Assembly: GCA_965208835.1 (NCBI GenBank)
Contig: OZ242358.1
Span: forward strand, 1,952,001 to 2,016,000
Reading direction: 5' to 3'
DNA length: 64,000 nt
From: Candidatus Latescibacterota bacterium
Lineage (GTDB): Bacteria > Latescibacterota > UBA2968 > GCA-2709665
Shown: positions 1-64,000 of the stretch, piece after piece
How positions within the stretch are numbered: the stretch's first letter is position 1
How the letters are laid out: each line of letters begins with the position of its first letter
The notes under the pieces: model-generated
Databases searched by the model: none
What the model was told of the DNA's origin: nothing
The model's input: the letters and a program-made list of their open reading frames with translations, nothing else
Program-made: the position numbers and the translations under genes

Positions 1-448
1 CCGGCAGCAACAGGATCTTCATCAGATGGACCTGTTCGAATCCACGGTTGTCAGCAACTATCTGTTCGCAAGAAGCGGCATATACGCCCATGTCTGCCTG
101 AACGACGCCGAACTTTCTCTTTACGAACGAATGGCCGAGACACTTCACGAGAAGGTGCCGAGTCCCGATCTGGTAATCTACCTCCACAATTCAACCGACA
201 GTCTCCTTCAGCGCGTTCGCAAACAGACGCCTTCGTACGAGCGGCTGATGACTGAATCGTACCTCGCGAGGCTCGTCGAGGCGTATACGCACTTCTTCTT
301 TCACTATACCGAGTCGCCATTGCTCATCATCAATGTGTCGCAGGTCGACTTCGTGCGGAATCCGGCGGGACTTGAGGAACTGCTGCAGCAGGTGAAGGCG
401 CCACCTGCGGGCACCCGCTACTATCGTCCGTCCCGAATCGAGGCCTGA
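1..448 (+). CDS. Deoxynucleoside kinase family protein, 5'-truncated by window edge
   Basis: Frame is open from base 2. PDLVIYL...R...YE..Y...L...Y..FF.HY..SPLLIIN...DFV is the dNK C-terminal pattern, and the position upstream of panB is typical. Confidence 0.8.
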   Translation, partial: RQQQDLHQMDLFESTVVSNYLFARSGIYAHVCLNDAELSLYERMAETLHEKVPSPDLVIYLHNSTDSLLQRVRKQTPSYERLMTESYLARLVEAYTHFFFHYTESPLLIINVSQVDFVRNPAGLEELLQQVKAPPAGTRYYRPSRIEA

Positions 449-498
449 TCACGGAACGCGCGTTGAAAAGCGGATACGCAGGAAAGGGAGTTCAAGAG

Positions 499-1341
499 GT
501 GTCCGACGAGGAATTGCGAACCACCCCCGGCTTTCTGTCCGAGTTGAAGCGTCGGGGCGAACCCATCGCCATGCTGACTTGTTACGATTTTCCCACGGCG
601 ATCCTGCAGGACGCGTCGAACGTGGATATCATCCTGGTCGGAGATTCGGTGGGAATAAACATACTGGGATACGAAAGCCCACAGCAGGTCACCATGTCGG
701 ATATGCTACACCACACCCGCGCCGTCAGACGGGGAGTACGGCATGCGATTCTGTTGGCGGATTTGCCCTACCGGTCCTATGAAACGGATTCCCAGGCCGT
801 CGATAACGCCGGTCTGCTGGCGGATGCCGGGGCCGACATGGTCAAACTCGAGGGCGCCGAGGAAGTGGCTGGAAGGATCGAGGCAATTACGGTGGATGGC
901 ATGCCGGTTGTCGGCCACGTGGGCCACCTGCCGCAGACCTGGAAGGGAAACCGGCATGTCTATGGTGACAGTGCCGACGAGGCTGCCCGGGTCCTCGCCG
1001 GCGCGCTCGCCCTGGAGGCCGCGGGGGCGGTAGCCGTAGTTCTCGAGTGCGTTCCCGAGCAGGTGGCCCGCGTTGTTTCGCGCGCGCTGAGCATTCCCAC
1101 GATCGGCATCGGATCGGGTCGACGATGCGACGGTCAGGTGCTGGTCGCGCCGGATCTATTGGGTCTCAACGACTTTTCATTCAGGTATTCCAAACGGTAC
1201 GCGGAACTGGGACGAACCATCTGCGAGGCCTTTACGAGGTACGTCAGCGATGTAAAGGAAAAGCGGTATCCGGCCGAGGAGCACCGTTATCGAATCCGGA
1301 ACGAAGAGTTGCGGAAGTTCAAGGCCCTCGCGGAGGAATGA
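499..1341 (+). CDS. panB: 3-methyl-2-oxobutanoate hydroxymethyltransferase
   Basis: MLTCYD, ILVGDS, ADLPY, VKLEG, PTIGIGSG..CDGQVLV motifs. GTG start at 499 chosen after GGGAG; exact start uncertain. Confidence 0.95.
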   Translation: MSDEELRTTPGFLSELKRRGEPIAMLTCYDFPTAILQDASNVDIILVGDSVGINILGYESPQQVTMSDMLHHTRAVRRGVRHAILLADLPYRSYETDSQAVDNAGLLADAGADMVKLEGAEEVAGRIEAITVDGMPVVGHVGHLPQTWKGNRHVYGDSADEAARVLAGALALEAAGAVAVVLECVPEQVARVVSRALSIPTIGIGSGRRCDGQVLVAPDLLGLNDFSFRYSKRYAELGRTICEAFTRYVSDVKEKRYPAEEHRYRIRNEELRKFKALAEE

Positions 1342-1428
1342 ACCCGTCGTCCACTCGTAATAGACAATAACGTGGGGCGGGGATCTCCCGCCCTGCGTTT
1401 TTGTGTGGAGAAAGGCGGCCGCCGAACG

Positions 1429-2310
1429 ATGGAAACCGTCAGGGTCATACGGACCGTGCGTGAGATGCACCGGGTTTCGGACCGGATGCGAAAGAACGGA
1501 TTCCGGATCGGACTGGTACCCACCATGGGGTATCTGCACGAGGGCCATGCCAGCCTGATGCGTCAGATCGCGCGGGTAACCGACCGGACGGTCGTGAGTG
1601 TCTTCGTGAACCCTGCCCAGTTCGGGCCTGATGAGGATTTCCAGACGTATCCGCGGGATTTCGAACGGGACCTGGCGATGGTTCATGCCGAGGGAGGCGC
1701 CCTGGTCTATGCACCTTCGACGGCAGAGATGTACCCCGAAGGCTATGCAACGTACCTGGAGGTGGAAGGACTGCCTGACCATCTGTGCGGCGCGTCACGT
1801 CCAGGGCATTTCCGGGGCGTGGCCACGGTGGTGACCAAACTCTTCGCAGCCGTCAAACCGCACGTGGCCATATTCGGTCAGAAAGACGCGCAGCAGGCGG
1901 GTGTTGTCCGCAGGATGGTCAGAGACCTGAATCTGGACGTGGGAATTTTGGTCGCACCCACCGTGAGAGAAGTGGACGGGCTGGCCAAGAGTTCCCGAAA
2001 CCGCTACCTGACGCCCCGCAATCGCCGCGGTGCCACGGTGATCTACAGGGCACTGCAGGAAGGAAGAGATCTGGTGCTGCAGGGCGAAAAGCGCGCGTCT
2101 GTGGTTATTGACGCCATGAACCGCCGTGTGCGCCGGAGCCCGTTCGTGGAAGTCGATTACATCGCGGCGGTCGACGCCGAAGATTTCAGGCCCGTCGAAG
2201 CGTTCGGAGCCCGGGTGCTTCTGGCAGCGGCCGTCCGGTGCGGCCAGACCCGGCTCATCGACAATATTGTCGTGGAAACCGAAGGTCGGCCGGTTCATGA
2301 ACTACGATAA
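1429..2310 (+). CDS. panC: Pantoate--beta-alanine ligase
   Basis: VPTMGYLHEGH, SVFVNPAQF, RPGHFRGV, FGQKDAQQ, GLAKSSRN, RLIDN motifs. Confidence 0.97.
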   Translation: METVRVIRTVREMHRVSDRMRKNGFRIGLVPTMGYLHEGHASLMRQIARVTDRTVVSVFVNPAQFGPDEDFQTYPRDFERDLAMVHAEGGALVYAPSTAEMYPEGYATYLEVEGLPDHLCGASRPGHFRGVATVVTKLFAAVKPHVAIFGQKDAQQAGVVRRMVRDLNLDVGILVAPTVREVDGLAKSSRNRYLTPRNRRGATVIYRALQEGRDLVLQGEKRASVVIDAMNRRVRRSPFVEVDYIAAVDAEDFRPVEAFGARVLLAAAVRCGQTRLIDNIVVETEGRPVHELR

Positions 2311-2350
2311 GTGTAAGTTTTTGTTATAAGTAAGTGGGGATTGAAATCGC

Positions 2351-2379
2351 TTGACGATGTGCCTATACTTCGTTATATT
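2351..2379 (+). promoter_or_regulatory. Putative sigma70 promoter for sod
   Basis: TTGACG-N17-TATATT in an AT-rich spacer upstream of sod. Confidence 0.55.
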
Positions 2380-2451
2380 TTTTCATCTGAATGTCTGACT
2401 CAAGTGTCTGGTTCTGTCGCCCATCCTCAATCTACTCAAGGAGTGTACTCG

Positions 2452-3066
2452 ATGGCTTATTCACTTCCCGATCTGCCGTACAGTTATGATGCTCTGGAGC
2501 CTCATATCGACGCCCGGACAATGGAGATTCACCACGGCAGGCACCATAACACGTACGTGACCAACCTGAACAACGCACTGGACGGTCACGCCGATCTGGC
2601 CGCCCAGAGCGTCGAAGATCTGATCAGTAACCTCGAAAGCGTTCCGGAAGCTGTTCGTACGGCGGTCCGGAACAATGGCGGGGGCCACGCCAATCACAGT
2701 CTGTTCTGGACCGTGATGTCGCCGGGCGGGGGCGGCGAGCCTTCCGGAGACCTGGCCGACGCTATCAACGATGCATTCGGGAGCCTCGACGCTGCACGCG
2801 ACGAGTTCGTGCAGGCGGCAACGACCCGTTTCGGCAGCGGTTGGGCCTGGGTTGTCGTGAAGGACGGCGGACTGGCGATCCTCAGCACCCCGAACCAGGA
2901 CAGCCCGCTGATGTCCGGCGACGGCACTCCGATTCTCGGACTGGATGTCTGGGAGCACGCCTATTACCTGAATTACCAGAACCGGCGCCCCGACTATATC
3001 GAGGCCTGGGGAAACGTGATTGACTGGGACGCGGTGTCGGCCCGATTCGCCGAAGCGACTTCGTAG
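2452..3066 (+). CDS. sodA: Mn/Fe superoxide dismutase
   Basis: [51 protein letters not shown] precedes ATG 2452. Confidence 0.95.
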
Positions 3067-3082
3067 CCCGTCCCGCCCTTAC

Positions 3083-3228
3083 CAGCCCGTTGAAAAAGCC
3101 CGTCCGTGCTACGGGTTTCCCTTGGGGTCGAAAACCTGCGTTGCGCTACCTCGCCGAATCGCTCGATTCGACTCGGTCTCACGCCTTGTCTTCGGCCTCG
3201 TCAGCAGAGCGACTTTATCAACGGACTG
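3083..3228. mobile_element. MITE-like repeat family A, copy 1
   Basis: Ends CAGCCCGTTGAAAAAG / CTTTATCAACGGACTG form imperfect terminal inverted repeats, flanked by TTAC on both sides. Homologous to 20222-20381. Confidence 0.75.
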
Positions 3229-3314
3229 TTACCCCGAGCCGGAACAGCGTATGCCGCGGTTTTCCGGTTTGGATTTCGGGCCGGTCTTCTGGAATTACAC
3301 GAAAGGAACATCCC

Positions 3315-3791
3315 ATGGGAATCAAAGTAGGCGATCAGGCACCCGACTTCACCCTGAAGAGCAAACGGGGTGATCTCGAGGATGTCAGTTTAAGCAGTTT
3401 CGAAGGAGAAAAGAACGTTGTACTGCTGTTTTTTCCACTCGCTTATACCTCGGTCTGTACCGATGAAATGTGTTCGGTTAGTGGAGGACTTTCCGAATAC
3501 GACACTCTGAATGCTCAGGTGCTGGGTATCAGCGTGGACAGCCCCTTCGCCCAGGAGGCCTGGGCGGACGATAACGATATTTCCATCCAGTTGCTGAGCG
3601 ATTTCAATAAAGAGGTGAGCGCCGCCTACGGAGCTCAATATCAGGATCTCCTGGGTTTCAGGGGTGTTGCAAAACGCGCGGCGTTCGTTGTAGACAGGGA
3701 AGGGATTATCCGGTACGCGGAAGTGTCGGAAGACGCTACGGTGCTTCCCGATTTCGACGCTGTGAAACGTTGTCTTTCCGCAATCGGCTGA
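3315..3791 (+). CDS. Peroxiredoxin (AhpC/TSA, AhpE-like)
   Basis: VGDQAPDFTL, FFPLAYTSVCTDEMC, GISVDS, LLSDF, KRAAFVVD. RBS GAAAGGA. Confidence 0.9.
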   Translation: MGIKVGDQAPDFTLKSKRGDLEDVSLSSFEGEKNVVLLFFPLAYTSVCTDEMCSVSGGLSEYDTLNAQVLGISVDSPFAQEAWADDNDISIQLLSDFNKEVSAAYGAQYQDLLGFRGVAKRAAFVVDREGIIRYAEVSEDATVLPDFDAVKRCLSAIG

Positions 3792-3831
3792 TCGGCGGCG
3801 TTTCAGGATTCCCGAAAGGTTCGAGGGTACA

Positions 3832-4155
3832 ATGGTTACGGTCACCGAGGCTGCTGCGGTAAAGATCAAGGACCTGCTGGAGCGCGAAGGCGCCACGGAA
3901 GCTGGTCTTCGCATGAAGGTGGTCGGCGGCGGATGTTCCGGGTTGCAGTACCAGCTGGGCTTCGAAGACGGCCCCGGCGAAGACGACGACACCATCGAAT
4001 GCAACGGCGTCAGGGTGTTTGTGGACATGAAGAGCGCACTTTATCTCGCTGGGTCCGAACTGGATTATGACGACGGACTGATGGGAACGGGATTCAGAGT
4101 ATTGAATCCCAATGCCACGAATCAGTGTGGCTGTGGGGAGTCGTTTGGTGTATGA
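3832..4155 (+). CDS. iscA: A-type Fe-S carrier (IscA/ErpA/HesB family)
   Basis: GGGCSGLQY and C-terminal NPNA..CGCGESF. Confidence 0.9.
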   Translation: MVTVTEAAAVKIKDLLEREGATEAGLRMKVVGGGCSGLQYQLGFEDGPGEDDDTIECNGVRVFVDMKSALYLAGSELDYDDGLMGTGFRVLNPNATNQCGCGESFGV

Positions 4156-4207
4156 AGTGGGCCGGTTCGTTCAAAAGCGGTGGCCGGCTTGTTTCCGGCA
4201 TTAGGCG

Positions 4208-4240
4208 AGGGAGGGGTCCGGGCGGGATGCCTCCCTTTAT
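4208..4240 (+). terminator. Possible intrinsic terminator after iscA
   Basis: AGGGAGG...CCTCCCT stem followed by TTATT. Confidence 0.4.
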
Positions 4241-4435
4241 TGTCCGATCGATCAGTTGAACCGGAGTGTTATGTTGTTTTTGTTGCACATTGCTGGCGTG
4301 CTCCACAACGGGAGCAGGCAGCAAGTGGCTCTATCGGAGAATTCCGGAAAACCGGCGTCGCGTTGCCGCAGGGGGCGAGAGCGACAATTCACTGAGGAGC
4401 CAGACGTGCGTCAATCGATTGACCTGGATCTCAAT
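4238..4435. ncRNA. Candidate structured RNA upstream of rny (family unassigned)
   Basis: Several nested helices found by hand, including a three-way junction at 4326-4402; see findings. Confidence 0.3.
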
Positions 4436-4439
4436 CTTA

Positions 4440-4601
4440 GAGGCTGTCTTAAAATTCCCAGCGGTCTTCGCGCGGCTGCAAAAGCGGCGTTCAGCGTTGG
4501 TCAAACCCACCCGTATAGACAAATATGGGCGGATTTTCCCGCCTTGACCGCCACTTTTTCGCTCGCGCTCGGGAACTCACCGGTAATTTTAAAACAGCCT
4601 C
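4440..4601. mobile_element. MITE-like repeat family B, copy 1
   Basis: TIRs GAGGCTGTCTTAAAATT / AATTTTAAAACAGCCTC, flanked by TTA on both sides. Near-identical to 17854-18015. Confidence 0.85.
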
Positions 4602-4623
4602 TTACCGAACACGGGAGGCTTCA

Positions 4624-6423
4624 ATGGCACTGGATGCATACTCAGTCGGTCTTGCCATTGCATGCGCGATTCTCCTCTTCGCTGTCGGGTGGTTTTTATG
4701 CGCGAGGCTTAAAGCCCGCAGAATTCAGGAAATTGAACACCACACCGAGCGTCGGATTTCCAAGATGGTCGAGAAAGCCGGTCGGGAGCGCAGAGCCACA
4801 TTTCTCGAAGAGAAAAACAAATGGTACGACGCCAAAACGACATTCGAGCGAGAACTGGATAGCAAGCGGCGTGAACTGGAACAGCGGGATGAGGATCTCA
4901 ACGAAAAAGAGAACGGTATACTCGATCAGTACGAAAACCTCAAACTGCGAAACAAGGAGCTGAATCGCCGGGAGCGCGACGCACGGCAGCGCGCTGTCCG
5001 ATTGGATCAGAATCAGCAGGAACTCGAACAGGTGCTGGCCGAACAGCGCGCCCTGCTGGAACGCATATCCGGCATGAATGTGGACCGTGCCCGGGAAATG
5101 CTTCTGGAGTCCATCGAGACCGATCTCCGGCATACTGCAACCGCGATGGGCATGGAGATCATGGATCAGGCCCGGGAGCGGTCGGAACGTGAGTCGAAGA
5201 AGATCATCGCGCAGGCGATAGAACGATGTTCCACGGATCAGACCGTTCAATCGTCCATCTCGGTTGTGGCGCTGCCCGATGACGATATCAAGGGGAGGAT
5301 CGTCGGCAAGGAAGGGCGGAATATCATCTCTTTCGAGGCTGCGACCGGCGTGAAGGTCATCGTGAACGATACGCCGGAAGCCGTTGTGCTCTCCAGCTTC
5401 GATCCGGTGAAGCGGGATGTGGCGAGGCTGGCAATGGAGCAGCTCGTCAAGGAGGGACGGATCAACCCCAGCCGCGTGGAAGAGGTCGTGGCCGAATGCG
5501 AGGACCGGATCGAGACCCTTGTCGAAGAGGAGGGCCGACGCGCGGTCAAGGAAGTGGGCATCGATAATATGCACTCCGAACTGGTGTCGATGCTTGGACG
5601 TCTGAAATATCGGACGAGTTACGGTCAGAGCGTGTTGGGGCATTCCAAGGAAGTGGCTTTTCTGGCAGGCGCGATGGCTGCGGAACTGCGGATGGACGAG
5701 ATGCTGGCGCGACGGGCCGGGCTGTTGCACGACATCGGCAAAGCGGTCGATCAGGAACAGGAAGGAACGCATACCGACATCGGCGTGGCTCTGGTTCGCA
5801 GACACGGCGAAGGGCAGGAGGTTGGAAATGCCATACTCTACCATCATGGAGACGCGGAAGCCAGTTCTCCAATCTCCTTCCTCGTAAAGGCTGCGGACGC
5901 CATTTCCTCGTCGCGTCCGGGCGCCCGCCGCGACGACGCCGAAGGGTACATTCGAAGGGTGCGGGATCTCGAGGATATCGCCCGCGGTTTCCAGGGTGTT
6001 CGAGACGCATATGCCATCAATGCCGGCCGCGAGATCCGGGTGATGGTGAATGCAGGAAGGGTGGACGATGAACGCGCGAAGGCCCTGTCCTTCGAAATTG
6101 CGCAGCGCATCAGGGAGGGAATGACCTATCCCGGCGAGATTCAGGTTACGATTATCCGGCAAACCGTCGCCACACAGTGGGCAGGACGTTCCAACAAGAG
6201 ACGCAAGGGCAGATCCCGAAACAGGAGAGGAGAACGCCGATATGAAAAAGGTCGGTCACGAAATGACGCTGACCGAAAGAATGTATCTTCCGGCAATCAC
6301 AAAGGGTCTGTCACTGACCTTCCGTCATCTGCTCGGCAAGAAGATAACGATGCAGTATCCGGAGGAAACCTGGACAAAACCCAGCGGATACCGAGGGCTG
6401 CACAAGCTAACGAAGGACGATAA
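4624..6423 (+). CDS. rny: Ribonuclease Y, with a C-terminal extension overlapping nuoI
   Basis: N-terminal TM helix, coiled coil, KH domain (KGRIVGKEGRNI), HD domain (LLHDIGKA), ADAISSSRPGAR, AINAGREIRV. ATG 4624 follows GGGAGG. Confidence 0.95.
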   Translation: MALDAYSVGLAIACAILLFAVGWFLCARLKARRIQEIEHHTERRISKMVEKAGRERRATFLEEKNKWYDAKTTFERELDSKRRELEQRDEDLNEKENGILDQYENLKLRNKELNRRERDARQRAVRLDQNQQELEQVLAEQRALLERISGMNVDRAREMLLESIETDLRHTATAMGMEIMDQARERSERESKKIIAQAIERCSTDQTVQSSISVVALPDDDIKGRIVGKEGRNIISFEAATGVKVIVNDTPEAVVLSSFDPVKRDVARLAMEQLVKEGRINPSRVEEVVAECEDRIETLVEEEGRRAVKEVGIDNMHSELVSMLGRLKYRTSYGQSVLGHSKEVAFLAGAMAAELRMDEMLARRAGLLHDIGKAVDQEQEGTHTDIGVALVRRHGEGQEVGNAILYHHGDAEASSPISFLVKAADAISSSRPGARRDDAEGYIRRVRDLEDIARGFQGVRDAYAINAGREIRVMVNAGRVDDERAKALSFEIAQRIREGMTYPGEIQVTIIRQTVATQWAGRSNKRRKGRSRNRRGERRYEKGRSRNDADRKNVSSGNHKGSVTDLPSSARQEDNDAVSGGNLDKTQRIPRAAQANEGR

Positions 6424-6739
6424 GGGTCGCCCGAAGTGCGTCGCGTGCTACATGTGCGCCACGGCCTGTCCGGCGGAATGCATCGCCATCGAGGCCGAGG
6501 AAGCGCCCTGGGAGGACCGCGAGAAGCATCCCAAGCGATTTGACATCGATATGCTTCGATGCATCTTCTGCGGTATGTGCGTTGAAGCCTGTCCTGAAGA
6601 CGCGATCGTCATGACCGAGCGAACCGAGTTGGTGGCGGAGAGCCGCGCCGAGCTGATTTACACCAAAGAGAAACTGCTGGCCGTGGAAGACCGGGTAACG
6701 CTTACGCCGCCTCGAAGGCCACTCGAAGACGCCCGATGA
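6242..6739 (+). CDS. nuoI: NADH-quinone oxidoreductase subunit I (2x[4Fe-4S])
   Basis: TMQYPEE, YRGLH, CVACYMCATACP, CIFCGMCVEACP. RBS AGGAG precedes ATG 6242. Confidence 0.9.
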   Translation: MKKVGHEMTLTERMYLPAITKGLSLTFRHLLGKKITMQYPEETWTKPSGYRGLHKLTKDDKGRPKCVACYMCATACPAECIAIEAEEAPWEDREKHPKRFDIDMLRCIFCGMCVEACPEDAIVMTERTELVAESRAELIYTKEKLLAVEDRVTLTPPRRPLEDAR

Positions 6740-6761
6740 GCAATCGGGTGGTTGGACGACC

Positions 6762-7142
6762 ATGGCCGAGACCTACAGCGAGATTGCGCTCGATCATTTC
6801 AGGAATCCGCGTAACGCGGGTACCATGCACGATGCGGACGGCGCCGCCTCCGTCGAGAATCCGGCGTCCGGCGCGGTGGTGTCGCTTCAGCTTAGAATTG
6901 TCGACGAACGCGTCGTGCACGCGATGTTTCAGTCTCAGGGCTGCACGGCCACCATCGCCGCGGCTTCGGCAGTAACGGTAATGGTTTCGGGCCTCCCGGT
7001 TGCGGCTGCAGGGGCGGTCACAAGGGCGGAGGTGGAGGGCAGGCTGGGCGGACTCCCGCCCACAAGAAGACACGCGGCCGCGCTGGCAATCGATGCAGTC
7101 AGGGCGGCAATCGCGGATTTCAGGGCCCGGGTGGGTGTCTGA
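6762..7142 (+). CDS. IscU/NifU-N-like protein retaining only one Cys
   Basis: YSEIALDHFRNPRNAG, F...GC..TIAAAS and LGGLP...H match the IscU fold. The other two Cys positions read S and A. Confidence 0.8.
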   Translation: MAETYSEIALDHFRNPRNAGTMHDADGAASVENPASGAVVSLQLRIVDERVVHAMFQSQGCTATIAAASAVTVMVSGLPVAAAGAVTRAEVEGRLGGLPPTRRHAAALAIDAVRAAIADFRARVGV

Positions 7143-7164
7143 GGGTCTTGAGCCGATTGCACAG

Positions 7165-7198
7165 AAAAGGACAGGGTACGTCCATTCCCTGTCCTTTT
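7165..7198. terminator. Hairpin, terminator-like on either strand
   Basis: AAAAGGACAGGG-N10-CCCTGTCCTTTT perfect 12-bp inverted repeat. Confidence 0.55.
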
Positions 7199-7215
7199 GG
7201 GCTTGTTTGGCGGCC

Positions 7216-8466
7216 ATGGCGAAGAATTCGGAAACTGAACAGCAGAAATTGACCGAGCAGATCAAGCGAAAAGCGCGCGGGATGGGTTTCAGCCCCGTGG
7301 GCGTCGCCCCTGCCGGTCCGCCAGACCACTGGGGCTTCTATCTGGACTGGCTGGCGAAGGGGTATGCCGGCCAGATGGCATATCTTGGCCGGAATCTCGA
7401 CCGTAGGTCGCATCCCGAACAGGTCCTGCCGGGTGCCAGAACGGTCCTCTGTGTGGGAATGAATTATGATCAGGAGAAGGGTGCGCCGCCCGACGGCGAG
7501 CGGACCCGGGGCAGGATCTCCAGGTATGCGAGGGGCGACGATTACCACGACCTGATGACCGCCCGGCTGAAGAGACTGCTGGAGTGGATTCAGACGCTGG
7601 AGCCGGGGGTGAAAGGGCGGGTCTACGTCGACACGGGACCTGTCCTCGAGCGCGATTTTGCCGCCCGTGCCGGCATAGGGTGGTTCGGAAAGCACACCAA
7701 CCTCATTCATAAGCGCAGAGGTTCCTGGTTTTTTCTCGGCGAGATTCTGCTGACCGCGCCCCTGGTTTACGATCGTCCCGTTGCCGACCATTGCGGGACC
7801 TGCACGCTATGTATGGACGCCTGCCCCACCGATGCGATTCCACAGCCCTACGTACTGGATTCCAACCGGTGCATCTCGTACCTGACGATCGAATTGAAGG
7901 GCGCGATTCCGAGACGTTATAGAGAGAAAATGGATGACTGGATCTACGGATGCGATATTTGCCAGGAAGTCTGTCCATGGAACCTTAAACAAGCCAGGCC
8001 TACCGCGGAGCCGGCGCTGAAAGCCCGCGCGGGTCTGGACGCGCCCGAACTCACCGCATTACTTGCCATGGACCAGACGGACTTCAGCCGGAGATTTCGC
8101 GGAAGCCCGATCAAACGCGCAAAACGGCGCGGATTGTTGCGCAACGCAGCCGTGGCTCTGGGCAATCGCGGCACGACCGCCGATATTCCCGCATTGACGG
8201 CAGCGTTATCCGATGCCGAACCCCTCGTCCGCGGCCATGCGGCCTGGGCGCTCGGCCGCATCGGGGGGCCCGCAGCGCGCCGTGCGCTATCAGAAGCACG
8301 CGGCTCCGAGACGGACGCGGCCGTCCGCGACGAAATCGGACAGGCGGTGGACGAAATCGACCGGGGGACCGAATCAGGGGGACCCCGCAACCGCACGCGG
8401 GAAGATCGCGAGACATCCGAGGCGCACAGACATTCCGGAGTGCCGCATGCAGCTTCTCGACATTGA
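7216..8466 (+). CDS. queG: Epoxyqueuosine reductase
   Basis: ISRYARGDDYH, VDTGPVLER, GSWFFLGE, CGTCTLCMDACPT, RCISYLTIE, GCDICQEVCPWN, HEAT-like C-terminus. Confidence 0.95.
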   Translation: MAKNSETEQQKLTEQIKRKARGMGFSPVGVAPAGPPDHWGFYLDWLAKGYAGQMAYLGRNLDRRSHPEQVLPGARTVLCVGMNYDQEKGAPPDGERTRGRISRYARGDDYHDLMTARLKRLLEWIQTLEPGVKGRVYVDTGPVLERDFAARAGIGWFGKHTNLIHKRRGSWFFLGEILLTAPLVYDRPVADHCGTCTLCMDACPTDAIPQPYVLDSNRCISYLTIELKGAIPRRYREKMDDWIYGCDICQEVCPWNLKQARPTAEPALKARAGLDAPELTALLAMDQTDFSRRFRGSPIKRAKRRGLLRNAAVALGNRGTTADIPALTAALSDAEPLVRGHAAWALGRIGGPAARRALSEARGSETDAAVRDEIGQAVDEIDRGTESGGPRNRTREDRETSEAHRHSGVPHAASRH

Positions 8467-9823
8467 ACGCCGGTCGGACATCAACGCGGCGCCTGCCGTG
8501 GACCAGCCCGGGTCCGGCACGGCGCGCCGGGTCTTTATCGAAACTTACGGCTGTCAGATGAACGTGTCCGATACGGAACTCATGATGGGCGTACTGAAGA
8601 AGGCGGGATTCCGCAGGGCACTTGCCCTTGAAGAAGCGGACGTCGTGCTGTTGAATACCTGCGCCATTCGAGAGCGTGCGGAGGAGCGGGTGGTGGGTCG
8701 TCTTTCGCAGCTCAGCCGGGTGAAACGGGCGCGACCGGATCTCGTTCTCGGCGTGAGCGGATGCATGGCCAAGCACCTTGCAGAGCAACTTCTGGATAGA
8801 CTTCCGTACGTGGACCTCGTCGTCGGACCCGATTCCTATCGCCGCCTGCCCGAGCTGATCGGGGAAGCTGCCGGAAATCCCGCACTGGACGTGCGGCTGG
8901 ACCGGGGAGAGGACTATCTGGAACTCGATCCCGTTCGCCAGGAGGGTACCAACGCCTGGATCACGATCATGCGGGGATGCGACAAGTTCTGCACGTTCTG
9001 CATCGTGCCCTATGTTCGCGGTCGCGAGCGGAGCGTGCCCGCAGGCGACCTGCTGCGACAGGTGCGGTTGGCTGCATCGGAAGGATTCCAGGAAGTAACC
9101 CTGCTCGGTCAGACCGTAAACTCCTATCATGACGGCGAAACCGATTTTGCCGACCTTCTGAAGATGGTTGCCAGCGTGGAGGGTATACGCAGGATTCGCT
9201 TTACGTCGCCGCATCCAAGCGATTTTTCGGACAAACTGATCGGTACCATCGCGGAAGAAAGCAAGATCTGCCGATTCATCCACCTGCCGGTCCAGTCCGG
9301 TTCCGACAGGGTCCTTGAGGCTATGAAGCGGACCTATTCCTCCGGCCGGTACGTCGACCTGGTCGACCGCCTGCGCTCAGCCCTGCCGGGGCTCTGTTTG
9401 TCCACGGATGTCATCGTCGGATTCCCCGGCGAGGACGATTCGGACTTCGAGTCGACCATGGCGCTGATGAGACACGTTCGGTACGATTCGGCCTTTATGT
9501 TCAAATATTCGCCTCGGAAGGGTACGGTGGCCTACCGGGAGATTCCCGATACGGTGCCGGAGACCGAGAAATCGCGGCGGCTCCAGGCCGTAATCGCCCA
9601 GCAGACGGGAATCTCCGGCGAGATCAACCGTCGTTATGTCGGACGCCTGCAGGAGGTGCTCGTCGAGGGCGACGCGCGGCGCGGCAAGGGACAGGCAGTA
9701 GGAAAGTCGGACGGATTCAAGACGGTCGTGTTCCCAAGGGACGGTATCCGGACCAATACATTTGTGGATGTCAGAATCACCGACGCGACGTCTCACACGC
9801 TGATCGGTCGGCCCGAATACTAA
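8447..9823 (+). CDS. miaB: tRNA-2-methylthio-N6-dimethylallyladenosine synthase
   Basis: ETYGCQMN, NTCAIRE.AE, GCDKFCTFCIVPYVRG, RFTSPHP, HLPVQSGS, DVIVGFPGE, C-terminal TRAM domain. Confidence 0.95.
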   Translation: MQLLDIERRSDINAAPAVDQPGSGTARRVFIETYGCQMNVSDTELMMGVLKKAGFRRALALEEADVVLLNTCAIRERAEERVVGRLSQLSRVKRARPDLVLGVSGCMAKHLAEQLLDRLPYVDLVVGPDSYRRLPELIGEAAGNPALDVRLDRGEDYLELDPVRQEGTNAWITIMRGCDKFCTFCIVPYVRGRERSVPAGDLLRQVRLAASEGFQEVTLLGQTVNSYHDGETDFADLLKMVASVEGIRRIRFTSPHPSDFSDKLIGTIAEESKICRFIHLPVQSGSDRVLEAMKRTYSSGRYVDLVDRLRSALPGLCLSTDVIVGFPGEDDSDFESTMALMRHVRYDSAFMFKYSPRKGTVAYREIPDTVPETEKSRRLQAVIAQQTGISGEINRRYVGRLQEVLVEGDARRGKGQAVGKSDGFKTVVFPRDGIRTNTFVDVRITDATSHTLIGRPEY

Positions 9824-9869
9824 GAAGCGGAGCGCGACCCGGTAAGCGACGACCTGCCGGCACGCCACT

Positions 9870-10757
9870 ATGTTTCTGCAAATCGAAAACCAGAACCCGC
9901 GAAGAAACCGCCGTTTGCCGGACTGGTTCCGTGTGCCTGCGCCCGGCAACGCAGGATACCGGGAATTAAAGCGCCTCATGCGTGAACTGGGCCTTCACAC
10001 CGTTTGCGAGAGCGCGAAGTGTCCGAATATTGGTGAATGCTGGGGCGCGGGTACGGCTACGTTCATGATACTGGGAGACATCTGTACTCGCAGTTGCGGG
10101 TTTTGTGCGGTAAAAACCGGACGGCCGCAAGGTCTCGACACAGATGAACCCGGCAGGGTTGCCGAGGCCGTTGTGCAGTTGGGTTTGAGACACGCCGTTG
10201 TGACTTCGGTTAACCGTGACGAATTGCCGGACGGAGGCGCGTCGATATTCGCGGCGACCATCCGGGAAATCCGCCGGCTGCGCCCCGAGACGCGGGTGGA
10301 GGTACTGATTCCGGATTTTCAGGGAAACTGGCCGGCGCTCGATACCGTGATGTCGGCCGGCCCCGACATTCTGAATCACAACGTGGAGACGCCTCCCAGG
10401 CTCTATCGCCTGATGCGTCCCCAGGCGAACTACGCCCAATCCCTCGAATTGCTGCGCCGCGCCGGAATCACCAATCCAGGTATCCCGACGAAATCCGGCA
10501 TCATGGTCGGCGCGGGCGAAACCGTGGAAGAGGTGTATCAGACCATCGACGACATTGCCGAACAGGGGACGGCAATTCTCACGGTGGGTCAATATCTGCA
10601 ACCTTCTCCGGCGCACGTTTCCATTTCCAGATTCTACCGACCGGAAGAATTCGAGAACATCCGGCTTTTTGCGGAGATGCGAGGATTCCGGCACGTGGAA
10701 TCGGGTCCGCTTGTACGGAGTTCATACCACGCCGCAAGCCAGGTCGTTGCAGGATGA
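9870..10757 (+). CDS. lipA: Lipoyl synthase
   Basis: [43 protein letters not shown]. Confidence 0.97.
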
Positions 10758-10848
10758 GCCCGTGTTCAAATTGAATCGATGGCGTCCGAAGGGCCGGGGC
10801 AGTGCCGCTCAGACCGGCCGGGAACGCGACGGACGAAACCCGAGATTT

Positions 10849-11154
10849 ATGCGGGTGGCTTCGATGAATGAAGTCCCGCCCGGAACCGGCAAACTCGTCA
10901 TGATGATGGGCCGCGAGATCGGGCTGTTCAACGTGGGCGGCAGAATCGAGGCGATTGACAATACCTGTCCACACAACCAGCGACCCATCGGGACCGACGG
11001 GATCACAGGCGGCACGGTGACCTGTTTCTGGCACAACCTGACGTTCGATCTTGAATCGGGCGCCTGTACCGAGGCGCCTCATTTCAGAATCACGAAATAC
11101 CCCGTGCGCGTCCGGAAGCAGGAGATCTACGTGTCTCCCGACGCGAAGATCTGA
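10849..11154 (+). CDS. Rieske [2Fe-2S] ferredoxin
   Basis: CPH...CFWH Rieske motif and FDLESG. The start may be the GTG at 10762. Confidence 0.85.
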   Translation: MRVASMNEVPPGTGKLVMMMGREIGLFNVGGRIEAIDNTCPHNQRPIGTDGITGGTVTCFWHNLTFDLESGACTEAPHFRITKYPVRVRKQEIYVSPDAKI

Positions 11155-11261
11155 GGGATCGCCGGGTGCTTTGGAGTTGACTTGAATATTGGAGTTCGAT
11201 AAATTGCCTGTTTGGGCCCGGGAAGGTTAGCCCTTCGCCCGAGGGATACTCCGGGCGGCGG

Positions 11262-11430
11262 CTAGTGTTCTGTCCCGGAAATAAGTTGCCTGAATTCGAC
11301 CGCAGAGTCGCCTGGCTCGCAAGGCGCCCGAACGCAGGCGACCTGCGTAAGGTCGGCGAGCGAGGGGAACGTAGCGAGACAGGATGAATCGGCGGTCGAA
11401 TGGTGAGGAATTTTTGGGACAGGACACTAG
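11262..11430. mobile_element. MITE-like repeat family C, copy 1
   Basis: CTAG-TGTTCTGTCCCGGAAA ... TTTTTGGGACAGGACA-CTAG. Near-identical to 49225-49393. Confidence 0.85.
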
Positions 11431-11457
11431 GTCCCATCAATCTCGGAGACGCGGGAA

Positions 11458-12834
11458 ATGAGAAATAAGGATCGGCTTTGGATAGGCGTCCTGCTGTTTG
11501 CGGGCATTTTGCTCCTGGGCGTAGAGGGGCGCGGTGCCGAGGCGGAGCCGCTGGATCTGCCGTTTATAGGCGAAGGAGATCTGGCGTTCTTCACCGACAC
11601 CGCGGGATTCCAGGCGTCCGTGGGGTTCACCCGACAGGAAATCTACGTCCTGCTGGACGCGAGTCAGTTGAAATTCAGGCGAAAGAGAAAACGATATGAA
11701 GCAGAAATGGAACTATCCGTCTCGCTGACCGATTCCGGGGGCGTCGTCGTCAACCAGGAGACCTGGAAGCGGAAGGTCTGGGTTGAAAATGCCGACGACG
11801 TCGAAGGCGCGGGACTGCCGTTTCGCGATATGATCGGATTCGATCTGAAGCCGGGCGCCTATAGAATGACCCTTGCAATTCGAGATCTTAAAGAGAAAAA
11901 GAACGGCGTGGCGACAGGAGACCTGCAGGTCCGCGATTTCGAGGAGCAGACATTGAAATCCAGCGATCTCCTGTTCGCATCGGGACTGTCCAGAACAGGC
12001 GCCGAAGGCAGGTTTTCGAGATACGGATGGCTGGTGACTCCCAACGTCACCCGGACCTATCCCGCTGGCGGGGATATCGAAGTCTATTTCGAGATCTATC
12101 ACCTCTCAGCCCCTGTCGAGGGTGCTGACAATACGTTTCTGCTGGGTTACAGCCTGCTGGATACCGCCGGCACGGTGGTGGCGAAGTTTGCCGACCAGCG
12201 ACTGATGAAGCCGGGTGCCAGCGCAGTAAAGACGGAGATCTTCAATACCGGAGACCTGGCTCCGGACCGGTACTTTTTCCAGGTCGAGGCGCTGGATCGG
12301 AGCAATCGCGCCGTCCACAGGATGAGACGGATGATTTCCCTGGCGCGGCAGCAGGAAGTCGTGGAATTGACACAGGAGGAAAAGGAAAATGTCCGGTATT
12401 ACAGGGATATCCGATATATCGCCAGGGGTTCGCAGTGGAAGGAATACAGGAAACTGAAGAATCGACGGGACCAGATGACGTTCCTGAAGGCGTTCTGGAA
12501 GGAACTGGATCCAACGCCTGCGACCGACGAAAACGAGCGCCTGATCCAGCACATCTTTCGAATGCGCTATGCGGAGAACAACTACGCGGCCGGCCGGGGC
12601 AAGCGCGGGTCGGATACGGATAAGGGTCGAATTTACATCAAGTTTGGCGAGCCGAGCGATATCCAGTACAACCTGGCGGCGTCCAACGAAAAGCCGTTTG
12701 AGGTCTGGACTTACGAAGAACAGCGCGGTGTCAGATTCATATTCATGGATCGCCGTGGCGCCGGTGTCTTCGAGCTTGTACACTCCACACATCCGACGGA
12801 AACGTATAATCCGAATTGGCGGCTGATGGAGTAG
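11458..12834 (+). CDS. GWxTD domain-containing exported protein
   Basis: Signal peptide; FWKELDPTP.T.ENE, R..YA, GSDTDKGRIYIKFGEP, EVWTY. Confidence 0.85.
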   Translation: MRNKDRLWIGVLLFAGILLLGVEGRGAEAEPLDLPFIGEGDLAFFTDTAGFQASVGFTRQEIYVLLDASQLKFRRKRKRYEAEMELSVSLTDSGGVVVNQETWKRKVWVENADDVEGAGLPFRDMIGFDLKPGAYRMTLAIRDLKEKKNGVATGDLQVRDFEEQTLKSSDLLFASGLSRTGAEGRFSRYGWLVTPNVTRTYPAGGDIEVYFEIYHLSAPVEGADNTFLLGYSLLDTAGTVVAKFADQRLMKPGASAVKTEIFNTGDLAPDRYFFQVEALDRSNRAVHRMRRMISLARQQEVVELTQEEKENVRYYRDIRYIARGSQWKEYRKLKNRRDQMTFLKAFWKELDPTPATDENERLIQHIFRMRYAENNYAAGRGKRGSDTDKGRIYIKFGEPSDIQYNLAASNEKPFEVWTYEEQRGVRFIFMDRRGAGVFELVHSTHPTETYNPNWRLME

Positions 12835-12928
12835 CGCCCGGCATGCGGCCGGGAACCTCGGGGTCGGCGCGGTCCCGGGTTCGCGGGATTTACTGACTCC
12901 GGGCGCGGAACCATCCAGGGGAATCGCA

Positions 12929-15900
12929 GTGGATCCAAGATTTCTCCAGGAAGACGGCATTGGGATCTTCACCGGCAATGAACTCATTGTCAAGGGCGGT
13001 CTGGAGCACCGCATGGGTATGCTTACCGGTTACCCCGGTTCTCCGGTCGCAGAGGTCTTCGATGCCGCGGAGCGCATCCGGGAACTGCTGGTGGAGCAGG
13101 GCGTGGTGGTGCAGATCGCCAACAACGAAGCACTCAGCGCCGCGCGGCTGAACGGTTCCCAGATGACGCCCGTGCGCGCAATGGCGGTGATGAAGAGCGT
13201 GGGGGCCCACGTTGCTTCCGACGGGCTCGCGCTCGGCAATATGGCGGGGACGGCGCCTGGTGGCGCGGCGGTGGCTGTGTTCGGCGACGATACGTGGTCG
13301 GAAGGCACACAGGTTCCCGCCGATTCGCGGTTTATTGCAAAACATCTGTATATGCCCATTCTGGAGCCGAGTACTTTCCAGGAGGTCAAGGACTGGATCG
13401 GTGTCGCGTTCGATCTATCGGAAAAGACCCGCCTCTATGTGGCCTATCTCATTACCTCCAACCAGGCGGACGGCGGGGGCACCGTTACCGTGGCGCCGAA
13501 TCGTTTTCCCGACCTCACGCCGCACGCGCCCGTAACGATCGACAGCGGGTCGATCCCTCTCGACGACAGGGTGATCATACCCCCAAGCACCGCCATCAAG
13601 GAGGAAGACGTACTCCACAGACGGATGCCGGAATTGCTGGGGTACGCCCGCGAGTACAACCTCAACCGTATTCTGTATGGGCCTGCTTCGGGGAAGAGAC
13701 GCATCGGCTTCATCAGTTCCAGCCTCGCCTATTGCTATCTGGAGCATGTGATGAACATGCTGGGGCTCGAAGGCAGCATACCCATTCTGAAATACGGCCT
13801 GACGTATCCGATCGACCCGGAACCCCTGAGTACCTTCGTGGGATTCGTCGACGATATATACGTGGTGGAAGAAAAGCGGGGGTTCCTGGAGGGGCAAGTT
13901 GCGGCCGCGCTTCAGGGATTGCATCAGGATGGAGAAATCGGGCCGTTCCGTATCTGGGGCAAGCGTTTTCCTAACGGTCAACCGGGCTTTCCGGACAGCA
14001 AGGGAATGAACCCGTCCATCCTGCTCAAGGCGCTCGCCCCCGTCTTGCTGGATCTGGACGATCCCGAGATACCCGTCGACCGCGAGCGGATCCTGTCGGA
14101 GGTCGACCTCGTCGATGAGACGGCCGGCTACCAGGTGCAGGCGGCCGTACGTACCCCCTCCTTCTGTCCGGGTTGCCCGCATCGGGATTCCGCAAGCGTG
14201 CTCAATCGCGTCATCGACGACTTCAGCAGTGCGGAGTATATGCAGAAACACCATCAAAGAGATACGGCCGACCTGGTTTTTCACGGTGATATCGGTTGTT
14301 ATTCCCTGTTGAAATACAAGCCCTTCGACCGGCTGATGCACAACTTGTCCGGGATGGGGCTGGGCGGCGGCACGGGAGCCGGGATCGATCCCTATATTGA
14401 CAACAAGCAGCTTGTCTTCATGGGAGATTCGACATTTTTCCACAGCGGAATGGCGGCGATATCCGATTCGATAAAGCACGGGCAGGACATCACCTACGTC
14501 ATTCTGGACAATAAGACAACGGCAATGACCGGCCACCAGCCCACGCCCGGCGTTGACGTGGATATTCTGGGCAAGCCAACGTTCGCCCAGGATATCGAGC
14601 ATGTTGTGCGGGGCATGGCGGGCGACGGAGACAGCGTCTTTATCGCGAGGATGAATCCGGCGGAACGAGCGCCTTACCGGCAGACACTGGAACGCGCGCT
14701 GCTGAAGGATGGTGTCAAGATCGTTATTGCCGACAAGGAATGCGGGATCACGTTCCACCGCAGGCAGCGCGCGATGCAGAACGAGATCGTTCAGGATACA
14801 GGATACCTTCCGGAGGAACGTCACATCAACATTACGCCGGAGGTCTGCGAATATTGCCTTGAATGCACGCGGGCGACCGGATGCAGCGGATTGACGGTGG
14901 AGGAGACGTTGCATGGTCCCAAAATTGCCACCGATCTCTCCCTGTGTGTGTCGGACGGCGCCTGCACGAGGGTGACCGTTTCGAATGGCGATGGCACCTG
15001 CCCGTCGTTCGAGGAGGTAATCATTACACGCAGCCGCCCGGCGGAAAGACAGACGGAAGCCATCGACCTGTCGGATTTGCCGCCGCCCGATGTGAAAACC
15101 TTCGACGCCACCTGGTACGCGTACATTGCCGGGGTGGGCGGCATGGGCATCAATACGATCGCGGCGATTCTCTCCGTGGCAGGCGCACGGCAGGGCTATG
15201 CCGTTCGATTCACGAACAAAAAGGGGCTGGCCATCCGAAACGGGGCCGTATACTCCCACGTGAGTTTTACGAAGGGTGACCGCGTCATTTCACAGATCAC
15301 CCCGTACGGCCATGCCGATCTGCTTCTTGGCCTGGATATCCTGGAGGCGGTGCGCGGTCTGGAATCGATGGGTAACGGGCGCGTCGCCAGCCCGAGACAT
15401 ACGTCCGCGGTGGTGGAGACGGGGAAGCGGCACACGGTACTTACGCTTACCGGACAGGACGAATTCGATACGGCTGAAATGGAGGGGGTGCTCAAACGCC
15501 ATACGAAGCCCGAGGGTTATTTCGGGATGGACCTGGGGGAGATCTCCGAGCGTTTCCTGGGCAACAAGATCTATGCGAACAGCATCCTTCTCGGGGTGGC
15601 CTATCAGCGGGGCGTGTTGCCGCTGGATCTGGAAAACATCACGTGGTCGATGCGGCGCAACATCAAACGCAGCGATCTCGATCCCAATTTGAAAGCCTTC
15701 GATCTCGGCCGCAAGATCGCCATCGAACCGGAAGTCGTCGCGCAGGAGAAACCTTCGCTTTCTTGCAGCGAACTGATCGAAGACAAGGCCGGGATTCTGG
15801 AACGCGGAAAGGGCGGGAAAGCGAGGTCCGCGTACCTGGAACTGACGGCCGGCGTGGCGTTGTTGGGCCTTGCTGAAGAGGATCGTCTGCAGTTCGCCCT

Positions 15901-16534
15901 GGGTGTGTACGATCTGATGCAGTGGGACGGCGCGGAGTACGCCGGAAGTTACGTACGGCGGGTGCGCAAGGTGTACGAAAAGGATCGGCCGGAGGAGGAG
16001 TACGAAGCCACCCGTGCGGTTATCAGATACCTGCCACGCGTGATGGCCTACAAGGACGAAGTGTACGTCGCACATCTGCTGACAAGCGAAGAGAAATACC
16101 TGCGCGATCGCGAGCGTTATAATGTGTGCGCCGAGCGCGGTGACCGGATTTCGTATCGCCACTTCAACCGGGGTAATTTCAATATCCTCGGGTTCAACGT
16201 CTATCTCAAGCTGACCACCCGGGACTGGATGCTGAAACTGATGAAGCGTATGAAATTCCTGCGCAAGCTGATGCCGTCGTGGCATAAGGAGGAAAAGGCT
16301 TACCGCGACTGGTATATCGATTTTGTCGATCGGTTCGAATTCGATCACCAGGAGAGGTACGGAGACTACGTGCGGTTGTTCCGGATGCCTGACGAGGTGC
16401 GCGGGTATCGTGAGGTTATCCGTCCCAAGATCGACGCCGCGTATCAGGCTGCGGCGGCGATGATGGACGGCAACGGACACCCCTCGTCTACCGAACCCTA
16501 TCTTTCAATCGAGCCCGTTGTCGAACAGGTCTGA
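12929..16534 (+). CDS. Fused indolepyruvate ferredoxin oxidoreductase family protein (alpha+beta)
   Basis: TGYPGSP, RTPSFCPGCPH, GDIGCY, GDSTFFHSG, NKTTAMTGHQP (TPP binding), CEYCLEC, AGVGGMG, AYKDEVYVA. Confidence 0.88.
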   Translation: MDPRFLQEDGIGIFTGNELIVKGGLEHRMGMLTGYPGSPVAEVFDAAERIRELLVEQGVVVQIANNEALSAARLNGSQMTPVRAMAVMKSVGAHVASDGLALGNMAGTAPGGAAVAVFGDDTWSEGTQVPADSRFIAKHLYMPILEPSTFQEVKDWIGVAFDLSEKTRLYVAYLITSNQADGGGTVTVAPNRFPDLTPHAPVTIDSGSIPLDDRVIIPPSTAIKEEDVLHRRMPELLGYAREYNLNRILYGPASGKRRIGFISSSLAYCYLEHVMNMLGLEGSIPILKYGLTYPIDPEPLSTFVGFVDDIYVVEEKRGFLEGQVAAALQGLHQDGEIGPFRIWGKRFPNGQPGFPDSKGMNPSILLKALAPVLLDLDDPEIPVDRERILSEVDLVDETAGYQVQAAVRTPSFCPGCPHRDSASVLNRVIDDFSSAEYMQKHHQRDTADLVFHGDIGCYSLLKYKPFDRLMHNLSGMGLGGGTGAGIDPYIDNKQLVFMGDSTFFHSGMAAISDSIKHGQDITYVILDNKTTAMTGHQPTPGVDVDILGKPTFAQDIEHVVRGMAGDGDSVFIARMNPAERAPYRQTLERALLKDGVKIVIADKECGITFHRRQRAMQNEIVQDTGYLPEERHINITPEVCEYCLECTRATGCSGLTVEETLHGPKIATDLSLCVSDGACTRVTVSNGDGTCPSFEEVIITRSRPAERQTEAIDLSDLPPPDVKTFDATWYAYIAGVGGMGINTIAAILSVAGARQGYAVRFTNKKGLAIRNGAVYSHVSFTKGDRVISQITPYGHADLLLGLDILEAVRGLESMGNGRVASPRHTSAVVETGKRHTVLTLTGQDEFDTAEMEGVLKRHTKPEGYFGMDLGEISERFLGNKIYANSILLGVAYQRGVLPLDLENITWSMRRNIKRSDLDPNLKAFDLGRKIAIEPEVVAQEKPSLSCSELIEDKAGILERGKGGKARSAYLELTAGVALLGLAEEDRLQFALGVYDLMQWDGAEYAGSYVRRVRKVYEKDRPEEEYEATRAVIRYLPRVMAYKDEVYVAHLLTSEEKYLRDRERYNVCAERGDRISYRHFNRGNFNILGFNVYLKLTTRDWMLKLMKRMKFLRKLMPSWHKEEKAYRDWYIDFVDRFEFDHQERYGDYVRLFRMPDEVRGYREVIRPKIDAAYQAAAAMMDGNGHPSSTEPYLSIEPVVEQV

Positions 16535-16540
16535 TTCTAA

Positions 16541-16599
16541 GAAGCTGTTTTAAAATTACCGTTGAGTTCCCGAGCGCGAGCGAAAAAGTGGCGGTCAAG
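16541..16599. repeat. Partial family B element (one end), inverted
   Basis: GAAGCTGTTTTAAAATTACCG...GTGGCGGTCAAG matches the reverse complement of the right end of copy 1. Confidence 0.8.
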
Positions 16600-16639
16600 A
16601 GGAACGAGGGGCGCGCGGCGGTCTCACGGCGTCTGTCAG

Positions 16640-16693
16640 TGTTCTGTCCGGGAAACCGGTTGCCGAATGGTTGGAAATTTTCGGGACGGGACA
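16640..16693. repeat. Internally deleted family C element
   Basis: TGTTCTGTCCGGGAAA ... TTTTCGGGACGGGACA; both termini within 54 bp. Confidence 0.65.
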
Positions 16694-16706
16694 CCGGGAA
16701 GGGGAT

Positions 16707-17756
16707 ATGTTAAAGGTCGGGGTTGCCGGATTGAGGCGTGGACGAGGCCTTGCGAAAACGTTCAATAACCATCCGGAAACGCACCTTGCGGCCATCTGCG
16801 ATCCGGTAGCCGAATGGCGGGAGCAGGCGGCCGAGACTTTTGGCGTCGAACAGGCGTATGCGGAATTTGACGCGTTTCTGTCCGCTGACCTGGATGTGGT
16901 TGTCGTGGCGACACCGGCGCCCCTGCACGCGGCTCAATCCATTCTGGCGATGGAAGCCGGCGCACATGTCCTGAGCGAGGTTCCGGCCGCCTGGTCGCTG
17001 GAGGAATGCGAGGCCCTGGCCGAGGCCGTTCGTCGCACCGGACAGCTCTACATGATGGCAGAGAATATGAACTTCTACCATTATGTTCAGGACTGGAGCA
17101 CGAAAATCCGGTCGGGCGCGATCGGCCGCGTTTTCTATGCTGAAGCGGAGTATATACACGATTGCCGGAAACTGATGAGGGGTCGCGACGGGGAACTGAC
17201 GTGGCGGGCATCCATGCCGCCGATCTACTATTGCACGCACAGCCTGGGACCGGTGCTGGATATCCTGGACGACCGCTGCGTTACCGCGGTGGGCATGTCC
17301 ACCGGCACGCATACGGCGCCCGATATCGGTTCGATAGACATGCAGGTGGGGTTGTTTCGGACGGAAAAGGGTAGCGTCGTCAAGATTCTTTGCGGGTTTA
17401 CCGTAACCCGCGAACCCGGGATGCACTGGCAGATTTTCTACGGTACCGAGGGCACCCTGGAAAACAGACGGGCGCCGTGGGAAGACGCCAAGATTTTCCG
17501 TTCGGGCGAAGGACCGATGGAGGCGTTTCCGGCGGAAGACTCGGATCCCGATGCGCCCGCCGAGGCGTTGGCGGGCGGACACGGCACATCGGAATACTAC
17601 ATGGTCGACCGGTTCGTGCGGGCAGCGACCGGCCGCGGTCCCGTACCAATAGACGTATACCGGTCTCTGGACTTCTCCGTACCCGGCCTGTGCGCGCACC
17701 TGTCGGCCCAACAGGGCGGCGTGCCTGTTGAGGTCCCGGATTACAGGGTCGGTTGA
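16707..17756 (+). CDS. Gfo/Idh/MocA family oxidoreductase
   Basis: KVGVAGL, VVATPAPLH, HVLSEVPA, YMMAEN, YAEAEYIH, YCTHSLGP. Confidence 0.9.
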   Translation: MLKVGVAGLRRGRGLAKTFNNHPETHLAAICDPVAEWREQAAETFGVEQAYAEFDAFLSADLDVVVVATPAPLHAAQSILAMEAGAHVLSEVPAAWSLEECEALAEAVRRTGQLYMMAENMNFYHYVQDWSTKIRSGAIGRVFYAEAEYIHDCRKLMRGRDGELTWRASMPPIYYCTHSLGPVLDILDDRCVTAVGMSTGTHTAPDIGSIDMQVGLFRTEKGSVVKILCGFTVTREPGMHWQIFYGTEGTLENRRAPWEDAKIFRSGEGPMEAFPAEDSDPDAPAEALAGGHGTSEYYMVDRFVRAATGRGPVPIDVYRSLDFSVPGLCAHLSAQQGGVPVEVPDYRVG

Positions 17757-17853
17757 GGTCTGCCTGCCCCTGCTGCAGGGCGCGCGATTGATGATCCACG
17801 CATGGATTCTTGAATCGATCGAGCCGATTGCGTATATTCAGCGGACAATCGTA

Positions 17854-18015
17854 GAAGCTGTCTTAAAATTCCCAGCGGTCTTCGCACGGCTGCAAAAGCG
17901 CCGGTCGGCGTAGGTCAAACCCACCCGTATAGCCAAATATGGGCGGATTTTCCCGCCTTGACCGCCACTTTTTCGCTCGCGCTCGGGAACTCACCGGTAA
18001 TTTTAAAACAGCTTC
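17854..18015. mobile_element. MITE-like repeat family B, full copy
   Basis: GAAGCTGTCTTAAAATT ... AATTTTAAAACAGCTTC; same length as copy 1. Confidence 0.85.
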
Positions 18016-18098
18016 TTGCGGGGTTTCTGAGACGGTTCCGGCCGGCACTGATGGGCCGGCAAAACAGGATTCCGTCTTCAATCTTCAAGGAGGGTGTT

Positions 18099-19244
18099 TT
18101 GGCTGCTAATGAGTGGACGACGTTCAATGCTTCGGGAAATCTGCGCGTGGTGGTTACGAAGGAGCTTCCTGGCGACCGCTGGCTGAGTATACTGGAACAG
18201 GCGGGTTGCCGTGTTGAATACAGTACCTCCACCAGGATCCTGCAGGTCAACGAAATCAACGATGCGATAGGCGATCGGTGCGACGGCGTGATCGGACAGC
18301 TCACGGAAGATTGGGGCGAGCCGCTCTTTTCAGCGCTGAAAGCGGCAGGCGGCAAGGCTTACAGCAACTATGCGGTCGGTTTCAACAATGTGGACGTGGA
18401 TGCGGCCACACAAAATGGTATTCCCGTGGGAAACACGCCTGGCGTGTTGACTGAGACGACCGCGGAGATGGCGATTGCGCTGACGTTTTCCGCCGCGCGG
18501 CGGGTGGTGGAGGCCGATGAGTACATGCGGGGCGGGCGGTACGAAGGATGGCTGCCCACCCTGTTTCTGGGGCAGCTGCTGAACCGTAAGACCGTCGGTG
18601 TGATTGGCGCCGGGCGGATTGGCGCGACGTACGCGCGAATGATGGTCGAAGGGTTCAAGATGGACTTTATCTATTACGATCCCTATCCCAACGAACGGCT
18701 GGAGAATTACATTCGGGACTACGGCGCGTTCCTGGAGGGGCAGGGCGAAGAGCCCGTGACGGTGACCAGAGCAAACTCGGAAGCCGAGGTATTGCGCGAG
18801 GCCGACGTGGTCAGCCTGCATCCGCTTCTGGATCCGACCACCCACCACCTGATGAACGAGGAAAGCCTGAACCTGATGAAGTCTGACGCGATTCTCGTGA
18901 ATGCCAGCCGCGGGCCGGTCATCGATGAAACCGCGCTCGTGGCCCACTGCAGGAAAAACCCGGACTTCCGCGTCGGACTCGACGTCTTCGAAGACGAGCC
19001 CGAAATGAAGCCCGGCCTGAATGAACTCAACAACGTGGTTATCGTTCCCCACATTGCATCCGCGACAAGCTGGACCCGTGAAGGCATGGCGACGCTCGCC
19101 GCCAGCAACGTGGCCGGCGTTCTCAGGGGCCTTCCCGCGTGGAAGGATCAGGACGACATCCTGCCGTTCCTGGGCGACGACCCGCCCGGGGCGTGTCCGA
19201 GCATCGTGAATGCGGAGGCACTGGGACTGCCGGTGACCGGATAG
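18099..19244 (+). CDS. Hydroxypyruvate reductase / D-glycerate dehydrogenase, plant HPR1-like
   Basis: CDGVIGQLTEDWG, AVGFNNVDV, GNTPGVLTETTAE, GAGRIG, NASRGPVIDE, GLDVFEDEP, PHIASA. TTG start follows AAGGAGG. Confidence 0.9.
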   Translation: MAANEWTTFNASGNLRVVVTKELPGDRWLSILEQAGCRVEYSTSTRILQVNEINDAIGDRCDGVIGQLTEDWGEPLFSALKAAGGKAYSNYAVGFNNVDVDAATQNGIPVGNTPGVLTETTAEMAIALTFSAARRVVEADEYMRGGRYEGWLPTLFLGQLLNRKTVGVIGAGRIGATYARMMVEGFKMDFIYYDPYPNERLENYIRDYGAFLEGQGEEPVTVTRANSEAEVLREADVVSLHPLLDPTTHHLMNEESLNLMKSDAILVNASRGPVIDETALVAHCRKNPDFRVGLDVFEDEPEMKPGLNELNNVVIVPHIASATSWTREGMATLAASNVAGVLRGLPAWKDQDDILPFLGDDPPGACPSIVNAEALGLPVTG

Positions 19245-19278
19245 CCGAGCCGGTTCAAATGCGGTGCATCAGGAATAC

Positions 19279-19327
19279 AGCGGCGGGATTCCGCGCGGAC
19301 AATGCGTGAAATCCCGCCGCTCGTTTT
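19279..19327. terminator. Hairpin between convergent genes
   Basis: AGCGGCGGGATT ... AATCCCGCCGCT followed by CGTTTT. Confidence 0.6.
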
Positions 19328-19345
19328 AACGTGGCACGCCGCCGG

Positions 19346-20203
19346 TCAGTCCGTTATCTTTGCAATGGCGATTCCGGATTCACCCGCCACGGAGTAGAGG
19401 AGATGGGTGTCGGCGCCCTCCCGGTAAATTCCAGGATCGCGAAGCTGCCGCACCCGCTCGGGTGACCATCCGCGGCGGGAGGGCTGCAGGGGAAGGTCCG
19501 CGCCTTCGTAATCGGTTTCCGGCTCGAGTACGACCTCGGCTTCCGACGCACGCCAGTTCATCCATTCCGGCGTCAACTCGACTCGGGACAGCAGAATGCG
19601 TTCGGGGCAGTCGTGGGCGTTGGAATAGAAGACCGAGAGCGTGTTGCCGTCCAGCTTCAGCGCGGTGTGGCGCTGGTCTTCGGAGAACAGCACGGGACCC
19701 TGCCCGAAATCCGTCAGGCCATCCTGCGATCGATAGAAGATCCCGGGCATCCCCAGTGCGTACGTCGTGCTTTTCCATTTGAAGACCCTGAAATAGGAAT
19801 TGCCCAGATCTTCCGGTCGTGCGGTAAAGTGTATACCGTCGGATGACAGCGCGACTTTGGACTGTTGGCCCCGGCCGGGCGCGGGGCCGTGATAGTACAT
19901 TCTGAATTCACGGTTCCTGTCGTCCACGTGGACGTCCGGCGAGGCAAGATGGCCGGTCGTGTACGCGTCGTTCAGGTGCAGCACCCCCGGTTCGTAGGTC
20001 GTCCAGGGACCGGTGAGACGGTCCGAATAGGCAAGGCGGATGTACTCGCCCCGATGGTGGCCGAAATAGAGGTAGTACTTTCCGAGGGCGTTGGGCAGCC
20101 AGTCGGGCGTCCGGACGAGCGAGGGTCCGTTGATGTTGGCGCCCATCCGGGAGTCCATGTGCGGGCGGATAATGGGGTTGTTCGGAAGGCGTTCAACGCG
20201 CAT
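19346..20203 (-). CDS. Putative five-bladed beta-propeller glycoside hydrolase-like protein
   Basis: NPII, INGPS, YYLYF.HH, ASPDV, MYYHG, LRDPGIY, LLYSVAGESGIAIA pattern. ATG at 20203. Confidence 0.65.
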   Translation of the reverse strand: MRVERLPNNPIIRPHMDSRMGANINGPSLVRTPDWLPNALGKYYLYFGHHRGEYIRLAYSDRLTGPWTTYEPGVLHLNDAYTTGHLASPDVHVDDRNREFRMYYHGPAPGRGQQSKVALSSDGIHFTARPEDLGNSYFRVFKWKSTTYALGMPGIFYRSQDGLTDFGQGPVLFSEDQRHTALKLDGNTLSVFYSNAHDCPERILLSRVELTPEWMNWRASEAEVVLEPETDYEGADLPLQPSRRGWSPERVRQLRDPGIYREGADTHLLYSVAGESGIAIAKITD

Positions 20204-20221
20204 AGTCGGTTTCTCCCCTAG

Positions 20222-20381
20222 CAGTCCGTTGAGAAAGTCGCTCTGCAGGCGAGGCCGAGCCATTGTGGCCGAAGACAAGGCGCGCGACCGAGTCCCATCC
20301 AGCGATTCGGCGAGGGAGCGCAACGCAGTATTTCGACCGCAAGGGCCGGCCGTAGCCCGGATGGGCTTTTTCAACGGGCTG
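20222..20381. mobile_element. MITE-like repeat family A, copy 2 (inverted)
   Basis: CAGTCCGTTGAGAAAG ... CTTTTTCAACGGGCTG flanked by CTAG/CTAA, between divergent genes. Confidence 0.75.
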
Positions 20382-20441
20382 CTAACCTGGTGGTGGATCG
20401 ACGTTGGCTGCGGCGCTTGGTCCGCGCGGTCTTCATGGAGT

Positions 20442-21431
20442 ATGTTGCCGGTGGAAGAGACGCTCGACAGACGTCTGTCGGTTGCGCCGATGATGGACTG
20501 GACTGACAGGCACGAAAGGTATTTCCTGAGGCTGTTTTCCCGGCACATCCTGCTATATACCGAGATGATTGCCGTGGACGCCGTCCTCCGCGGTCCGCGA
20601 GAGCAACTTCTGACATACCATCGCCGTGAGCATCCGGTAGCGCTTCAGCTGGGCGGCAGCGATCCGGAGGCGTTGGCGGGTTGCGCGCGGATCGGCGCGG
20701 AATTTGGATACGACGAAATCAATCTGAACGTGGGCTGCCCCAGCGACCGCGTGCAGGCCGGTCGATTCGGCGCGTGCCTCATGGCGGAGCCGGAACGGGT
20801 TGCCCGCTGCGTGGAGGCGATGCGCAAGGCCGTTGAAATTCCGGTCACCGTAAAGACAAGGATCGGAATCGATGACCGGGATTCCTACGAGGACCTGGTC
20901 TGTTTCGTACGGACCGTTTCCGACGGCGGATGCCGGGTCTTCGTCATTCACGCCAGAAAGGCCTGGCTTCGGGGGTTGAGTCCGAAACAGAACCGGGAGA
21001 TACCGCCCCTGCGATACGACGTGGTGTATCGGTTGAAACAGGACTTCCCGGATCTGACGGTAATCCTCAATGGAGGAATCACAACCCGAAATCAGGTGCG
21101 TCGGCACCTGGAAGACGTGGATGGGGTCATGATCGGGCGCGAGGCCTATCAGAATCCCTATTTCCTGGCGTCGATGGACCAGATGTTCTACGGTGATACG
21201 CGCGCCGTGGCCGGCAGGGGGGAGATTCTGGACCGTTTCTGCGATTATGTCGAGGACCAGCTGCGGCAGGGAATGCCGCTTGTCGGCATGACGCGGCACA
21301 TCCAGGGGCTCTTTCACGGAATGCCGGGAGCCCGCGCCTGGCGCCGTCATCTGAGCGAGAACGCCCACAGGCCCGGATCCGGGGTGGAAGTGATTCGACG
21401 GGCCGCGAACTTTGTTCTCGGACCGTCGTGA
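20442..21431 (+). CDS. dusA: tRNA dihydrouridine(20/20a) synthase
   Basis: SVAPMMDWTDRH.R, LLYTEM, ALQLGGSDP, NLNVGCPSDRVQ.G.FGACLM, HARKAWL.GLSPKQNREIPPL. Confidence 0.95.
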   Translation: MLPVEETLDRRLSVAPMMDWTDRHERYFLRLFSRHILLYTEMIAVDAVLRGPREQLLTYHRREHPVALQLGGSDPEALAGCARIGAEFGYDEINLNVGCPSDRVQAGRFGACLMAEPERVARCVEAMRKAVEIPVTVKTRIGIDDRDSYEDLVCFVRTVSDGGCRVFVIHARKAWLRGLSPKQNREIPPLRYDVVYRLKQDFPDLTVILNGGITTRNQVRRHLEDVDGVMIGREAYQNPYFLASMDQMFYGDTRAVAGRGEILDRFCDYVEDQLRQGMPLVGMTRHIQGLFHGMPGARAWRRHLSENAHRPGSGVEVIRRAANFVLGPS

Positions 21432-21476
21432 TTCACCCGAGAACCGTGCTGGTGAGATCCCACGCCTTCCGGTTGT

Positions 21477-22262
21477 TTACGTCTTCAATGCCCGTCGGCA
21501 GGCGGCAACCAGCTCGCTGTGGGACGCGGTGTATCCGACATTGACTTCCGTGTCGATGACTGCCGCACGGGACAGGTCCAGGTTTTCGGACGTATCCGCG
21601 ACTTCAATGGCCGTGGTGCAGTCCCGGACGAGGATGATGTCGTAGCCGCGGTCCTTCATCGCCCTCATCCCGTAGTCCCTGAAGGGTACGCACATGTTGG
21701 CGGCGAAGCCTGCGTAGAACAGGTGCAGGACGCCCCGGTGTTTCAGGAGGCGGTGCAGCTGGGCGCCGGTTACGATAACGTCGTCGCCGTCGCGGGGTTC
21801 GGCCTCGGGAATGATGCGGCGGTTCCTGATGGTGTCTTCGAAGACCTGATCGTGAGGGTCCTTCGGTTGCGCCCACGCTTCGTATTCCCCCGTTCTTGAC
21901 CGGAATTCCGCGGGCGGCCAGTCGTCGGGTGCAGGAGACGAACGTCCGAAGACTTCCTCGTCGCCCGCGAAACGGGTCCACGCCTCGTAGCGTTTGGCGC
22001 AGTCGGGGCTGGGCGCGTGGATCACGGCGGCGCCCACCGACCGGAAGGCTTCGGCAACGGGAATGATGCGTTCGAGGGTGATCTCTCTCCCGCGCTGCAG
22101 GTGCGTGCTTACATAGTGTTCGCTCCACACGTCTACGAGTACCAGCGCGATCCTGTCCGCCGGATAGGCGCGCCGCAGGGTCCGGAGGTGGAATTCACCT
22201 TCGGTTACGCTCGCTCTCCGTGTGAGGTGATAGTAACGGACGTCCAGTCGGATGGTCTTCAT
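21477..22262 (-). CDS. Isochorismatase/cysteine hydrolase family protein
   Basis: ALVLVDVW, YAGFAANMCV, ILVRDCTTA. The upstream part of the listed 791-aa ORF is an antisense shadow. Confidence 0.75.
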   Translation of the reverse strand: MKTIRLDVRYYHLTRRASVTEGEFHLRTLRRAYPADRIALVLVDVWSEHYVSTHLQRGREITLERIIPVAEAFRSVGAAVIHAPSPDCAKRYEAWTRFAGDEEVFGRSSPAPDDWPPAEFRSRTGEYEAWAQPKDPHDQVFEDTIRNRRIIPEAEPRDGDDVIVTGAQLHRLLKHRGVLHLFYAGFAANMCVPFRDYGMRAMKDRGYDIILVRDCTTAIEVADTSENLDLSRAAVIDTEVNVGYTASHSELVAACRRALKT

Positions 22263-22343
22263 ACGGGACCTTTCAGCTTGTCTGTTTCCGAGCCATTTTC
22301 CAAATGCAATATGGCCAGGAATGAACGCCGGTGTCAAGGACAA

Positions 22344-22377
22344 CAGTCCGCTGATAGAGTCGCTCTGCAGGCGAGGC
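22344..22377. repeat. Remnant end of a family A element
   Basis: CAGTCCGCTGATAGAGTCGCTCTGCAGGCGAGGC closely matches 20222-20255. Confidence 0.6.
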
Positions 22378-22421
22378 GGGTTTCCGGTACACAAACCACA
22401 TATGGAAAGGCGGCCTGAAAG

Positions 22422-23792
22422 ATGAAAAGAGAACACATCTGGGCCCATCATGAGTGGGACGCGACGATCAACTGGAAGTTGATGGAGGGCGGCTATGCCA
22501 ATCTCCAGAGCGTGAAGCCGGGCGAGGAGATCACGTTTCACATTTCGAACTCCCGGTCCTATTATGAAATCTTCATCTTCCGGGAAGGCGCAAGACGGGA
22601 ACTCGTCAAGACAATCGAGGGGCTGCGGGGTACGCTTCAGGAGGTCCCGGAACTGGGTTATCAGGATGGATACGGGTGGGCGCCGGCGGTGTCCTTCGTC
22701 GTTCCGGATGCGTGGAAGAGCGGGATCTATATTGCAACCTTCCCCACCGGACAGGGGTTGCGGGAGATTTTTTTCGTAGTAAGACCCAGGACGCCGCAAT
22801 CGCCGATGTTGCTGACGGTTGCCACGAACACCTACCAGGCATACAACAACGTGGGCGGCAAGTGCTTCTACGACTACATTTCCACCGATCGGCAGCACGC
22901 CAAGCTGCTGAGTTTCGAACGCCCGCTGCAGATGGAATGCCTGGGCAACTTCTACATCTGGGACCAGTTTTTCACGTCCTGGCTGGATGCCGAGAGGTAT
23001 GGCGCCGACTATTGTGTAAACGGCGACCACGACGCGGAACCCGATATACTGAACGGCTACCGGGCGAACGTGCGCTTCTGTCACGATGAATACAACAGCC
23101 GGAACGAGTGCGAACAACTGCACAGATTCGTTCAGAACGGCGGCAATCTCGTTCTGTTCGGGGGGAACTGCTTCTGCCAGGAGATCGAGTTGAGAAACCG
23201 GGGCAGGCAGATCTATTGCGCCAAGCCCTACTATCACGATCATCCGACGCCCGAGCGTCCGGATACGTCGTTTCTCAGTCATATCGATGATTTGCGCCAG
23301 CGGACAATAGGCGTCTTCTACACCTCGTTCGTTCATACGAAGACGCCCGATCCGAATGTATTTCTGGCGCCAACGACCGGAGATTGGGGCTATTATCGCG
23401 TGTGCGATCCGGACCACTGGGTGTTCGAGGGTACGGGACTCGCCGAGGGGGACGAATTCGGACGGGAGGACTCGATCGTTGGCGTGGAGGCGGACGCGGC
23501 GGACCTGGAATTCGAGAACGGCCGGCCGCGTTACACGGGCGCCGACGGCGTGTCGTCTGAGTATCGGATCGTGGCCATTGCCGATTGTATGACTCCCGAC
23601 GGCCACCGGCTGGTCAAGGAGGGGGGAAAGGAGGGCGTTGCGCCCTGCTACGGAACGGTGGCCGTTAACGAAACGGAATTCGAGGGTACGGTCTTCAACG
23701 CCGCCACGATCGAATGGGCTCATGGGTTGTACCGGGACGGGAGCGCGGTGGCTACGATCACGCGCAATGTATTGAACAGGCTGGCGACATAA
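22422..23792 (+). CDS. N,N-dimethylformamidase beta-subunit family domain protein
   Basis: WKSGIY, TNTYQAYN..GG, SFERP, HDEY, GGN...F.GN, GVEAD, VFNAATIEW, ITRNVL. Confidence 0.75.
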   Translation: MKREHIWAHHEWDATINWKLMEGGYANLQSVKPGEEITFHISNSRSYYEIFIFREGARRELVKTIEGLRGTLQEVPELGYQDGYGWAPAVSFVVPDAWKSGIYIATFPTGQGLREIFFVVRPRTPQSPMLLTVATNTYQAYNNVGGKCFYDYISTDRQHAKLLSFERPLQMECLGNFYIWDQFFTSWLDAERYGADYCVNGDHDAEPDILNGYRANVRFCHDEYNSRNECEQLHRFVQNGGNLVLFGGNCFCQEIELRNRGRQIYCAKPYYHDHPTPERPDTSFLSHIDDLRQRTIGVFYTSFVHTKTPDPNVFLAPTTGDWGYYRVCDPDHWVFEGTGLAEGDEFGREDSIVGVEADAADLEFENGRPRYTGADGVSSEYRIVAIADCMTPDGHRLVKEGGKEGVAPCYGTVAVNETEFEGTVFNAATIEWAHGLYRDGSAVATITRNVLNRLAT

Positions 23793-23851
23793 CGCGCGTG
23801 TGTCAGGATTCGGCGGCATTGATTTCGCCAACTTCAATCCGGGTACCAGCA

Positions 23852-25519
23852 ATGTCTGATACGACTGTTCGAATTCGACTCGACCTCAGAATCCCGGTGA
23901 GAGACGGGGTGAACCTCTACGGCGCGGCATACCTCCCGCCGCGCGGAGAGCGGTTTCCCGTACTGCTGATCCGGTCGCCATACAGCACACAGCACCCCAG
24001 GTACGTGGAGTGGGCCGTGCGTTTTGCCGCGTCGGGATACGCGGCTGTGATGGTGGACAGCCGCGGGCGCTACGAGTCCGAGGGCGAGTGGCGGGCGTAC
24101 GTGGACGAGGCGCAGGATGGATACGACACGCAGCAATGGATCGGGGCGCAGGCGTGGTGCGACGGCAACATCGGGATGTTCGGGATTTCATATCCGGGTT
24201 TCACACAGATTCTTCCGGCCCCGTTCCGGTGTCCCTTCGTGAAGGGGTTGATGCCCATTGCGAACCAGGAGGACAACTACGGGCACCTGCGCTATAACGG
24301 CGTGCTCCAGCTGCAGAATGCGATGAACTGGATCTGGCTGGGCGGGCGGACCAGACAGCACGCGCCGCGGGACCTGCTGGACTGGGACCGGATCTACCGC
24401 CGGCTGCCGCTGGTCTCGGCGATGGACGGCATCGCGGACCGGCCGTTCTTCAGGGAGATGGTCCGGCACAACGAATTCGACGCATTCTGGTCCTCGTACA
24501 GCATGAAAGGCCGGTACGGGGAAGTGAATACGCCGGCCTATTTCGTGTCGGGATGGTACGATAATCTGGTCCACGAGGGTTTCAAGTGTTTTCGCGGCTG
24601 GCGCACGGAAGCCGGAGACACCCGTACCCGGCAACTGACCCGTCTGATGGTCGGGCCCTGGACGCACTCGCAGATCGGGAGCGCCGAGCCATTCGGAGAC
24701 ATCGACTTCGGATCGAACGCGGCGGTGGATATTCCTGGTGAACATCTGCGCTGGTACGACAAGCGGCTGCGCGGGATCGATACGGGAATCGACGAGGAAC
24801 CAGCCATCCGGATTTTCGTGATGGGCAGGAACGCGTGGCGATGGGAAAACGAGTGGCCGCTGGCGCGAACGAATTACACGGCGTACTATCTCCACAGCGG
24901 TGGCCGTGCCAATTCGCTTCGGGGCGACGGTGAACTCAGCCTCGAGGCACCGGGAGACGAGCCCGCGGACCGCTTCGACTACGATCCCGGGGATCCGGTG
25001 CCCACGGTGGGCGGGCAGAGTCTGTCACCCGCCAACACGGGTCCCCGCGACCGGCGGGGTGTGGAATGCCGTGAAGACGTGCTGGTATACACGACGGAAA
25101 CACTGGTGTCGGACGTGGAGGTAACAGGCCCGGTGGCGCTCACGCTGTTTGCCGCATCGGATGCGAGGGATACGGACTTTACGGCGACTCTGGTCGACGT
25201 GCATCCCGATGGCAGGGCGATCCATATAACGGAGGGCATCGTGCGGGCGCGATTCCGCGAGTCCTTTCGCAGGCCGGATCTCGTCCTTCCGGGGGAGGTG
25301 GTGGAATACAGGATCGTCCTCTGGGAGACCAGCAATGTGTTCAAAACAAGCCATCGAATCAGACTGGAGGTCTCCAGCAGCAACTTCCCCCGTTTCGACC
25401 GGAATCTGAATACGGGCAATACCCCCGGTCTGGACGATGAAATGAAGGTCGCCCGCCAGACGGTTTATCACAGTGGAAAATATGCTTCATATCTGCGTTT
25501 GCCGGTGATTCCCGAATGA
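23852..25519 (+). CDS. CocE/NonD family serine hydrolase
   Basis: RDGV.L, RSPY, DSRGRYESEG, GISYPG, SGWYD, GPWTH, SSSNFPRFDRN.NTG. Confidence 0.92.
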   Translation: MSDTTVRIRLDLRIPVRDGVNLYGAAYLPPRGERFPVLLIRSPYSTQHPRYVEWAVRFAASGYAAVMVDSRGRYESEGEWRAYVDEAQDGYDTQQWIGAQAWCDGNIGMFGISYPGFTQILPAPFRCPFVKGLMPIANQEDNYGHLRYNGVLQLQNAMNWIWLGGRTRQHAPRDLLDWDRIYRRLPLVSAMDGIADRPFFREMVRHNEFDAFWSSYSMKGRYGEVNTPAYFVSGWYDNLVHEGFKCFRGWRTEAGDTRTRQLTRLMVGPWTHSQIGSAEPFGDIDFGSNAAVDIPGEHLRWYDKRLRGIDTGIDEEPAIRIFVMGRNAWRWENEWPLARTNYTAYYLHSGGRANSLRGDGELSLEAPGDEPADRFDYDPGDPVPTVGGQSLSPANTGPRDRRGVECREDVLVYTTETLVSDVEVTGPVALTLFAASDARDTDFTATLVDVHPDGRAIHITEGIVRARFRESFRRPDLVLPGEVVEYRIVLWETSNVFKTSHRIRLEVSSSNFPRFDRNLNTGNTPGLDDEMKVARQTVYHSGKYASYLRLPVIPE

Positions 25520-27609
25520 ATGAACCATCGTTTCGAATCGGTGCAGACGTCGGTGGTACGTTCACGGACGTCATCCTCATGGACGTATCCGGGAAAATAT
25601 GGACGCATAAGATCCCCTCTACCCCGCCCGATTTCGAACGTGCTGTACTGGACGCGATCGGCCGCCTGCTGCGGGAGTCAGGCGTAACCGGCGAATCGAT
25701 CGGAGACGTCTCGCATGGGACCACCGTGGCGACCAACGCCGTCCTCGAACGCCGGGGCGCCAGGACCGCGCTAATCACCACGCGCGGATTTCGAGACGTA
25801 CTGGAATTGCGGCGCGTCAGGGCGCCGCAGATGTACGATCTGTTCTTCGACAAGCCCGAACCGATCGTGGAGCGGCATCTGAGGCTGGAAGTGAAGGAGC
25901 GCATCGCCGCCGACGGTGACGTGCTGGCGCCGCTGGACTTTGCGGACCTCGAGGCGGTCAGGGACGTATTGGTACAGGAGCAGGTCGAGTCGATCGCGGT
26001 CTGCACGCTTCACTCCTACGCATACCCACGCCACGAACACGCGATCGGCGAGTTCCTCCAGGACGCGTTTCCGGACTTGCCTGTATCTCTTTCGATCGAG
26101 ATTCTGCCTGAACGCCGGGAGTACGAGCGCACGGCCACGACCGTGCTGAATGCGTACGTGCGTCCTGTTATGCAGCGTTATCTCAGGGCGATGCGGGATG
26201 GTCTGACCGAACAGGGCATTCTGGCGCCCGTGCTGATCATGCAGTCCGCGGGGGGTCTGACCCCCGAGGCCGACGCGGCGCGGCGACCCGTGTACGTTCT
26301 CGAGTCCGGACCCGCGGCCGGGGTATTTGCGTCCCGTTCCGCGGGAGAACAGCTGGGTATAGACGATCTCATCACGTTCGATATGGGAGGCACCACGGCC
26401 AAGGCGTCCATTGTCGAAGACGGCGAGATTTCCTACAGCCCGGAATACGAGGTCGGCGCATCCGTGTCGGCCGGAAACAGGCTGGTGGGCGGGGGCGGTG
26501 AGTTGATTCGCGCGCCCAGTATCGACATCGCGGAGGTGGGATCCGGGGGCGGCAGCATCGCCTGGCTGGACGGGGCGGGCGGATTGCGGGTCGGACCCCG
26601 AAGCGCGGGAGCCGTACCCGGTCCCGCCTGTTACGGCCGGGGAGGAAACGAGCCCACCGTTACGGACGCCAATGTCGTGCTGGGGTATATCCGGCCGGGG
26701 GAACTGGCGGACGGAGAGGTCTCCGTCGACCCGGAGGCCGCGAGAAGGATCGTCCACGACCGGATCGCAACGCCTCTGGGTCTGGATCTGCTCGAAGCGG
26801 CCGAGGGCATACACCGGATTGCAAATGCCCGGTGCATGCGGGCACTCCGGTCCGTGTCCACGGAGCGGGGCCGTGATCCCAGGTCGTTCTCCCTGATCGC
26901 ATTCGGAGGTTCCGGTCCGATTCACGCCGCGGGGCTGGCCGGCGAACTTCTGAGCCCCAGAGTCATCGTCCCTCCGTTGCCCGGATTGTTCAGCGCGCTT
27001 GGGCTTTTGTTCTCTGGCGTGGAACATCACGAAGTCTACAGTTGTCTGCTTTCCGGCGACGGACTGAGCGCGGAAACGCTGGGCGGCATCCAGTCGGACC
27101 TGAAACGAAAGATGCTCTCCCGGTTCCGGGCGGAGGGTTATTCGGCTGAAAGGGTAGCGTTTGCCCAAAGTGTCGACGTGCGCTTCCGAGGCCAGGCATC
27201 GGAAATCCGGATCCCCTTGCCCGAGTCGCCGGCTTCGGAGGCCACGATAGAGAGCTTGCGTCGAGCGTTTGAACGCGAGCACCGGCAGCTTTACGGGCAT
27301 ACGTCGGACCCCGATAATCCGGTTGAGGTGGTTGCCGTCCGCCTGATCGGCAGCACCGGTCACCGCAAAACGGGGGGGCGAATGCGCGCTGACCGGCGGC
27401 ACGTGCGAAAGTTTCCTTCGCGTCCGGCGTACTTTGGAAAGAAGCGGGGAACGCTGGAGACACCCGTTATCGACCGCACGGAGCTGACCGGGCCCCAGGT
27501 TGGTCCCCTGTTGATCGACGAATACGATTCCACGACCGTGGTGCCGCCGGGGGTCCGCGTAAATCGGGACCGGCAGGACTTCGTGGTTCTGGACAGGACA
27601 GGGTCGTAG
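25516..27609 (+). CDS. Hydantoinase/oxoprolinase subunit A (N-methylhydantoinase A-like)
   Basis: DVGGTFTD, HGTTVATNA, ESGPAAG, DMGGTT, GP.SAGA.PGPACY, AFGGSGP.H. Confidence 0.92.
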   Translation: MNEPSFRIGADVGGTFTDVILMDVSGKIWTHKIPSTPPDFERAVLDAIGRLLRESGVTGESIGDVSHGTTVATNAVLERRGARTALITTRGFRDVLELRRVRAPQMYDLFFDKPEPIVERHLRLEVKERIAADGDVLAPLDFADLEAVRDVLVQEQVESIAVCTLHSYAYPRHEHAIGEFLQDAFPDLPVSLSIEILPERREYERTATTVLNAYVRPVMQRYLRAMRDGLTEQGILAPVLIMQSAGGLTPEADAARRPVYVLESGPAAGVFASRSAGEQLGIDDLITFDMGGTTAKASIVEDGEISYSPEYEVGASVSAGNRLVGGGGELIRAPSIDIAEVGSGGGSIAWLDGAGGLRVGPRSAGAVPGPACYGRGGNEPTVTDANVVLGYIRPGELADGEVSVDPEAARRIVHDRIATPLGLDLLEAAEGIHRIANARCMRALRSVSTERGRDPRSFSLIAFGGSGPIHAAGLAGELLSPRVIVPPLPGLFSALGLLFSGVEHHEVYSCLLSGDGLSAETLGGIQSDLKRKMLSRFRAEGYSAERVAFAQSVDVRFRGQASEIRIPLPESPASEATIESLRRAFEREHRQLYGHTSDPDNPVEVVAVRLIGSTGHRKTGGRMRADRRHVRKFPSRPAYFGKKRGTLETPVIDRTELTGPQVGPLLIDEYDSTTVVPPGVRVNRDRQDFVVLDRTGS

Positions 27610-27631
27610 AAATGTCCCGCGGCAGGGCAGA

Positions 27632-27817
27632 GAAGCTGTTTTAAAATGACCGGTGAGTTCCCGAGCGCGAGCGAAAAAGTGGCGGTCAAGGCGGGAGAAT
27701 CCGCCTATGAGAGGCGAGCAAGCGCAGCCTCGATCTCGTAAGACGGGCGGGTTTGACCAACGCCGACCGCCGCTTTTGCAGCCGCGCGAAGACCGCTGGG
27801 AATTTTAAGACAGCTTC
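27632..27817. mobile_element. MITE-like repeat family B, inverted copy with a longer core, between hydantoinase A and B
   Basis: GAAGCTGTTTTAAAAT ... AATTTTAAGACAGCTTC; arms match the other copies and the centre differs. Confidence 0.85.
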
Positions 27818-27836
27818 TGAGGAGATACAGAGAACG

Positions 27837-29591
27837 ATGAAGCAGATTGACCCCATAACGCGCGAGATCATGCAAAACGCGCTTGCATCCGCCGCCGATG
27901 AAATGAGCGCAGCACTCTATCGCACGGCCTATTCAACCATCGTGCGCGACTGCCTTGACTATTCCACGTCGCTGTGCAACGCGGAGGGGCAGATGATCGC
28001 ACAGGGCGTGACGATACCGCTGCATCTGGGATCGGTCCCGTATGCGATGGCCGCGCTGTTCGAGCGCTTCGGCGATGATATCGACCCAGGGGACGTGTTT
28101 ATCCTGAACGATCCCTTCGACGGCGGGATGCACATTCCCGATATTTTTATTGTGCAGCCGATCTTCTGGAAGGGACGGCGGGTGGCCTTTGCGGTGAGTA
28201 CGGCGCACCACCTGGACCTGGGCGGACGCCTGCCCGGCAGTTCCGCCTGCGATAACACGGAGATCTTTCAGGAAGGCATCCGGATTCCGTGGCTGAAGCT
28301 GTATTGCCGCGGCGAGCCGGACGAGTCCATCTTCTCGCTGATCCGGTCGAATGTGCGGGTGCCCCAGATGACTATCGGGGACATCAGGGCGCAACTGGCG
28401 GCCTGCCACATCGGCGAGCGGGCGGTGCATTCGCTGATTGAACGGTACGGGCACGAGACGTTCCAGACGGCCTCACAGGACCTGATCGACTACACGGAAC
28501 GGCTCGTACGTTCAGAGATCGCGTCCTGGCCCGACGGATCCCATTCATTCACGGACTTTCTGGACAGCGACGGCGTGGGCGGCCCCCGGGTGCGAATCCG
28601 GGTGACAATGACCGTGCGGGGAGACTCGCTGACGGCCGATTTCACGGGGACGGACCCCCAGGTGCGCGGCGCGGTCAACAGTACGCTCTCGTTTACGGCG
28701 GCGGTGGTCGCCCTGTGCGTGCGTGCCGTGATGCGGGAGGAACTTCCGAATACGGAAGGGATGTTCAGGCCCCTGAAGATTATCGCGCCCGAGGGCACGC
28801 TCGTGAACGTGCGGATGCCGGGCGCGTCGTCGATGCGCGGCGTGACGGGGTTCCGGATGACGGACGTGGTGTTCGGCGCGCTGTCCGGGCTGCTGCCCGA
28901 CCGTGTGCTGGCCGCGGGCGAGGGGGGCAATACGCTCGTCATCATCGGCGGCCAGCGGCAGGACCGTTCCCACTATGTTTACTATGAACTGCTCTCCGGG
29001 ACCTGGGGAGCGAGGCCGGACCGGGACGGCAACGATGGTCTTTGCAATCCGGCGAACGTGGCCAGCAACATTCCCGTTGAGCAGGCGGAGTGTGAATATC
29101 CGGTAAGGATCGACCGCTACGGACTGGTTTGCGACAGCGGGGGCGCCGGACGTTTTCGGGGCGGAATGGCGATCGAGCGGGAGTGGACCCTGCTCTCGGG
29201 CGAGGCGCATCTGGCGATCCGGTCCGATCGAAGAGACCACCTTCCGTACGGCCTGTACGGCGGAAGACCGGCGACGGGATCGACGAATGTACTCTATAGT
29301 GGGGACGGCCGTGAAGAGTTGCCGACCATGATATCGACGTCGATGTCGGCGGGCGACCGGATCTACCACCGGCAGGCCGGCGGCGGCGGATGGGGAAGTC
29401 CGATGGATCGTGATACCGCGGCGGTCGTGCGCGACGTGAAAAACGGAAGAGTTTCGGTGAGCCAGGCGCGGGAGCAGTACGGCGTGGTGATGGATGGGGA
29501 GACCCTGTCGGTCAACGAGGTGGAAACCGGGAATACGCGGCGACGGATGTCGGCCCCCGGAACCGCGCCCGGCAACGGCAACTCCGGTTGA
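27837..29591 (+). CDS. Hydantoinase B/oxoprolinase subunit
   Basis: DPIT.EI, RTAYS, NDPFDGGMH.PD, HH.D.GG..PGS, IFQEG, DSGGAGRFRGG, GGGGWG.P. Confidence 0.92.
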   Translation: MKQIDPITREIMQNALASAADEMSAALYRTAYSTIVRDCLDYSTSLCNAEGQMIAQGVTIPLHLGSVPYAMAALFERFGDDIDPGDVFILNDPFDGGMHIPDIFIVQPIFWKGRRVAFAVSTAHHLDLGGRLPGSSACDNTEIFQEGIRIPWLKLYCRGEPDESIFSLIRSNVRVPQMTIGDIRAQLAACHIGERAVHSLIERYGHETFQTASQDLIDYTERLVRSEIASWPDGSHSFTDFLDSDGVGGPRVRIRVTMTVRGDSLTADFTGTDPQVRGAVNSTLSFTAAVVALCVRAVMREELPNTEGMFRPLKIIAPEGTLVNVRMPGASSMRGVTGFRMTDVVFGALSGLLPDRVLAAGEGGNTLVIIGGQRQDRSHYVYYELLSGTWGARPDRDGNDGLCNPANVASNIPVEQAECEYPVRIDRYGLVCDSGGAGRFRGGMAIEREWTLLSGEAHLAIRSDRRDHLPYGLYGGRPATGSTNVLYSGDGREELPTMISTSMSAGDRIYHRQAGGGGWGSPMDRDTAAVVRDVKNGRVSVSQAREQYGVVMDGETLSVNEVETGNTRRRMSAPGTAPGNGNSG

Positions 29592-29616
29592 CTCGAACGT
29601 CGAATGGCGGTATATT
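29588..29616 (+). promoter_or_regulatory. Putative sigma70 promoter for the ankyrin genes
   Basis: TTGACT-N17-TATATT; the -35 box overlaps the upstream TGA stop. Confidence 0.5.
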
Positions 29617-29665
29617 TGTACCGGGACTTAATGTCATTCAACCGGACTCATTTCGGAGGCAGCCT

Positions 29666-30505
29666 ATGTCCAGAAAAATCAACCAATTCGTGCTGGTGCT
29701 TCTATTGTTGGGGTTCGCGGGCTGTGGTGCCCCGCTGACGGAATTGTCCCGGCGCGGAGACGTCGACGGCGTTCGGCGATCCATTGATCGCGGAAGAGAC
29801 GTGAATGCCAGGACGCCGCAGGGGCACAGCCCGTTGACGCTGGCTTCCAGAGAGGGCCATCTGGATATCGTTATCGACCTGCTCGGAGCGGGCGCGGACG
29901 TGGACGCCGTGGCATGGACCGTCGGCGCCCACACCATCGAGAGCCAGGATCGTCACGGCGGCTACGCGTTTGTCAGGGAACGGTATGCCAATCCCGACAG
30001 TTCCGGGCCCCAGTCCAGGTTTATGGCGCAGCGTACCCGGGGCTCGGCGTACTGGGTGTTGAGAGACGGAAAGACGGCGTTGATGCTTGCCGCCGAGGCC
30101 GGCCATCTGGATGTGGTCGAAGCGCTCGTCGAAGGCGGCTCTGACCTCTTCGCCACAAGCGGCGGTGAAGTCGTGACCTCCGGAATGCCGTCGTATAAGG
30201 ATTACGACGGGATACTCGCGGGTCATACCGGTGTACCGCCCGAAGACATCAATCGCGAAGAGGACAAACACGGCGGCAGTTACTACGGGCCGGAGCACGG
30301 CCGCGTTCTCTACTACGATGTCGTCGATTCGGATCGTCCTTCCTGGTCGATCGGCGGCAGCACGGCGCTGGATTTCGCGTACCGGAACGGCCATAAGGAG
30401 ATCATCGATCTACTCCTGGAATCGGGCGCCGGGATGACGCCGTCGGGTCTGAAGCGTGAACGCTCATCGCCTCGTGAGGATGCGACCGATGCCTCGAAAA
30501 ATTAA
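29666..30505 (+). CDS. Ankyrin-repeat lipoprotein 1
   Basis: Lipobox FAGC; GHSPLTLASREGH, GKTALMLAAEAGH, GSTALDFAYRNGH. Confidence 0.85.
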   Translation: MSRKINQFVLVLLLLGFAGCGAPLTELSRRGDVDGVRRSIDRGRDVNARTPQGHSPLTLASREGHLDIVIDLLGAGADVDAVAWTVGAHTIESQDRHGGYAFVRERYANPDSSGPQSRFMAQRTRGSAYWVLRDGKTALMLAAEAGHLDVVEALVEGGSDLFATSGGEVVTSGMPSYKDYDGILAGHTGVPPEDINREEDKHGGSYYGPEHGRVLYYDVVDSDRPSWSIGGSTALDFAYRNGHKEIIDLLLESGAGMTPSGLKRERSSPREDATDASKN

Positions 30506-31166
30506 TCGTCTGGCGGCGCTGGTTCTCCTGTTGGCCGTTGCGGGCTGTGGGCCATCATTGGTTGAATTGTCAGAGCGGGGAGACCTGGAGGGCGTTCGGC
30601 GGGCCCTGCGCCGCGGAAGCAATGCAAATGTCACAACGCGTCAAGGGCACACGCCGTTGACGCTGGCGGCTCGACAGGGCCACCTGGACGTGGTTCAGGC
30701 CCTGATTCAGGCTGGCGCTGATCTTGATGCCAGGGCCTGGAAGACTGTCTATGTTGCAGAGTTCGAGGAAAATACGCGCGATTCGGAGTATACCAGGGAA
30801 CGTTTTGTCAATGCCGACAGTTCCGGTCCTCAGTCGTTGTTCATGGCAAAGCGAACATCCCAGAGTGAGTTAGTCCGGATACGGACGGACGGGAAGACTG
30901 CGCTGATGTTCGCCGCGGAGATGGGTCACAGAGACGTTGTTGAAGCGCTCATCCGGAGCGGCGCGGACGTACGCGCGAAGAGCGGCCGGCCCGGCGAACA
31001 CATCTACAAGCCCATCCGAAGCCGTTACCATGCATATAACCCTCGGCTTCACGGTTCGCGGGAACGAAAGACCGCGCTGGACCTCGCATACGCAAAAGGG
31101 CACTCGGAAATCGTGGATCTCCTGCTGGTAGCCGAGGTGGACAGTGTTCGGGGGAGTTCGAAGTAG
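30489..31166 (+). CDS. Ankyrin-repeat lipoprotein 2 (tandem paralog)
   Basis: Lipobox VAGC; GHTPLTLAARQGH, GKTALMFAAEMGH, KTALDLAYAKGH. Confidence 0.85.
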   Translation: MPRKINRLAALVLLLAVAGCGPSLVELSERGDLEGVRRALRRGSNANVTTRQGHTPLTLAARQGHLDVVQALIQAGADLDARAWKTVYVAEFEENTRDSEYTRERFVNADSSGPQSLFMAKRTSQSELVRIRTDGKTALMFAAEMGHRDVVEALIRSGADVRAKSGRPGEHIYKPIRSRYHAYNPRLHGSRERKTALDLAYAKGHSEIVDLLLVAEVDSVRGSSK

Positions 31167-31279
31167 GAACCCGGAGGGTTCTTGCCTTGGAGATTCGGTC
31201 TCGTGAAAGCGTAATTTTGCGAGACCATTTTTATATGATCAAACTGTGCAGCAGGATTCGACAATAGCGGGAACCGGCC

Positions 31280-32869
31280 ATGGATCTGGTTATTTGCGGC
31301 GGGACGGTGGTGGACGGTACCGGCGCCGTTCCCGTCCCCGGCGACGTGGCCGTGGCGGACGGACGGATCGTCGGCGTCGGCCGGATCCCGCGGCCTGACG
31401 GCGTGCCGCACCTGGATGCGTCCGGTTGCTACGTGACGCCGGGATTCATTGACATCCACAGTCACTCGGACTTTACCCTGATGGTCGATCCCCGGGCGGT
31501 GAGTTCGATCATGCAGGGGGTGACGCTGGAGGTGGCGGGCAACTGCGGGCACGGAAGCGCACCCATCGGCGATCCGGCGCGCGCGCGGGGGAATATATAC
31601 GGATGCAGAGCCGGATATGAGATCGACTGGCGCGGCGTGGGCGAGTATCTGGATCGCCTGGAAGACCGGCGCCCGGCCGTTAATGTGATGACGCTGGTAC
31701 CCAACGGCAATCTTAGACTCGCAGCCTGCGAGGCTCTGGACCGTCCGTCCACGCCGGACGAACTGCGGAAGATGAAACGCCTGCTGGCGCAGGGCCTGGA
31801 GGAGGGCGCGGTGGGGTATTCCACGGGCCTGGAATACGGTCCGGAACGGGATTGCCCCGAGGACGAGATTTCCGGGCTATGTGCGATCGCCGCGGAATAC
31901 GGCGGGATTTACACCACGCATACCCGCAATCGGATGGGCGAGGCGGACGAAGCCATCGCAGAATCGATCCGAACGGCCGAAAGAGCCGATGCGCCCCTGC
32001 AGATCTCGCATATTTCTTCCGTTGCCCGGCTGGCGGACGACGGCCGTCGGGCGGTCGATCATGCGCTCGAACAGGTCGACCGGGCGCGGGGCAGGGGGGT
32101 GGACGTTCAATTCGACATGCACACGCGGCTCTTCGGGACAACCAACCTGAGCGCGGCGCTTCCGCTTCGGGCGCAGGAGGGAAGTTCGGAGGAAATCGCG
32201 AGTCGGCTGCGCGTTCCATCCATTCGCCGCGAAATGGAAAACTGCGACAGTATCGTTGCCTCTCTGGCGCAGGGAGACTGGAGTCGGATCGTCGTCTTCC
32301 ACTCGCCCATGCAGCCGGAGCATTGCGGAAAGAGCATTGCCGAACTTGCCGCCGCAGGAACCGGGAATGCCTTCGACGCCATCTGCGACATTCTGATTGC
32401 GGCATCTGACCGGTTGCACGAGATTATGGTAATCGCATTCAGCTATCGCGAGACGGACGTCCGGGCGGCATTCGAACACCCGTTCTGTATGGTCGGCTCC
32501 GACGCGACGGCGCTCGCGACGGACGGGCCGCTGAAGGACGACACGTTTCACGGCGCCTATACCTGGGCATCCTGGTTCTTCCGTCACTTCGTCCGGGACC
32601 GGAAGCTGTTCACACCACAGGAAGCCGTGCGCAGGCTGACGTCTCTGCCGGCTTCCCGGCTGGGGTTGACGGACCGGGGCGTGATTCGAAGTGGGGCGCG
32701 TGCGGACCTCGCGATTTTCGATCCGAGCGTGTTCGCCGAGCGGGGAACCACATTCGAGCCGAACCGGACCGCCGTGGGCATGCGTCACGTGCTCGTAAAC
32801 GGCGGCATTGCGGTGAAAGACGGCGTCCGTTCGGACCACCGGTACGGCCGGGTGTTGCGGCGCACCTGA
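31280..32869 (+). CDS. N-acyl-D-amino-acid deacylase family amidohydrolase
   Basis: VVDGTG, PGFIDIHSHSD, GNCG, STGLEY, THTR, GSD, LTSLPA, ADLAIFDP. Confidence 0.9.
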   Translation: MDLVICGGTVVDGTGAVPVPGDVAVADGRIVGVGRIPRPDGVPHLDASGCYVTPGFIDIHSHSDFTLMVDPRAVSSIMQGVTLEVAGNCGHGSAPIGDPARARGNIYGCRAGYEIDWRGVGEYLDRLEDRRPAVNVMTLVPNGNLRLAACEALDRPSTPDELRKMKRLLAQGLEEGAVGYSTGLEYGPERDCPEDEISGLCAIAAEYGGIYTTHTRNRMGEADEAIAESIRTAERADAPLQISHISSVARLADDGRRAVDHALEQVDRARGRGVDVQFDMHTRLFGTTNLSAALPLRAQEGSSEEIASRLRVPSIRREMENCDSIVASLAQGDWSRIVVFHSPMQPEHCGKSIAELAAAGTGNAFDAICDILIAASDRLHEIMVIAFSYRETDVRAAFEHPFCMVGSDATALATDGPLKDDTFHGAYTWASWFFRHFVRDRKLFTPQEAVRRLTSLPASRLGLTDRGVIRSGARADLAIFDPSVFAERGTTFEPNRTAVGMRHVLVNGGIAVKDGVRSDHRYGRVLRRT

Positions 32870-32917
32870 TGTACTTTGCGTCTTTTCACTGCAGTTGTAC
32901 GGGAAGTGAGGAATCCT

Positions 32918-33919
32918 ATGGTTCGAAACTCGATTTCAGGACGAATCCGCTGGACGTTCAGCGATGACAACCCGGTGATCGCCCCGGGTCAGCTGCACGC
33001 GGATATGGATAGCCGGCGCGCCGGCGCCGCCCACGTCCTGCAGCTTGGCGACCGGTACCGGATGTACTACTGGGGAACCGGAGCGAACGGGTTTCACCGT
33101 ATACTGATTGCAGAGAGTCCTGTAGACGAGCCCAACGACTGGCAGCCCGTGGGCGTCGCGCTCAGCCGGCAGCGGGACACGGGCTATAACGACGAGGGGC
33201 CGGGTTTTCCGTTTGTGGTTCCGAGGGACGACGGCCCATGGCTCCTGTATTTCTGCGGTTGGGGGAAGCCCAGGGAAGACGGCAAGCTGCCCAATACCAC
33301 GGGCGTGGCAGTCAGCGACGACGGCGGCTACCGTTTCCGCTGCCCGAAGCGGGAACCGATCCTGCCGCTGGACCGTGACTGGGACCGGGAGGGTACCGGA
33401 AGCGTATGTGTCTTGCGGGTCAACGACCGCTACCATATGTATTATACGTCTATCGGCGCCTATTTCGACCGGCCCGAAGGCGCCGTTACGGGCCACGGAG
33501 ACGTGATTCCCCGCATCGGCATTGCCTATGCGGCGTCGCCGGACGGGATCGTGTGGACAAAGCCGATGGATGACCTGATGGTCGGGCCAAGGGGATTCGA
33601 CACCGAACCCTACGAGTACATCTGTTCGAAGCCCTTCGTCTTGCGGGAACCCGGCGGCTACCGGATGTGGGTGAACACGTTCGGCACGGCCTATCGAATG
33701 AGGAGTCTGGTCGGTCCCGACCTCCGGAGCTGGCGCTGGTGCGACAGCGGGCCGGACGGGGAGTTGGGAGTGGGCAGGGCGGGCGCATTCGATGACAGAC
33801 AGCGGTGTTACGTGAGTATCGTCAAACATGGCGAGGAATACCGGTGCTGGTATACCGGGAACCGCTTTGGCGCTACCGGGATGGGTTACGCGGCGGGAAG
33901 GCTCGAGAGCGAGATTTAG
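32918..33919 (+). CDS. Putative beta-propeller glycoside hydrolase-like protein
   Basis: Repeated blades: YRMYYWG, WLLYFCG, YHMYYT, YRMW, YRCWYTGN.FG..GMGYA. Confidence 0.6.
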   Translation: MVRNSISGRIRWTFSDDNPVIAPGQLHADMDSRRAGAAHVLQLGDRYRMYYWGTGANGFHRILIAESPVDEPNDWQPVGVALSRQRDTGYNDEGPGFPFVVPRDDGPWLLYFCGWGKPREDGKLPNTTGVAVSDDGGYRFRCPKREPILPLDRDWDREGTGSVCVLRVNDRYHMYYTSIGAYFDRPEGAVTGHGDVIPRIGIAYAASPDGIVWTKPMDDLMVGPRGFDTEPYEYICSKPFVLREPGGYRMWVNTFGTAYRMRSLVGPDLRSWRWCDSGPDGELGVGRAGAFDDRQRCYVSIVKHGEEYRCWYTGNRFGATGMGYAAGRLESEI

Positions 33920-34004
33920 CCGGCTGGTTCCGATGCGGATTCCACCTGCCGGTTCCGCGTGCGGTCAGCCAGTTGTAATTACGGGAAAATTGGGAGATCG
34001 ACCC

Positions 34005-34727
34005 ATGAAGCTGGACGAGTCGAAGTTGCGGCAGTACGAGTACGACGGATATACAACGGTGGAAGGCCTGATATCGACAGCCGAGGCGGCCGCGGTGCGG
34101 AACCGCCTTCTCGAGTTGATGGAAGGTCGGCACGACTGGCCCGACCTGCATTTTCAGGTTCTGGATCCCGGGAAATTCCGTAACAGAGAGGGTGGATTCG
34201 TGCCGGTCGGCGTCCAGAGGCCCGCGAGACAGGAGGCTGTCTTTCGGGAGATTGCGGACCACGACAATCTTCAGGGTGCGATGTCGCAACTTCTGGCCGG
34301 TCCGGTGAAGCGATTTACGGATCAGGCGCTCATCAAGCACCGCAAGATCGACGGGCATTCGTTCTATCACCAGGATTCCTACTACTGGAAGATCGAACCC
34401 GGACGGGGGTGCAATGCATGGATCGCGCTGGACGAAGTGGGCGTGGACGCCAGTGCGCTGGGAATTCTGCCCGGAACCCACAGGGATTGGACGCTGACGA
34501 CCCACGAACGTTACTACGACGAGCCGAACTTTCACGCTGCGCGGACGGGGGAAGCGTTCAGCCGCTGGCGGATTCCAACCGACGGTCTGGACCTGTCCGG
34601 CGAAGTCGTATTGCCCATGCAGCCTGGTGACGCCGCGTTCTTCTCGAATTATACGTGGCATCGGTCTGAGGTAAACCGTTCGGGCGAGCACAAGACGGCC
34701 TATGCGATCGCATATCAGTTGCGGTAA
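34005..34727 (+). CDS. Phytanoyl-CoA dioxygenase (PhyH) family protein
   Basis: Y..DGY, HQDSYYW, WIALD, L.ILPGTH, PGDA.FF...TWHRS..N.S. Confidence 0.9.
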   Translation: MKLDESKLRQYEYDGYTTVEGLISTAEAAAVRNRLLELMEGRHDWPDLHFQVLDPGKFRNREGGFVPVGVQRPARQEAVFREIADHDNLQGAMSQLLAGPVKRFTDQALIKHRKIDGHSFYHQDSYYWKIEPGRGCNAWIALDEVGVDASALGILPGTHRDWTLTTHERYYDEPNFHAARTGEAFSRWRIPTDGLDLSGEVVLPMQPGDAAFFSNYTWHRSEVNRSGEHKTAYAIAYQLR

Positions 34728-34808
34728 CGGCCGAAGACGGCGACGGTCTGAGCGTGGACGCTGGTGCAGGCAGGAGACAGGTTTACATCCGTCACAGTTG
34801 ATGGGGAG

Positions 34809-36266
34809 ATGTTCTGCATGGTAAGGAGAAAGGAGCGTGCGCCGACCTCTCGCGTGCGCTTTGGCTTTTCGCGTGTGGATATTACGCCGCCGGTGGGGAT
34901 CTACCATCGCATGTGGGGCGCGGCCAGGCACGACAGGGCCACGGGCGTTCACCGTCCGATTCTGGGCGACGTGCTGGTTTTCGGGTCGGTGGACGCACCG
35001 GGAGAAATTCGGCTGGTTCGCGCGCATCTGGACCTGGTCGGCCTTGTCGCCCGGCAGTATACGGCGCTGGTGACGTCGCTCGGCGACGCCGCGGGCGTGG
35101 GTCCGGAACGGGTGGAGGTGACGTTCTCCCACACCCACGCTTCCGGATGGTACGCGCCGGATCGATTCGTCATGCCCGGAGGCGAGCTGATCGAGCCGTT
35201 TCTGAAAGAGGTGGGAAATAAGCTGGCGAAGGCTTGCGGGGAGGCGATATCGGGGATGGGGGAGGCGTTGGTCACCTTTGCCTCCGGTCATTGCAACATG
35301 GCGGCGGACAGGGACTATCGGGATGACGCGTTCGGAGGTTTCGTCTGCGGATACAATCCGGAGGGTGACGGGGACGATACCCTGCTGGTGGGCCGGCTGT
35401 GCGACGGAGACGGCAGGGCCGTGGCGACGGTGGTGAACTATGCGTGCCACCCGACCACGCTTGCATGGGAGAATACCCTGATCAGCCCGGACTACGTGGG
35501 TGCGATGCGGGGCGAAGTCGAGGGGGTTACCGGGGCGCCCTGCACGTTCGCGCTGGCGCCCTGCGGAGACCTGGGTCCGAAAGACGGATTCGTGGGGGAT
35601 CTCGACGTCGCGGAGAAGAACGGACGCCAGCTCGGGTTTGCAGCGCTTTCCGTTCTGATGTCGATGGGGCCGCCGGGCACGGACTTCGAATACCGGGGCC
35701 CCGTCATCTCGGGCGCCACCATCGGCACGTGGGCGCACGCGGCATTCGGCAGGTATCGTCTGCGTGAGGTCTCCGTTTTTGCCGGAGGTGTGTATTCCGT
35801 GGATCTGCCGATGAAAAAACGCCAGGACCCTGAAACGCTCCAGGATGAGCTGGCGCGGTGGTCGGAAGCCGAACGGGCGGCCGATTCCGCCGGAGACGCC
35901 GTGGAGGCGCGAACCTGCGGCGCAAGGGCGGAGCGGGCCAGGAGATGGCTGGCGCGGATTGCGAACCTGCCGCCGGGCGAGACGTACCCGTATCGATTCT
36001 CCGTATACCGGATGGGAGATGCCATCTGGGTGACCTGCGGCGGGGAACCCTACAGCGATCTCCAGGTGGCGCTGCGCCGGCGGTTTCCAGGGTTCGCGAT
36101 TCTGGTTTCTCCTCTGGCGGGCAACGTGCAGGTCGCTTACCTGCTGCGGAAAGACGCGTACGGCAAGGGACTCTACCAGGAGGAGCCGTCGAGTCTCGCG
36201 CCCGGCTGTCTGGAGATCCTGACCGGAGCGATCGCGGAACGAATTGAAGAGATCACCGCCGAATAG
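34809..36266 (+). CDS. Neutral/alkaline ceramidase-like hypothetical protein
   Basis: DITPPVG, SHTHA, VNYACHPT, ISPDYVG, CGDLGP, GEP motifs. Start uncertain. Confidence 0.65.
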   Translation: MFCMVRRKERAPTSRVRFGFSRVDITPPVGIYHRMWGAARHDRATGVHRPILGDVLVFGSVDAPGEIRLVRAHLDLVGLVARQYTALVTSLGDAAGVGPERVEVTFSHTHASGWYAPDRFVMPGGELIEPFLKEVGNKLAKACGEAISGMGEALVTFASGHCNMAADRDYRDDAFGGFVCGYNPEGDGDDTLLVGRLCDGDGRAVATVVNYACHPTTLAWENTLISPDYVGAMRGEVEGVTGAPCTFALAPCGDLGPKDGFVGDLDVAEKNGRQLGFAALSVLMSMGPPGTDFEYRGPVISGATIGTWAHAAFGRYRLREVSVFAGGVYSVDLPMKKRQDPETLQDELARWSEAERAADSAGDAVEARTCGARAERARRWLARIANLPPGETYPYRFSVYRMGDAIWVTCGGEPYSDLQVALRRRFPGFAILVSPLAGNVQVAYLLRKDAYGKGLYQEEPSSLAPGCLEILTGAIAERIEEITAE

Positions 36267-36288
36267 ATTCCAGGACGAGGGAGTGAAA

Positions 36289-37179
36289 ATGGCCGAGTTC
36301 GCATATCGTCCGGCTGCCGACACCTATCGTTTCGAAACCGAGGCGATGACCGGCGAAATCCGCGCGTCCGGAGACTATCACGGGGTGTGGACGCTTACAG
36401 ACAAAGTCACCGGGAGGCAGGTGATCCATCCGAAATATTCCGCGTTGAACCTGTTCCGGTTGTTCGCGGTTCACCAGGGTCTGGATCAACCGCGTCTGAT
36501 GGACCGGACCATCGACGTCCGGGACAACGCCATTGAAATACACTGGCCCGTTACCGAAACGCATCAGGGCGCGCTGACCGCCCGCTACGAGGTGGTAGAG
36601 CCGAATTGTATCGACTTGACGATACGGGTAGCATGCGAAGGGACCTATGCCGGATATGAGCTCTTCCTTTCGAATTATTTCGACAAGAGCCTGCGGCCTC
36701 ACGTCTATCTGCACGGAAGCCGGTACGGCCGGGCGAGCGAGGCCCCTGAGCTGGTTGTTCCCATGGTGAATGACGTCTTTCGCGGGACCGTCATCGTGTT
36801 TCCGAGGGACCCGCACGCCGCGAGGCGCTGCGTCGACGGACGGTGGAACCGCAGTGAGAGCAACTCGCCTACCGTGCAGATGTGCCCGGTCCGGTACTAC
36901 GGCTATCCGTTCTCGTTCCTGACTGACGCAGGGAGTCGGTTGGGCGTTGTGTTGATGTCGACGGAGGCGGACTGCTATGCCATCAGTACCCGGTATCACG
37001 TGGTCGACGAAGCCGATCGAATGACGGATTACAGCGCGTTCGATTTCTCGCTGTTCGGCGACGATCTGGTGCCGGGCAGCAGTCGCACGGTCCGGATGCG
37101 GCTGGTGTTGACGGAGGTCGATGAGGCCCTGTCCCAGCCCCTGACGTACTATCGGGCGTTTGCGGAAGACGGACGGTGA
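36289..37179 (+). CDS. Hypothetical protein
   Basis: Long ORF with RBS GAGGGAG, 22 bp after the previous stop. No family recognised. Confidence 0.7.
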   Translation: MAEFAYRPAADTYRFETEAMTGEIRASGDYHGVWTLTDKVTGRQVIHPKYSALNLFRLFAVHQGLDQPRLMDRTIDVRDNAIEIHWPVTETHQGALTARYEVVEPNCIDLTIRVACEGTYAGYELFLSNYFDKSLRPHVYLHGSRYGRASEAPELVVPMVNDVFRGTVIVFPRDPHAARRCVDGRWNRSESNSPTVQMCPVRYYGYPFSFLTDAGSRLGVVLMSTEADCYAISTRYHVVDEADRMTDYSAFDFSLFGDDLVPGSSRTVRMRLVLTEVDEALSQPLTYYRAFAEDGR

Positions 37180-37305
37180 CCGACTGAACGATCGTCCATG
37201 GACGGTTAACCGCGAGGTTCAGGGATTGCGCTGTGTTGCGGGATTCCGGCAACTGAAACAACTTCAGGGTTGAATCGCGGCTGGCTTATTCCTATTTTTT
37301 CAAAG

Positions 37306-38499
37306 ATGAAATTACTGAAACGGCTAAGAGTTCGGCTCGCGTTCGTGGTCTGGGCGTCAGTGGCCGTGGCGGCCTGCGGGAAGACGCCACCCACCGTGGA
37401 CGATGATCTCTACGAAGCGTATCCCGGGTTGCCCTATGGAATCATGATCACCATCGCCGGCACCGGAGATCCGGGGAGGAGTGCCTCCGGATCGGGTCCT
37501 CTCGACTCGGAATTATATTTCCCTCAGGATATGGCCGTCGGCCCCGACGGCCGGACGTACATTCTGGACTGGAACAACAATCGGGTTGTCGTGATCGACA
37601 ACGGAACCTTGCGCCCTCTGATCGGCAACGGCGAACCGGGCGCGGCGCCTGCGGGTCCCGCGCTCGAGGTAGGCGTTGATCATCCGGCTAATATTTCGTT
37701 CGATCCGCAGGGGCGGTTGATCCTGTCGGCCTGGCAGAACTCAAGGATCATGCGATACGACGCTACCTCGCGCCGCGTCGAACCCATCGCCGGCCGGGGC
37801 GATCGCGGGTTCAGGGGCGATGGCGGCCCCGCTCTGGATGCCTCGCTGAATCTGCCGAGCTCCACGGCCTTCGATCCGTCCGGCCGCATGTATATCTCCG
37901 ATCAGGGAAACCTCCGCATTCGAAGGGTTGATCTGAACGGTATCATCTCTACCGTTGCGGGCACCGGACGGGAGGGGTTTTCCGGGGACGGCGGTCCTGC
38001 GACCCTGGCCGATCTGTATGCGCCCACGGGTGACGCCGCGCAGCCTGCCGGCCGGATCACGATGGATGGCCGGGGCAACCTTTATATCGCCGATACGTTC
38101 AACAACCGGATACGCATGGTGGATACCAGCGGCAGGATCAGCACCGTGGCCGGCGGCGGCAGTATTGGCGCGACCGCCGGTACGTACTCCGGAGACGGCG
38201 GGCCGGCAACCCAGGCCAGCCTTTCGCGCCCGAGCGACGTGGCCGTCGACGCGGAGGGCAACCTGTATATTGCTGACACAGGCAACCATTGTATCCGGAA
38301 GGTGGATACGGAGGGGACAATCACCACGCTTGCCGGACGGTGCGGCGAGCCGGGTTTCAAGGGCGATAGCGACCATCCCCGATGGGGAAAACTCAGGAGT
38401 CCGTTCGGAGTCGCGCTCGACCGGGAAGAAAATCTGTACATCGCGGATACGTTCAATCATCGGATCCGCCTGGTGTACAAGCATATCGCCGAACGATGA
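37306..38499 (+). CDS. NHL-repeat (teneurin-like beta-propeller) lipoprotein
   Basis: Lipobox VAAC; repeated GFSGDGGPA..A.L..P..A.D..GNLYIADT.N.RIR units. Confidence 0.88.
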   Translation: MKLLKRLRVRLAFVVWASVAVAACGKTPPTVDDDLYEAYPGLPYGIMITIAGTGDPGRSASGSGPLDSELYFPQDMAVGPDGRTYILDWNNNRVVVIDNGTLRPLIGNGEPGAAPAGPALEVGVDHPANISFDPQGRLILSAWQNSRIMRYDATSRRVEPIAGRGDRGFRGDGGPALDASLNLPSSTAFDPSGRMYISDQGNLRIRRVDLNGIISTVAGTGREGFSGDGGPATLADLYAPTGDAAQPAGRITMDGRGNLYIADTFNNRIRMVDTSGRISTVAGGGSIGATAGTYSGDGGPATQASLSRPSDVAVDAEGNLYIADTGNHCIRKVDTEGTITTLAGRCGEPGFKGDSDHPRWGKLRSPFGVALDREENLYIADTFNHRIRLVYKHIAER

Positions 38500-38564
38500 T
38501 CTCCTGGCTGTTAGGCGGGAGACCTGGTGTTCGGGATTCAATACCGTTTCTCGAGGGTTCGTCT

Positions 38565-39068
38565 ATGTGTGGAACGAATCTGCTGCGTATCGCCGGCATC
38601 GTGCTGGGTGCGGGTCTGATCTGTTGTTTTGCCGACGTCGCGGCAGCCGGAGGCGATAAACCGGGTACCGTGCCGCGTGTGCAGGTTGTCACGCTCGAAG
38701 GTGATACGCTGAATCTTGCCGACGTCTGCGAAGGCAAGCCATCCTTCGTCTATTTGTGGGCAACCTGGTGCAAGTCCTGCAAGAAGGACCTGAAAAACGT
38801 CTTCAAGTTGAGGAAGAAATTCGGCGACAGGGTCCAGGTCTTCGGCATTGCCTGGAAGAACAGCGCGGAGGAAATTCAGACCTTCTTCGCGGACAGGAAG
38901 GAAACGCTGCACAGCTACATTGATTCGGATGGCCGGGTGTTCGAAGCCTTCGAGACGCGTTTGACGCCCACGGTTGTCATTGTCAATGCGCGGGGCGAGG
39001 TCCTTTTTTCCGGTTACCGTTCTTTTAGGACATACAGGAAAATTCTGGAAAAGTCATTGAAGGGTTAG
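38565..39068 (+). CDS. TlpA family thiol-disulfide oxidoreductase
   Basis: Signal peptide, WATWCKSC, TPTVVIVN..G. Confidence 0.88.
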   Translation: MCGTNLLRIAGIVLGAGLICCFADVAAAGGDKPGTVPRVQVVTLEGDTLNLADVCEGKPSFVYLWATWCKSCKKDLKNVFKLRKKFGDRVQVFGIAWKNSAEEIQTFFADRKETLHSYIDSDGRVFEAFETRLTPTVVIVNARGEVLFSGYRSFRTYRKILEKSLKG

Positions 39069-39285
39069 CCTCGATTCGCAATTGTTCGGGGACCTGAATG
39101 TCGAATGTATACAGAAGAACAAAGGCGAATTGACGTCAGGGGTCCCGGATACTTCAGGTCACTGGACGTGAGGGGAATTTTCATCCATTTGAACGACCTC
39201 AATACCCCGTTTTCACACGGCACCTTCTGTGCCTTTTGCGCTTTTTGTGGTAAATTGACTGTTGTCTTTTTTCGAACTGAGGTTA
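39066..39285. mobile_element. MITE-like repeat family D, copy 1
   Basis: TAGCCTCGATTCG ... CGAACTGAGGTTA termini; internal blocks shared with the 44656 and 54468 copies. Confidence 0.65.
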
Positions 39286-39318
39286 GCTGCAAATAACGTC
39301 GCTGGAGGATCCACGACC

Positions 39319-40293
39319 ATGAGACGCGCGTTACCGGTTTTCCCGCTGATTCTGTTCGCCCAACTGATTCTCACGGACCAGCTCGTACTGGCGCAGCCGG
39401 GCGTGAGTTGACGCCGCCCCGTGCTCCCGGGCGGGAGAATGCTGCAGGGCAGTCTGATTTCGAAGGACCTTCTGGTTCTGAGCATGAATTACGAATACGA
39501 GTATCTGGGCGATGCGAAGTTCGGTACCGGACCGATACCCAACATCAACCAGGAAGTGACCAGTATGTCAACGGTATCCGTATTCGCAAGTTACGGGGTT
39601 ACGGAATGGTTCGGCGCCGCCGTGGTGCTTCCGTTTCGTTCCATAACCAACGATAAAATTCTCCTTCCAGGTCAGTACGACAACCAGTATCTGGGCGGCG
39701 AGTACGTCCGGCACGCCGCCGGTCTCGGCGACGTCGTTCTGATGTTGAACTTTGCGCCGCCTCTGCCGGAAGCGTTGCCCGGGCTTCTTTTTTCGGCAGG
39801 CGTCAAGCTCGCGAACGGGTCGACCCACGCGGTCGATGAGTACGGCGAGCGGTTCGCCGATCTGCTGCAGGTGGGTTCCGGCAGCATGGACCCCATTCTC
39901 TCTGTAAGTCTTTCACGCTCGTTCGACAATCTGTTCTTCTCCGGTATGCTATTCACCCGCATTATTTCCCGCGAGAATGTATACGGATACAAATATGGAA
40001 ACGAGTTTCAAGGCATCTTTTCCATGGATTATCACCACGGGGACAAGCTCATTGCGGGTCTCGGCCTGAACCACGTTCACACGGCCCGCGATTTTTTCCA
40101 ATATGGAAAGATCGCCCGAAAACGTGGGGGCACCTGGGTTTATCTTGCGCCGAAGCTGGGCGTACGGGCGATGGAGAATCTGAGCCTGGAAGCGAGATTG
40201 CCACTTCCTGTTTACCAGAATGTGAATGAGAGCCAGCTGACTTCCAATTATCAGCTCCACGTTGGCGCCACGTATCACTTTTTCGCCCGGTAG
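39319..40293 (+). CDS. Outer-membrane beta-barrel ('transporter'/MetA-like) protein with in-frame TGA at codon 31; candidate selenoprotein
   Basis: RBS GGAGG, ATG 39319, signal-peptide-like N-terminus, TGA 39409-39411, then the frame continues into the listed 290-aa ORF (GLGDV, GVKLANG, LQVGSGSMD, YKYGNE, terminal YHF). Confidence 0.7.
39412..39450 (+). promoter_or_regulatory. Candidate bacterial SECIS hairpin
   Basis: CTCCC-GGGC-GGGAG apical stem-loop at 39424-39437 plus lower pairing GCCC/GGGC, directly 3' of the TGA. Confidence 0.5.
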
Positions 40294-40328
40294 CAGCGGG
40301 AACGGCTGCACCGCGTGATATCGTCAAA

Positions 40329-41075
40329 TTGCGGGAGGCCGAGTTGCCGCTGAATGAAACCGAGAAGATGTGGGCCGAGCTGGCGCCGTTTTACGACGTC
40401 ATGTATCAGTGGAAGGACTATCGGGCCGAGTCGGAGCGGGTTCATCAGTTGATCCGTTCACATTGTGTGTCGCACGGTAACACACTGCTGGACGTCGCGT
40501 GCGGGACCGGGGGGCATACCCGATATCTGCGGGACCACTACGATATCACCGGCATGGATCTGAATCGGGAAATGTTGAAGGTAGCCCGCAGAAAAATACC
40601 CGGTGTCACATTTCTGTCCCGGGACATGACGTCCTTCAATCTCAAGCGTCGCTTTGACGCGGTCATCTGTCTGTTCAGTTCAATCGCCTACGTCAGGACG
40701 TACCGGAACCTGAAACGGACGATCGCCTGTTTTGCAAGACATCTGAAACCCGGCGGCACTCTGATTATCGAGCCCTTTTTCACGAAAGAGACGTTCGTTG
40801 CAGGATCGATTCACGGAGGCACGCTTGAAGCCGACGGCGTAAAAATCTCCAGGCACAACGTGAGTCGCCGCCGCGGAAACCTTGCCGTCCTCGATTTTCA
40901 TATTCTCCTCTCTACGAAAAAAGGCACCCGGTATTTCCGCGACACCCACGAGATGGCCTTGTTCGACAGGGAGAGATTTCTCGAGATTATGGCGCATGCG
41001 GGTCTGCGGCCGAGGTACAAGGAGAGCGGTCTGATGCCGGGCCGCGGACTCTACGTCTCGCTGAAGGCCGTTTGA
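40329..41075 (+). CDS. Class I SAM-dependent methyltransferase (TylM1-like)
   Basis: YD..Y..KDY..E, LLDVACGTG, FDAVICLFSSIAY, HLKPGG..IIEP. Start uncertain. Confidence 0.85.
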   Translation: MREAELPLNETEKMWAELAPFYDVMYQWKDYRAESERVHQLIRSHCVSHGNTLLDVACGTGGHTRYLRDHYDITGMDLNREMLKVARRKIPGVTFLSRDMTSFNLKRRFDAVICLFSSIAYVRTYRNLKRTIACFARHLKPGGTLIIEPFFTKETFVAGSIHGGTLEADGVKISRHNVSRRRGNLAVLDFHILLSTKKGTRYFRDTHEMALFDRERFLEIMAHAGLRPRYKESGLMPGRGLYVSLKAV

Positions 41076-41338
41076 ACCTCCGGTTCAGGCGCTGATTGCC
41101 CGGAATCGCCTATCGATGTCGATCCATATCCCAACTCGATGATCCTGTATTGACCCGCGGATCCGCCCCGTCCCCATTCGCCCCCGTACCGTTTCCTCCT
41201 TTGAGATCCCGCGTCTTTTCCGTATTATCTGGCGAAATCCCATCCATAATGAATGCGAATCACAGGAACGCCTGCCAGTCGGAGCGCCGCCCCGGGTGAA
41301 GGGGACATTTCCGTGTGCCAAATCAGGAGTGAAACGTA

Positions 41339-42703
41339 ATGGAGCCACATTCGGACAACGGCAATGCAGGGACCGACCGGAATCCGCAGGTTCTGGGCAA
41401 GAATTTCATGTTTCCGCCTCATGTGATCGACGATATACACATAAAGGCGAATCTGGGTCGGTACCGCATGCGCGGCATGGCGCTTTTCAAGGAGATCCCG
41501 TCGTGGGACGACCTGACGTTTCTGCCAGGCACGCTCACCCGGTTCGTCATCGAGGGGTACCGCGAGAAATGCGAAACCAGGACGGTGCTTGGGCCGATGG
41601 CCGAACGGCCGCTGGTGCTGGATATTCCCATTTACGTCACGGGGATGAGTTTCGGCGCGCTGTCTTACGAAGCGAAGGTGGCGCTGGCGAGAGGTGCCAC
41701 AATGGCGGGCACGGCAACCTGTTCCGGAGAAGGCGGAATGCTGCCCGACGAGCGTCGGTATTCGGAGAAGTGGCTGTACCAGTGCATTCAGTCCCGCTAC
41801 GGGTTCAATCCGCACCACATGCGTCTTGCCGACGGCGTGGAGTTTTTCATCGGCCAGGGGTGCAAGGTGGGCCTCGGCGGGCACCTGATGGGCCAGAAGG
41901 TGACGGACCAGGTGGCTGAAATGCGCTCGTTGCCGGCGGGGATCGACCAGCGCTCGCCGGCCAGGCACCCGGATTGGCTGGGTCCCGACGATCTGGCCCT
42001 GAAGATCGAGGAGATTCGGGAAGCCACCAACTGGCAGATACCCATCCAGCTGAAGCTCGGCGCGGCGCGGGTCTACGACGATGTGAGGATGGCCGCCAAG
42101 ACCGGCCCCGACAGCATCTACATGGACGGGATGGAGGGTTCGACGGGGGCGGGCCCCCACCTGGCTACCGAGGAGACGGGCGTGCCGGGTATCGCGGCCA
42201 TCAGGCAGGCCAGAAAGGCGCTGGACGACGTCGGAAAGACCGGGGAGATTACGCTCGTCTATGCGGGAGGCATTCGCAACGGAGCCGACGTGGCCAAGGC
42301 GCTCGCTCTTGGAGCCGACGCGGTAGCCATCGGCACCGCGGCGATGGTGGCGCTGAATTGCAACAAGGATATTCCGGAGGCGGACTACGAGGGAACGGTG
42401 GGCGTTCCTGCGGGATCCTGCTATCATTGCCATACCGGGCTGTGTCCGGTGGGCGTGGCCACCCAGGATCCGGTACTTCGCAGCCGCCTGGACCCGGACG
42501 AGGCGGCAGAACGGGTGTATAATTTCCTGCATACCCTCGCCATCGAATGCCAGATGTTCGCCAGGGCCTGCGGCAAGACCGACGTCCATTCCCTGGAGCC
42601 GGAGGACCTTGCCGCTCTCACGATGGAAGCATCCGCCATGGCGGAGGTGCCGCTTGCCGGCACCCGCTATACGGTGGGGCATCCCGAGATGAACAGGTAT
42701 TGA
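41339..42703 (+). CDS. mgsC: FMN-binding glutamate synthase family protein, probable N-methylglutamate synthase subunit C
   Basis: GMSFGALS, GEGGM, GQGCK.G.GG.L.GQKV, LPAGIDQRS..RHPDWLGPDDL, CYHCHTG.CPVGVATQD, ACGK; methylamine gene context. Confidence 0.8.
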   Translation: MEPHSDNGNAGTDRNPQVLGKNFMFPPHVIDDIHIKANLGRYRMRGMALFKEIPSWDDLTFLPGTLTRFVIEGYREKCETRTVLGPMAERPLVLDIPIYVTGMSFGALSYEAKVALARGATMAGTATCSGEGGMLPDERRYSEKWLYQCIQSRYGFNPHHMRLADGVEFFIGQGCKVGLGGHLMGQKVTDQVAEMRSLPAGIDQRSPARHPDWLGPDDLALKIEEIREATNWQIPIQLKLGAARVYDDVRMAAKTGPDSIYMDGMEGSTGAGPHLATEETGVPGIAAIRQARKALDDVGKTGEITLVYAGGIRNGADVAKALALGADAVAIGTAAMVALNCNKDIPEADYEGTVGVPAGSCYHCHTGLCPVGVATQDPVLRSRLDPDEAAERVYNFLHTLAIECQMFARACGKTDVHSLEPEDLAALTMEASAMAEVPLAGTRYTVGHPEMNRY

Positions 42704-42804
42704 ACGGCGGGAAGACGCAAGTAGGAAGGAAGAAGGAAGAGGACCGCAACGCACACCACCGGTCTTGCGCTCCACTTTCCGGGACACTGAATCAGGAGAA
42801 TCCG

Positions 42805-43221
42805 ATGGACGAAGCCAGAGACGTGAACTACTACCTGAAGTCCACGGGGCTTGACTCGGACCGCGAGAAGGAAATCGGACAGCACATCGGATACCGGTAC
42901 GACGTGAACCTGCCGCCGGACTATGCGCTCCTGACGCCGTTCCTGAAGGGGTACATCGAGGCGATGGGTTGGCGGGACCTGAACTGGCTGGAAGATGTAC
43001 ATATGGGATACGAAGACGGGAAGCCGGCGGTTTTCGACCGGAATATCAACGGCTGGGTGCTGGTGCCCGAAAATATCGCGCTGCCCGACAACCAGCAGGA
43101 ACGGGACATGATTGCGCGGGAACTGCTCGTCAAGTTCCAGATGTCCGAAGAGCATCCCGTCATGGAGCTTGGCGACGCATACGGAATAAAGCTTGAAGGC
43201 GACGGCGGCGCCCACGGGTAG
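42805..43221 (+). CDS. Small acidic hypothetical protein (138 aa)
   Basis: RBS AGGAG before ATG 42805; protein-like composition; lies between mgsC and the flavoprotein gene. Confidence 0.75.
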   Translation: MDEARDVNYYLKSTGLDSDREKEIGQHIGYRYDVNLPPDYALLTPFLKGYIEAMGWRDLNWLEDVHMGYEDGKPAVFDRNINGWVLVPENIALPDNQQERDMIARELLVKFQMSEEHPVMELGDAYGIKLEGDGGAHG

Positions 43222-43263
43222 GGCGCGGTCGTGTGCGGCATCCTGAAGAAACCGGGAGGCGTT

Positions 43264-44658
43264 ATGAGCAAGTCGAAGATGTGGGGCCCGGATGCGTTCT
43301 GGGGTCTGGACTACGACTGGGACCCTCAGTGGGTATTGACGCACGAACAGAAGGCGCTCCAGGAAAGACTGATCGACCTGTGCCGGACGACGCTGCGGGA
43401 TAACGCGGTTGAAAGCGATCGCGAACTCGTGTTTCCGCGGAAGAACTTCGAGGCGCTGGCTTCGCTGGGCCTCCTGGGATTGAACGTGCCCCGGGATTGG
43501 GGAGGCCTGGGAGAAGACCATACGTGTACTGCGATGGTGGTGGAAACGATCGCGCGTTACGGCTGCGCGAGTACTGCAATGTGTTATACCATGCACGTCG
43601 GTGCCGTCGCCGCCGCCATGTTCCGGGCGCACGGCAATCCGACGCTTCAGGACCTCATGAAACGCCTCGACAGAGACGTGCTGGTGGGTACCCTGTCCTA
43701 TTCGGACCCCGAGACGGGATCCCACTTCTGGTATCCGATATCGTCGGGAGCGGAGCGGGTGGATGGCGGCTGGAAGGTGCGCAAGAAGGCATCGTGGACG
43801 ACGTCCGCGGGTTTTGCCGACTGGTACATCGTGCAGACGACGAGTCCGGATTTCGCCGGCGATTATTCGAATCTGTCGTGTTTTCTCGTCATGGCCGACG
43901 AGGTGAAAGCGGAGCCGTCCCTGTGGGACGGCTTGGGTCTGCGCGGGAATCAGTCCGGCACGCTGGAGGTCGATAACGTCACGATGCCGGAGAGCAGGCT
44001 GGTGGGCCCGGTGGGCGACGGGGCGAATTCCAACGACGAGACTGTGGATCCGTTCTTCCTGTTGTGCTCGTCGGCCTGCTGGAACGGAATCTCACTTGGA
44101 ATGATCGATATCGCCAGGCGGCACACCACCGCCAGGAGGCACGCGGACGTGGGCATGCGGGTGGCGGACTATCCCACGATCCAGGATTACGTGGGCGAGG
44201 CCGTGATCGATACAAACACCTCGCGGTCCTTTGTCTACCTGATGGCCCGGGCGATGGACGACGTCACGAATCAGTGCGACTGGTCGATCCACGAGGACCT
44301 CTCCTGCATGCCGAGGGCTGAGGTGCTGCACTGGATGTGGCAGGTGAAGTTCACCGCGGCGAAGAACGTGGCGAACGTCTCCGACAAGATGCTGCACGCC
44401 TGCGGGGGGACGGGGTACAAGCCCGACCTGGGTATCGAACGGTATCTGCGTGACGGAAAGGCTGGATGGGTGATGGGCCCCACGAATGAGGTCCTGCGCC
44501 AGTTTGTGGGCAAGAGCGTGTTGCTGGGGTTCGATTCACTGGACTATTGGAACCAGTCGGTCAACGAACGGATATTGAGGAACGAACTCAAGAAAATGGA
44601 TGGCGATAGCAAGAAGGAACTCGCGCATCAGCTTCTGGCTGAAACCGACGAGGGGTAA
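43264..44658 (+). CDS. Acyl-CoA dehydrogenase-fold flavoprotein
   Basis: LGLLGL.VP..WGGLG, CASTAMCYTMH, SDPETGS, SWTTS, WDGLGLRGNQS, ACGGTGY, IERYLRD. Confidence 0.85.
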   Translation: MSKSKMWGPDAFWGLDYDWDPQWVLTHEQKALQERLIDLCRTTLRDNAVESDRELVFPRKNFEALASLGLLGLNVPRDWGGLGEDHTCTAMVVETIARYGCASTAMCYTMHVGAVAAAMFRAHGNPTLQDLMKRLDRDVLVGTLSYSDPETGSHFWYPISSGAERVDGGWKVRKKASWTTSAGFADWYIVQTTSPDFAGDYSNLSCFLVMADEVKAEPSLWDGLGLRGNQSGTLEVDNVTMPESRLVGPVGDGANSNDETVDPFFLLCSSACWNGISLGMIDIARRHTTARRHADVGMRVADYPTIQDYVGEAVIDTNTSRSFVYLMARAMDDVTNQCDWSIHEDLSCMPRAEVLHWMWQVKFTAAKNVANVSDKMLHACGGTGYKPDLGIERYLRDGKAGWVMGPTNEVLRQFVGKSVLLGFDSLDYWNQSVNERILRNELKKMDGDSKKELAHQLLAETDEG

Positions 44659-44852
44659 CCTTGATTCGTAATTCTTCGTGGACGTTAAATCGTATATGTG
44701 CAAGCTGATAAAGGCGATTTGAAGGCGGATTACCAGGATACACCAGGCCAATGGACGTGCAGGGAAAAAACGTCCTTCTATACGTCGATAACACCCTGTT
44801 TCGGAGGGTTTTATCGCGTCGCCACGTTGCTGTTTTTTCGAATTGAGGGTGA
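44656..44852. mobile_element. MITE-like repeat family D, copy 2
   Basis: TAACCTTGATTCG ... TTTTTTCGAATTGAGGGTGA; shares GATAAAGGCGATT and GCGGATTACCAGGATACACC with the 54468 copy. Confidence 0.65.
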
Positions 44853-47185
44853 TGCCTGAAGACGTCCAAATGACCGGGACGGGACTGCTTAGATGGACGC
44901 CGGGCAGGGAGCGCTATCGGGTGCCGGGCGGTGGGGCGATCGCCCTGGGGCTGGCACAGGGCGACCGGCTGGCGGTCGTCGACGTGGAAGGGCGCCAGCG
45001 CTGCGAACTGGGCGTATTCGGTCCGGACGGCGGCGCCGATCCCTCCCGGCTGGGTCTCCGTGCTGACAGTGCGATGGAGGGTTTCACGGAGGCGCTCCGG
45101 CGCGGGGACGAGAGCGCGCTGGCGGCCCGCGCGGCCCTGCGGCGAAGGGGCATCGACCTCGCGGGCGCCCGGGCGGTACAGGTCTTCGGGGGAGAGACGG
45201 AAGCCGGCGCCGAAACGTGTTTCAACGCCCGGAGAGACGCCGTTTGCGTGATTGCGGCTCCCGGCGGGCCGATGCGGGTGGATGCCCAGGATCCCCCGAC
45301 GGACCTGGAAGTCGTGGTCAGACGCTCGCGCGTGGAAACGCCGGAAAGCCCCCCGCTGCCCGCGCCATTGGGTGACATGCGCCTGGATCTGGAGGTGGAA
45401 AGGGCGTCGGCCATTGCCTACGAGGTAAAGGCCGGAGAGTTCATCCAGGTGATCGACGTCGCCGGGCGCCAGTGTTCCGATTTTCTGGCGTTCGACGCCC
45501 GGCAGCTGCAGCATGGCGTTGAGCGTGGCCTGGATGGGACCACCACGCGGACCCTCATGGGCGCGGCCTATCCCGGTCCGGGCCTCTTTTCGAAGTTTTA
45601 CGACCAGGATATGCAGCCGCTGGTCGAGGTCGTCCGGGATACGGTAGGGCGCCACGATACGTTTGCGCTTGCGTGCACCGCCAAATATTACGAGGATATG
45701 GGTTATCCGGGTCACGTCAACTGTACGGACAACTTCAACGCGGCATTGGACCCGTATACGATTCAGCCCCGGCGCGGCTGGCCAGCCGTCAATTTCTTTT
45801 ACAATACGAGAATCGACGGGAATAACGTCCTGTTTATGGACGAGCCATGGTCTCGTCCGGGCGACCATGTCCTGCTGAAGGCCTTAACGGACCTGGTCTG
45901 TCTGTCGTCCGCGTGTCCGGACGATATCGATCCGGCCAACGGCTGGGAACCAACGGAGATTCAGGTCCGCGTCTACCCTGAACGGTACCGGTTTTCCAGG
46001 GGGATTGCTCACCGGATGACGGCAGACGCCGAGCCCAGGTTGACGAGGGAGACGGCCTTTCATCAGCGCACGTCCTCCCTGACTCGCCATTACGAGGAAT
46101 ACCGCGGGTTCTGGCTTCCCGCGTGTTTTACAGGCAAGGGCGCCGTCGAGGAATATTTCGCCTGCCGCGAGACCGCGGCGGTGATGGACCTGTCCGCGCT
46201 GCGTAAATTCGAGGTCCTCGGGCCGGACGCGGAGGCGTTGCTGCAGTACACGCTGACGCGGGACGTCCGCCGGCTTACTCCGGGGCAGGTGACTTATTCC
46301 GCGATGTGTTACGAAACCGGCGGCATGCTGGACGACGGCACGTTGTTCCGGTTGGGCGCCGAGAATTTCCGGTGGATCTGCGGCGACGATTACGGGGGCA
46401 CGTGGCTGCGCGAGCAGGCGAGTCGGCTCGGGATGCGGGTATGGGTCAGAAACTCGACCGATCAACTCCATAATCTTGCCGTTCAGGGACCCGGAAGCCG
46501 GGATATCCTTCGCAACGTCATCTGGACGCCTCCGTCTCGCCCGTCCCTGGCCGAACTGGGCTGGTTCCGATTCACGGTGGGCCGAATCGGCAATGGAAAC
46601 GGTCCGGCGATTGTCGTATCCAGGACGGGCTATACGGGCGAACTGGGCTACGAGGTATGGTGCCATCCCAACGATGCGCCCGCGGTGCGGGATGCCATCT
46701 GGGAAGCGGGACAGCGGGATGGCCTGAAACCGTTGGGGCTGGAAGCCCTGGACATGCTGCGGATCGAGGCCGGTCTGGCTTTTGCGGGATGCGAGTTTGA
46801 CGACCGGACGGACCCGTTTGAGGCGGGGATCGGCTTCACGGTTCCGCTCAGGCGCAAGAAAGACGACTTTATCGGCAAAGAGGCGCTGATCCGAAGGCGT
46901 TCGCATCCACAACGCGTGCTGGTCGGGCTGGAGGTATCCGGGAATGAACCGGTCGCCACCGGCGACGACGTTTACGACGGGCGCGGCCGCGTTGGCGTGA
47001 TCACGAGCGGCACCCGCTCGCCGATTCTGGGCAGGAATATCGCGCTTTGCCGTATCGCTACCCGGTACGCCGCGGTCGGCGCCGAAGTCGAGGTGGGTAG
47101 GCTGGACGGCCACCAGAAACGTATTGCCGCGCGGGTGGTGCGGTTTCCGTTTTACGATCCGGACAAAACGCGGCTACGTTCCTGA
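44852..47185 (+). CDS. tdm: Trimethylamine-N-oxide demethylase-like protein (DUF1989 + GcvT aminomethyltransferase)
   Basis: GRQCSDF, HDTFALAC, GHVNC.DNFN, SSACPDDID, then DLSALRKFEV.GPDA, DDGTLFR, SRTGYTGELGYE, LRIEAG, FYDP.K.R. Confidence 0.8.
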   Translation: MPEDVQMTGTGLLRWTPGRERYRVPGGGAIALGLAQGDRLAVVDVEGRQRCELGVFGPDGGADPSRLGLRADSAMEGFTEALRRGDESALAARAALRRRGIDLAGARAVQVFGGETEAGAETCFNARRDAVCVIAAPGGPMRVDAQDPPTDLEVVVRRSRVETPESPPLPAPLGDMRLDLEVERASAIAYEVKAGEFIQVIDVAGRQCSDFLAFDARQLQHGVERGLDGTTTRTLMGAAYPGPGLFSKFYDQDMQPLVEVVRDTVGRHDTFALACTAKYYEDMGYPGHVNCTDNFNAALDPYTIQPRRGWPAVNFFYNTRIDGNNVLFMDEPWSRPGDHVLLKALTDLVCLSSACPDDIDPANGWEPTEIQVRVYPERYRFSRGIAHRMTADAEPRLTRETAFHQRTSSLTRHYEEYRGFWLPACFTGKGAVEEYFACRETAAVMDLSALRKFEVLGPDAEALLQYTLTRDVRRLTPGQVTYSAMCYETGGMLDDGTLFRLGAENFRWICGDDYGGTWLREQASRLGMRVWVRNSTDQLHNLAVQGPGSRDILRNVIWTPPSRPSLAELGWFRFTVGRIGNGNGPAIVVSRTGYTGELGYEVWCHPNDAPAVRDAIWEAGQRDGLKPLGLEALDMLRIEAGLAFAGCEFDDRTDPFEAGIGFTVPLRRKKDDFIGKEALIRRRSHPQRVLVGLEVSGNEPVATGDDVYDGRGRVGVITSGTRSPILGRNIALCRIATRYAAVGAEVEVGRLDGHQKRIAARVVRFPFYDPDKTRLRS

Positions 47186-47288
47186 TTACAGCTTCCAGGA
47201 TCCGCAATGCTTCTCCCGCCGACGTCGTACCCACGATAGTGCCCTGAAGCTTCGCGTTGGACGGCGCTCTCATTGAGAGGGTATCGGA

Positions 47289-47780
47289 ATGGCCTTCGAC
47301 CCGATGGAGCAACGTCGGATTATGGGTTGTTTTGCAACCGGCGTCACCGTTGTCACCACGGTTGCAGGCGGCGAATACAGGGGAATGACAGCCAATGCCG
47401 TGACCTCGCTTTCGCTTGATCCCCCTCTGGTCATGGTATCCGTTGACAAGGGGGCGCAGATGCACGCCCATTTGACGGAAAGCCGGTATTTCGCATTGAA
47501 TATCCTCAGCGAGGATCAGGAAGCGGTTTCAACGCAGTTTGCCAGACCGGGTCCCAAGGACTTCTCGAACGTGGCCACGACGACGGTCCGGACCGGTGCC
47601 CCCGTCCTCACGGACGCACTGGGCCACGTGGAATGTCTGCTGGCCGACGTGTTGCAGGCCGGCGACCACGATATTTTCGTTGGCAAAATTGTTGCGGGCG
47701 ATGCGGGTTCAGGTCGTCCGCTTCTGTTTTACCAGGGAGAGTATCGCCGGATTTCGGACGGAACCGCTTCTCAGATCTGA
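47289..47780 (+). CDS. Flavin reductase (HpaC/DszD-like)
   Basis: FATGVTVVTT, GMTANAVTSLSLDPPL, FALNIL, GDHDIFVG, PLLFY.G.Y. Confidence 0.92.
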   Translation: MAFDPMEQRRIMGCFATGVTVVTTVAGGEYRGMTANAVTSLSLDPPLVMVSVDKGAQMHAHLTESRYFALNILSEDQEAVSTQFARPGPKDFSNVATTTVRTGAPVLTDALGHVECLLADVLQAGDHDIFVGKIVAGDAGSGRPLLFYQGEYRRISDGTASQI

Positions 47781-47833
47781 CGGACACCTGTCGCGGAGTC
47801 GCGCATTCTTCAGGTTCAATACGGAGGGATTAA

Positions 47834-49228
47834 ATGGACAACGAACTCAGTGCATTGACCGTGGTGTTTACGGAATTCTATTACTGGATTTGTATCGTGC
47901 TCATGTTCCTCATCCACGTCGGCTTCTGTCTGTACGAAGTCGGCGTGTCCAGGAGGAAGAATATGATGCACACCCTTATGAAGAACGCGATGCTGATTCC
48001 TCTGGTCACCATTACGTTCTATTTTTTCGGGTGGTGGATCTATTTCGCCGTGCAGAACGGCCCCGGGATTACGGGCGGGCTGATCGAAGCCGCGTGGGCT
48101 ACGCCCTGGAATGAGCTGATGGGTACGCATATGGGTGGCAAGCCGCACGGCGGCGGGCTGACAGGAGACGATACGGCGCTATGGGCGCGGCTGAACGGCG
48201 TGTTCTGGGCGGCGTTTCTGCTGTTCTCATGGACGGCGGGATCGATTCTCTCGGGTGCGGTCATCGAACGCATCCGATCCGGCGCGTTCTGGATTTTCGC
48301 GGTGCTGGTGGGATCGGTTACCTGGGTGATCGACGCGGCGTGGGGCTGGTCCGCCGACGGCTGGATGGTTCAGGTACTGGGATACCACGACGCATACGCC
48401 TCCGGTGTGATCCACGCGATCAGCGGCGGGTCCGCGCTGGCGATCCTCTACCACCTGGGGCCGCGAATCGGCAGATTCAGGTCCGACGGTTCTCCCAGAA
48501 ACTTCCCGCCTCAAAACACCTGGCTGGTCGTTATCGGTCTGTTCCTGATCTATACGGGGTTCTGGGGCTTTTACGCGGCCTGCAACGTGCCCATCATGGA
48601 CGTGGACCCCGCCAGCGACCGGGCGTTCTTTTCTGCCACCACGATTTACCTGACGCCCACGACGCTCAGCGCCATCACGTTCAACTTTCTGATGTCGCTC
48701 GCCGGCGGATTGATCATGGGGTATTTCGTTTCCAAGGGCGACCCTTACTGGACCTTCTCCGGTGGACTGGCCGGCATCATCACGGCATCGGCCGGCAATG
48801 ATCTGTACCATCCGATGCAGGCGCTGCTCATCGGCGCATTCGGCACGTTCTGCATGTACAAGTTGCACAACTGGGTCGAGAAACGGTTCAGGATCGACGA
48901 TGCGGTGGGCGCCGTGGCGGTACATGGCTATGCCGGGGTTATCGGGGTGATTGTCGCGGGCTTCGTACTCTGGGGATATCCGGGCGCCAATCCCGCGTAC
49001 GCTCCGATTACGCCGTGGGGACAGACGCTCGGCGCCGTCATCATGTTCTTTGTGCTGGGCTTTCTGCCCTGCTACGTCCTGGGGGCGATCCTCAAGAAAC
49101 TCGGCATTCTGCGCATTCCGGCGCGGATTGAAATTGCGGGTCTGGATCATGTGGCCATTCAGAACGAAAATGCGGATGCGGACGAACTCGCTCAGGCCGA
49201 AATCGACGAAGCGCGGGCAGGCAGCTAG
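47834..49228 (+). CDS. amt: Ammonium/methylammonium transporter (Amt family)
   Basis: About 11 TM segments, SGAVIER, VIH, LGPRIGRF, GFWGF, GLAGII, DDAVGAVAVHG. Confidence 0.9.
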   Translation: MDNELSALTVVFTEFYYWICIVLMFLIHVGFCLYEVGVSRRKNMMHTLMKNAMLIPLVTITFYFFGWWIYFAVQNGPGITGGLIEAAWATPWNELMGTHMGGKPHGGGLTGDDTALWARLNGVFWAAFLLFSWTAGSILSGAVIERIRSGAFWIFAVLVGSVTWVIDAAWGWSADGWMVQVLGYHDAYASGVIHAISGGSALAILYHLGPRIGRFRSDGSPRNFPPQNTWLVVIGLFLIYTGFWGFYAACNVPIMDVDPASDRAFFSATTIYLTPTTLSAITFNFLMSLAGGLIMGYFVSKGDPYWTFSGGLAGIITASAGNDLYHPMQALLIGAFGTFCMYKLHNWVEKRFRIDDAVGAVAVHGYAGVIGVIVAGFVLWGYPGANPAYAPITPWGQTLGAVIMFFVLGFLPCYVLGAILKKLGILRIPARIEIAGLDHVAIQNENADADELAQAEIDEARAGS

Positions 49229-49393
49229 TGTTCTGTCCCGGAAATAAGTTGCCAAAACTCGACCGTCGAGTCGCCTGGCTCGCAAGGCGCCCGAGCGCAG
49301 CCGACCTGCGTAAGGTCGGCGAGCGAGGTGAACATAGCGAGACGGGATGAATCGGCTGTCGAATGGTGAGGAATTTTTGGGACAGGACACAAG
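49225..49393. mobile_element. MITE-like repeat family C, copy 2; its CTAG contains the amt stop codon
   Basis: Near-identical to 11262-11430. Confidence 0.85.
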
Positions 49394-49460
49394 TGTTTTG
49401 TTCCGGAAGCAGGTCGCCTGAATCGGCGGTCGTTTGATCGGATGTTTTCGGGACAGGACA
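49394..49460. repeat. Short family C derivative in tandem with copy 2
   Basis: TGTTTTGTTCCGGAAG ... TTTTCGGGACAGGACA. Confidence 0.6.
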
Positions 49461-49476
49461 TTGATAGAAAGGATCT

Positions 49477-51162
49477 ATGCGCGAGCACGACGGTTTGCCG
49501 GACATCGAGATTGCGAGGCGGGCACGCCTGCACCATATCGGCCAGGTCGCGCAGGAATTGGGCGTGCCGGAAGACCAGCTGGAGGTCTACGGCAGGTACA
49601 AGGCCAAGGTCTCGATGGATTTTTACGACAGCCTTGCCGGAAATGCCGCCGGCAAGCTGGTATTGGTCTCGGCGATCAATCCCACGCCTTCCGGCGAGGG
49701 CAAGACAACCACGACCGTGGGCCTGGGCGACGCCCTTAACCGGCTGGGAAAGCGCACGGCAATCTGTCTCAGAGAGCCTTCATTGGGCCCCTGTTTCGGG
49801 ATGAAGGGTGGCGCTGCCGGCGGCGGGATGTCCCAGGTAGCGCCGATGGAGGACATCAACCTGCATTTTACGGGCGATATCCACGCAATTGGCGTCGCCC
49901 ACAACCTGCTCTCGGCAGCGATCGACAACCACGTCCATCACCGGAACAGGCTGGATATCGATCCCCGGCGCGTCCTGTGGAAGCGCGTGATGGACATGAA
50001 CGACCGCGCGCTTCGGGAAATCGTCGTCGGTCTGGGAGGTACGGGGAACTCCTATCCACGTGAATCGGGATTTGAAATCACGGTCGCATCGGAAGTGATG
50101 GCTGTTTTTTGCCTTTCGGAGTCGCTCGACGAGCTTCGGGAGCGGCTGGGCCGGATCATTGTGGCGTATACGCGGTCCAATGAACCGGTTACGGCGGCGG
50201 ACCTCAATGTGCACGGTGCGATGGCCGTGCTGCTGAGAGACGCGCTGATGCCGAACCTGGTGCAGACCCTGGAGAACAACCCGGCAATCGTTCACGGGGG
50301 TCCGTTCGCCAATATCGCGCACGGTTGCAATTCGGTGATCGCGACCAAGCTGGCCATGCGACTGTCCGAATACACCGTAACCGAAGCCGGATTCGGTGCG
50401 GATCTGGGCGCGGAGAAATTTCTGAATATCAAGTGCCGTCAGGCCGGCATCCGCCCGGACGTGGTGGTGCTGGTGGCGACGGTCCGGGGGCTGAAATACC
50501 ATGGCGGGATGTCACCCAGGCGGCTGTCGGACGCCAACCCGGCCGCGCTGAAAAAGGGTCTCGTGAATCTGAGGAAGCATATCGAAAACATCCGGCGTTT
50601 CGGCCTCACAGCTGTCGTGGCCGTGAACCGGTTTCTTTCCGACACGTCCGGTGAGATCGCTCTGATTCAGGACAGCTGCGCCGATATGGATCTGCCGATC
50701 GTTCCATCGGATCACTGGGCGAAGGGGGGGAGCGGCGCGGAGGCGCTTGCGCGAAGGGTTGTCGAGGCCGCGGAAACGGCTTCCTGCAGTTTCAAGTTTC
50801 TCTATCCCGATAATCTGCGGTTGTGGGACAAGGCCAGGATCGTCGCCCGGGAAGTCTACGGCGCCGACGATATTATGGGGGACAAACGGTTGAGAGCCCG
50901 GTTCGCAAAGCTCGAGGAAGCGGGGCACGGAAAGCTTCCGGTCTGTATGGCCAAGACCCAGTATTCGCTCTCGACGGATCCGGGATTGAAGGGCAGACCG
51001 AGGGGTTTCGACGTGCCCATCCGCGACGTGAGGGTGTCCGCCGGGGCAGGTTTTGTGGTCGTGTATACCGGAGACGTCATGACAATGCCGGGGCTTCCGC
51101 GCAGGCCGTCTGCCGAGGCGATCGATTATGATGAAGCCGGACACACGGTCGGTCTGTTCTGA
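49477..51162 (+). CDS. fhs: Formate--tetrahydrofolate ligase
   Basis: [72 protein letters not shown]. Confidence 0.97.
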
Positions 51163-51197
51163 AAGCGGAACCTGTATCGATGTCAGCCACGGACATT

Positions 51198-51405
51198 TCG
51201 TCTCTTCGTCTTCTCGCTTTGCGAAACTACGAATGTACGAAACTACGAAAAAGCTGGTACATCACTCGTCTTTTCATAGTCTCGTATTCTCGTTTCTTCG
51301 CGTTATTCGTTGTCTGGTTTTCGGTTCTTGGTTTTTTGTCGTTTCGTAGTCTCGTAGTCTCGTAGTCTCGTATTCTCGCTTCTTCGCGTATTTCGTCGTT
51401 TCTGG
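51198..51405. repeat. Degenerate octamer tandem repeats in both orientations
   Basis: (ACGAAACT)-like units near 51222-51252 and (TCTCGTAG)n near 51279-51300 and 51342-51378. Confidence 0.7.
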
Positions 51406-51440
51406 CGTAATTTTCCGGGCAACTTCAAAGGAGGAGGCAG

Positions 51441-51671
51441 ATGAGAACGGGTTTGATCGAAACGTGGGCGGGGAATCCGGCCGACGTGGGTCCGATGTAT
51501 CCCTTTGTCGGGTCCGAGGTTCCTCTATTTGTGGTTTGCATTGTTTTATGGATTGCGTACACGATCTGGCAGATCAAACACGAGAATGCAACTTATGCTG
51601 CCGAGCTGGATCAGTTGGCCGAGGCAGAATCGCCCGCATCGGCGACGGATACTGAGAACAGGAATTCCTAA
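51441..51671 (+). CDS. Small single-TM membrane protein
   Basis: Strong RBS AAGGAGGAGG; GPMYPFVGSE followed by a hydrophobic helix and WQI..EN. Confidence 0.75.
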   Translation: MRTGLIETWAGNPADVGPMYPFVGSEVPLFVVCIVLWIAYTIWQIKHENATYAAELDQLAEAESPASATDTENRNS

Positions 51672-51697
51672 CATGGATTTAGTGGGGAGAACTGACG

Positions 51698-53032
51698 ATG
51701 ACGCTGGACCAGGTTAAAGAATTCGTAGCCGCGAATGGAATCGACTTCTTTCTGTGTTCGTTTGTGGAGATGAGCGGGATGCCGAAGGCCAAGGTGGTGC
51801 CCGTCACCCACCTCGACGACATGGCCTCGGAAGGCGCGGGGTTCGCAGGTTTCGCGGCGGGCAATATGGGGCAGGGCCCGCACGATTCCGATATGATGAA
51901 CATACCGGACTTCAACTCGATGACCGTATTGCCTTGGCGCAAGAATACGGCGTGGGTTGCGGGCAACATCCAGGTCGAGGGGGAGCCGTTCGGATATTGT
52001 CCGCGGACGATCCTGCAGCGGCAGCTCGCAAGGGCGGAAGCGAAGGGATATCGCTTGAATCTGGGCGTGGAAGCGGAATTCATCCTCCTTAAAAAGGATG
52101 ATCAGGGGAACTATGCGCTGGCCGATCCGATGGATACCCTGGAGAAGCCCTGTTACGATCTCGTCACCCTGCATCGCAACCTGGACGTGATGACCACGCT
52201 CATCGGGTATATGCAGGAACTGGGATGGGAACCCTATGCAAACGACCACGAAGACGCCAATTGCCAGTTCGAGATCAACTGGACCTATTCCGACGCGCTG
52301 ACGACCGCCGACCGGCAGACGTTCTTCAGATGGATGGTGAAGGTGAACGCGGAGCGGCTCGGATACCACGCGACGTTCATGCCGAAGCCGTTTTCTCACC
52401 TCACAGGAAGCGGCGCGCACTATCACATGAGCCTGTGGGATCCGGAGAACAGGGCCAACCTGTTTCTCGACGACGGGGATGAAAACGGTCTGTCGAAGGA
52501 GGCTTACTGGTTCATGGCGGGCATCCTCAACCACGCGAAGGCGATTTCCGCAGTGTCCGCGCCCCTGGTGAACAGCTACAAACGCCTCACGAGGGGGGCT
52601 CCCCGATCGGGCGCGTCCTGGGCGCCGATCTGTATCACCTACGGCGGATCGAACCGGACGCAGATGATCCGAATCCCCGACGCGGGCCGTATCGAAAACC
52701 GGGCGATCGATGGCGCCGCAAATCCATACCTGACGACTGCGGCAATGCTGGCGGCCGGGCTCGACGGCATCGAAAACCGTATGGAGCCGGGCGAACGCAA
52801 TGAGGGCAATCTCTATGAGGTGCCCGAAAGCGAATTGAGCGCGCGGGGCATCGACCTGCTCCCGGGTACCCTGGCCGAGGCGGCCGATCACCTGGCGTCC
52901 GATGACGTGCTCCGGGAGGCGCTCGGAACGGAATATGCGGACTATTACGTGCAGGTGAAACGCGAAGAATGGGCGGAGTACCATCTGCACGTGGACCAGT
53001 GGGAACGCGAACGGTATCTGCCGGTATATTAG
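51698..53032 (+). CDS. gmaS: GlnT-type glutamine synthetase family protein, probable gamma-glutamylmethylamide synthetase
   Basis: PKAKVVP, GAGFAGFA, KPCYD, NDHEDANCQFEIN, ATFMPKPF..TGSG.H, NSYKR, SGASWAP, NRTQMIRIP; cluster context. Confidence 0.82.
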   Translation: MTLDQVKEFVAANGIDFFLCSFVEMSGMPKAKVVPVTHLDDMASEGAGFAGFAAGNMGQGPHDSDMMNIPDFNSMTVLPWRKNTAWVAGNIQVEGEPFGYCPRTILQRQLARAEAKGYRLNLGVEAEFILLKKDDQGNYALADPMDTLEKPCYDLVTLHRNLDVMTTLIGYMQELGWEPYANDHEDANCQFEINWTYSDALTTADRQTFFRWMVKVNAERLGYHATFMPKPFSHLTGSGAHYHMSLWDPENRANLFLDDGDENGLSKEAYWFMAGILNHAKAISAVSAPLVNSYKRLTRGAPRSGASWAPICITYGGSNRTQMIRIPDAGRIENRAIDGAANPYLTTAAMLAAGLDGIENRMEPGERNEGNLYEVPESELSARGIDLLPGTLAEAADHLASDDVLREALGTEYADYYVQVKREEWAEYHLHVDQWERERYLPVY

Positions 53033-53126
53033 GGATTGTCGTCGGGAATCGTCGAAATCCGCACCGCCGCGTGGGCGCCCGCCTGTCGCCAACCGTGTGA
53101 TGTCGAAAACCTGACTGGATGGGTCT

Positions 53127-54470
53127 ATGGAGAACGCAGCCAGACGGCCGGTTCGAGAGGCGCCGCGGGGCGTCGGAGGCTTGCTGCGGAATATCGGACC
53201 GGGCGTGGTCGTGTCGGGTTCGGTGGTCGGGTCCGGCGAGTTGCTGGTGACCACCCGAATGGGGGCGGAGGTGGGCTTCGTCTTCCTCTGGGGGGTGATC
53301 CTGGCATGTCTGGTCAAATTTTTCATCCAGCTTGAACTCGGGCGCCAGTGTGTCCTGCACAACAGCACGACAATTCAGGTGCTGGACCGCGTGCCCGGCG
53401 TGCGTTGGTCGAATACCTCCTGGGCGGCCTGGCTGTGCGTGCTGGGTTATTTCTCGGTGATGATTGCCGTGATCGGCATACTGGGGTCCGTGGCGGGACT
53501 GATGGTGACCCTTCTTCCCGGTGTCCCGTACAATATCTGGGCCATTCTGGTTTTCGCGGCAATCTCGATTCTGCTGTACCGGGGCCTCTACGCCGACCTG
53601 GAGCGGATGATCACGATCCTGGTCGCGGGCTTCAGCCTGGTTGTCATCGGATCCTTGATTGGGATGCAGGCCACGCCATACGCCGTGGGAGGCGCCGAGG
53701 TGCTGTCGGGATTTCGCTTCACGTTGCCCGCGGACGGGGCGTTCGTCGCCATGGCCGTGATGGGGTCCGTAGGCGCGACGGCGGTGGAGTTGTTCATGTA
53801 TCCCTACTGGGTGCGGGAGAAAGGGTATGCGGATTTTGTGGGGCCGAGGGAGGATACGCCGGAGTGGCGCGCGCGATATCGGGGCTGGATGCGTGTGCTG
53901 AAAACCGATGCGCTGGTGTGCACCGGCATCGCATTGGTGATTACCTGCGCCTACTATCTGCTGGGCGCCTCGATTCTGAAGAAGCTGAACGTGGTCCCGC
54001 AGGGCATGGAGGTCGTGGAACAGGTCTCACTGATCTTTACGCTAAGCATCGGAACCTGGACAAAGAACGTGTTCATGTTCGGCGCGTTCTGCACGCTGTT
54101 TTCCACGCTGCTCGTTTTCACGGCCAGTTCCGGGCGCATCAGCGTGGATTTTCTCAGGCAGACGGGCGTCGCCGGACTCGATAACGAAGCGGTGCGTCTT
54201 CGGCTGCTGCGGTCGCTGCAGATCGCCTTCCCGTTTCTGTGGCTCTGCGTGACCATTGCAACCCCCGATACCCCGCTTGCGCTGGTGCTGATCGGGGCAA
54301 ACGCCAACAACCTGCTGTTGATTCCAATGGCCTACGGCGTGGTCCACCTGGCGATGCGCGCCGCGGACGCGGAACGGATGTCCGTATGGACGGAACTCGC
54401 GTTGCTCTTGACGGTCTGGGCGATCGTCAACTTTACCGCGGTCAATCTGTATTTGAACTGGACGCGTTAA
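53127..54470 (+). CDS. Nramp-like (APC superfamily) transporter
   Basis: IGPG......VGSGEL, many TM segments, Y.YW..EKG, LFST. Lacks the canonical DPGN metal motif. Confidence 0.75.
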   Translation: MENAARRPVREAPRGVGGLLRNIGPGVVVSGSVVGSGELLVTTRMGAEVGFVFLWGVILACLVKFFIQLELGRQCVLHNSTTIQVLDRVPGVRWSNTSWAAWLCVLGYFSVMIAVIGILGSVAGLMVTLLPGVPYNIWAILVFAAISILLYRGLYADLERMITILVAGFSLVVIGSLIGMQATPYAVGGAEVLSGFRFTLPADGAFVAMAVMGSVGATAVELFMYPYWVREKGYADFVGPREDTPEWRARYRGWMRVLKTDALVCTGIALVITCAYYLLGASILKKLNVVPQGMEVVEQVSLIFTLSIGTWTKNVFMFGAFCTLFSTLLVFTASSGRISVDFLRQTGVAGLDNEAVRLRLLRSLQIAFPFLWLCVTIATPDTPLALVLIGANANNLLLIPMAYGVVHLAMRAADAERMSVWTELALLLTVWAIVNFTAVNLYLNWTR

Positions 54471-54687
54471 CCATGATTTGCCAACTTTCGCGGACGTTAA
54501 TTCGTACACATGCAAGTTGATAAAGGCGATTAAACTGCGGATTACCAGGATACACCTGGTTACTGGACGTTAACGAAAATATCATCCTTATGTACGACCT
54601 CGATACCCCGTTTGGCACCGGTCCCTTCTGTGTCTCGTGTGCTCTTTGTGTGCAATTTGACTGTTGTCTTTTTTCGAAATGAGGTTA
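54468..54687. mobile_element. MITE-like repeat family D, copy 3
   Basis: TAACCATGATTTG ... TTGACTGTTGTCTTTTTTCGAAATGAGGTTA; the 3' end is nearly identical to that of copy 1. Confidence 0.7.
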
Positions 54688-54714
54688 AGTACCCGGACGG
54701 ACGAGTAAGTTCTC

Positions 54715-54744
54715 AGGGCGGCCGGCAACGGCCGCCCTTCTTAT
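54715..54744. terminator. Intrinsic terminator-like hairpin
   Basis: AGGGCGGCCG-GCAA-CGGCCGCCCT followed by TCTTATT, between convergent genes. Confidence 0.65.
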
Positions 54745-54790
54745 TGAATTGCCAATTCGCGGTACCGGATCACCCGGCCACGATGACAGT

Positions 54791-54858
54791 GTAGGGGCGT
54801 CCCCTGTGGGCGCCCGCACTCCTCCCCTCTCTGCGCCGGGGAGGGGCCGGGGGAGGGG
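54791..54858. repeat. REP-like palindromes
   Basis: GTAG-GGGCGTCC-CCTGT-GGGCGCCC followed by CTCCCCTCTCTGCGCCGGGGAGGGGCCGGGGGAGGGG. Confidence 0.45.
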
Positions 54859-54871
54859 TCAATCGTCCGAG

Positions 54872-57223
54872 TCAATCCGACGTCTCCACCCAGACAGGCG
54901 TGCTCCATCCCTTCGCGCCCATGGCGTGAGCGACGTTGTTGGGGTATTGCGGGATCGGCTCTGGCGACAGAACTTCGAGATGGTAGTAGTGCTTTCCCGG
55001 CCGGTAGCGGCGCAACCGGAATTCCCTTCGCTCTCCCCGGGTCCGTCCGACGAACCTTTCATCGTACATCAGACGCCCGTCCCGGTGGACGCGCAGGATG
55101 TATTCCCGGCCCGCCTCGCCCTCGACGCGCCACTTCAGCACCGGGTCGTCCCTGACGACCAGCGAACTGCCCATCATCCGATCGTTGATCGTGAATTCGA
55201 TCAGGATCTTCTGGCCGGCCGTTGCATAACAGCGCCTGGCCCGGATCGCATCGAGGAAGGCGGCGCGGTCCAGCCGGTCGGCCCAGATGCCCGTGAGCGC
55301 ACCGCTCAGGCCCGGGTTGCGGTGGTGGCTGTCGCCGCTGCCGGTGAAGGCGAATTTCTGACCCGCGTTCAGGTATTTGAAATAGACGTCGTACAGGTCG
55401 ATGTTAATCATCCAGCCGGCGCATACGTCGACACCCCACTCGACGTCCGTGTCGTAGAGGTTCCACTTTCCGTTGTGGGGATGGGGGAGCGGCAGGTAGC
55501 CCCTTTCCTTGAGCCAGTCCAGGCATTCCCTGGTGTCCTTGTGGGTATGCCGCTCGCCCTTCGTGTGGGCTTCCTTGTATTTGAAGTGAAGCAAGTCCAT
55601 TTCCATTTCGTCATCGTCCGACATCACGGACCGGTGGTCCCGCCCGGAGTCCACCCGGTCGGTGATGGTCATCTCGTAGCCCGGAAACATGGCGAATCGC
55701 CCGGGTTCATTCAGGACCATGGCGTTGCCTTTTACGTAGTCCCACTCATAGTCCTTCAGGTGCCGCACATTCCGGCGCGTGGGCAGATTCCAGAAACTGT
55801 CGTTGTCGGAGACGGTCAGTCCGTCGATCTGTGCCTTGTCACGGGCGTAGTGACCCAACTCATCGGGCTCTCCCTCTACTTCGATGGACGCCGCCGAGTG
55901 GCAGTGCAGGTCCACCCAGAAGAGTTGGTACTTGCCGCGTTCCGCGCCGGGCAGTTCATTTCGGGGCCGGGTCGTGTGCCGCCGTTTTTCGAACGGCAGC
56001 CGGACTTCGTTCCATTCGGTCAGGTCGATTCGGCGGTTTTCATCGGGTACGGCTGGGAGGTCGGCGGCGAGGCGCGCGCTTTCCAGGTATTGCTCATCGG
56101 TAATCATGTCTTGGGACATCAGGTGCACGCGGGTGCCGACCGTGCCGTTGTGGGGAAGCTCATAGAAGACGTTCCCTTCCGCCACGCAGAGGGGTTCCGA
56201 CCAGTCGCCGTTCCTGCAGCGGTGGCCGAAGAGGCGACCCCTGGAGGTGAGCGTTCCCTGCTCGCTGTCCATCTTGACCTCGTAGAAGAGCCAGACGCCT
56301 CCGGATTCTGCGGCCTTGAGGACGGGGAAGAGCCGCCTTCCCATGTGTCCAAGATTGGGCGGTTTGGGGAATTCCGTCAACAGCCCGTAGTGTAGCGGCG
56401 CAATTTCCGCCGCGCCGTCAGGGCCCGTCAGGGGTACCCACTCCCGGCCGTCCAGCCGGGCGCCCCGCAGCGAGTACATCTGCTGGAGCGTGCTGCGCCT
56501 GTACATAACGTCCACGCCGTGTACCCACACCGCCCAGAGCGCCCCGCCCGCGTCCCTGCCAAGGCTGGCCCTGTTTTCCCATCCCTCGTCGCAACTGACT
56601 CTGACCGTCTTCCGGGGGCCGTCCGGACCGACGGCGCAGCCATAGACGTCGTAGGTGCAATCGACGTAGCTGTCCCATACAATATAGACGCCTTCCGATC
56701 CCCATTCGACCATCCTGGGCCGATAATTGTACCGACTCCCGTTTCCCGCTGTATAGGTTGTCGTCTTGCCATCCCGAGGGATCCTCAGGATCCGGATGCG
56801 GCTCTCTCCCTTTTCGGACTGGGCCCAGCAGATCCAGAGAGTGCCGCTCTCATCGAGGAGGGCCTGCGGCTCCCAGACCTTCGCCGAAGCGGGCAGGACG
56901 TGGCGCTCCCGGCAGGTAGTGAACCCGTTCCCGTCACTGCCTCGTGTCCGGAACGCGTACTGGCGTCCGGTCTTTTCCAGCCAGACAAACACGGCCTCGT
57001 CGCCGTTCGGGATGCAGATCGGGCGTGTCTGCATGGTGTCGTTCGGTGACAGCGGCTCTATAGAACAGCCGGTTTCCCCGACAAATTTCCGGACGAATGC
57101 CCTCGAACCTGCTGCGCCGTAGGCAGCCCAGCTCGTCCAGCAGGATTTGCCGTCCTGGAGGTTGCAGAGGCTGGGTTCGTAACTGTCGTTCGAATAGACG
57201 CCTTCAGTGACGGCAATTCTCAC
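54872..57223 (-). CDS. Hypothetical protein with C-terminal PHP-like metallohydrolase domain
   Basis: FWVDLHCHS, FPGYEMT, PHPH, FAFTGSGDSH, GALTGIWA, AIRARRCYAT, WSTPVWV; propeller-like N-terminal half. Confidence 0.7.
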   Translation of the reverse strand: MRIAVTEGVYSNDSYEPSLCNLQDGKSCWTSWAAYGAAGSRAFVRKFVGETGCSIEPLSPNDTMQTRPICIPNGDEAVFVWLEKTGRQYAFRTRGSDGNGFTTCRERHVLPASAKVWEPQALLDESGTLWICWAQSEKGESRIRILRIPRDGKTTTYTAGNGSRYNYRPRMVEWGSEGVYIVWDSYVDCTYDVYGCAVGPDGPRKTVRVSCDEGWENRASLGRDAGGALWAVWVHGVDVMYRRSTLQQMYSLRGARLDGREWVPLTGPDGAAEIAPLHYGLLTEFPKPPNLGHMGRRLFPVLKAAESGGVWLFYEVKMDSEQGTLTSRGRLFGHRCRNGDWSEPLCVAEGNVFYELPHNGTVGTRVHLMSQDMITDEQYLESARLAADLPAVPDENRRIDLTEWNEVRLPFEKRRHTTRPRNELPGAERGKYQLFWVDLHCHSAASIEVEGEPDELGHYARDKAQIDGLTVSDNDSFWNLPTRRNVRHLKDYEWDYVKGNAMVLNEPGRFAMFPGYEMTITDRVDSGRDHRSVMSDDDEMEMDLLHFKYKEAHTKGERHTHKDTRECLDWLKERGYLPLPHPHNGKWNLYDTDVEWGVDVCAGWMINIDLYDVYFKYLNAGQKFAFTGSGDSHHRNPGLSGALTGIWADRLDRAAFLDAIRARRCYATAGQKILIEFTINDRMMGSSLVVRDDPVLKWRVEGEAGREYILRVHRDGRLMYDERFVGRTRGERREFRLRRYRPGKHYYHLEVLSPEPIPQYPNNVAHAMGAKGWSTPVWVETSD

Positions 57224-57359
57224 GGTAACGGATCCTCGTACAGAGATGTTATCGGGGAAGCTCAGGAGGGTTCAGCGTCGAGGGGCCGGAATGTCCGCCC
57301 TGGATTTTCCGCGACAGGGCGTGCGCGGCGGTTTCTTTATTTCATGGACGTCGCGGGTC

Positions 57360-58988
57360 TCACTGCGATTTCCAGGGCTTTCCCGATTCCGTCAATTCCT
57401 CGCGGGTCGTGGCCTCCGGCCCGAATCGGATATGGCGGAAGGCGAACGGGATATGGCGTCGGCCGAACAGGGCTTGGGTAAGCCCCCAATGGCACAATGT
57501 GATGATGGCTGTTGCGGCCAGGCCGATGATGATCGTGTTCCGGATCCAGCCGGCGTAGGCGCCGGCTTGCGGTACAGTTGGACCATATGCGTGGTCGGCA
57601 AGCGCTATGGAAGCGGCCAGGACCGTGCAGACGATGGCGTTGAACGTAATCAGTCCCTCGGTTACCAGGCGCCGGGGACTGAATTCAACAATCTTCAGGG
57701 CGAAGTTGAAATTGACGACCCACCACAGAAAGACCAGGTAAAGAAGCTGTCCCTTGCCCAGCCAGGTATCCGGTATGAACGTAAGGGGCACAGAGCGGTG
57801 CATTTGCATCAACCAGAAGACGGCGATGCCGATGGCGATGTAAATCAGTTCAAGCCACCCGATCCAGCCCCTGGACCGCACAAACCAGCCCGCTACGGGT
57901 AGTCCGTAGGGTCTCTCCGGCAGGCAGGCGACATTTTCTACCCAGTTTCGCGATGCCTTTCGGTGGTTCAGGTACGTCAGGCCGATCAGAACGAAACCCG
58001 TTGCGAACGTTCCTGTCCACGCCGGCATGGGTAACGCATTGGAATTCTGGGGAGCAATAACCGAGAGCAGACCCATGGTAACAGCGACTGCAATCCCGTG
58101 GAATAAACCCTGGGTCTGCTCCATGACGCTGTGCCAGTTCGTCTGCAATCCGGTACGGATATTCAGCAGTTTCAGGAACTGACCCAGACTGAAGCCGATT
58201 CCTCCGATAAACCCCGTGATCAGCGAGGCAAGCGCTAGTCCGTACAGGTCGTAACGCCAGCAGAAGATCAGCAGACCGGCAGCGAGCCCGACGCAACCGG
58301 CCCAGTTATCGCCCCGCGGCGGCGTCATCCGGAGCTTGAAGCCGACGACGAGCAGCAAAAAGGATACGTACCACCCCACTGTAAGGTGAAGCACCAGAGA
58401 GGTGGCGATGTCGAAGCCTCCGCGAACGGCTGCGACGATCAACCCGGCGACCATCGCCACCAGGGTCGCCAGCCAATCGGTATCGTACCAGGAGAGATTA
58501 GCTCTACCGGACTTTCTGTCACCGGAGAATAGCAGGTCGACCAGTACTGATTGAAGCGCCCATCCCGAGAAGATCACGGTCAGCGGCACAAAGAAAATCG
58601 CAAGCCGGTCTCCGGTGAGAAAAGCAGGCAGCGCGGTTCCGGCGCCGCCCATAAACGCCCATAGAAAGCCAATGACGAACAGGCTGGCAAATCCGTAAAG
58701 CACGGAGGGCGGGTGGCCGGAGTGCGTGTAGCCGACCACGCCCATGTATGACATGCTTCCGCCGAAGGACCAGCCGAGCGCGCCGAACATGGCGAAGTAG
58801 TGAACGTGAGCCAGCCAGTCGGGACGCCCTGAAACCAGCACTGCGGCGATTGCCGCCAGTGCGCCGGGAATGGCCGCGCCGTATTCGTGGCCGAAGTTGC
58901 CGCGGATGCCCCATCCCACCGAAAGAGAAAGCCCGCAGAAAACCACGAGCTGCCACGTAATGCCCGATGTTGCCAGGATAGGGTCCAT
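57360..58988 (-). CDS. Polytopic membrane protein of unknown function
   Basis: More than 10 hydrophobic segments; GWGIRGNFGHEYGA, GWSFGGSMSY, PPRGDNWAG, NWHSVMEQ. Starts 1 bp after the upstream stop. Confidence 0.8.
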   Translation of the reverse strand: MDPILATSGITWQLVVFCGLSLSVGWGIRGNFGHEYGAAIPGALAAIAAVLVSGRPDWLAHVHYFAMFGALGWSFGGSMSYMGVVGYTHSGHPPSVLYGFASLFVIGFLWAFMGGAGTALPAFLTGDRLAIFFVPLTVIFSGWALQSVLVDLLFSGDRKSGRANLSWYDTDWLATLVAMVAGLIVAAVRGGFDIATSLVLHLTVGWYVSFLLLVVGFKLRMTPPRGDNWAGCVGLAAGLLIFCWRYDLYGLALASLITGFIGGIGFSLGQFLKLLNIRTGLQTNWHSVMEQTQGLFHGIAVAVTMGLLSVIAPQNSNALPMPAWTGTFATGFVLIGLTYLNHRKASRNWVENVACLPERPYGLPVAGWFVRSRGWIGWLELIYIAIGIAVFWLMQMHRSVPLTFIPDTWLGKGQLLYLVFLWWVVNFNFALKIVEFSPRRLVTEGLITFNAIVCTVLAASIALADHAYGPTVPQAGAYAGWIRNTIIIGLAATAIITLCHWGLTQALFGRRHIPFAFRHIRFGPEATTREELTESGKPWKSQ

Positions 58989-58989
58989 C

Positions 58990-61095
58990 TTACGACTCTG
59001 CTCGGCCGACGTCGATCACGAGATTGCCGTAGTCGTCGACGTTGACCGTACACCCGGGGGGAACAAGCGTTGTAGAGTCGATTTCCTCGACGATGGCGGG
59101 GCCCGGGAAGCGGTTGTTCGCCTCCAGGCGATACCGGTCGTAGATCGCCGTGGTCGCCAATCCCCCGGACCCCGGCATTCGGACGTCGCGATCCGCCTTC
59201 AGGGCGTTCCGGGCGGAGGGTCCGCCTTCGGGAACCTGCCGCCGGCTGGGGCGGGGTACGGCGCCGACGGCTGAGAGACGGACATTGACAACCTCCGTGG
59301 GCTCATCCCGGGTCGCAAACCCGTACTGGCGCCGGTGTGCCGTAAAGAAAGCGGTGTTCAATTCTCGGGGGAGGTCATCCGAAAGTCGGCCGACCGGCAC
59401 TCGAAGTTCGTAGGACTGGCCCGTGTATCGCATATCCGCCTCCCGGACGAACCGGATGTTGGAACGGGAGACGCCCTCGCTCAACAGCAGGCGGGTCGCA
59501 TGCGCTTCGAATTCGCTGTAGATGTCTGAAAGGCCGGCCACATTCAGTTCATCTGTCGCAGAAATGTAGGTCCGGACGTAGTCGTGGCGCAGGTCGGTTA
59601 CGAGCAGGCCCAGCGCCGTGGTGACGCCGGGACTGGGCGGAACGAGTACCGTGCCGATATGCAGCGCCTTCGCGAGCGCCACCGCGTGGACGGGTCCTGC
59701 GCCGCCGAAAGCGACGAGTACGAACGCGCGGGGGTCCACGCCTTTCTGGACCGAAACGAGTTGAAGGATGCCCGTCATGTTGGCGTTGGCGATTTCAATC
59801 AGGCCGGCGGCCGCGTCTTCGACGGGCAGATTCAGGGGTGTGGCGATTCGCCGTTCGATCGCCTGTTTCGCGAGTGATACGTCGAGGCGGAGTTCGCCGC
59901 CCAGGAAATAGTCGGGATTGAGGCGGCCCAGAACGAGGTTTGCGTCCGTCAGCGTGGGTTCCGAGCCCCCTTTGCCGTAACAGGCGGGTCCGGGCGCCGC
60001 GCCGGCGGATTGCGGCCCGACGGCAAGCGCCCCGCCCGGATCGACGTGGCCTATGCTGCCGCCGCCGGAACCGATTTCGACCAGATCGATGACGGGTGTC
60101 TTTACGGGATATCCCTGCCCTTTGTCCCTGGTGGTGGTTGCGACGGCGGCGTCGCCAACCTCGAATTCGGCGGCCAGCCGCGGCCTGCCGTTTTCGATGA
60201 GGGCGGCCTTTGCGGTTGTGCCCCCGATGTCCAGGGCGATCAGGTTCTCGAATCCGGCGAGCTGGCCGATGTACGTTGCGGCGATGACGCCGGCCGCCGG
60301 CCCGGACTCGATGAGTTGAACGGGCTGTTGTCTGGCGGTACCGGATGCGATGATGCCGCCGCCGGAGGTCATCAGGAACAGGCCGGAGCCGGGGTTTACC
60401 TTCCCGAGCCGGTCCTCCAGCCGTTCCACGTAGGCGCCAACCGCGGGAAGCAGCGCGGCGTTGACGGCGGTCGTGCTGGCCCGTGTGTATTCGCGGTACT
60501 CGGGGCAAATGTCGGATGAGATGCAGACTGGAAGATCGGGACATGCATCTTTGACGATCTCGGCGGCGCGCCGTTCGTGGGTCGGGTCCCGATAGGCGTG
60601 CAGGAAGCAGACGAGAATCGCTTCAACCCGGTCTTTCGCCAATTGACGCGCGGCACGGGCCACGGCGGCTTCGTCCAGAGGAACAAGCACCGCGCCCCGG
60701 GCGTCGATGCGTTCGGGTACGCCGATGCAGAGGTGCCGCGGCACGAGCGGAGGCGGCTTGTCGTAATTCAGGTCGTAGAGGTTGGGGCGGATCTGCCAGG
60801 CGATTTCAAAGAGATCGCTGAAGCCTTCGGAGGCGATGAGGCCGATCCGTGCGCCCTTTTGCTGGATGATCGTGTTGGTCGCCACCGTGGTGCCGTGGAC
60901 CACGAAACGGATCTGATCGGAAGTGAGGCCCCGGTTGGAGAGGCCGCGGGTATACGCTTCCATAAATGCGCGTGAGGGATCGTCGGGAGTGGACGAGACC
61001 TTGACGGGATGGAAGTCGCCGGATTGCTCGTCCATCACCACGGCGTCGGTGAACGTGCCGCCAATGTCGATTCCGATGCGGAATAGATCGCTCAT
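58990..61095 (-). CDS. Hydantoinase/oxoprolinase subunit A (second copy)
   Basis: DIGGTFTD, HGTTVATN, ESGPAAG, DIGGTT, SAGAAPGPACY, AFGGAGPVH. Confidence 0.92.
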   Translation of the reverse strand: MSDLFRIGIDIGGTFTDAVVMDEQSGDFHPVKVSSTPDDPSRAFMEAYTRGLSNRGLTSDQIRFVVHGTTVATNTIIQQKGARIGLIASEGFSDLFEIAWQIRPNLYDLNYDKPPPLVPRHLCIGVPERIDARGAVLVPLDEAAVARAARQLAKDRVEAILVCFLHAYRDPTHERRAAEIVKDACPDLPVCISSDICPEYREYTRASTTAVNAALLPAVGAYVERLEDRLGKVNPGSGLFLMTSGGGIIASGTARQQPVQLIESGPAAGVIAATYIGQLAGFENLIALDIGGTTAKAALIENGRPRLAAEFEVGDAAVATTTRDKGQGYPVKTPVIDLVEIGSGGGSIGHVDPGGALAVGPQSAGAAPGPACYGKGGSEPTLTDANLVLGRLNPDYFLGGELRLDVSLAKQAIERRIATPLNLPVEDAAAGLIEIANANMTGILQLVSVQKGVDPRAFVLVAFGGAGPVHAVALAKALHIGTVLVPPSPGVTTALGLLVTDLRHDYVRTYISATDELNVAGLSDIYSEFEAHATRLLLSEGVSRSNIRFVREADMRYTGQSYELRVPVGRLSDDLPRELNTAFFTAHRRQYGFATRDEPTEVVNVRLSAVGAVPRPSRRQVPEGGPSARNALKADRDVRMPGSGGLATTAIYDRYRLEANNRFPGPAIVEEIDSTTLVPPGCTVNVDDYGNLVIDVGRAES

Positions 61096-62846
61096 CGAGT
61101 TTCACTTTCCTGGATGCGCTGACGCAGGACCCCTGTTTCCTCGTGGTCCACGGTCCAGTTCGCTGAATCGTAGACCACACCGTATGTCTCCCGTGCTATG
61201 CGTGGTGAAATTTTCCTGTCCCGCACGTCCCGCACGACGGCCTCGGGGTCGCGTCCGTCCGGACGGCCGAACCCCCCGCCGCCCGGCGTCTGCACGCTCA
61301 CGCGGCCGCCTTTGGGAACCGTGATGCTGGACTTTGAAGGCAACGCTTCAGCACTGTCCTCGGGGTCCCGGATGAACCGCGCGGGCAGGCCCTCCCCGCC
61401 GCCCTCGAGCCCCCAGGGCGGAAACCGGGTGCCGTCGGAGAGGACGGTGAACGTGGTATCGCAGTCGGGAAACTCAAAGTCTCTCCGGATGCCGAGGCCC
61501 CCGCGAAACCGGCCCGCGCCGCAGCTGTCGGTGATCAGGCCGTAATGTGCGAAGCGGATGGGATAGTTGATTTCCACTTCTTCGATCGGGGCGTTCTCGG
61601 TGTTGTGGATGGTCGTCTGAATGGCGTCGGGGCCGTCTTTCATGGGCCGGGCGCCGTTGCCGCCGCCAACGGTTTCCATGTAGCAGTAATAGGCTTTTTT
61701 TCGCGGATCGTTGCCTGCAAAACCCAGGTTGCAGATAATGCCCTTTCCGCAGGCGGGAATTCTATCGGGCAATGCCTCGTGCATGGCAGTCAGGGTGAGT
61801 TCGGCGGTGAGTTGCGCGAGTTCCCACGCGCCGACCACGGCGGCCGGCCACGTGGCGGTGAGCACAGTATTATCGGGTCCCGCCACCTCCATGCATCGGT
61901 AGAGGCCGTCGTTGACCAGGATCCGGGGATCGATCAGGCTCTTTACGACTACCGCGATGGCCGCCAGGGTCGTCGCACGTGTGGCGTTCAACGGGCCGGT
62001 CTGCTGCGGTGCGGATCCGGTGACGTCAAGCGTGGCGTTTCCTTCGCGAATTCGGACCGCGACGGCGATCCTGACCGGTTCGTCGTCGAGTCCGTTGCCG
62101 TCGCGGTATCCAGTGGCTTTATACTCACCGGCCGGCAGCGCGGCTATTTCGCGACGCGCCCACCGCTCCGTGTAATCGAGCAGTTCGTCGAAAAACGCCA
62201 CGACCTGAGCGACGTCATAACGGTCGATCAGTTCAGCGATGCGCCGCGCGCCCACCAGGTTTGCTCCCATCTGTGCCCGCAGATCGCCTCCGGTCTCCTG
62301 GGGCGCGCGCACGTTTTGCAGAACGAGGCCCAGTACGTTTTCGTCGATTTCACCGCGCCGCACGATTTTCGTGGGCGGTATGATGATGCCTTCCTGGTAG
62401 ATTTCACGGTTTACGCCCAGGCTGCACGGCGTGCTTCCCCCCACGTCCACGTGGTGGGCCATGTTGGCGAGGTACCCCAGCCTCGTCTTTCCGGCGTCGA
62501 CCGGTGCGATCAGGGCGATGTCGTTGAGGTGGCTGCCACCACGATGTGGATCGTTGAGGATGATGCCGTCCCCGGGCGCGAGATTCCCGGCGCCGTATTC
62601 CCGCAGCGCGTTTGGTACAGCGGACTTCAGGGACGAGAGATGCGCCGGCTGCGAAAAGGACTGCGCGACAACCCGGAATGAAGCGTCGAAGAAGGCGCAG
62701 GAAAAGTCCGCGCGGGTCTTGATATTGGTGGAGTACGCCGTGCGGCGTATGGTATACGCCATCTCTTCGGTCGCGTTGAGCAGCGCGTTCTTCATCACTT
62801 CGAAAGTGATGGGGTCCATGGCGTGGTGAGATGACTGATCGGACAT
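61092..62846 (-). CDS. Hydantoinase B/oxoprolinase subunit (second copy)
   Basis: DPITFEV, RTAYS, NDPHRGGSHLND, HHVDVGG, IYQEG, GAGRFRGG, TPGGGGFG. Confidence 0.92.
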   Translation of the reverse strand: MSDQSSHHAMDPITFEVMKNALLNATEEMAYTIRRTAYSTNIKTRADFSCAFFDASFRVVAQSFSQPAHLSSLKSAVPNALREYGAGNLAPGDGIILNDPHRGGSHLNDIALIAPVDAGKTRLGYLANMAHHVDVGGSTPCSLGVNREIYQEGIIIPPTKIVRRGEIDENVLGLVLQNVRAPQETGGDLRAQMGANLVGARRIAELIDRYDVAQVVAFFDELLDYTERWARREIAALPAGEYKATGYRDGNGLDDEPVRIAVAVRIREGNATLDVTGSAPQQTGPLNATRATTLAAIAVVVKSLIDPRILVNDGLYRCMEVAGPDNTVLTATWPAAVVGAWELAQLTAELTLTAMHEALPDRIPACGKGIICNLGFAGNDPRKKAYYCYMETVGGGNGARPMKDGPDAIQTTIHNTENAPIEEVEINYPIRFAHYGLITDSCGAGRFRGGLGIRRDFEFPDCDTTFTVLSDGTRFPPWGLEGGGEGLPARFIRDPEDSAEALPSKSSITVPKGGRVSVQTPGGGGFGRPDGRDPEAVVRDVRDRKISPRIARETYGVVYDSANWTVDHEETGVLRQRIQESETR

Positions 62847-62954
62847 ATCTTTTCTCCGTGACGCGTTTTCCGGGACGTGAAACAAGGGGTATTTATCGAG
62901 ATGTGTTATCCGTTTTGATGCGACGGCTCCTTTTCATCCTTCAGGGGCGGAAAG

Positions 62955-64000
62955 CTACCGCTGCCAGTGGCCCGATCCGAAGATGCGGAATCGATCCACG
63001 CCCGGGTGCAGGGCGGAAAAGGCAATTTCATCACCGGCGGACAGGTGTTCTGCTCCGTCGAGGGCCAGGGCGTACCGTGTTCGGATGCGCGTGCCCCGCT
63101 CATCCAGAATGTCTTCCGAGACCCGGTCGTTCAGGGGTTGGATGAAAACAAGGCGTCGATCCCGTCCTGCTTTGTAGATATTCAGGTTATCTTCCTTGCC
63201 CTGGATGACCGGCGGCGGCTCGACCCAGGCTCGGTCTTTCTCGACCGCGGTGACAAGCAGATAGCCCACGGCCAGGTGCGGATAACCGTCCAGGCGCAGA
63301 GTACAGGCCCCGTCAGGACTCCTTTCGGCGGATCCGATGGTGTATGCGGAGGCACGTTTGCGATGACGTATGGTGATGGTCTTTCCCGGGAGTGCGTTGG
63401 GGTCCGCAATCTCGGCTTCCGGTTGGATCGTCAGGGTTTTTTCGACGTCGTCGAATCCGGTAAGCAGCCCTTCAATGGTGGGCAGGGGTTGGAGCCGGCG
63501 ACCGCCGGCTTCGGCGAAAGTGCCGCCGATGATCGCAAGCATGCGGAGGCCGTGAGCATCGAATGACGCGTAGGCGAGTTCGCCGTCGCTGTGCAATTCG
63601 CCGCCGTCATTGGAGATTTCACAAGGCGCGCCGGAGGGATTGCTAAGGACCAGATCCGTACCCCGGCTGTGCGTCACCTGAAACCCTTCGGCTTCATGAT
63701 TCTCACAGGATAGGCGGCTGGCCCGTTCGATGAACGGGCTGTTGCGGTAGGGTTCATGGACGGCCAGAAACGTGTTCGGGAGGTTACTGTTCCGGCGGCG
63801 GACGGTGACCAGCTTCATCTGCTCGCCCAGGTCGCGGTTGTCAAGCCAGCGCTGTGCGGGGCCGGTGCCGGCGATGATCTCGGATCCGGGCGCGTCAAGC
63901 ATGTGAAGTTTCAGGAATGCTTCCGTGTCGATCTCCTGAGAGCCGTCCGGGTTCGGGTATTCGGAAACGTCGCCCCAGGTTGCCGTCCACGGTCCGTTGC
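62955..64000 (-). CDS. C-terminal part of a large protein, possibly heparinase II/III-like; 5' end outside the window
   Basis: Frame is open to the window edge; WTATW, LKLHM, VRRR...NTFLAVHEPY resemble heparinase II/III C-terminal regions. Confidence 0.5.
   Translation of the reverse strand, partial: NGPWTATWGDVSEYPNPDGSQEIDTEAFLKLHMLDAPGSEIIAGTGPAQRWLDNRDLGEQMKLVTVRRRNSNLPNTFLAVHEPYRNSPFIERASRLSCENHEAEGFQVTHSRGTDLVLSNPSGAPCEISNDGGELHSDGELAYASFDAHGLRMLAIIGGTFAEAGGRRLQPLPTIEGLLTGFDDVEKTLTIQPEAEIADPNALPGKTITIRHRKRASAYTIGSAERSPDGACTLRLDGYPHLAVGYLLVTAVEKDRAWVEPPPVIQGKEDNLNIYKAGRDRRLVFIQPLNDRVSEDILDERGTRIRTRYALALDGAEHLSAGDEIAFSALHPGVDRFRIFGSGHWQR

Follow-up and report, generated by a model that had tools for sequence, protein, structure and literature searches.

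Gene layout and coordinates

The window (the whole stretch of DNA that was analysed, 64,000 nucleotides from a Candidatus Latescibacterota bacterium) carries a local trio of genes for a beta-propeller lipoprotein, a thioredoxin-fold oxidoreductase and a predicted outer-membrane barrel whose frame contains a TGA codon. The features are as follows (positions are those of the window; all are on the + strand):

37270..38499, + strand: NHL-repeat beta-propeller lipoprotein gene, first of the local trio (Pfam NHL and TEN_NHL; lipobox)
38565..39068, + strand: gene for an exported TlpA/AhpC-TSA/Redoxin-type thiol:disulfide oxidoreductase with the motif WCKSC (Pfam matches)
39304..39308, + strand: Shine-Dalgarno-like GGAGG, 10 nt 5' of ATG 39319, read off the sequence
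39319..40293, + strand: full putative selenoprotein gene, 324 residues including Sec31 and then TAG, translated with TGA as U
39319..39393, + strand: predicted signal peptide, residues 1-25, assigned from sequence character with a putative cleavage site
39394..39468, + strand: mature N-terminal segment, QPGVS-U-RRPVLPGGRMLQGSLISKD, ahead of the first barrel strand
39409..39411, + strand: UGA, putatively selenocysteine; codon 31, residue 6 of the predicted mature protein
39412..39437, + strand: putative bacterial SECIS element (12-nt spacer, 5-bp stem, GGGC loop)

From ATG 39319 the frame reads MRRALPVFPLILFAQLILTDQLVLAQPGVS, then the TGA, then RRPVLPGG, and it stays open until the TAG at 40291-40293. 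In the encoded product, a signal peptide is followed by a Sec-bearing N-terminal segment and then by a 12-stranded outer-membrane barrel. Under translation table 11, the ORF starts at GTG 39421 and gives a 290 aa product without a signal peptide. The first-pass annotation, in which this frame was read as a candidate selenoprotein gene, had located the GGAGG, ATG 39319, the TGA and the hairpin correctly, and had rightly observed that the ORF listed at 39421 lacks a signal peptide.

The signal peptide starts with basic residues, continues in a hydrophobic core and has an A-x-A-like site; its sequence varies and its character is kept in all homologs. The predicted signal-peptidase I site is VLA/Q (AHA/Q, AYA/Q or SFA/Q in relatives). 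Cleavage there would leave the Sec as the sixth residue of the mature chain, in agreement with the earlier proposal that it sits near the mature N-terminus. Public gene calls truncate the family at the UGA and yield signal-less products of 283-290 aa (P0002-P0012, including the NCBI 'hypothetical protein' P0009). Because these calls stop at the UGA, they hide the exported nature of the family.

For the oxidoreductase (hereafter the redoxin), the listed ORF starts at 38382 and the Met of the signal peptide lies at 38565; the Pfam matches are PF00578 (3.7e-13) and PF08534 (2.1e-11). A promoter and terminator scan of positions 38900-40500 returned one promoter-like and one terminator-like site, which is the level of shuffled sequence.

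Conservation of the in-frame TGA

The Sec column was TGA in all 79 distinct homologous sequences and never TAA or TAG, even in AT-rich Marinimicrobia; the equivalent place was also TGA in the three Acidobacteria fusion genes (3/3). A conserved TGA in orthologs, as anticipated by the first-pass annotation, was thus borne out. The TGA-bearing homologs came from Latescibacterota, KSB1, Calditrichaceae, Marinimicrobia/Fidelibacterota and ocean metagenomes, with protein identities of 37-99% across phyla, and coding sequence was conserved on both sides of the UGA among orthologs. Every one of the 33 N-terminus-covering matches in 17 related genomes had exactly one TGA, and two TGA-barrel paralogs per genome were present in 15 genomes of the genus. 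At the level of loci, TGA occupied the Sec column with the in-frame read-through kept in 43/43 loci on genome contigs, and was found in all 55 metagenome loci that include the N-terminus (61 loci were retrieved).

Contigs from three other studies carried the TGA and the hairpin unchanged and differed from the window at nearby bases. Since these independent assemblies keep the TGA while differing nearby, a sequencing error was excluded.

Sense codons were found in place of the TGA in one small Ser lineage only (quick tree, SH-aLRT support). Its members P0013 and P0017, the closest sense-codon homologs, have Ser at the Sec column and are continuous proteins with a signal peptide. Most accepted selenoprotein families have Cys homologs at the Sec position. 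Here no homolog had a Cys aligned exactly to the Sec column, a criterion that is customary and not defining; in the distant relatives, Cys motifs lay 2-5 residues from the column, or the column itself held Glu or Pro. In the wider superfamily, Cys motifs follow the signal peptide (e.g. AQ-x-CCSGG-x-P, CSCGG, SCGxxxCP). The statement in the first-pass annotation that such barrels often carry Cys just after the signal peptide therefore holds for the wider superfamily, but not for the closest sense homologs, which have Ser, and the Cys motifs are not aligned to the Sec column.

The hairpin downstream of the UGA

The stem is formed by CTCCC (39424-39428) and GGGAG (39433-39437), closed by the loop GGGC (39429-39432) and separated from the UGA by the spacer 39412-39423. 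The hairpin had an identical offset in 79/79 sequences, with five pairs in 76 and four pairs in three. Paired cells amounted to 93.2%, versus 87.8% in shuffled alignments (0/500 shuffles reached 93.2%) and 26-69% in slid controls, and the same helix was recovered by RNAalifold.

Because the stem overlies the conserved codons L-P-G-G-S/R, peptide and RNA constraints are entangled: only one stem pair is free to covary, because these codons fix most of the stem bases. The middle pair was C-G in 46 of the 79 sequences, U-A in 20, A-U in five, G-C in two and U.G in six. The covariation score was 0.187, compared with 0.092 +/- 0.014 in shuffles, none of which (0/500) scored as high. The conserved hairpin that had been expected of orthologs was thereby confirmed, at a fixed offset and with covariation.

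The window hairpin alone folded at -8.3 kcal/mol. Energies of -7.5 kcal/mol or lower were obtained for the hairpin alone in 56/79 sequences and for a 48-nt stretch in 77/79. The minimal SECIS of fdhF combines a GGUC apical loop (G23/U24) with a required spacer of 11 nt. In the same genome as the barrel gene, the selD SECIS has a GGUC loop that starts at nt 21 counted from the U of UGA, like the barrel hairpin, and the GGUCU loop of an FdhA-like gene starts at nt 22.

The published bSECIS constraints (PMC13188914, section 5) are a UGA-loop spacing of 16-37, a stem of 4-16 bp, a loop of 3-9 nt and an energy of -7.5 kcal/mol or lower; the window hairpin satisfies all of them (spacing 17 nt, 5 bp, 4-nt loop starting with GG, -8.3 kcal/mol). 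It resembles the in-ORF SECIS of the E. coli fdhF type (Zhang and Gladyshev consensus model) in lying directly 3' of the UGA, and differs from it in being at the short end of the range, with no bulged U evident.

Across the genome (G000), TGA codons were sought whose frame is open on either side and that precede a stem of 5 bp or more, the loop having G at position 1 or 2 and starting 18-23 nt after the T of TGA. This returned 350 sites, of which 40 were left when a GG loop at 19-22 was required; three of the 40 looked coding by eye, namely the barrel gene, its paralog and selD. Taken from one sequence alone, such a pattern lacks significance, and for this reason the selenoprotein signal is a comparative one.

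Selenocysteine machinery

All four components that the first-pass reading called for are present in the genome: selA (563.6 bits), selB (361.2 bits), selC (tRNA-Sec, 73.4 bits) and selD, each over its curated cut-off. The selD gene itself has an in-frame TGA (Sec-containing). Among the genomes tested that have TGA-barrels, selB exceeded the cut-off in 16/17 related and 5/5 distant ones (21/22 in all), and the sole exception is 80% complete.

Barrel fold and the Sec segment

An AlphaFold2 (AF2) model of the mature protein, built with 47 read-through rows, had a pLDDT of 85.7. It superseded an earlier model of the precursor (16 rows) with a pLDDT below 50 for residues 1-39. The mature model matched Pput2725 (4rl8_C) with Z 25.7 and rmsd 2.3 Å over 255 of 268 residues, and FapF with Z 23.4. 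A 12-stranded outer-membrane barrel of the COG4313/FapF fold is strongly supported by these model comparisons. The window protein (P0001) had no Pfam match and no NCBIfam (release 20.0) match at E ≤ 1; among its homologs, P0014 scores 25.9 bits and P0016 28.3 bits against PF13557, over the cut-off of 22 bits, which P0028 and P0030 also exceed.

The most conserved block of the protein is U-RRP-x-LP-x-G, in which U6, R7, R8, P9, L11, P12 and G14 were invariant in the 47 representatives. Each of these (47/47) has one Sec and zero Cys in the mature protein, which strongly supports the Sec as the sole chalcogen nucleophile of the mature chain.

Pput2725 (Pseudomonas putida F1, PDB 4RL8; COG4313/PF13557, Phenol_MetA_deg), like the window protein, has 12 strands and an N-terminal segment before strand 1. 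In Pput2725, about 14 N-terminal residues occlude the lumen from the periplasmic side (PMC4493636). Residues 13-26 of the model align with these lumen-occluding residues; relative to Pput2725, the window protein has 12 extra N-terminal residues, with the Sec and the invariant U-RRP-x-LP-x-G block. Alignments to autotransporter barrels begin at model residue 1, and the pLDDT of model residues 1-20 is only 58-65.

Neighbouring genes and fusions

A TlpA-like CxxC redoxin gene lies immediately upstream of the barrel in 26/43 genome loci, across phyla. The 17/43 loci at which it is not adjacent comprise the second paralog of the genus, L096, L104 and L105. All long homologs (8/8) and P0026 carry a C-terminal thioredoxin domain, and in Acidobacteria a thioredoxin domain is fused to the barrel. 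The upstream redoxin is likely to be the redox partner of the barrel.

The propeller lipoprotein has the lipoprotein signal VAAC/G, and in other clades a propeller lipoprotein gene is directly downstream of the barrel. A Se-S tether between the barrel and this lipoprotein was considered and dropped, because the propeller lipoproteins have no conserved Cys besides the lipobox.

Selenoprotein assignment and proposed mechanism

On comparative sequence evidence, decoding of the UGA at 39409-39411 as selenocysteine is strongly supported. The TGA is conserved, the hairpin covaries, the machinery is present and independent assemblies agree; the candidate put forward in the first-pass annotation has in this respect gained support. 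We consider it very probable that this is a genuine selenoprotein gene and that it defines a family not yet catalogued. The Sec would have a metal-binding or redox role, as was suggested at first reading.

SelB and Sec-tRNA(Sec), recruited by the minimal in-ORF SECIS, very probably decode the UGA. In the mechanism that we propose, the N-terminal Sec segment would occupy the barrel lumen or its periplasmic mouth, as the occluding N-terminus does in Pput2725, and would trade electrons with the exported CxxC redoxin through an intermolecular selenenylsulfide; in Acidobacteria, the redoxin is fused to the periplasmic C-terminus of the barrel. The tip of the channel would then offer a selenol that can be reduced and that captures, reduces or gates some thiophilic or oxidised substrate, and the beta-propeller lipoprotein encoded alongside would be a third component. 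The placement of the Sec segment at the lumen mouth, the exchange with the redoxin, the reducible tip and the propeller component have, in our estimate, slightly better than even prospects of being right.

The fullest form of this proposal is offered tentatively, as less likely than not: the Sec tip may do the work of a selenium-dependent outer-membrane device, in which a lone lumen-plug selenol is recycled by the redoxin and captures, reduces or gates cargo. If true, this would be the first case of a catalytic plug residue in an outer-membrane channel, and outer-membrane transport or detoxification would run on selenium redox chemistry in abundant ocean Marinimicrobia and in sponge-associated Latescibacterota.

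Alternative explanations

The same gene and the same Sec could serve another purpose: the selenol may coordinate a thiophilic metal or metalloid (Cu(I), Hg, Zn, As or selenium species) and take no part in redox cycling. The tip would then capture the ion and pass it through the channel or out of it, and the role of the thioredoxin-fold partner would be limited to keeping the selenol reduced or to supplying the second and third ligands. TlpA-type proteins keep copper-binding cysteines reduced. The wider superfamily is consistent with this role, with CC, CSC or CxxxxC placed right after the signal peptide; so are the neighbours of the Bacteroidota CC-type barrel, which is followed by DUF3179 in 7/8 sampled loci and accompanied by HMA-domain, HMBD/CusB-like and TonB-receptor genes. 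However, a single Sec in a mature protein free of Cys offers one soft ligand, where metal sites usually have at least two, and no metal-resistance genes were found at the sampled Sec-type loci. Moreover, a tblastn search found a TlpA-like gene beside CC-type barrels in 0/80 loci: the partners of the two subfamilies differ, and the redoxin link does not extend to the Cys-type cousins. We regard the metal-ligand role as rather unlikely.

Read-through of the UGA with an ordinary residue 31, in which the hairpin would aid near-cognate decoding (Trp, Cys or Arg) or pause translation, is improbable. The hairpin is small, and one database fragment (P0041) has Trp at the Sec column, which could be TGG or a TGA called under genetic code 4; the nearest relative of P0041 with available DNA (59% identity) has TGA. 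The hairpin geometry, however, is that of the selD and FdhA-like SECIS elements of the same genome, and selB accompanies the TGA-barrel in all but the one incomplete genome. Near-cognate read-through would also be expected to allow frequent replacement by sense codons, whereas this was seen only in the Ser lineage.

A true stop at the TGA would leave a 30-residue leader, with the barrel translated separately from GTG 39421 or ATG 39439. Gene callers annotate it in this way, and a GGGAG stands just before ATG 39439; yet this GGGAG ends 1 nt before the ATG, too close for a ribosome-binding site, and a signal-less barrel cannot reach the outer membrane. Nor is any downstream start conserved (MLQ, VLPGG, LQH, MEG), many relatives having no Met there, and the two frames are always joined. 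Together with the absence of TAA and TAG from the column in all 79 sequences, AT-rich Marinimicrobia included, and the continuous, signal-bearing Ser homologs, this makes a true stop highly improbable.

A pseudogene, an assembly error or a genetic code with TGA as a sense codon has a negligible chance of being correct, with nothing beyond the bare in-frame stop in its favour and, against it, a protein that is 37-99% identical between phyla and has two paralogs in each genome, TGA-keeping contigs of three other studies with differences at neighbouring bases, and TGA as the commonest stop of long open frames in the genome (n=3886: TGA 2090, TAG 983, TAA 813).

Comparison with known systems and significance

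Selenocysteine in the barrel is almost certainly the right reading, and on that reading the family is widespread and routinely mis-annotated, consisting of outer-membrane channels with one selenium atom at the tip. A 2026 catalogue of 119 selenoprotein families does not contain it; the GOS, deep-Sep and BSepDB listings may hold members, for example 'hypothetical protein GOS_A'. Since no homolog has Cys at the Sec column, selenoprotein finders based on Sec/Cys pairs would miss the family, and the missing pair may explain its absence from the catalogue. Its occurrence in several phyla, including Marinimicrobia (SAR406), and on many ocean metagenome contigs would raise estimates of marine selenium demand.

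COG4313 proteins have been linked with hydrophobic-compound uptake, and the literature search found no report of a COG4313 selenoprotein. In contrast to COG4313 channels, the window barrel has a thioredoxin-fold protein and a propeller lipoprotein as its putative partners.

Two outer-membrane selenoproteins have been predicted by computation: the GSU2204 family of MtrB/PioB-type barrels (NF041027) and a TonB-dependent receptor with an FCYXU motif (NF049945) (PMC13188914, Table 1). The window protein is likewise an exported beta-barrel with Sec that was predicted computationally. These two are much larger barrels of unrelated folds and families, unlike the window protein, which has no NCBIfam match at E ≤ 1; in addition, the TonB receptor has CxxU, whereas the window protein has a lone Sec and no Cys. 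The statement in the first-pass annotation that an exported beta-barrel selenoprotein would be unusual is correct as to rarity, but precedents exist in NF041027 and NF049945, both in the 2026 review.

The periplasmic thioredoxin-fold selenoproteins (UGC-type TlpA, DsbA-like and Prx-like) and DUF3179 are also exported users of Sec in redox or metal handling. DUF3179 is a listed selenoprotein family, and it is the conserved neighbour of the barrel's Cys-type cousins. Compared with the thioredoxin-fold selenoproteins, the arrangement at this locus differs: the thioredoxin-fold partner keeps its CxxC (WCKSC), and the Sec is on the membrane barrel and not on a soluble enzyme. An outer-membrane channel tipped with a single selenol, beside a dedicated periplasmic redoxin, would be a testable case for redox and chalcogen chemistry at the outer membrane.

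The barrel gene and its in-frame TGA

The barrel gene (39319..40293, + strand) had been put forward in the first-pass annotation as a candidate selenoprotein gene. The ribosome-binding site, ATG, in-frame TGA and hairpin listed there were all found in the window as described.

Features of the barrel gene
39304-39308, +, ribosome-binding site GGAGG (direct sequence reading)
39319, +, start ATG (direct sequence reading)
39409-39411, +, in-frame TGA (codon 31), after a 30-codon signal-peptide-like stretch
39424-39437, +, hairpin CTCCC / GGGC / GGGAG, after a 12-nt spacer from the TGA
40291-40293, +, stop TAG; frame uninterrupted from the TGA onward

A scan of the same genome (G000, GCA_965208835.1) returned 350 sites where a TGA interrupts an otherwise open frame and a comparable hairpin follows; the pattern in a single sequence is therefore no proof, and the case rests on cross-sequence comparison. 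TGA is the commonest stop in G000 (2090 of 3886 long open frames), so the genetic code is standard. The intergenic sequence at 39182-39285, between the upstream redoxin gene and the ribosome-binding site, is a copy of a dispersed repeat some 100 nt long; it has 14 blastn hits in G000, its own locus included, and contigs of several runs pile up there.

Conservation of the TGA

Six-frame searches of 101 related genomes located the barrel gene in 17. Exactly one TGA, always in the same column, was present in all 33 matches covering the N-terminus. Scanning of species-representative genomes yielded 43 loci, all with a stop at the alignment column of codon 31 (Sec column), under record titles of Latescibacterota (some binned as Gemmatimonadota), KSB1, Calditrichaceae and Marinimicrobia/Fidelibacterota/Neomarinimicrobiota. 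The metagenome scan gave 61 loci, 6 of them without the N-terminal region, and a stop stood at the Sec column in the other 55/55. When pooled, 79/79 distinct sequences, AT-rich marine lineages included, had TGA and none had TAA or TAG, which bears out one of the two outcomes (a conserved TGA or Cys) that the first-pass annotation expected in orthologs. Around the codon the motif reads A-Q-G-G-[VI]-S-U-R-R-P-x-L-P-x-G, preceded by a signal peptide whose sequence varies freely among homologs and whose character is kept. A sequencing error, raised in the same annotation, was checked with contigs from three other studies: these span the gene and differ at several bases, all of them outside the TGA and the hairpin.

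Each of the 15 genomes of the genus has two barrel paralogs, which share about 50% identity. In the second copy of G000 (G000:C1:2535338-2536270, - strand, locus L061) the TGA column and the hairpin are the same, and no redoxin gene adjoins it.

The hairpin downstream of the UGA

In 79/79 sequences a 4-nt loop is closed by a 5-bp stem that begins exactly 12 nt past the UGA, with five pairs formed in 76 and four in 3 (loops: GGGC 35, AGGU 29, GGUC 9, others 6). The L-P-G-G-S/R codons dictate four of the five pairs through their first and second bases; in the middle pair both partners are third codon bases (C-G 46, U-A 20, A-U 5, G-C 2, U.G 6; n=79). In a 44-sequence alignment, 93.2% of cells were paired (shuffles 87.8 +/- 0.9%) and covariation was 0.187 (shuffles 0.092 +/- 0.014), with 0/500 shuffles as high for either measure. 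Shifting the partners by 1-3 columns left only 26-69% of cells paired, and RNAalifold predicted the same helix. The Ser/Arg codon after G-G is nearly always AGN, as the stem requires, the few exceptions being Asn, Thr or Gly. The hairpin conservation sought since the first reading is thus found, at a fixed offset and with covariation.

The window hairpin alone has a free energy of -8.3 kcal/mol. In the selD SECIS of G000 a stem of 7 bp carries a GGUC loop; numbered from the U of UGA, this loop begins at nt 21, where the loop of the barrel gene begins too. In the FdhA-like gene of G000 (CSRA-U-HAPTV) a GGUCU loop starts at nt 22; this molybdopterin oxidoreductase gene (G000:C1:2632877-2634328, L329), with an in-frame TGA and a 7-bp SECIS, scores under the TIGR01553 cut-off.

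Selenocysteine machinery

The components of Sec decoding are all present in G000: selA (563.6 bits), selB (361.2 bits), tRNA-Sec (73.4 bits) and selD (358.6 bits, with its own in-frame TGA in RTCG-U-AAK). SelB genes exceeded the cut-off in 93/101 related genomes, in 16 of the 17 that carry a TGA barrel (all but G018, an 80%-complete genome) and in 5/5 distant genomes with a TGA barrel.

Modelled fold and predicted position of Sec

The mature chain was modelled with AlphaFold (mean pLDDT 85.7, pTM 0.82) from an alignment of 47 read-through representatives (<= 90% identity). The best structural match was the COG4313 channel Pput2725 (4rl8; Z 25.7, rmsd 2.3 A, 255 residues), followed by FapF (Z 23.4) and autotransporter barrels (Z 18-20); Foldseek returned the same families. 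Some homologs pass the PF13557 threshold; the window protein fell below it in the Pfam search and matched no NCBIfam release 20.0 model.

Signal-peptide cleavage is predicted from sequence between A-x-A and Q, which would place Sec at residue 6 of the mature protein. In Pput2725 the first ~14 residues enter the lumen on its periplasmic side as a plug (PMC4493636). Their counterpart in the model is residues 13-26, and the Sec-bearing residues 1-12 would thus extend that plug; the model's N-terminal stretch has a pLDDT of 58-65, a moderate confidence only. Each of the 47 representatives has a single Sec and lacks Cys, so any Se-S chemistry must be intermolecular. It is shown or strongly supported that SelB inserts Sec at codon 31, that the product is exported, and that it is a COG4313-like barrel whose lone Sec lies close to the start of the mature chain. 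The decoding mechanism is ordinary; the Sec location and lone-Sec architecture are unusual.

Comparison with described selenoproteins

Judged by these sequence comparisons, the barrel gene is a real, conserved selenoprotein gene that would found a new family. Table 1 of a review from 2026 (PMC13188914) lists 119 families of prokaryotic selenoproteins. Two of these are outer-membrane proteins (the MtrB/PioB-type GSU2204 family, an FCYXU TonB receptor), and nothing in that table resembles the barrel. In the text portions compared of the GOS paper, the deep-Sep paper and Haft's preprint no such family appears, and the KSB1 paper notes only selABD. Full-text literature searches linking selenocysteine with COG4313, PF13557 or MetA-pathway gave no relevant paper, and neither did broader searches.

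Relatives without Sec

In the full-length database proteins P0013 and P0017 the Sec column holds Ser; the two form one clade nested within the Sec clade (quick tree, SH-aLRT support only), which suggests a single secondary loss of Sec. The 172-aa database fragment P0041 has Trp there (GVS-W-RRPILPGGS). Its nearest relative with DNA (59% identity) has TGA, and this Trp may plausibly stem from a TGA called under code 4, a true TGG being the alternative.

Profile searching of 1.84 billion representatives gave 2040 relatives at E <= 0.001. Most of them are full-length and carry Cys motifs (AQ-x-CCSGG-x-P, CSCGG, SCGxxxCP) directly behind the signal peptide; in a few, Glu or Pro occupies the Sec column. 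The statement in the first-pass annotation that barrels of this family often carry Cys shortly past the signal peptide holds for most profile relatives; P0013 and P0017 have Ser, not Cys, at the Sec column. For the Bacteroidota cousins of Cys type, 355/377 pattern-matching stretches encode a relative; L249-L328 are Bacteroidota genome contigs whose cousins have AQ-x-CCSGG-x-P after the signal peptide.

Likely redoxin partners and the proposed role of Sec

A TlpA/AhpC-TSA/Redoxin gene with signal peptide and CxxC (WCKSC in the window) lies immediately upstream of the barrel in 26/43 genome loci, comprising all orthologs in the genus, the sister genus, Calditrichaceae and KSB1, most Marinimicrobia-type loci and L107. 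Within the 43, no redoxin adjoins the second paralog (14 loci) or the barrels of L096, L104 and L105. All 8 homologs of ~360-410 aa, and P0026, have a C-terminal thioredoxin domain. In three Acidobacteria fusion genes (MAG contigs L169-L171) the signal peptide is followed by AQVK-U-APSTLPVGS with an in-frame TGA and, after the same 12-nt spacer, the hairpin G-CUUCC-GGUC-GGAAG-C; a cytochrome c protein comes next in 2/3 of these loci. Both termini of an even-stranded barrel are on the periplasmic side, and the fusion therefore puts the CxxC domain beside the Sec segment.

From the model, the Sec segment would sit at, or within, the periplasmic mouth of the barrel lumen. Sec may cycle between selenol and selenenylsulfide with the partner CxxC redoxin, and would then act on something entering the channel. 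The main functional rival, Sec as a metal or metalloid ligand, draws on the Cys-type cousins and their metal-linked neighbours: DUF3179, itself a listed selenoprotein family (PMC13188914), follows the barrel in 7/8 sampled Cys-type loci, with HMA, HMBD/CusB-like and TonB-receptor genes near. This partner differs from that of the Sec type, however; a lone Sec offers only one ligand, and the sampled Sec-type loci contain no metal genes.

Other neighbouring genes

In 8/9 sampled loci outside the ortholog clade, the barrel is followed by a beta-propeller lipoprotein (~350 aa, weak Lactonase/SGL matches) whose start often overlaps the barrel stop; the copies of L098 and L082 are 41% identical (E 1e-98). 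In the genus, orthologs of the second paralog (e.g. L082) have a beta-propeller lipoprotein next to them on the downstream side. In the window an NHL propeller lipoprotein gene lies upstream of the redoxin gene instead:

37270-38499, +, NHL propeller lipoprotein

A SAM-dependent methyltransferase gene (40329-41075) directly downstream of the barrel was not found beside it in other phyla by tblastn; it is kept there within the genus (72-96% identity). FG-GAP/UnbV_ASPIC (CRTAC1-like) proteins are frequent neighbours, found beside the redoxin-barrel-propeller cluster at L081, L098, L103, L104, L105, L107, L148 and L162, and most of the recurring ones carry T9SS C-terminal sorting domains.

Follow-up and report, generated by a model that had tools for sequence, protein, structure and literature searches.

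An ACAD-fold protein and an HpaC-type flavin reductase, encoded in a row of methylated-amine genes of a Candidatus Latescibacterota bacterium, may together form a two-component, reduced-flavin-dependent trimethylamine (TMA) N-oxygenase. The enzyme would feed Tdm, the trimethylamine N-oxide (TMAO) demethylase, and would be a non-homologous substitute for the TMA monooxygenase Tmm. We give this reading a somewhat better than even chance. It is built on what was observed here, namely the gene content of the row, the loss of the ACAD base, the linkage and fusion of the ACAD-fold family to Tdm and to reductases, and its complementarity with Tmm. The row lies in a stretch of 64,000 nucleotides, which is called the window below.

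The row extends from 41339 to 54470 on the + strand. Every gene named in a preliminary description of this DNA is present there on the + strand, and the gaps between genes are short. The first gene encodes an MgsC-like FMN/Fe-S glutamate-synthase-domain protein, c3 (41339..42703; PF01645, 302.9 bits), and the second a 138-aa ORF, s138 (42805..43221), which is outside all Pfam and NCBIfam families. The ACAD-fold protein, the proposed TMA N-oxygenase component, has 464 aa (43264..44658; PF02771, PF02770 and PF00441), and its gene carries a Shine-Dalgarno sequence, GGGAGG, 5 nt 5' of the ATG. Tdm (44843..47185), which starts at the TTG at 44843 or at a nearby ATG, shows the DUF1989 and GcvT architecture expected of it (PF09347, PF01571 and PF08669) and scores 1235 bits with NF053776 against a cut-off of 1100. 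The proposed reductase component is an HpaC-type NAD(P)H:flavin reductase of 163 aa (47289..47780; PF01613, 153 bits against a cut-off of 27) that falls below the cut-off of every specific NCBIfam reductase equivalog compared (HpaH reductase, HsaB and StyB). Downstream are an Amt-family (methyl)ammonium transporter (47834..49228; PF00909, 193.5 bits), formate-tetrahydrofolate ligase, Fhs (49477..51162; NF010030, 866 bits against 652), and a 76-aa conserved small protein (51441..51671) upstream of gmaS. This small protein belongs to ORF cluster c6, which was found in 20 loci; one member was searched and had no Pfam family. The GmaS/GlnT-type type III glutamine synthetase (51698..53032; TIGR03105, 592.9 bits against 469.6) is 43% identical to GlnT of Rhizobium etli. 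An Nramp-like membrane transporter (53127..54470; NF037982, 101 bits against 50) is the last gene. A terminator-like hairpin was seen 3' of it at 54715-54738, in a promoter and terminator scan whose counts did not exceed those of shuffled sequence.

The host genome is a single contig of 5.18 Mb and is 97.8% complete. A profile search of the whole genome with the Tmm families PF00743 and NF058570 and the Dmm families PF11927 and NF041259 gave no match, and neither did tblastn with the R. etli Tmm, DmmA, DmmB and DmmC proteins. The absence of tmm and dmm, first noted in the window, thus extends to the entire genome. A second locus in the same genome, at 3.18 Mb, contains MgsABC and MgdABCD.

The three-domain ACAD fold of the 43264..44658 product was recovered in an AF2 model (pLDDT of 93.6) that matches solved ACADs in Foldseek with target-normalised TM-scores of 0.87-0.92. 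In the Foldseek comparison with the PDB, true ACADs and the "flavin-containing monooxygenase" 5z8t score alike, and a PDB profile search agrees; therefore, the fold cannot tell a dehydrogenase from an oxygenase. Among solved proteins, true ACADs (PDB E-values of 1e-30) are closer in both sequence and fold than the known group D oxygenases (1e-10 to 1e-14). In an alignment to solved ACADs, the column of the catalytic Glu of "IYEGT" is occupied by Gly405, within VMGPTNEV, and a Glu was found in this column in none of 53 aligned rows. Pro263 presumably stands at the alternative Glu position of IVD-type enzymes, on helix G of IVD and LCAD. Since the catalytic Glu is absent, we judge that the protein is not an acyl-CoA dehydrogenase despite its ACAD fold, in agreement with the preliminary description. 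Members of the family, annotated as "acyl-CoA dehydrogenase" in public records, are 72-97% identical across phyla and are frequent in Latescibacterota, Gemmatimonadota, Acidobacteriota, Verrucomicrobiota and Alphaproteobacteria from soil and freshwater. The residues Trp402, Trp273, Tyr157 and Asp262 are specific to the family and might line its pocket. A literature search for a published description of the family, which also covered Latescibacteria, returned nothing relevant.

A set of 80 related loci, spanning at least five phyla, was compared for the genomic context of the family; 50 of them have at least 5 kb on each side (the full-flank subset). ORFs in the GC-rich loci were called with a filter on third-position GC. 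Tdm is encoded in 56 of the 80 loci and in 43 of the 50 full-flank loci, and in 28 cases the gap to the ACAD gene is 300 bp or less. Because the pairing recurs in so many loci and in at least five phyla, the arrangement is not due to chance. At the genome level, 47 of 50 genomes bearing the family have a Tdm above the curated cut-off, and in 401 evenly sampled Alphaproteobacteria the family was found in 9 of 33 Tdm-positive genomes compared to 1 of 368 Tdm-negative genomes (p=5e-10). The co-occurrence and synteny with tdm that the preliminary description had pointed to as a check were thus both borne out. A search for longer relatives yielded five proteins, all of them ACAD-Tdm fusions by Pfam content; both halves are full-length in the one examined (P0391). 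A relative with 61% identity occurs in one genome (G098) that does not have Tdm. Adjacency and fusion would suit an ACAD-fold protein that acts before Tdm, on TMA, as well as one that acts after it, on dimethylamine (DMA).

The tie to an HpaC-type reductase, also part of the earlier proposal, was recovered as well. A flavin-reductase relative is encoded in 48 of the 80 loci, 20 of which place it no more than 300 bp from the ACAD gene, and 19 of the 50 full-flank loci have no reductase within 10 kb. In the sister clades, the nearest relatives outside the family (P0242, with 52% identity, P0249 and P0254) have the same fold fused to the FNR-type NAD(P)H reductase domains FAD_binding_6 and NAD_binding_1. 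A separate NAD(P)H:flavin reductase is a trait of group D monooxygenases, and the PF01613 gene supplies one in the row. These arrangements suggest that the ACAD-fold protein is reductase-dependent, with the neighboring reductase as its candidate partner.

Among the 33 Tdm-positive Alphaproteobacteria, Tmm was detected in none of the 9 genomes with the ACAD-fold family and in 15 of the 24 without it (p=0.0014), and HODM/DmmC in 2 of 9 and 8 of 24 (p=0.69); like the other co-occurrence counts, these take no account of common descent and draw on many incomplete MAGs. In 9 of the 33, Tmm and the family are both absent. Within the 50 genomes bearing the family, only 5 have a Tmm above the cut-off, 5 have HODM (HODM/DmmC being absent from the other 45), and none has both. 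Tmm and the family are not strictly alternative, since those 5 genomes carry both; at three loci (L042, L067 and L081), the ACAD gene and tdm are separated by the gene of a bona fide Tmm. Two Xanthobacter loci (L073 and L076) show the order dmmD, followed by ACAD, reductase, Tdm, permease, dmmA, dmmB and dmmC, and their genomes gave no Tmm match. We read these as the canonical tdm-dmmDABC cluster with the ACAD/reductase pair in the place of tmm. Xanthobacter flavus, a cultured species, combines the pair with Tdm and DmmDABC and has no Tmm; Dongia deserti and Virgifigura deserti encode the pair as well. The mutual exclusivity that had been put forward as a test for both systems therefore held for Tmm in Tdm-positive Alphaproteobacteria but not for Dmm. 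The preliminary description had offered amine N-oxidation or demethylation as the missing step. Because the family excludes Tmm and does not exclude Dmm, TMA N-oxidation fits better and DMA demethylation fits less well.

The substrate, flavin chemistry and direction of flow that we infer would be as follows. The reductase would use NAD(P)H to reduce free FMN or FAD, and the ACAD-fold protein would bind the reduced flavin, whose reaction with O2 would yield a C4a-hydroperoxyflavin. Attack of the TMA lone pair on its distal oxygen would then form TMAO. Tdm would cleave TMAO to DMA and a tetrahydrofolate-bound C1 unit, which Fhs and related enzymes would process. Monomethylamine would be handled by GmaS together with the MgsABC and MgdABCD of the second locus, and Amt would transport (methyl)ammonium.

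The 138-aa protein had been suggested as a possible further part of the oxygenase. This was rejected, because s138 adjoins the MgsC-like gene in 24 of 26 loci and stays beside it when the two lie kilobases from the ACAD gene, and because it occurs in 16 Tdm-positive genomes that have no member of the ACAD-fold family. It has at least 8000 relatives. Searches with s138 found no family in Pfam or NCBIfam, no match among PDB folds at E<=0.001 and no usable match in a protein atlas, and its AF2 model has a pLDDT of only 70, with the conserved first 34 residues unmodelled. The adjoining gene had been called mgsC-like; a PF01645 protein is indeed encoded there, but it is not the canonical mgsC, and canonical mgsABC is elsewhere in the genome. 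The c3 protein is 83-98% identical across phyla and only 52% identical to MgsC of R. etli, compared to 56% for the second copy in the genome. By these comparisons, c3 is a paralogue of canonical MgsC and the partner of s138.

The two genes belong to a six-gene module that consists of a long GS-like ligase, a GATase-like protein, a GXGXG protein, the MgsC-like protein, s138 and a DAO-family flavoprotein. Among the 50 genomes with the ACAD-fold family, all 3 that do not have s138 are HODM-positive, compared to only 2 of the 47 that have it. In its distribution the module thus appears to complement Dmm, and it is put forward as a candidate DMA route. It also adjoins tdm in SAR11-sized genomes. 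A literature search for a glutamyl-dimethylamide route found nothing relevant. A wider picture, which we offer tentatively and consider more doubtful than probable, is that the window and the 3.18 Mb locus together encode a complete Tmm- and Dmm-independent route from TMA to ammonia. The ACAD N-oxygenase and its reductase would produce TMAO, the glutamate-linked s138 module would remove DMA, and the same module might be the missing DMA step of SAR11-type ocean bacteria.

Several other readings of the ACAD/reductase pair were weighed. The same two-component oxygenase could act on DMA, by N-hydroxylation or by oxidative demethylation to methylamine, and so replace DmmDABC. The host genome, with Tdm and GmaS and no Dmm, would suit this, as would the 45 of 50 family-bearing genomes that are missing HODM/DmmC. 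The three loci with a true Tmm in the cluster would be left with DMA as the open step, and fusion to Tdm suits its product as well as its substrate. However, HODM is not excluded by the family among Tdm-positive genomes, the Xanthobacter clusters combine the pair with a complete dmmDABC set and lack tmm, and it is the s138 module that shows the complementarity to Dmm. The hydroxylation of a methyl C-H bond is also not typical flavin-hydroperoxide chemistry. We consider action on DMA unlikely. A related possibility is a broad N-oxygenase for both TMA and DMA, whose two N-oxide products Tdm would demethylate; the ACAD/Tdm pair would then strip two methyl groups in turn. It could account for the absence of any family-bearing genome with Tmm and HODM together, and for a tie to Tdm so tight that it includes fusion. 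It would need Tdm to accept dimethylhydroxylamine, for which nothing was found here in support, and it would make redundant the s138 module that 47 of the 50 genomes keep. This broad activity is, in our view, very unlikely.

The substrate of the oxygenase might instead be a different small molecule with N- or S-methyl groups, for example a tertiary amine other than TMA, or dimethyl sulfide (DMS), which would enter the pathway or be co-metabolised. Consistent with this, ACAD-fold Dms1-3 oxidise DMS and DMSO according to the accessible part of PMC13352529, a Peripla_BP_6-type ABC importer with an unassigned substrate lies head-to-head with the ACAD gene in about 10 alphaproteobacterial loci, and the relative in G098 occurs without Tdm. 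On the other hand, the family is nearly confined to Tdm-positive genomes and is found fused to Tdm, and therefore TMAO or DMA chemistry is indicated. A different substrate is thus quite unlikely. The last reading, that of an ordinary acyl-CoA dehydrogenase placed beside amine genes by chance, would agree with the Pfam ACAD domains, the nearest solved structures and the name in public records. It is barely credible, given that the catalytic Glu is missing in all 53 aligned relatives and that, in several phyla, linkage and fusion tie the family to Tdm and to reductases.

TMA, TMAO and DMA are among the major forms in which volatile organic nitrogen occurs, and tmm is the gene by which TMA oxidisers are counted in environmental surveys. 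Should the ACAD/reductase pair prove to be a second TMA monooxygenase, not homologous to Tmm, surveys based on tmm would miss a whole guild of consumers, and ACAD-fold oxygenase chemistry would gain tertiary-amine N-oxygenation. The s138 module bears on the question, raised by Lidbury et al. (2017) in the part of PMC5520151 consulted, of how bacteria that lack dmmDABC get rid of DMA.

Compared to known systems, the proposed N-oxygenase resembles the class B enzyme Tmm (NF058570) in its reaction, in which TMA, O2 and reductant give TMAO, and in its position adjoining tdm, which Tmm holds on R. etli p42e and the ACAD pair holds in Xanthobacter. The two are also mutually exclusive among Tdm-positive Alphaproteobacteria. 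They are not homologous: Tmm is a single-component FAD/NADPH enzyme with the FMO fold, whereas here an ACAD fold, with no NF058570 or PF00743 domain, is combined with a separate reductase. The group D ACAD-fold monooxygenases (DszC, SfnB, HsaA, the HpaH oxygenase and the nitrososynthase type) share with the present protein the fold without the dehydrogenase base and the nearby gene for a small HpaC-type reductase, and the chemistry proposed here is likewise heteroatom oxygenation. Isobutylamine N-hydroxylase is a group D N-oxygenase, and PDB entries 3mxl, 4zxv and 3m9v are, we take it, nitrososynthase-type N-oxygenases. We know of no group D member that acts on TMA. The similarity to group D is only distant, with NCBIfam scores of 47-70 bits against cut-offs of 430-850 and membership in none of the families compared (DszC, 68.1 against 850; SfnB, 70.3 against 430.9; HsaA, 63.4 against 450; HpaH oxygenase, 47.2 against 650). 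The best-scoring curated family is Rv1679/FadE16 (NF049984), whose wider group shares VM(G/A)P in place of YEG; at 218.4 bits, far under the cut-off of 600, the protein is not a member, and to our knowledge the Rv1679/FadE16 family has no known function. A precedent for TMA N-oxygenation is provided by the group D proteins Dms1-3 of Acinetobacter baylyi ADP1, which together with MsuE, their reductase, convert DMS to DMSO, as Tmm does too (PMC13352529, accessible part). As described there, Dms1-3 have the ACAD fold, depend on a reductase and oxygenate a small, methylated heteroatom compound, one that Tmm can also oxidise, but their substrate is a sulfur compound and their context is sulfur assimilation; the comparison is by description only. 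Finally, the heme-dependent DmmDABC (PF11927, NF041259) closes another gap of the same pathway; it has no homology to the ACAD/reductase pair, and its distribution is complementary to the s138 module, not to the ACAD-fold family.

An unbroken run of genes, all on the plus strand, occupies positions 41339-54470 of the window, and curated Pfam and NCBIfam models upheld the gene labels of the preliminary description. The run opens with an MgsC-like gene (41339-42703; PF01645), a paralogue of canonical MgsC, and s138, a 138-aa ORF (42805-43221) that matched no Pfam or NCBIfam family. The gene for the 464-aa ACAD-fold protein follows (43264-44658; PF02771, PF02770, and PF00441). Its start is the ATG at 43264, preceded by GGGAGG, which gives a product of the same length as its homologues. 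Next come a bona fide TMAO demethylase, Tdm (44843-47185; NF053776, 1235 bits against a cut-off of 1100), a flavin reductase (47289-47780; PF01613), Amt (47834-49228), Fhs (49477-51162), a 76-aa ORF (51441-51671), a GlnT/GmaS-type GS (51698-53032; TIGR03105, 593 bits against 470), and an Nramp-like transporter (53127-54470). The 76-aa ORF lies directly 5' of gmaS and is conserved in 20 loci (cluster c6); no Pfam family was found for this cluster.

The window lacks the enzymes that convert TMA to TMAO (Tmm) and DMA to MMA (DmmDABC), and this absence proved true of the whole genome, a single contig of 5.18 Mb that is 97.8% complete. Genome-wide searches with models for FMO/Tmm, DmmA, and HODM, the heme N-demethylase family of DmmC, gave zero matches. 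A tblastn search of the genome with Tmm, DmmA, DmmB, and DmmC from the Rhizobium etli p42e cluster also returned nothing.

The AF2 model of the ACAD-fold protein (pLDDT 93.6, pTM 0.91) has the ACAD fold. The preliminary description had proposed looking for the catalytic Glu, and this residue is replaced: on alignment to solved ACADs, Gly405 (VMGPTNEV) occupies the catalytic position of the 'IYEGT' motif. Glu was found at this column in none of the 53 sequences of an alignment of relatives that includes 30%-identical Rv1679/FadE16-type proteins. Every curated family scored under its cut-off against the ACAD-fold protein, the top one being Rv1679/FadE16 (218 bits against 600), and group D oxygenase models gave 47-70 bits, under their cut-offs. 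The closest solved structures, by sequence and by fold, are true ACADs. More distant PDB matches include ACAD-fold N-oxygenases of amino sugars. The oxygenase assignment therefore draws on the lost catalytic base and the gene context rather than on homology to any known oxygenase. Invariant residues specific to the family include Trp402, Trp273, Tyr157, and Asp262, which might form a cation-binding pocket.

The 120 top-ranking database relatives share 75-97% identity with the ACAD-fold protein, and every one is annotated as an acyl-CoA dehydrogenase. By source name, they come from Latescibacteria, Acidobacteria, Alphaproteobacteria, Gammaproteobacteria, and Udaeobacter. At the sequence level, the family is thus conserved to an unusual degree across phyla. 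Scanning species-representative genomes gave 363 stretches that encode relatives, of which the best 80 (72-97% identity) were studied as loci. The MgsC-like protein is 83-98% identical across phyla (comparison of L002-L081), and both ranges are far above what is usual for metabolic enzymes. Such conservation points to horizontal spread in recent times, to very strong constraint, or to a combination of the two.

Tdm is encoded in 56/80 loci, and in 43/50 of those flanked on each side by 5 kb or more. In 28 of the 56 Tdm-bearing loci, no more than 300 bp separate the ACAD and Tdm genes. A PF01613 reductase is found in 48/80 loci. The closest relatives outside the family have the same fold fused to FNR-type FAD_binding_6 and NAD_binding_1 domains. 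The representative proteins P0242, P0249, and P0254 of these sister clades are 37-52% identical to the ACAD-fold protein (P0242: 770 aa, 52%), and the fusions argue that the fold gets its reducing power from NAD(P)H. In a search among longer proteins, 5/5 (P0391-P0395) joined ACAD domains to DUF1989 and/or GcvT, although these are metagenome proteins from one contig each, and an individual one could be a sequencing or gene-calling artefact. Both halves of P0391 (1220 aa) are full-length: residues 4-457 match the window's ACAD-fold protein at 63% identity, and residues 485-1219 match the window's Tdm at 60%. These two natural kinds of fusion support a link of the ACAD-fold protein to both reductase and Tdm.

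Other neighbors recur in alphaproteobacterial loci. In about 10 (L022, L024, L025, L029, L035, L038, L041, L051, L060, and L068), genes for a Peripla_BP_6 binding protein and two BPD_transp_2 permeases, a branched-chain-type ABC importer, stand head-to-head with the ACAD gene; this importer may bring in the enzyme's substrate. In about a dozen (L028, L036, L042, L045, L046, L052-L056, and other Dongiaceae-type loci), fatty-acid-desaturase-like, aromatic-amino-acid-lyase-like, and cold-shock-domain proteins are encoded 5' of the reductase and ACAD genes.

To see which step the family accompanies, the reference cluster of R. etli supplied accessions for Tmm, DmmA, and DmmC models, and whole genomes were searched with these. 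Among 50 genomes that carry loci from the set of 80, Tdm exceeded its cut-off in 47, Tmm in 5, and HODM/DmmC was found in 5; Tmm and HODM never occurred together. As a baseline, 401 Alphaproteobacteria were sampled evenly, and 33 proved to be Tdm+ (E<=1e-200). The ACAD family was present in 9/33 Tdm+ vs 1/368 Tdm- genomes. The sole exception is a 61%-identical relative (G098:C1:2654838-2656223) with a 382-aa GcvT-like gene about 11 kb away, perhaps a paralogue that acts on a different substrate. The preliminary description had proposed testing mutual exclusivity with tmm and dmm. Among Tdm+ genomes, such exclusivity appeared for Tmm (0/9 with the ACAD family vs 15/24 without; Fisher p=0.0014) but not for HODM (2/9 vs 8/24; p=0.69), in statistics that ignore shared ancestry and include many MAGs. 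Therefore, the family is complementary to Tmm, not to Dmm. Gene order in Xanthobacter loci makes the same point: dmmD is followed by ACAD, reductase, Tdm, permease, dmmA, dmmB, and dmmC, and Tmm had no match in their genomes. Counting against a simple replacement of Tmm, in loci L042, L067, and L081 the ACAD gene and tdm are separated by the gene for a true Tmm, which shares 73-80% identity with its R. etli counterpart, and 9/33 Tdm+ genomes have neither Tmm nor the ACAD family. On balance, we judge it somewhat probable that the ACAD-fold protein and the reductase are a TMA N-oxygenase pair. The main rival, that the pair acts on DMA, seems unlikely. Thus, where N-oxidation or demethylation by the ACAD-fold protein and the reductase, perhaps with the 138-aa protein, had been proposed, N-oxidation of TMA is favored.

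The 138-aa protein does not keep its place as an oxygenase component and is reassigned to a neighboring module, since it adjoins the MgsC-like gene in 24/26 loci and occurs in 16 Tdm+ genomes without the ACAD family. In one of the two exceptions, two genes intervene; in the other, the locus ends. The two genes stay adjacent even when kilobases from the ACAD gene and on the other strand. s138 has at least 8000 relatives, about 75% identical, and no PDB fold match; the core of its model is confident, whereas the N-terminus, though invariant, is unmodelled. The conserved six-gene module encodes a DAO-family flavoprotein, a long GS-like ligase (TIGR03105, only 300 bits), a GATase-like protein, a GXGXG protein, the MgsC-like FMN/Fe-S protein, and s138. 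In the window's own genome it is split. The MgsC-like gene and s138 (window 41339-43221) lie 1.2 Mb from their partners in a second methylamine locus (G000:C1 3178406-3190183, minus strand), where canonical mgsABC and an mgdABCD-like sarcosine-oxidase-type set are followed by the ligase, GATase-like, and GXGXG genes (G000:C1 3178406-3181702, minus strand; 3.178-3.182 Mb). The DAO gene is at G000:C1 2645150-2646487 (2.645 Mb). The module adjoins tdm, apart from a canonical mgsABC-gmaS set, in four genomes (L083-L086), two of which are SAR11-sized. A protein of about 190 aa without a family (c20) travels with the s138/MgsC-like module in 11 loci and is absent from the window's own genome.

In the baseline sample, s138 was found in 23/33 Tdm+ vs 11/368 Tdm- genomes. 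Of the 33, one has both s138 and a strong HODM match, 22 have s138 only, 7 HODM only, and 3 neither (p=0.0002). Among the 50 genomes carrying the ACAD family, 47 have s138, and the other three are precisely those of Xanthobacter type whose cluster includes dmmDABC. This near-exclusivity with HODM makes the s138 module the better candidate for a Dmm-independent DMA step and, by elimination, strengthens the TMA assignment of the ACAD pair. The module's mechanism is a matter of speculation, for example via gamma-glutamyl-dimethylamide or N,N-dimethylglutamate; no papers using these terms in this context were found.

Searches of the full-text literature found no description of the ACAD family as an amine oxygenase. 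As recently as June 2026, a paper (PMC13390433) gave the aerobic pathway as Tmm, Tdm, DmmDABC, GmaS, MgsABC, and MgdABCD, and many bacteria with tmm and tdm lack dmmDABC, according to Lidbury et al. 2017 (PMC5520151). A precedent for the chemistry proposed here for the ACAD-fold protein is provided by Dms1-3 of Acinetobacter baylyi, which have the ACAD fold and depend on a reductase to oxygenate a small methylated heteroatom compound (PMC13352529).
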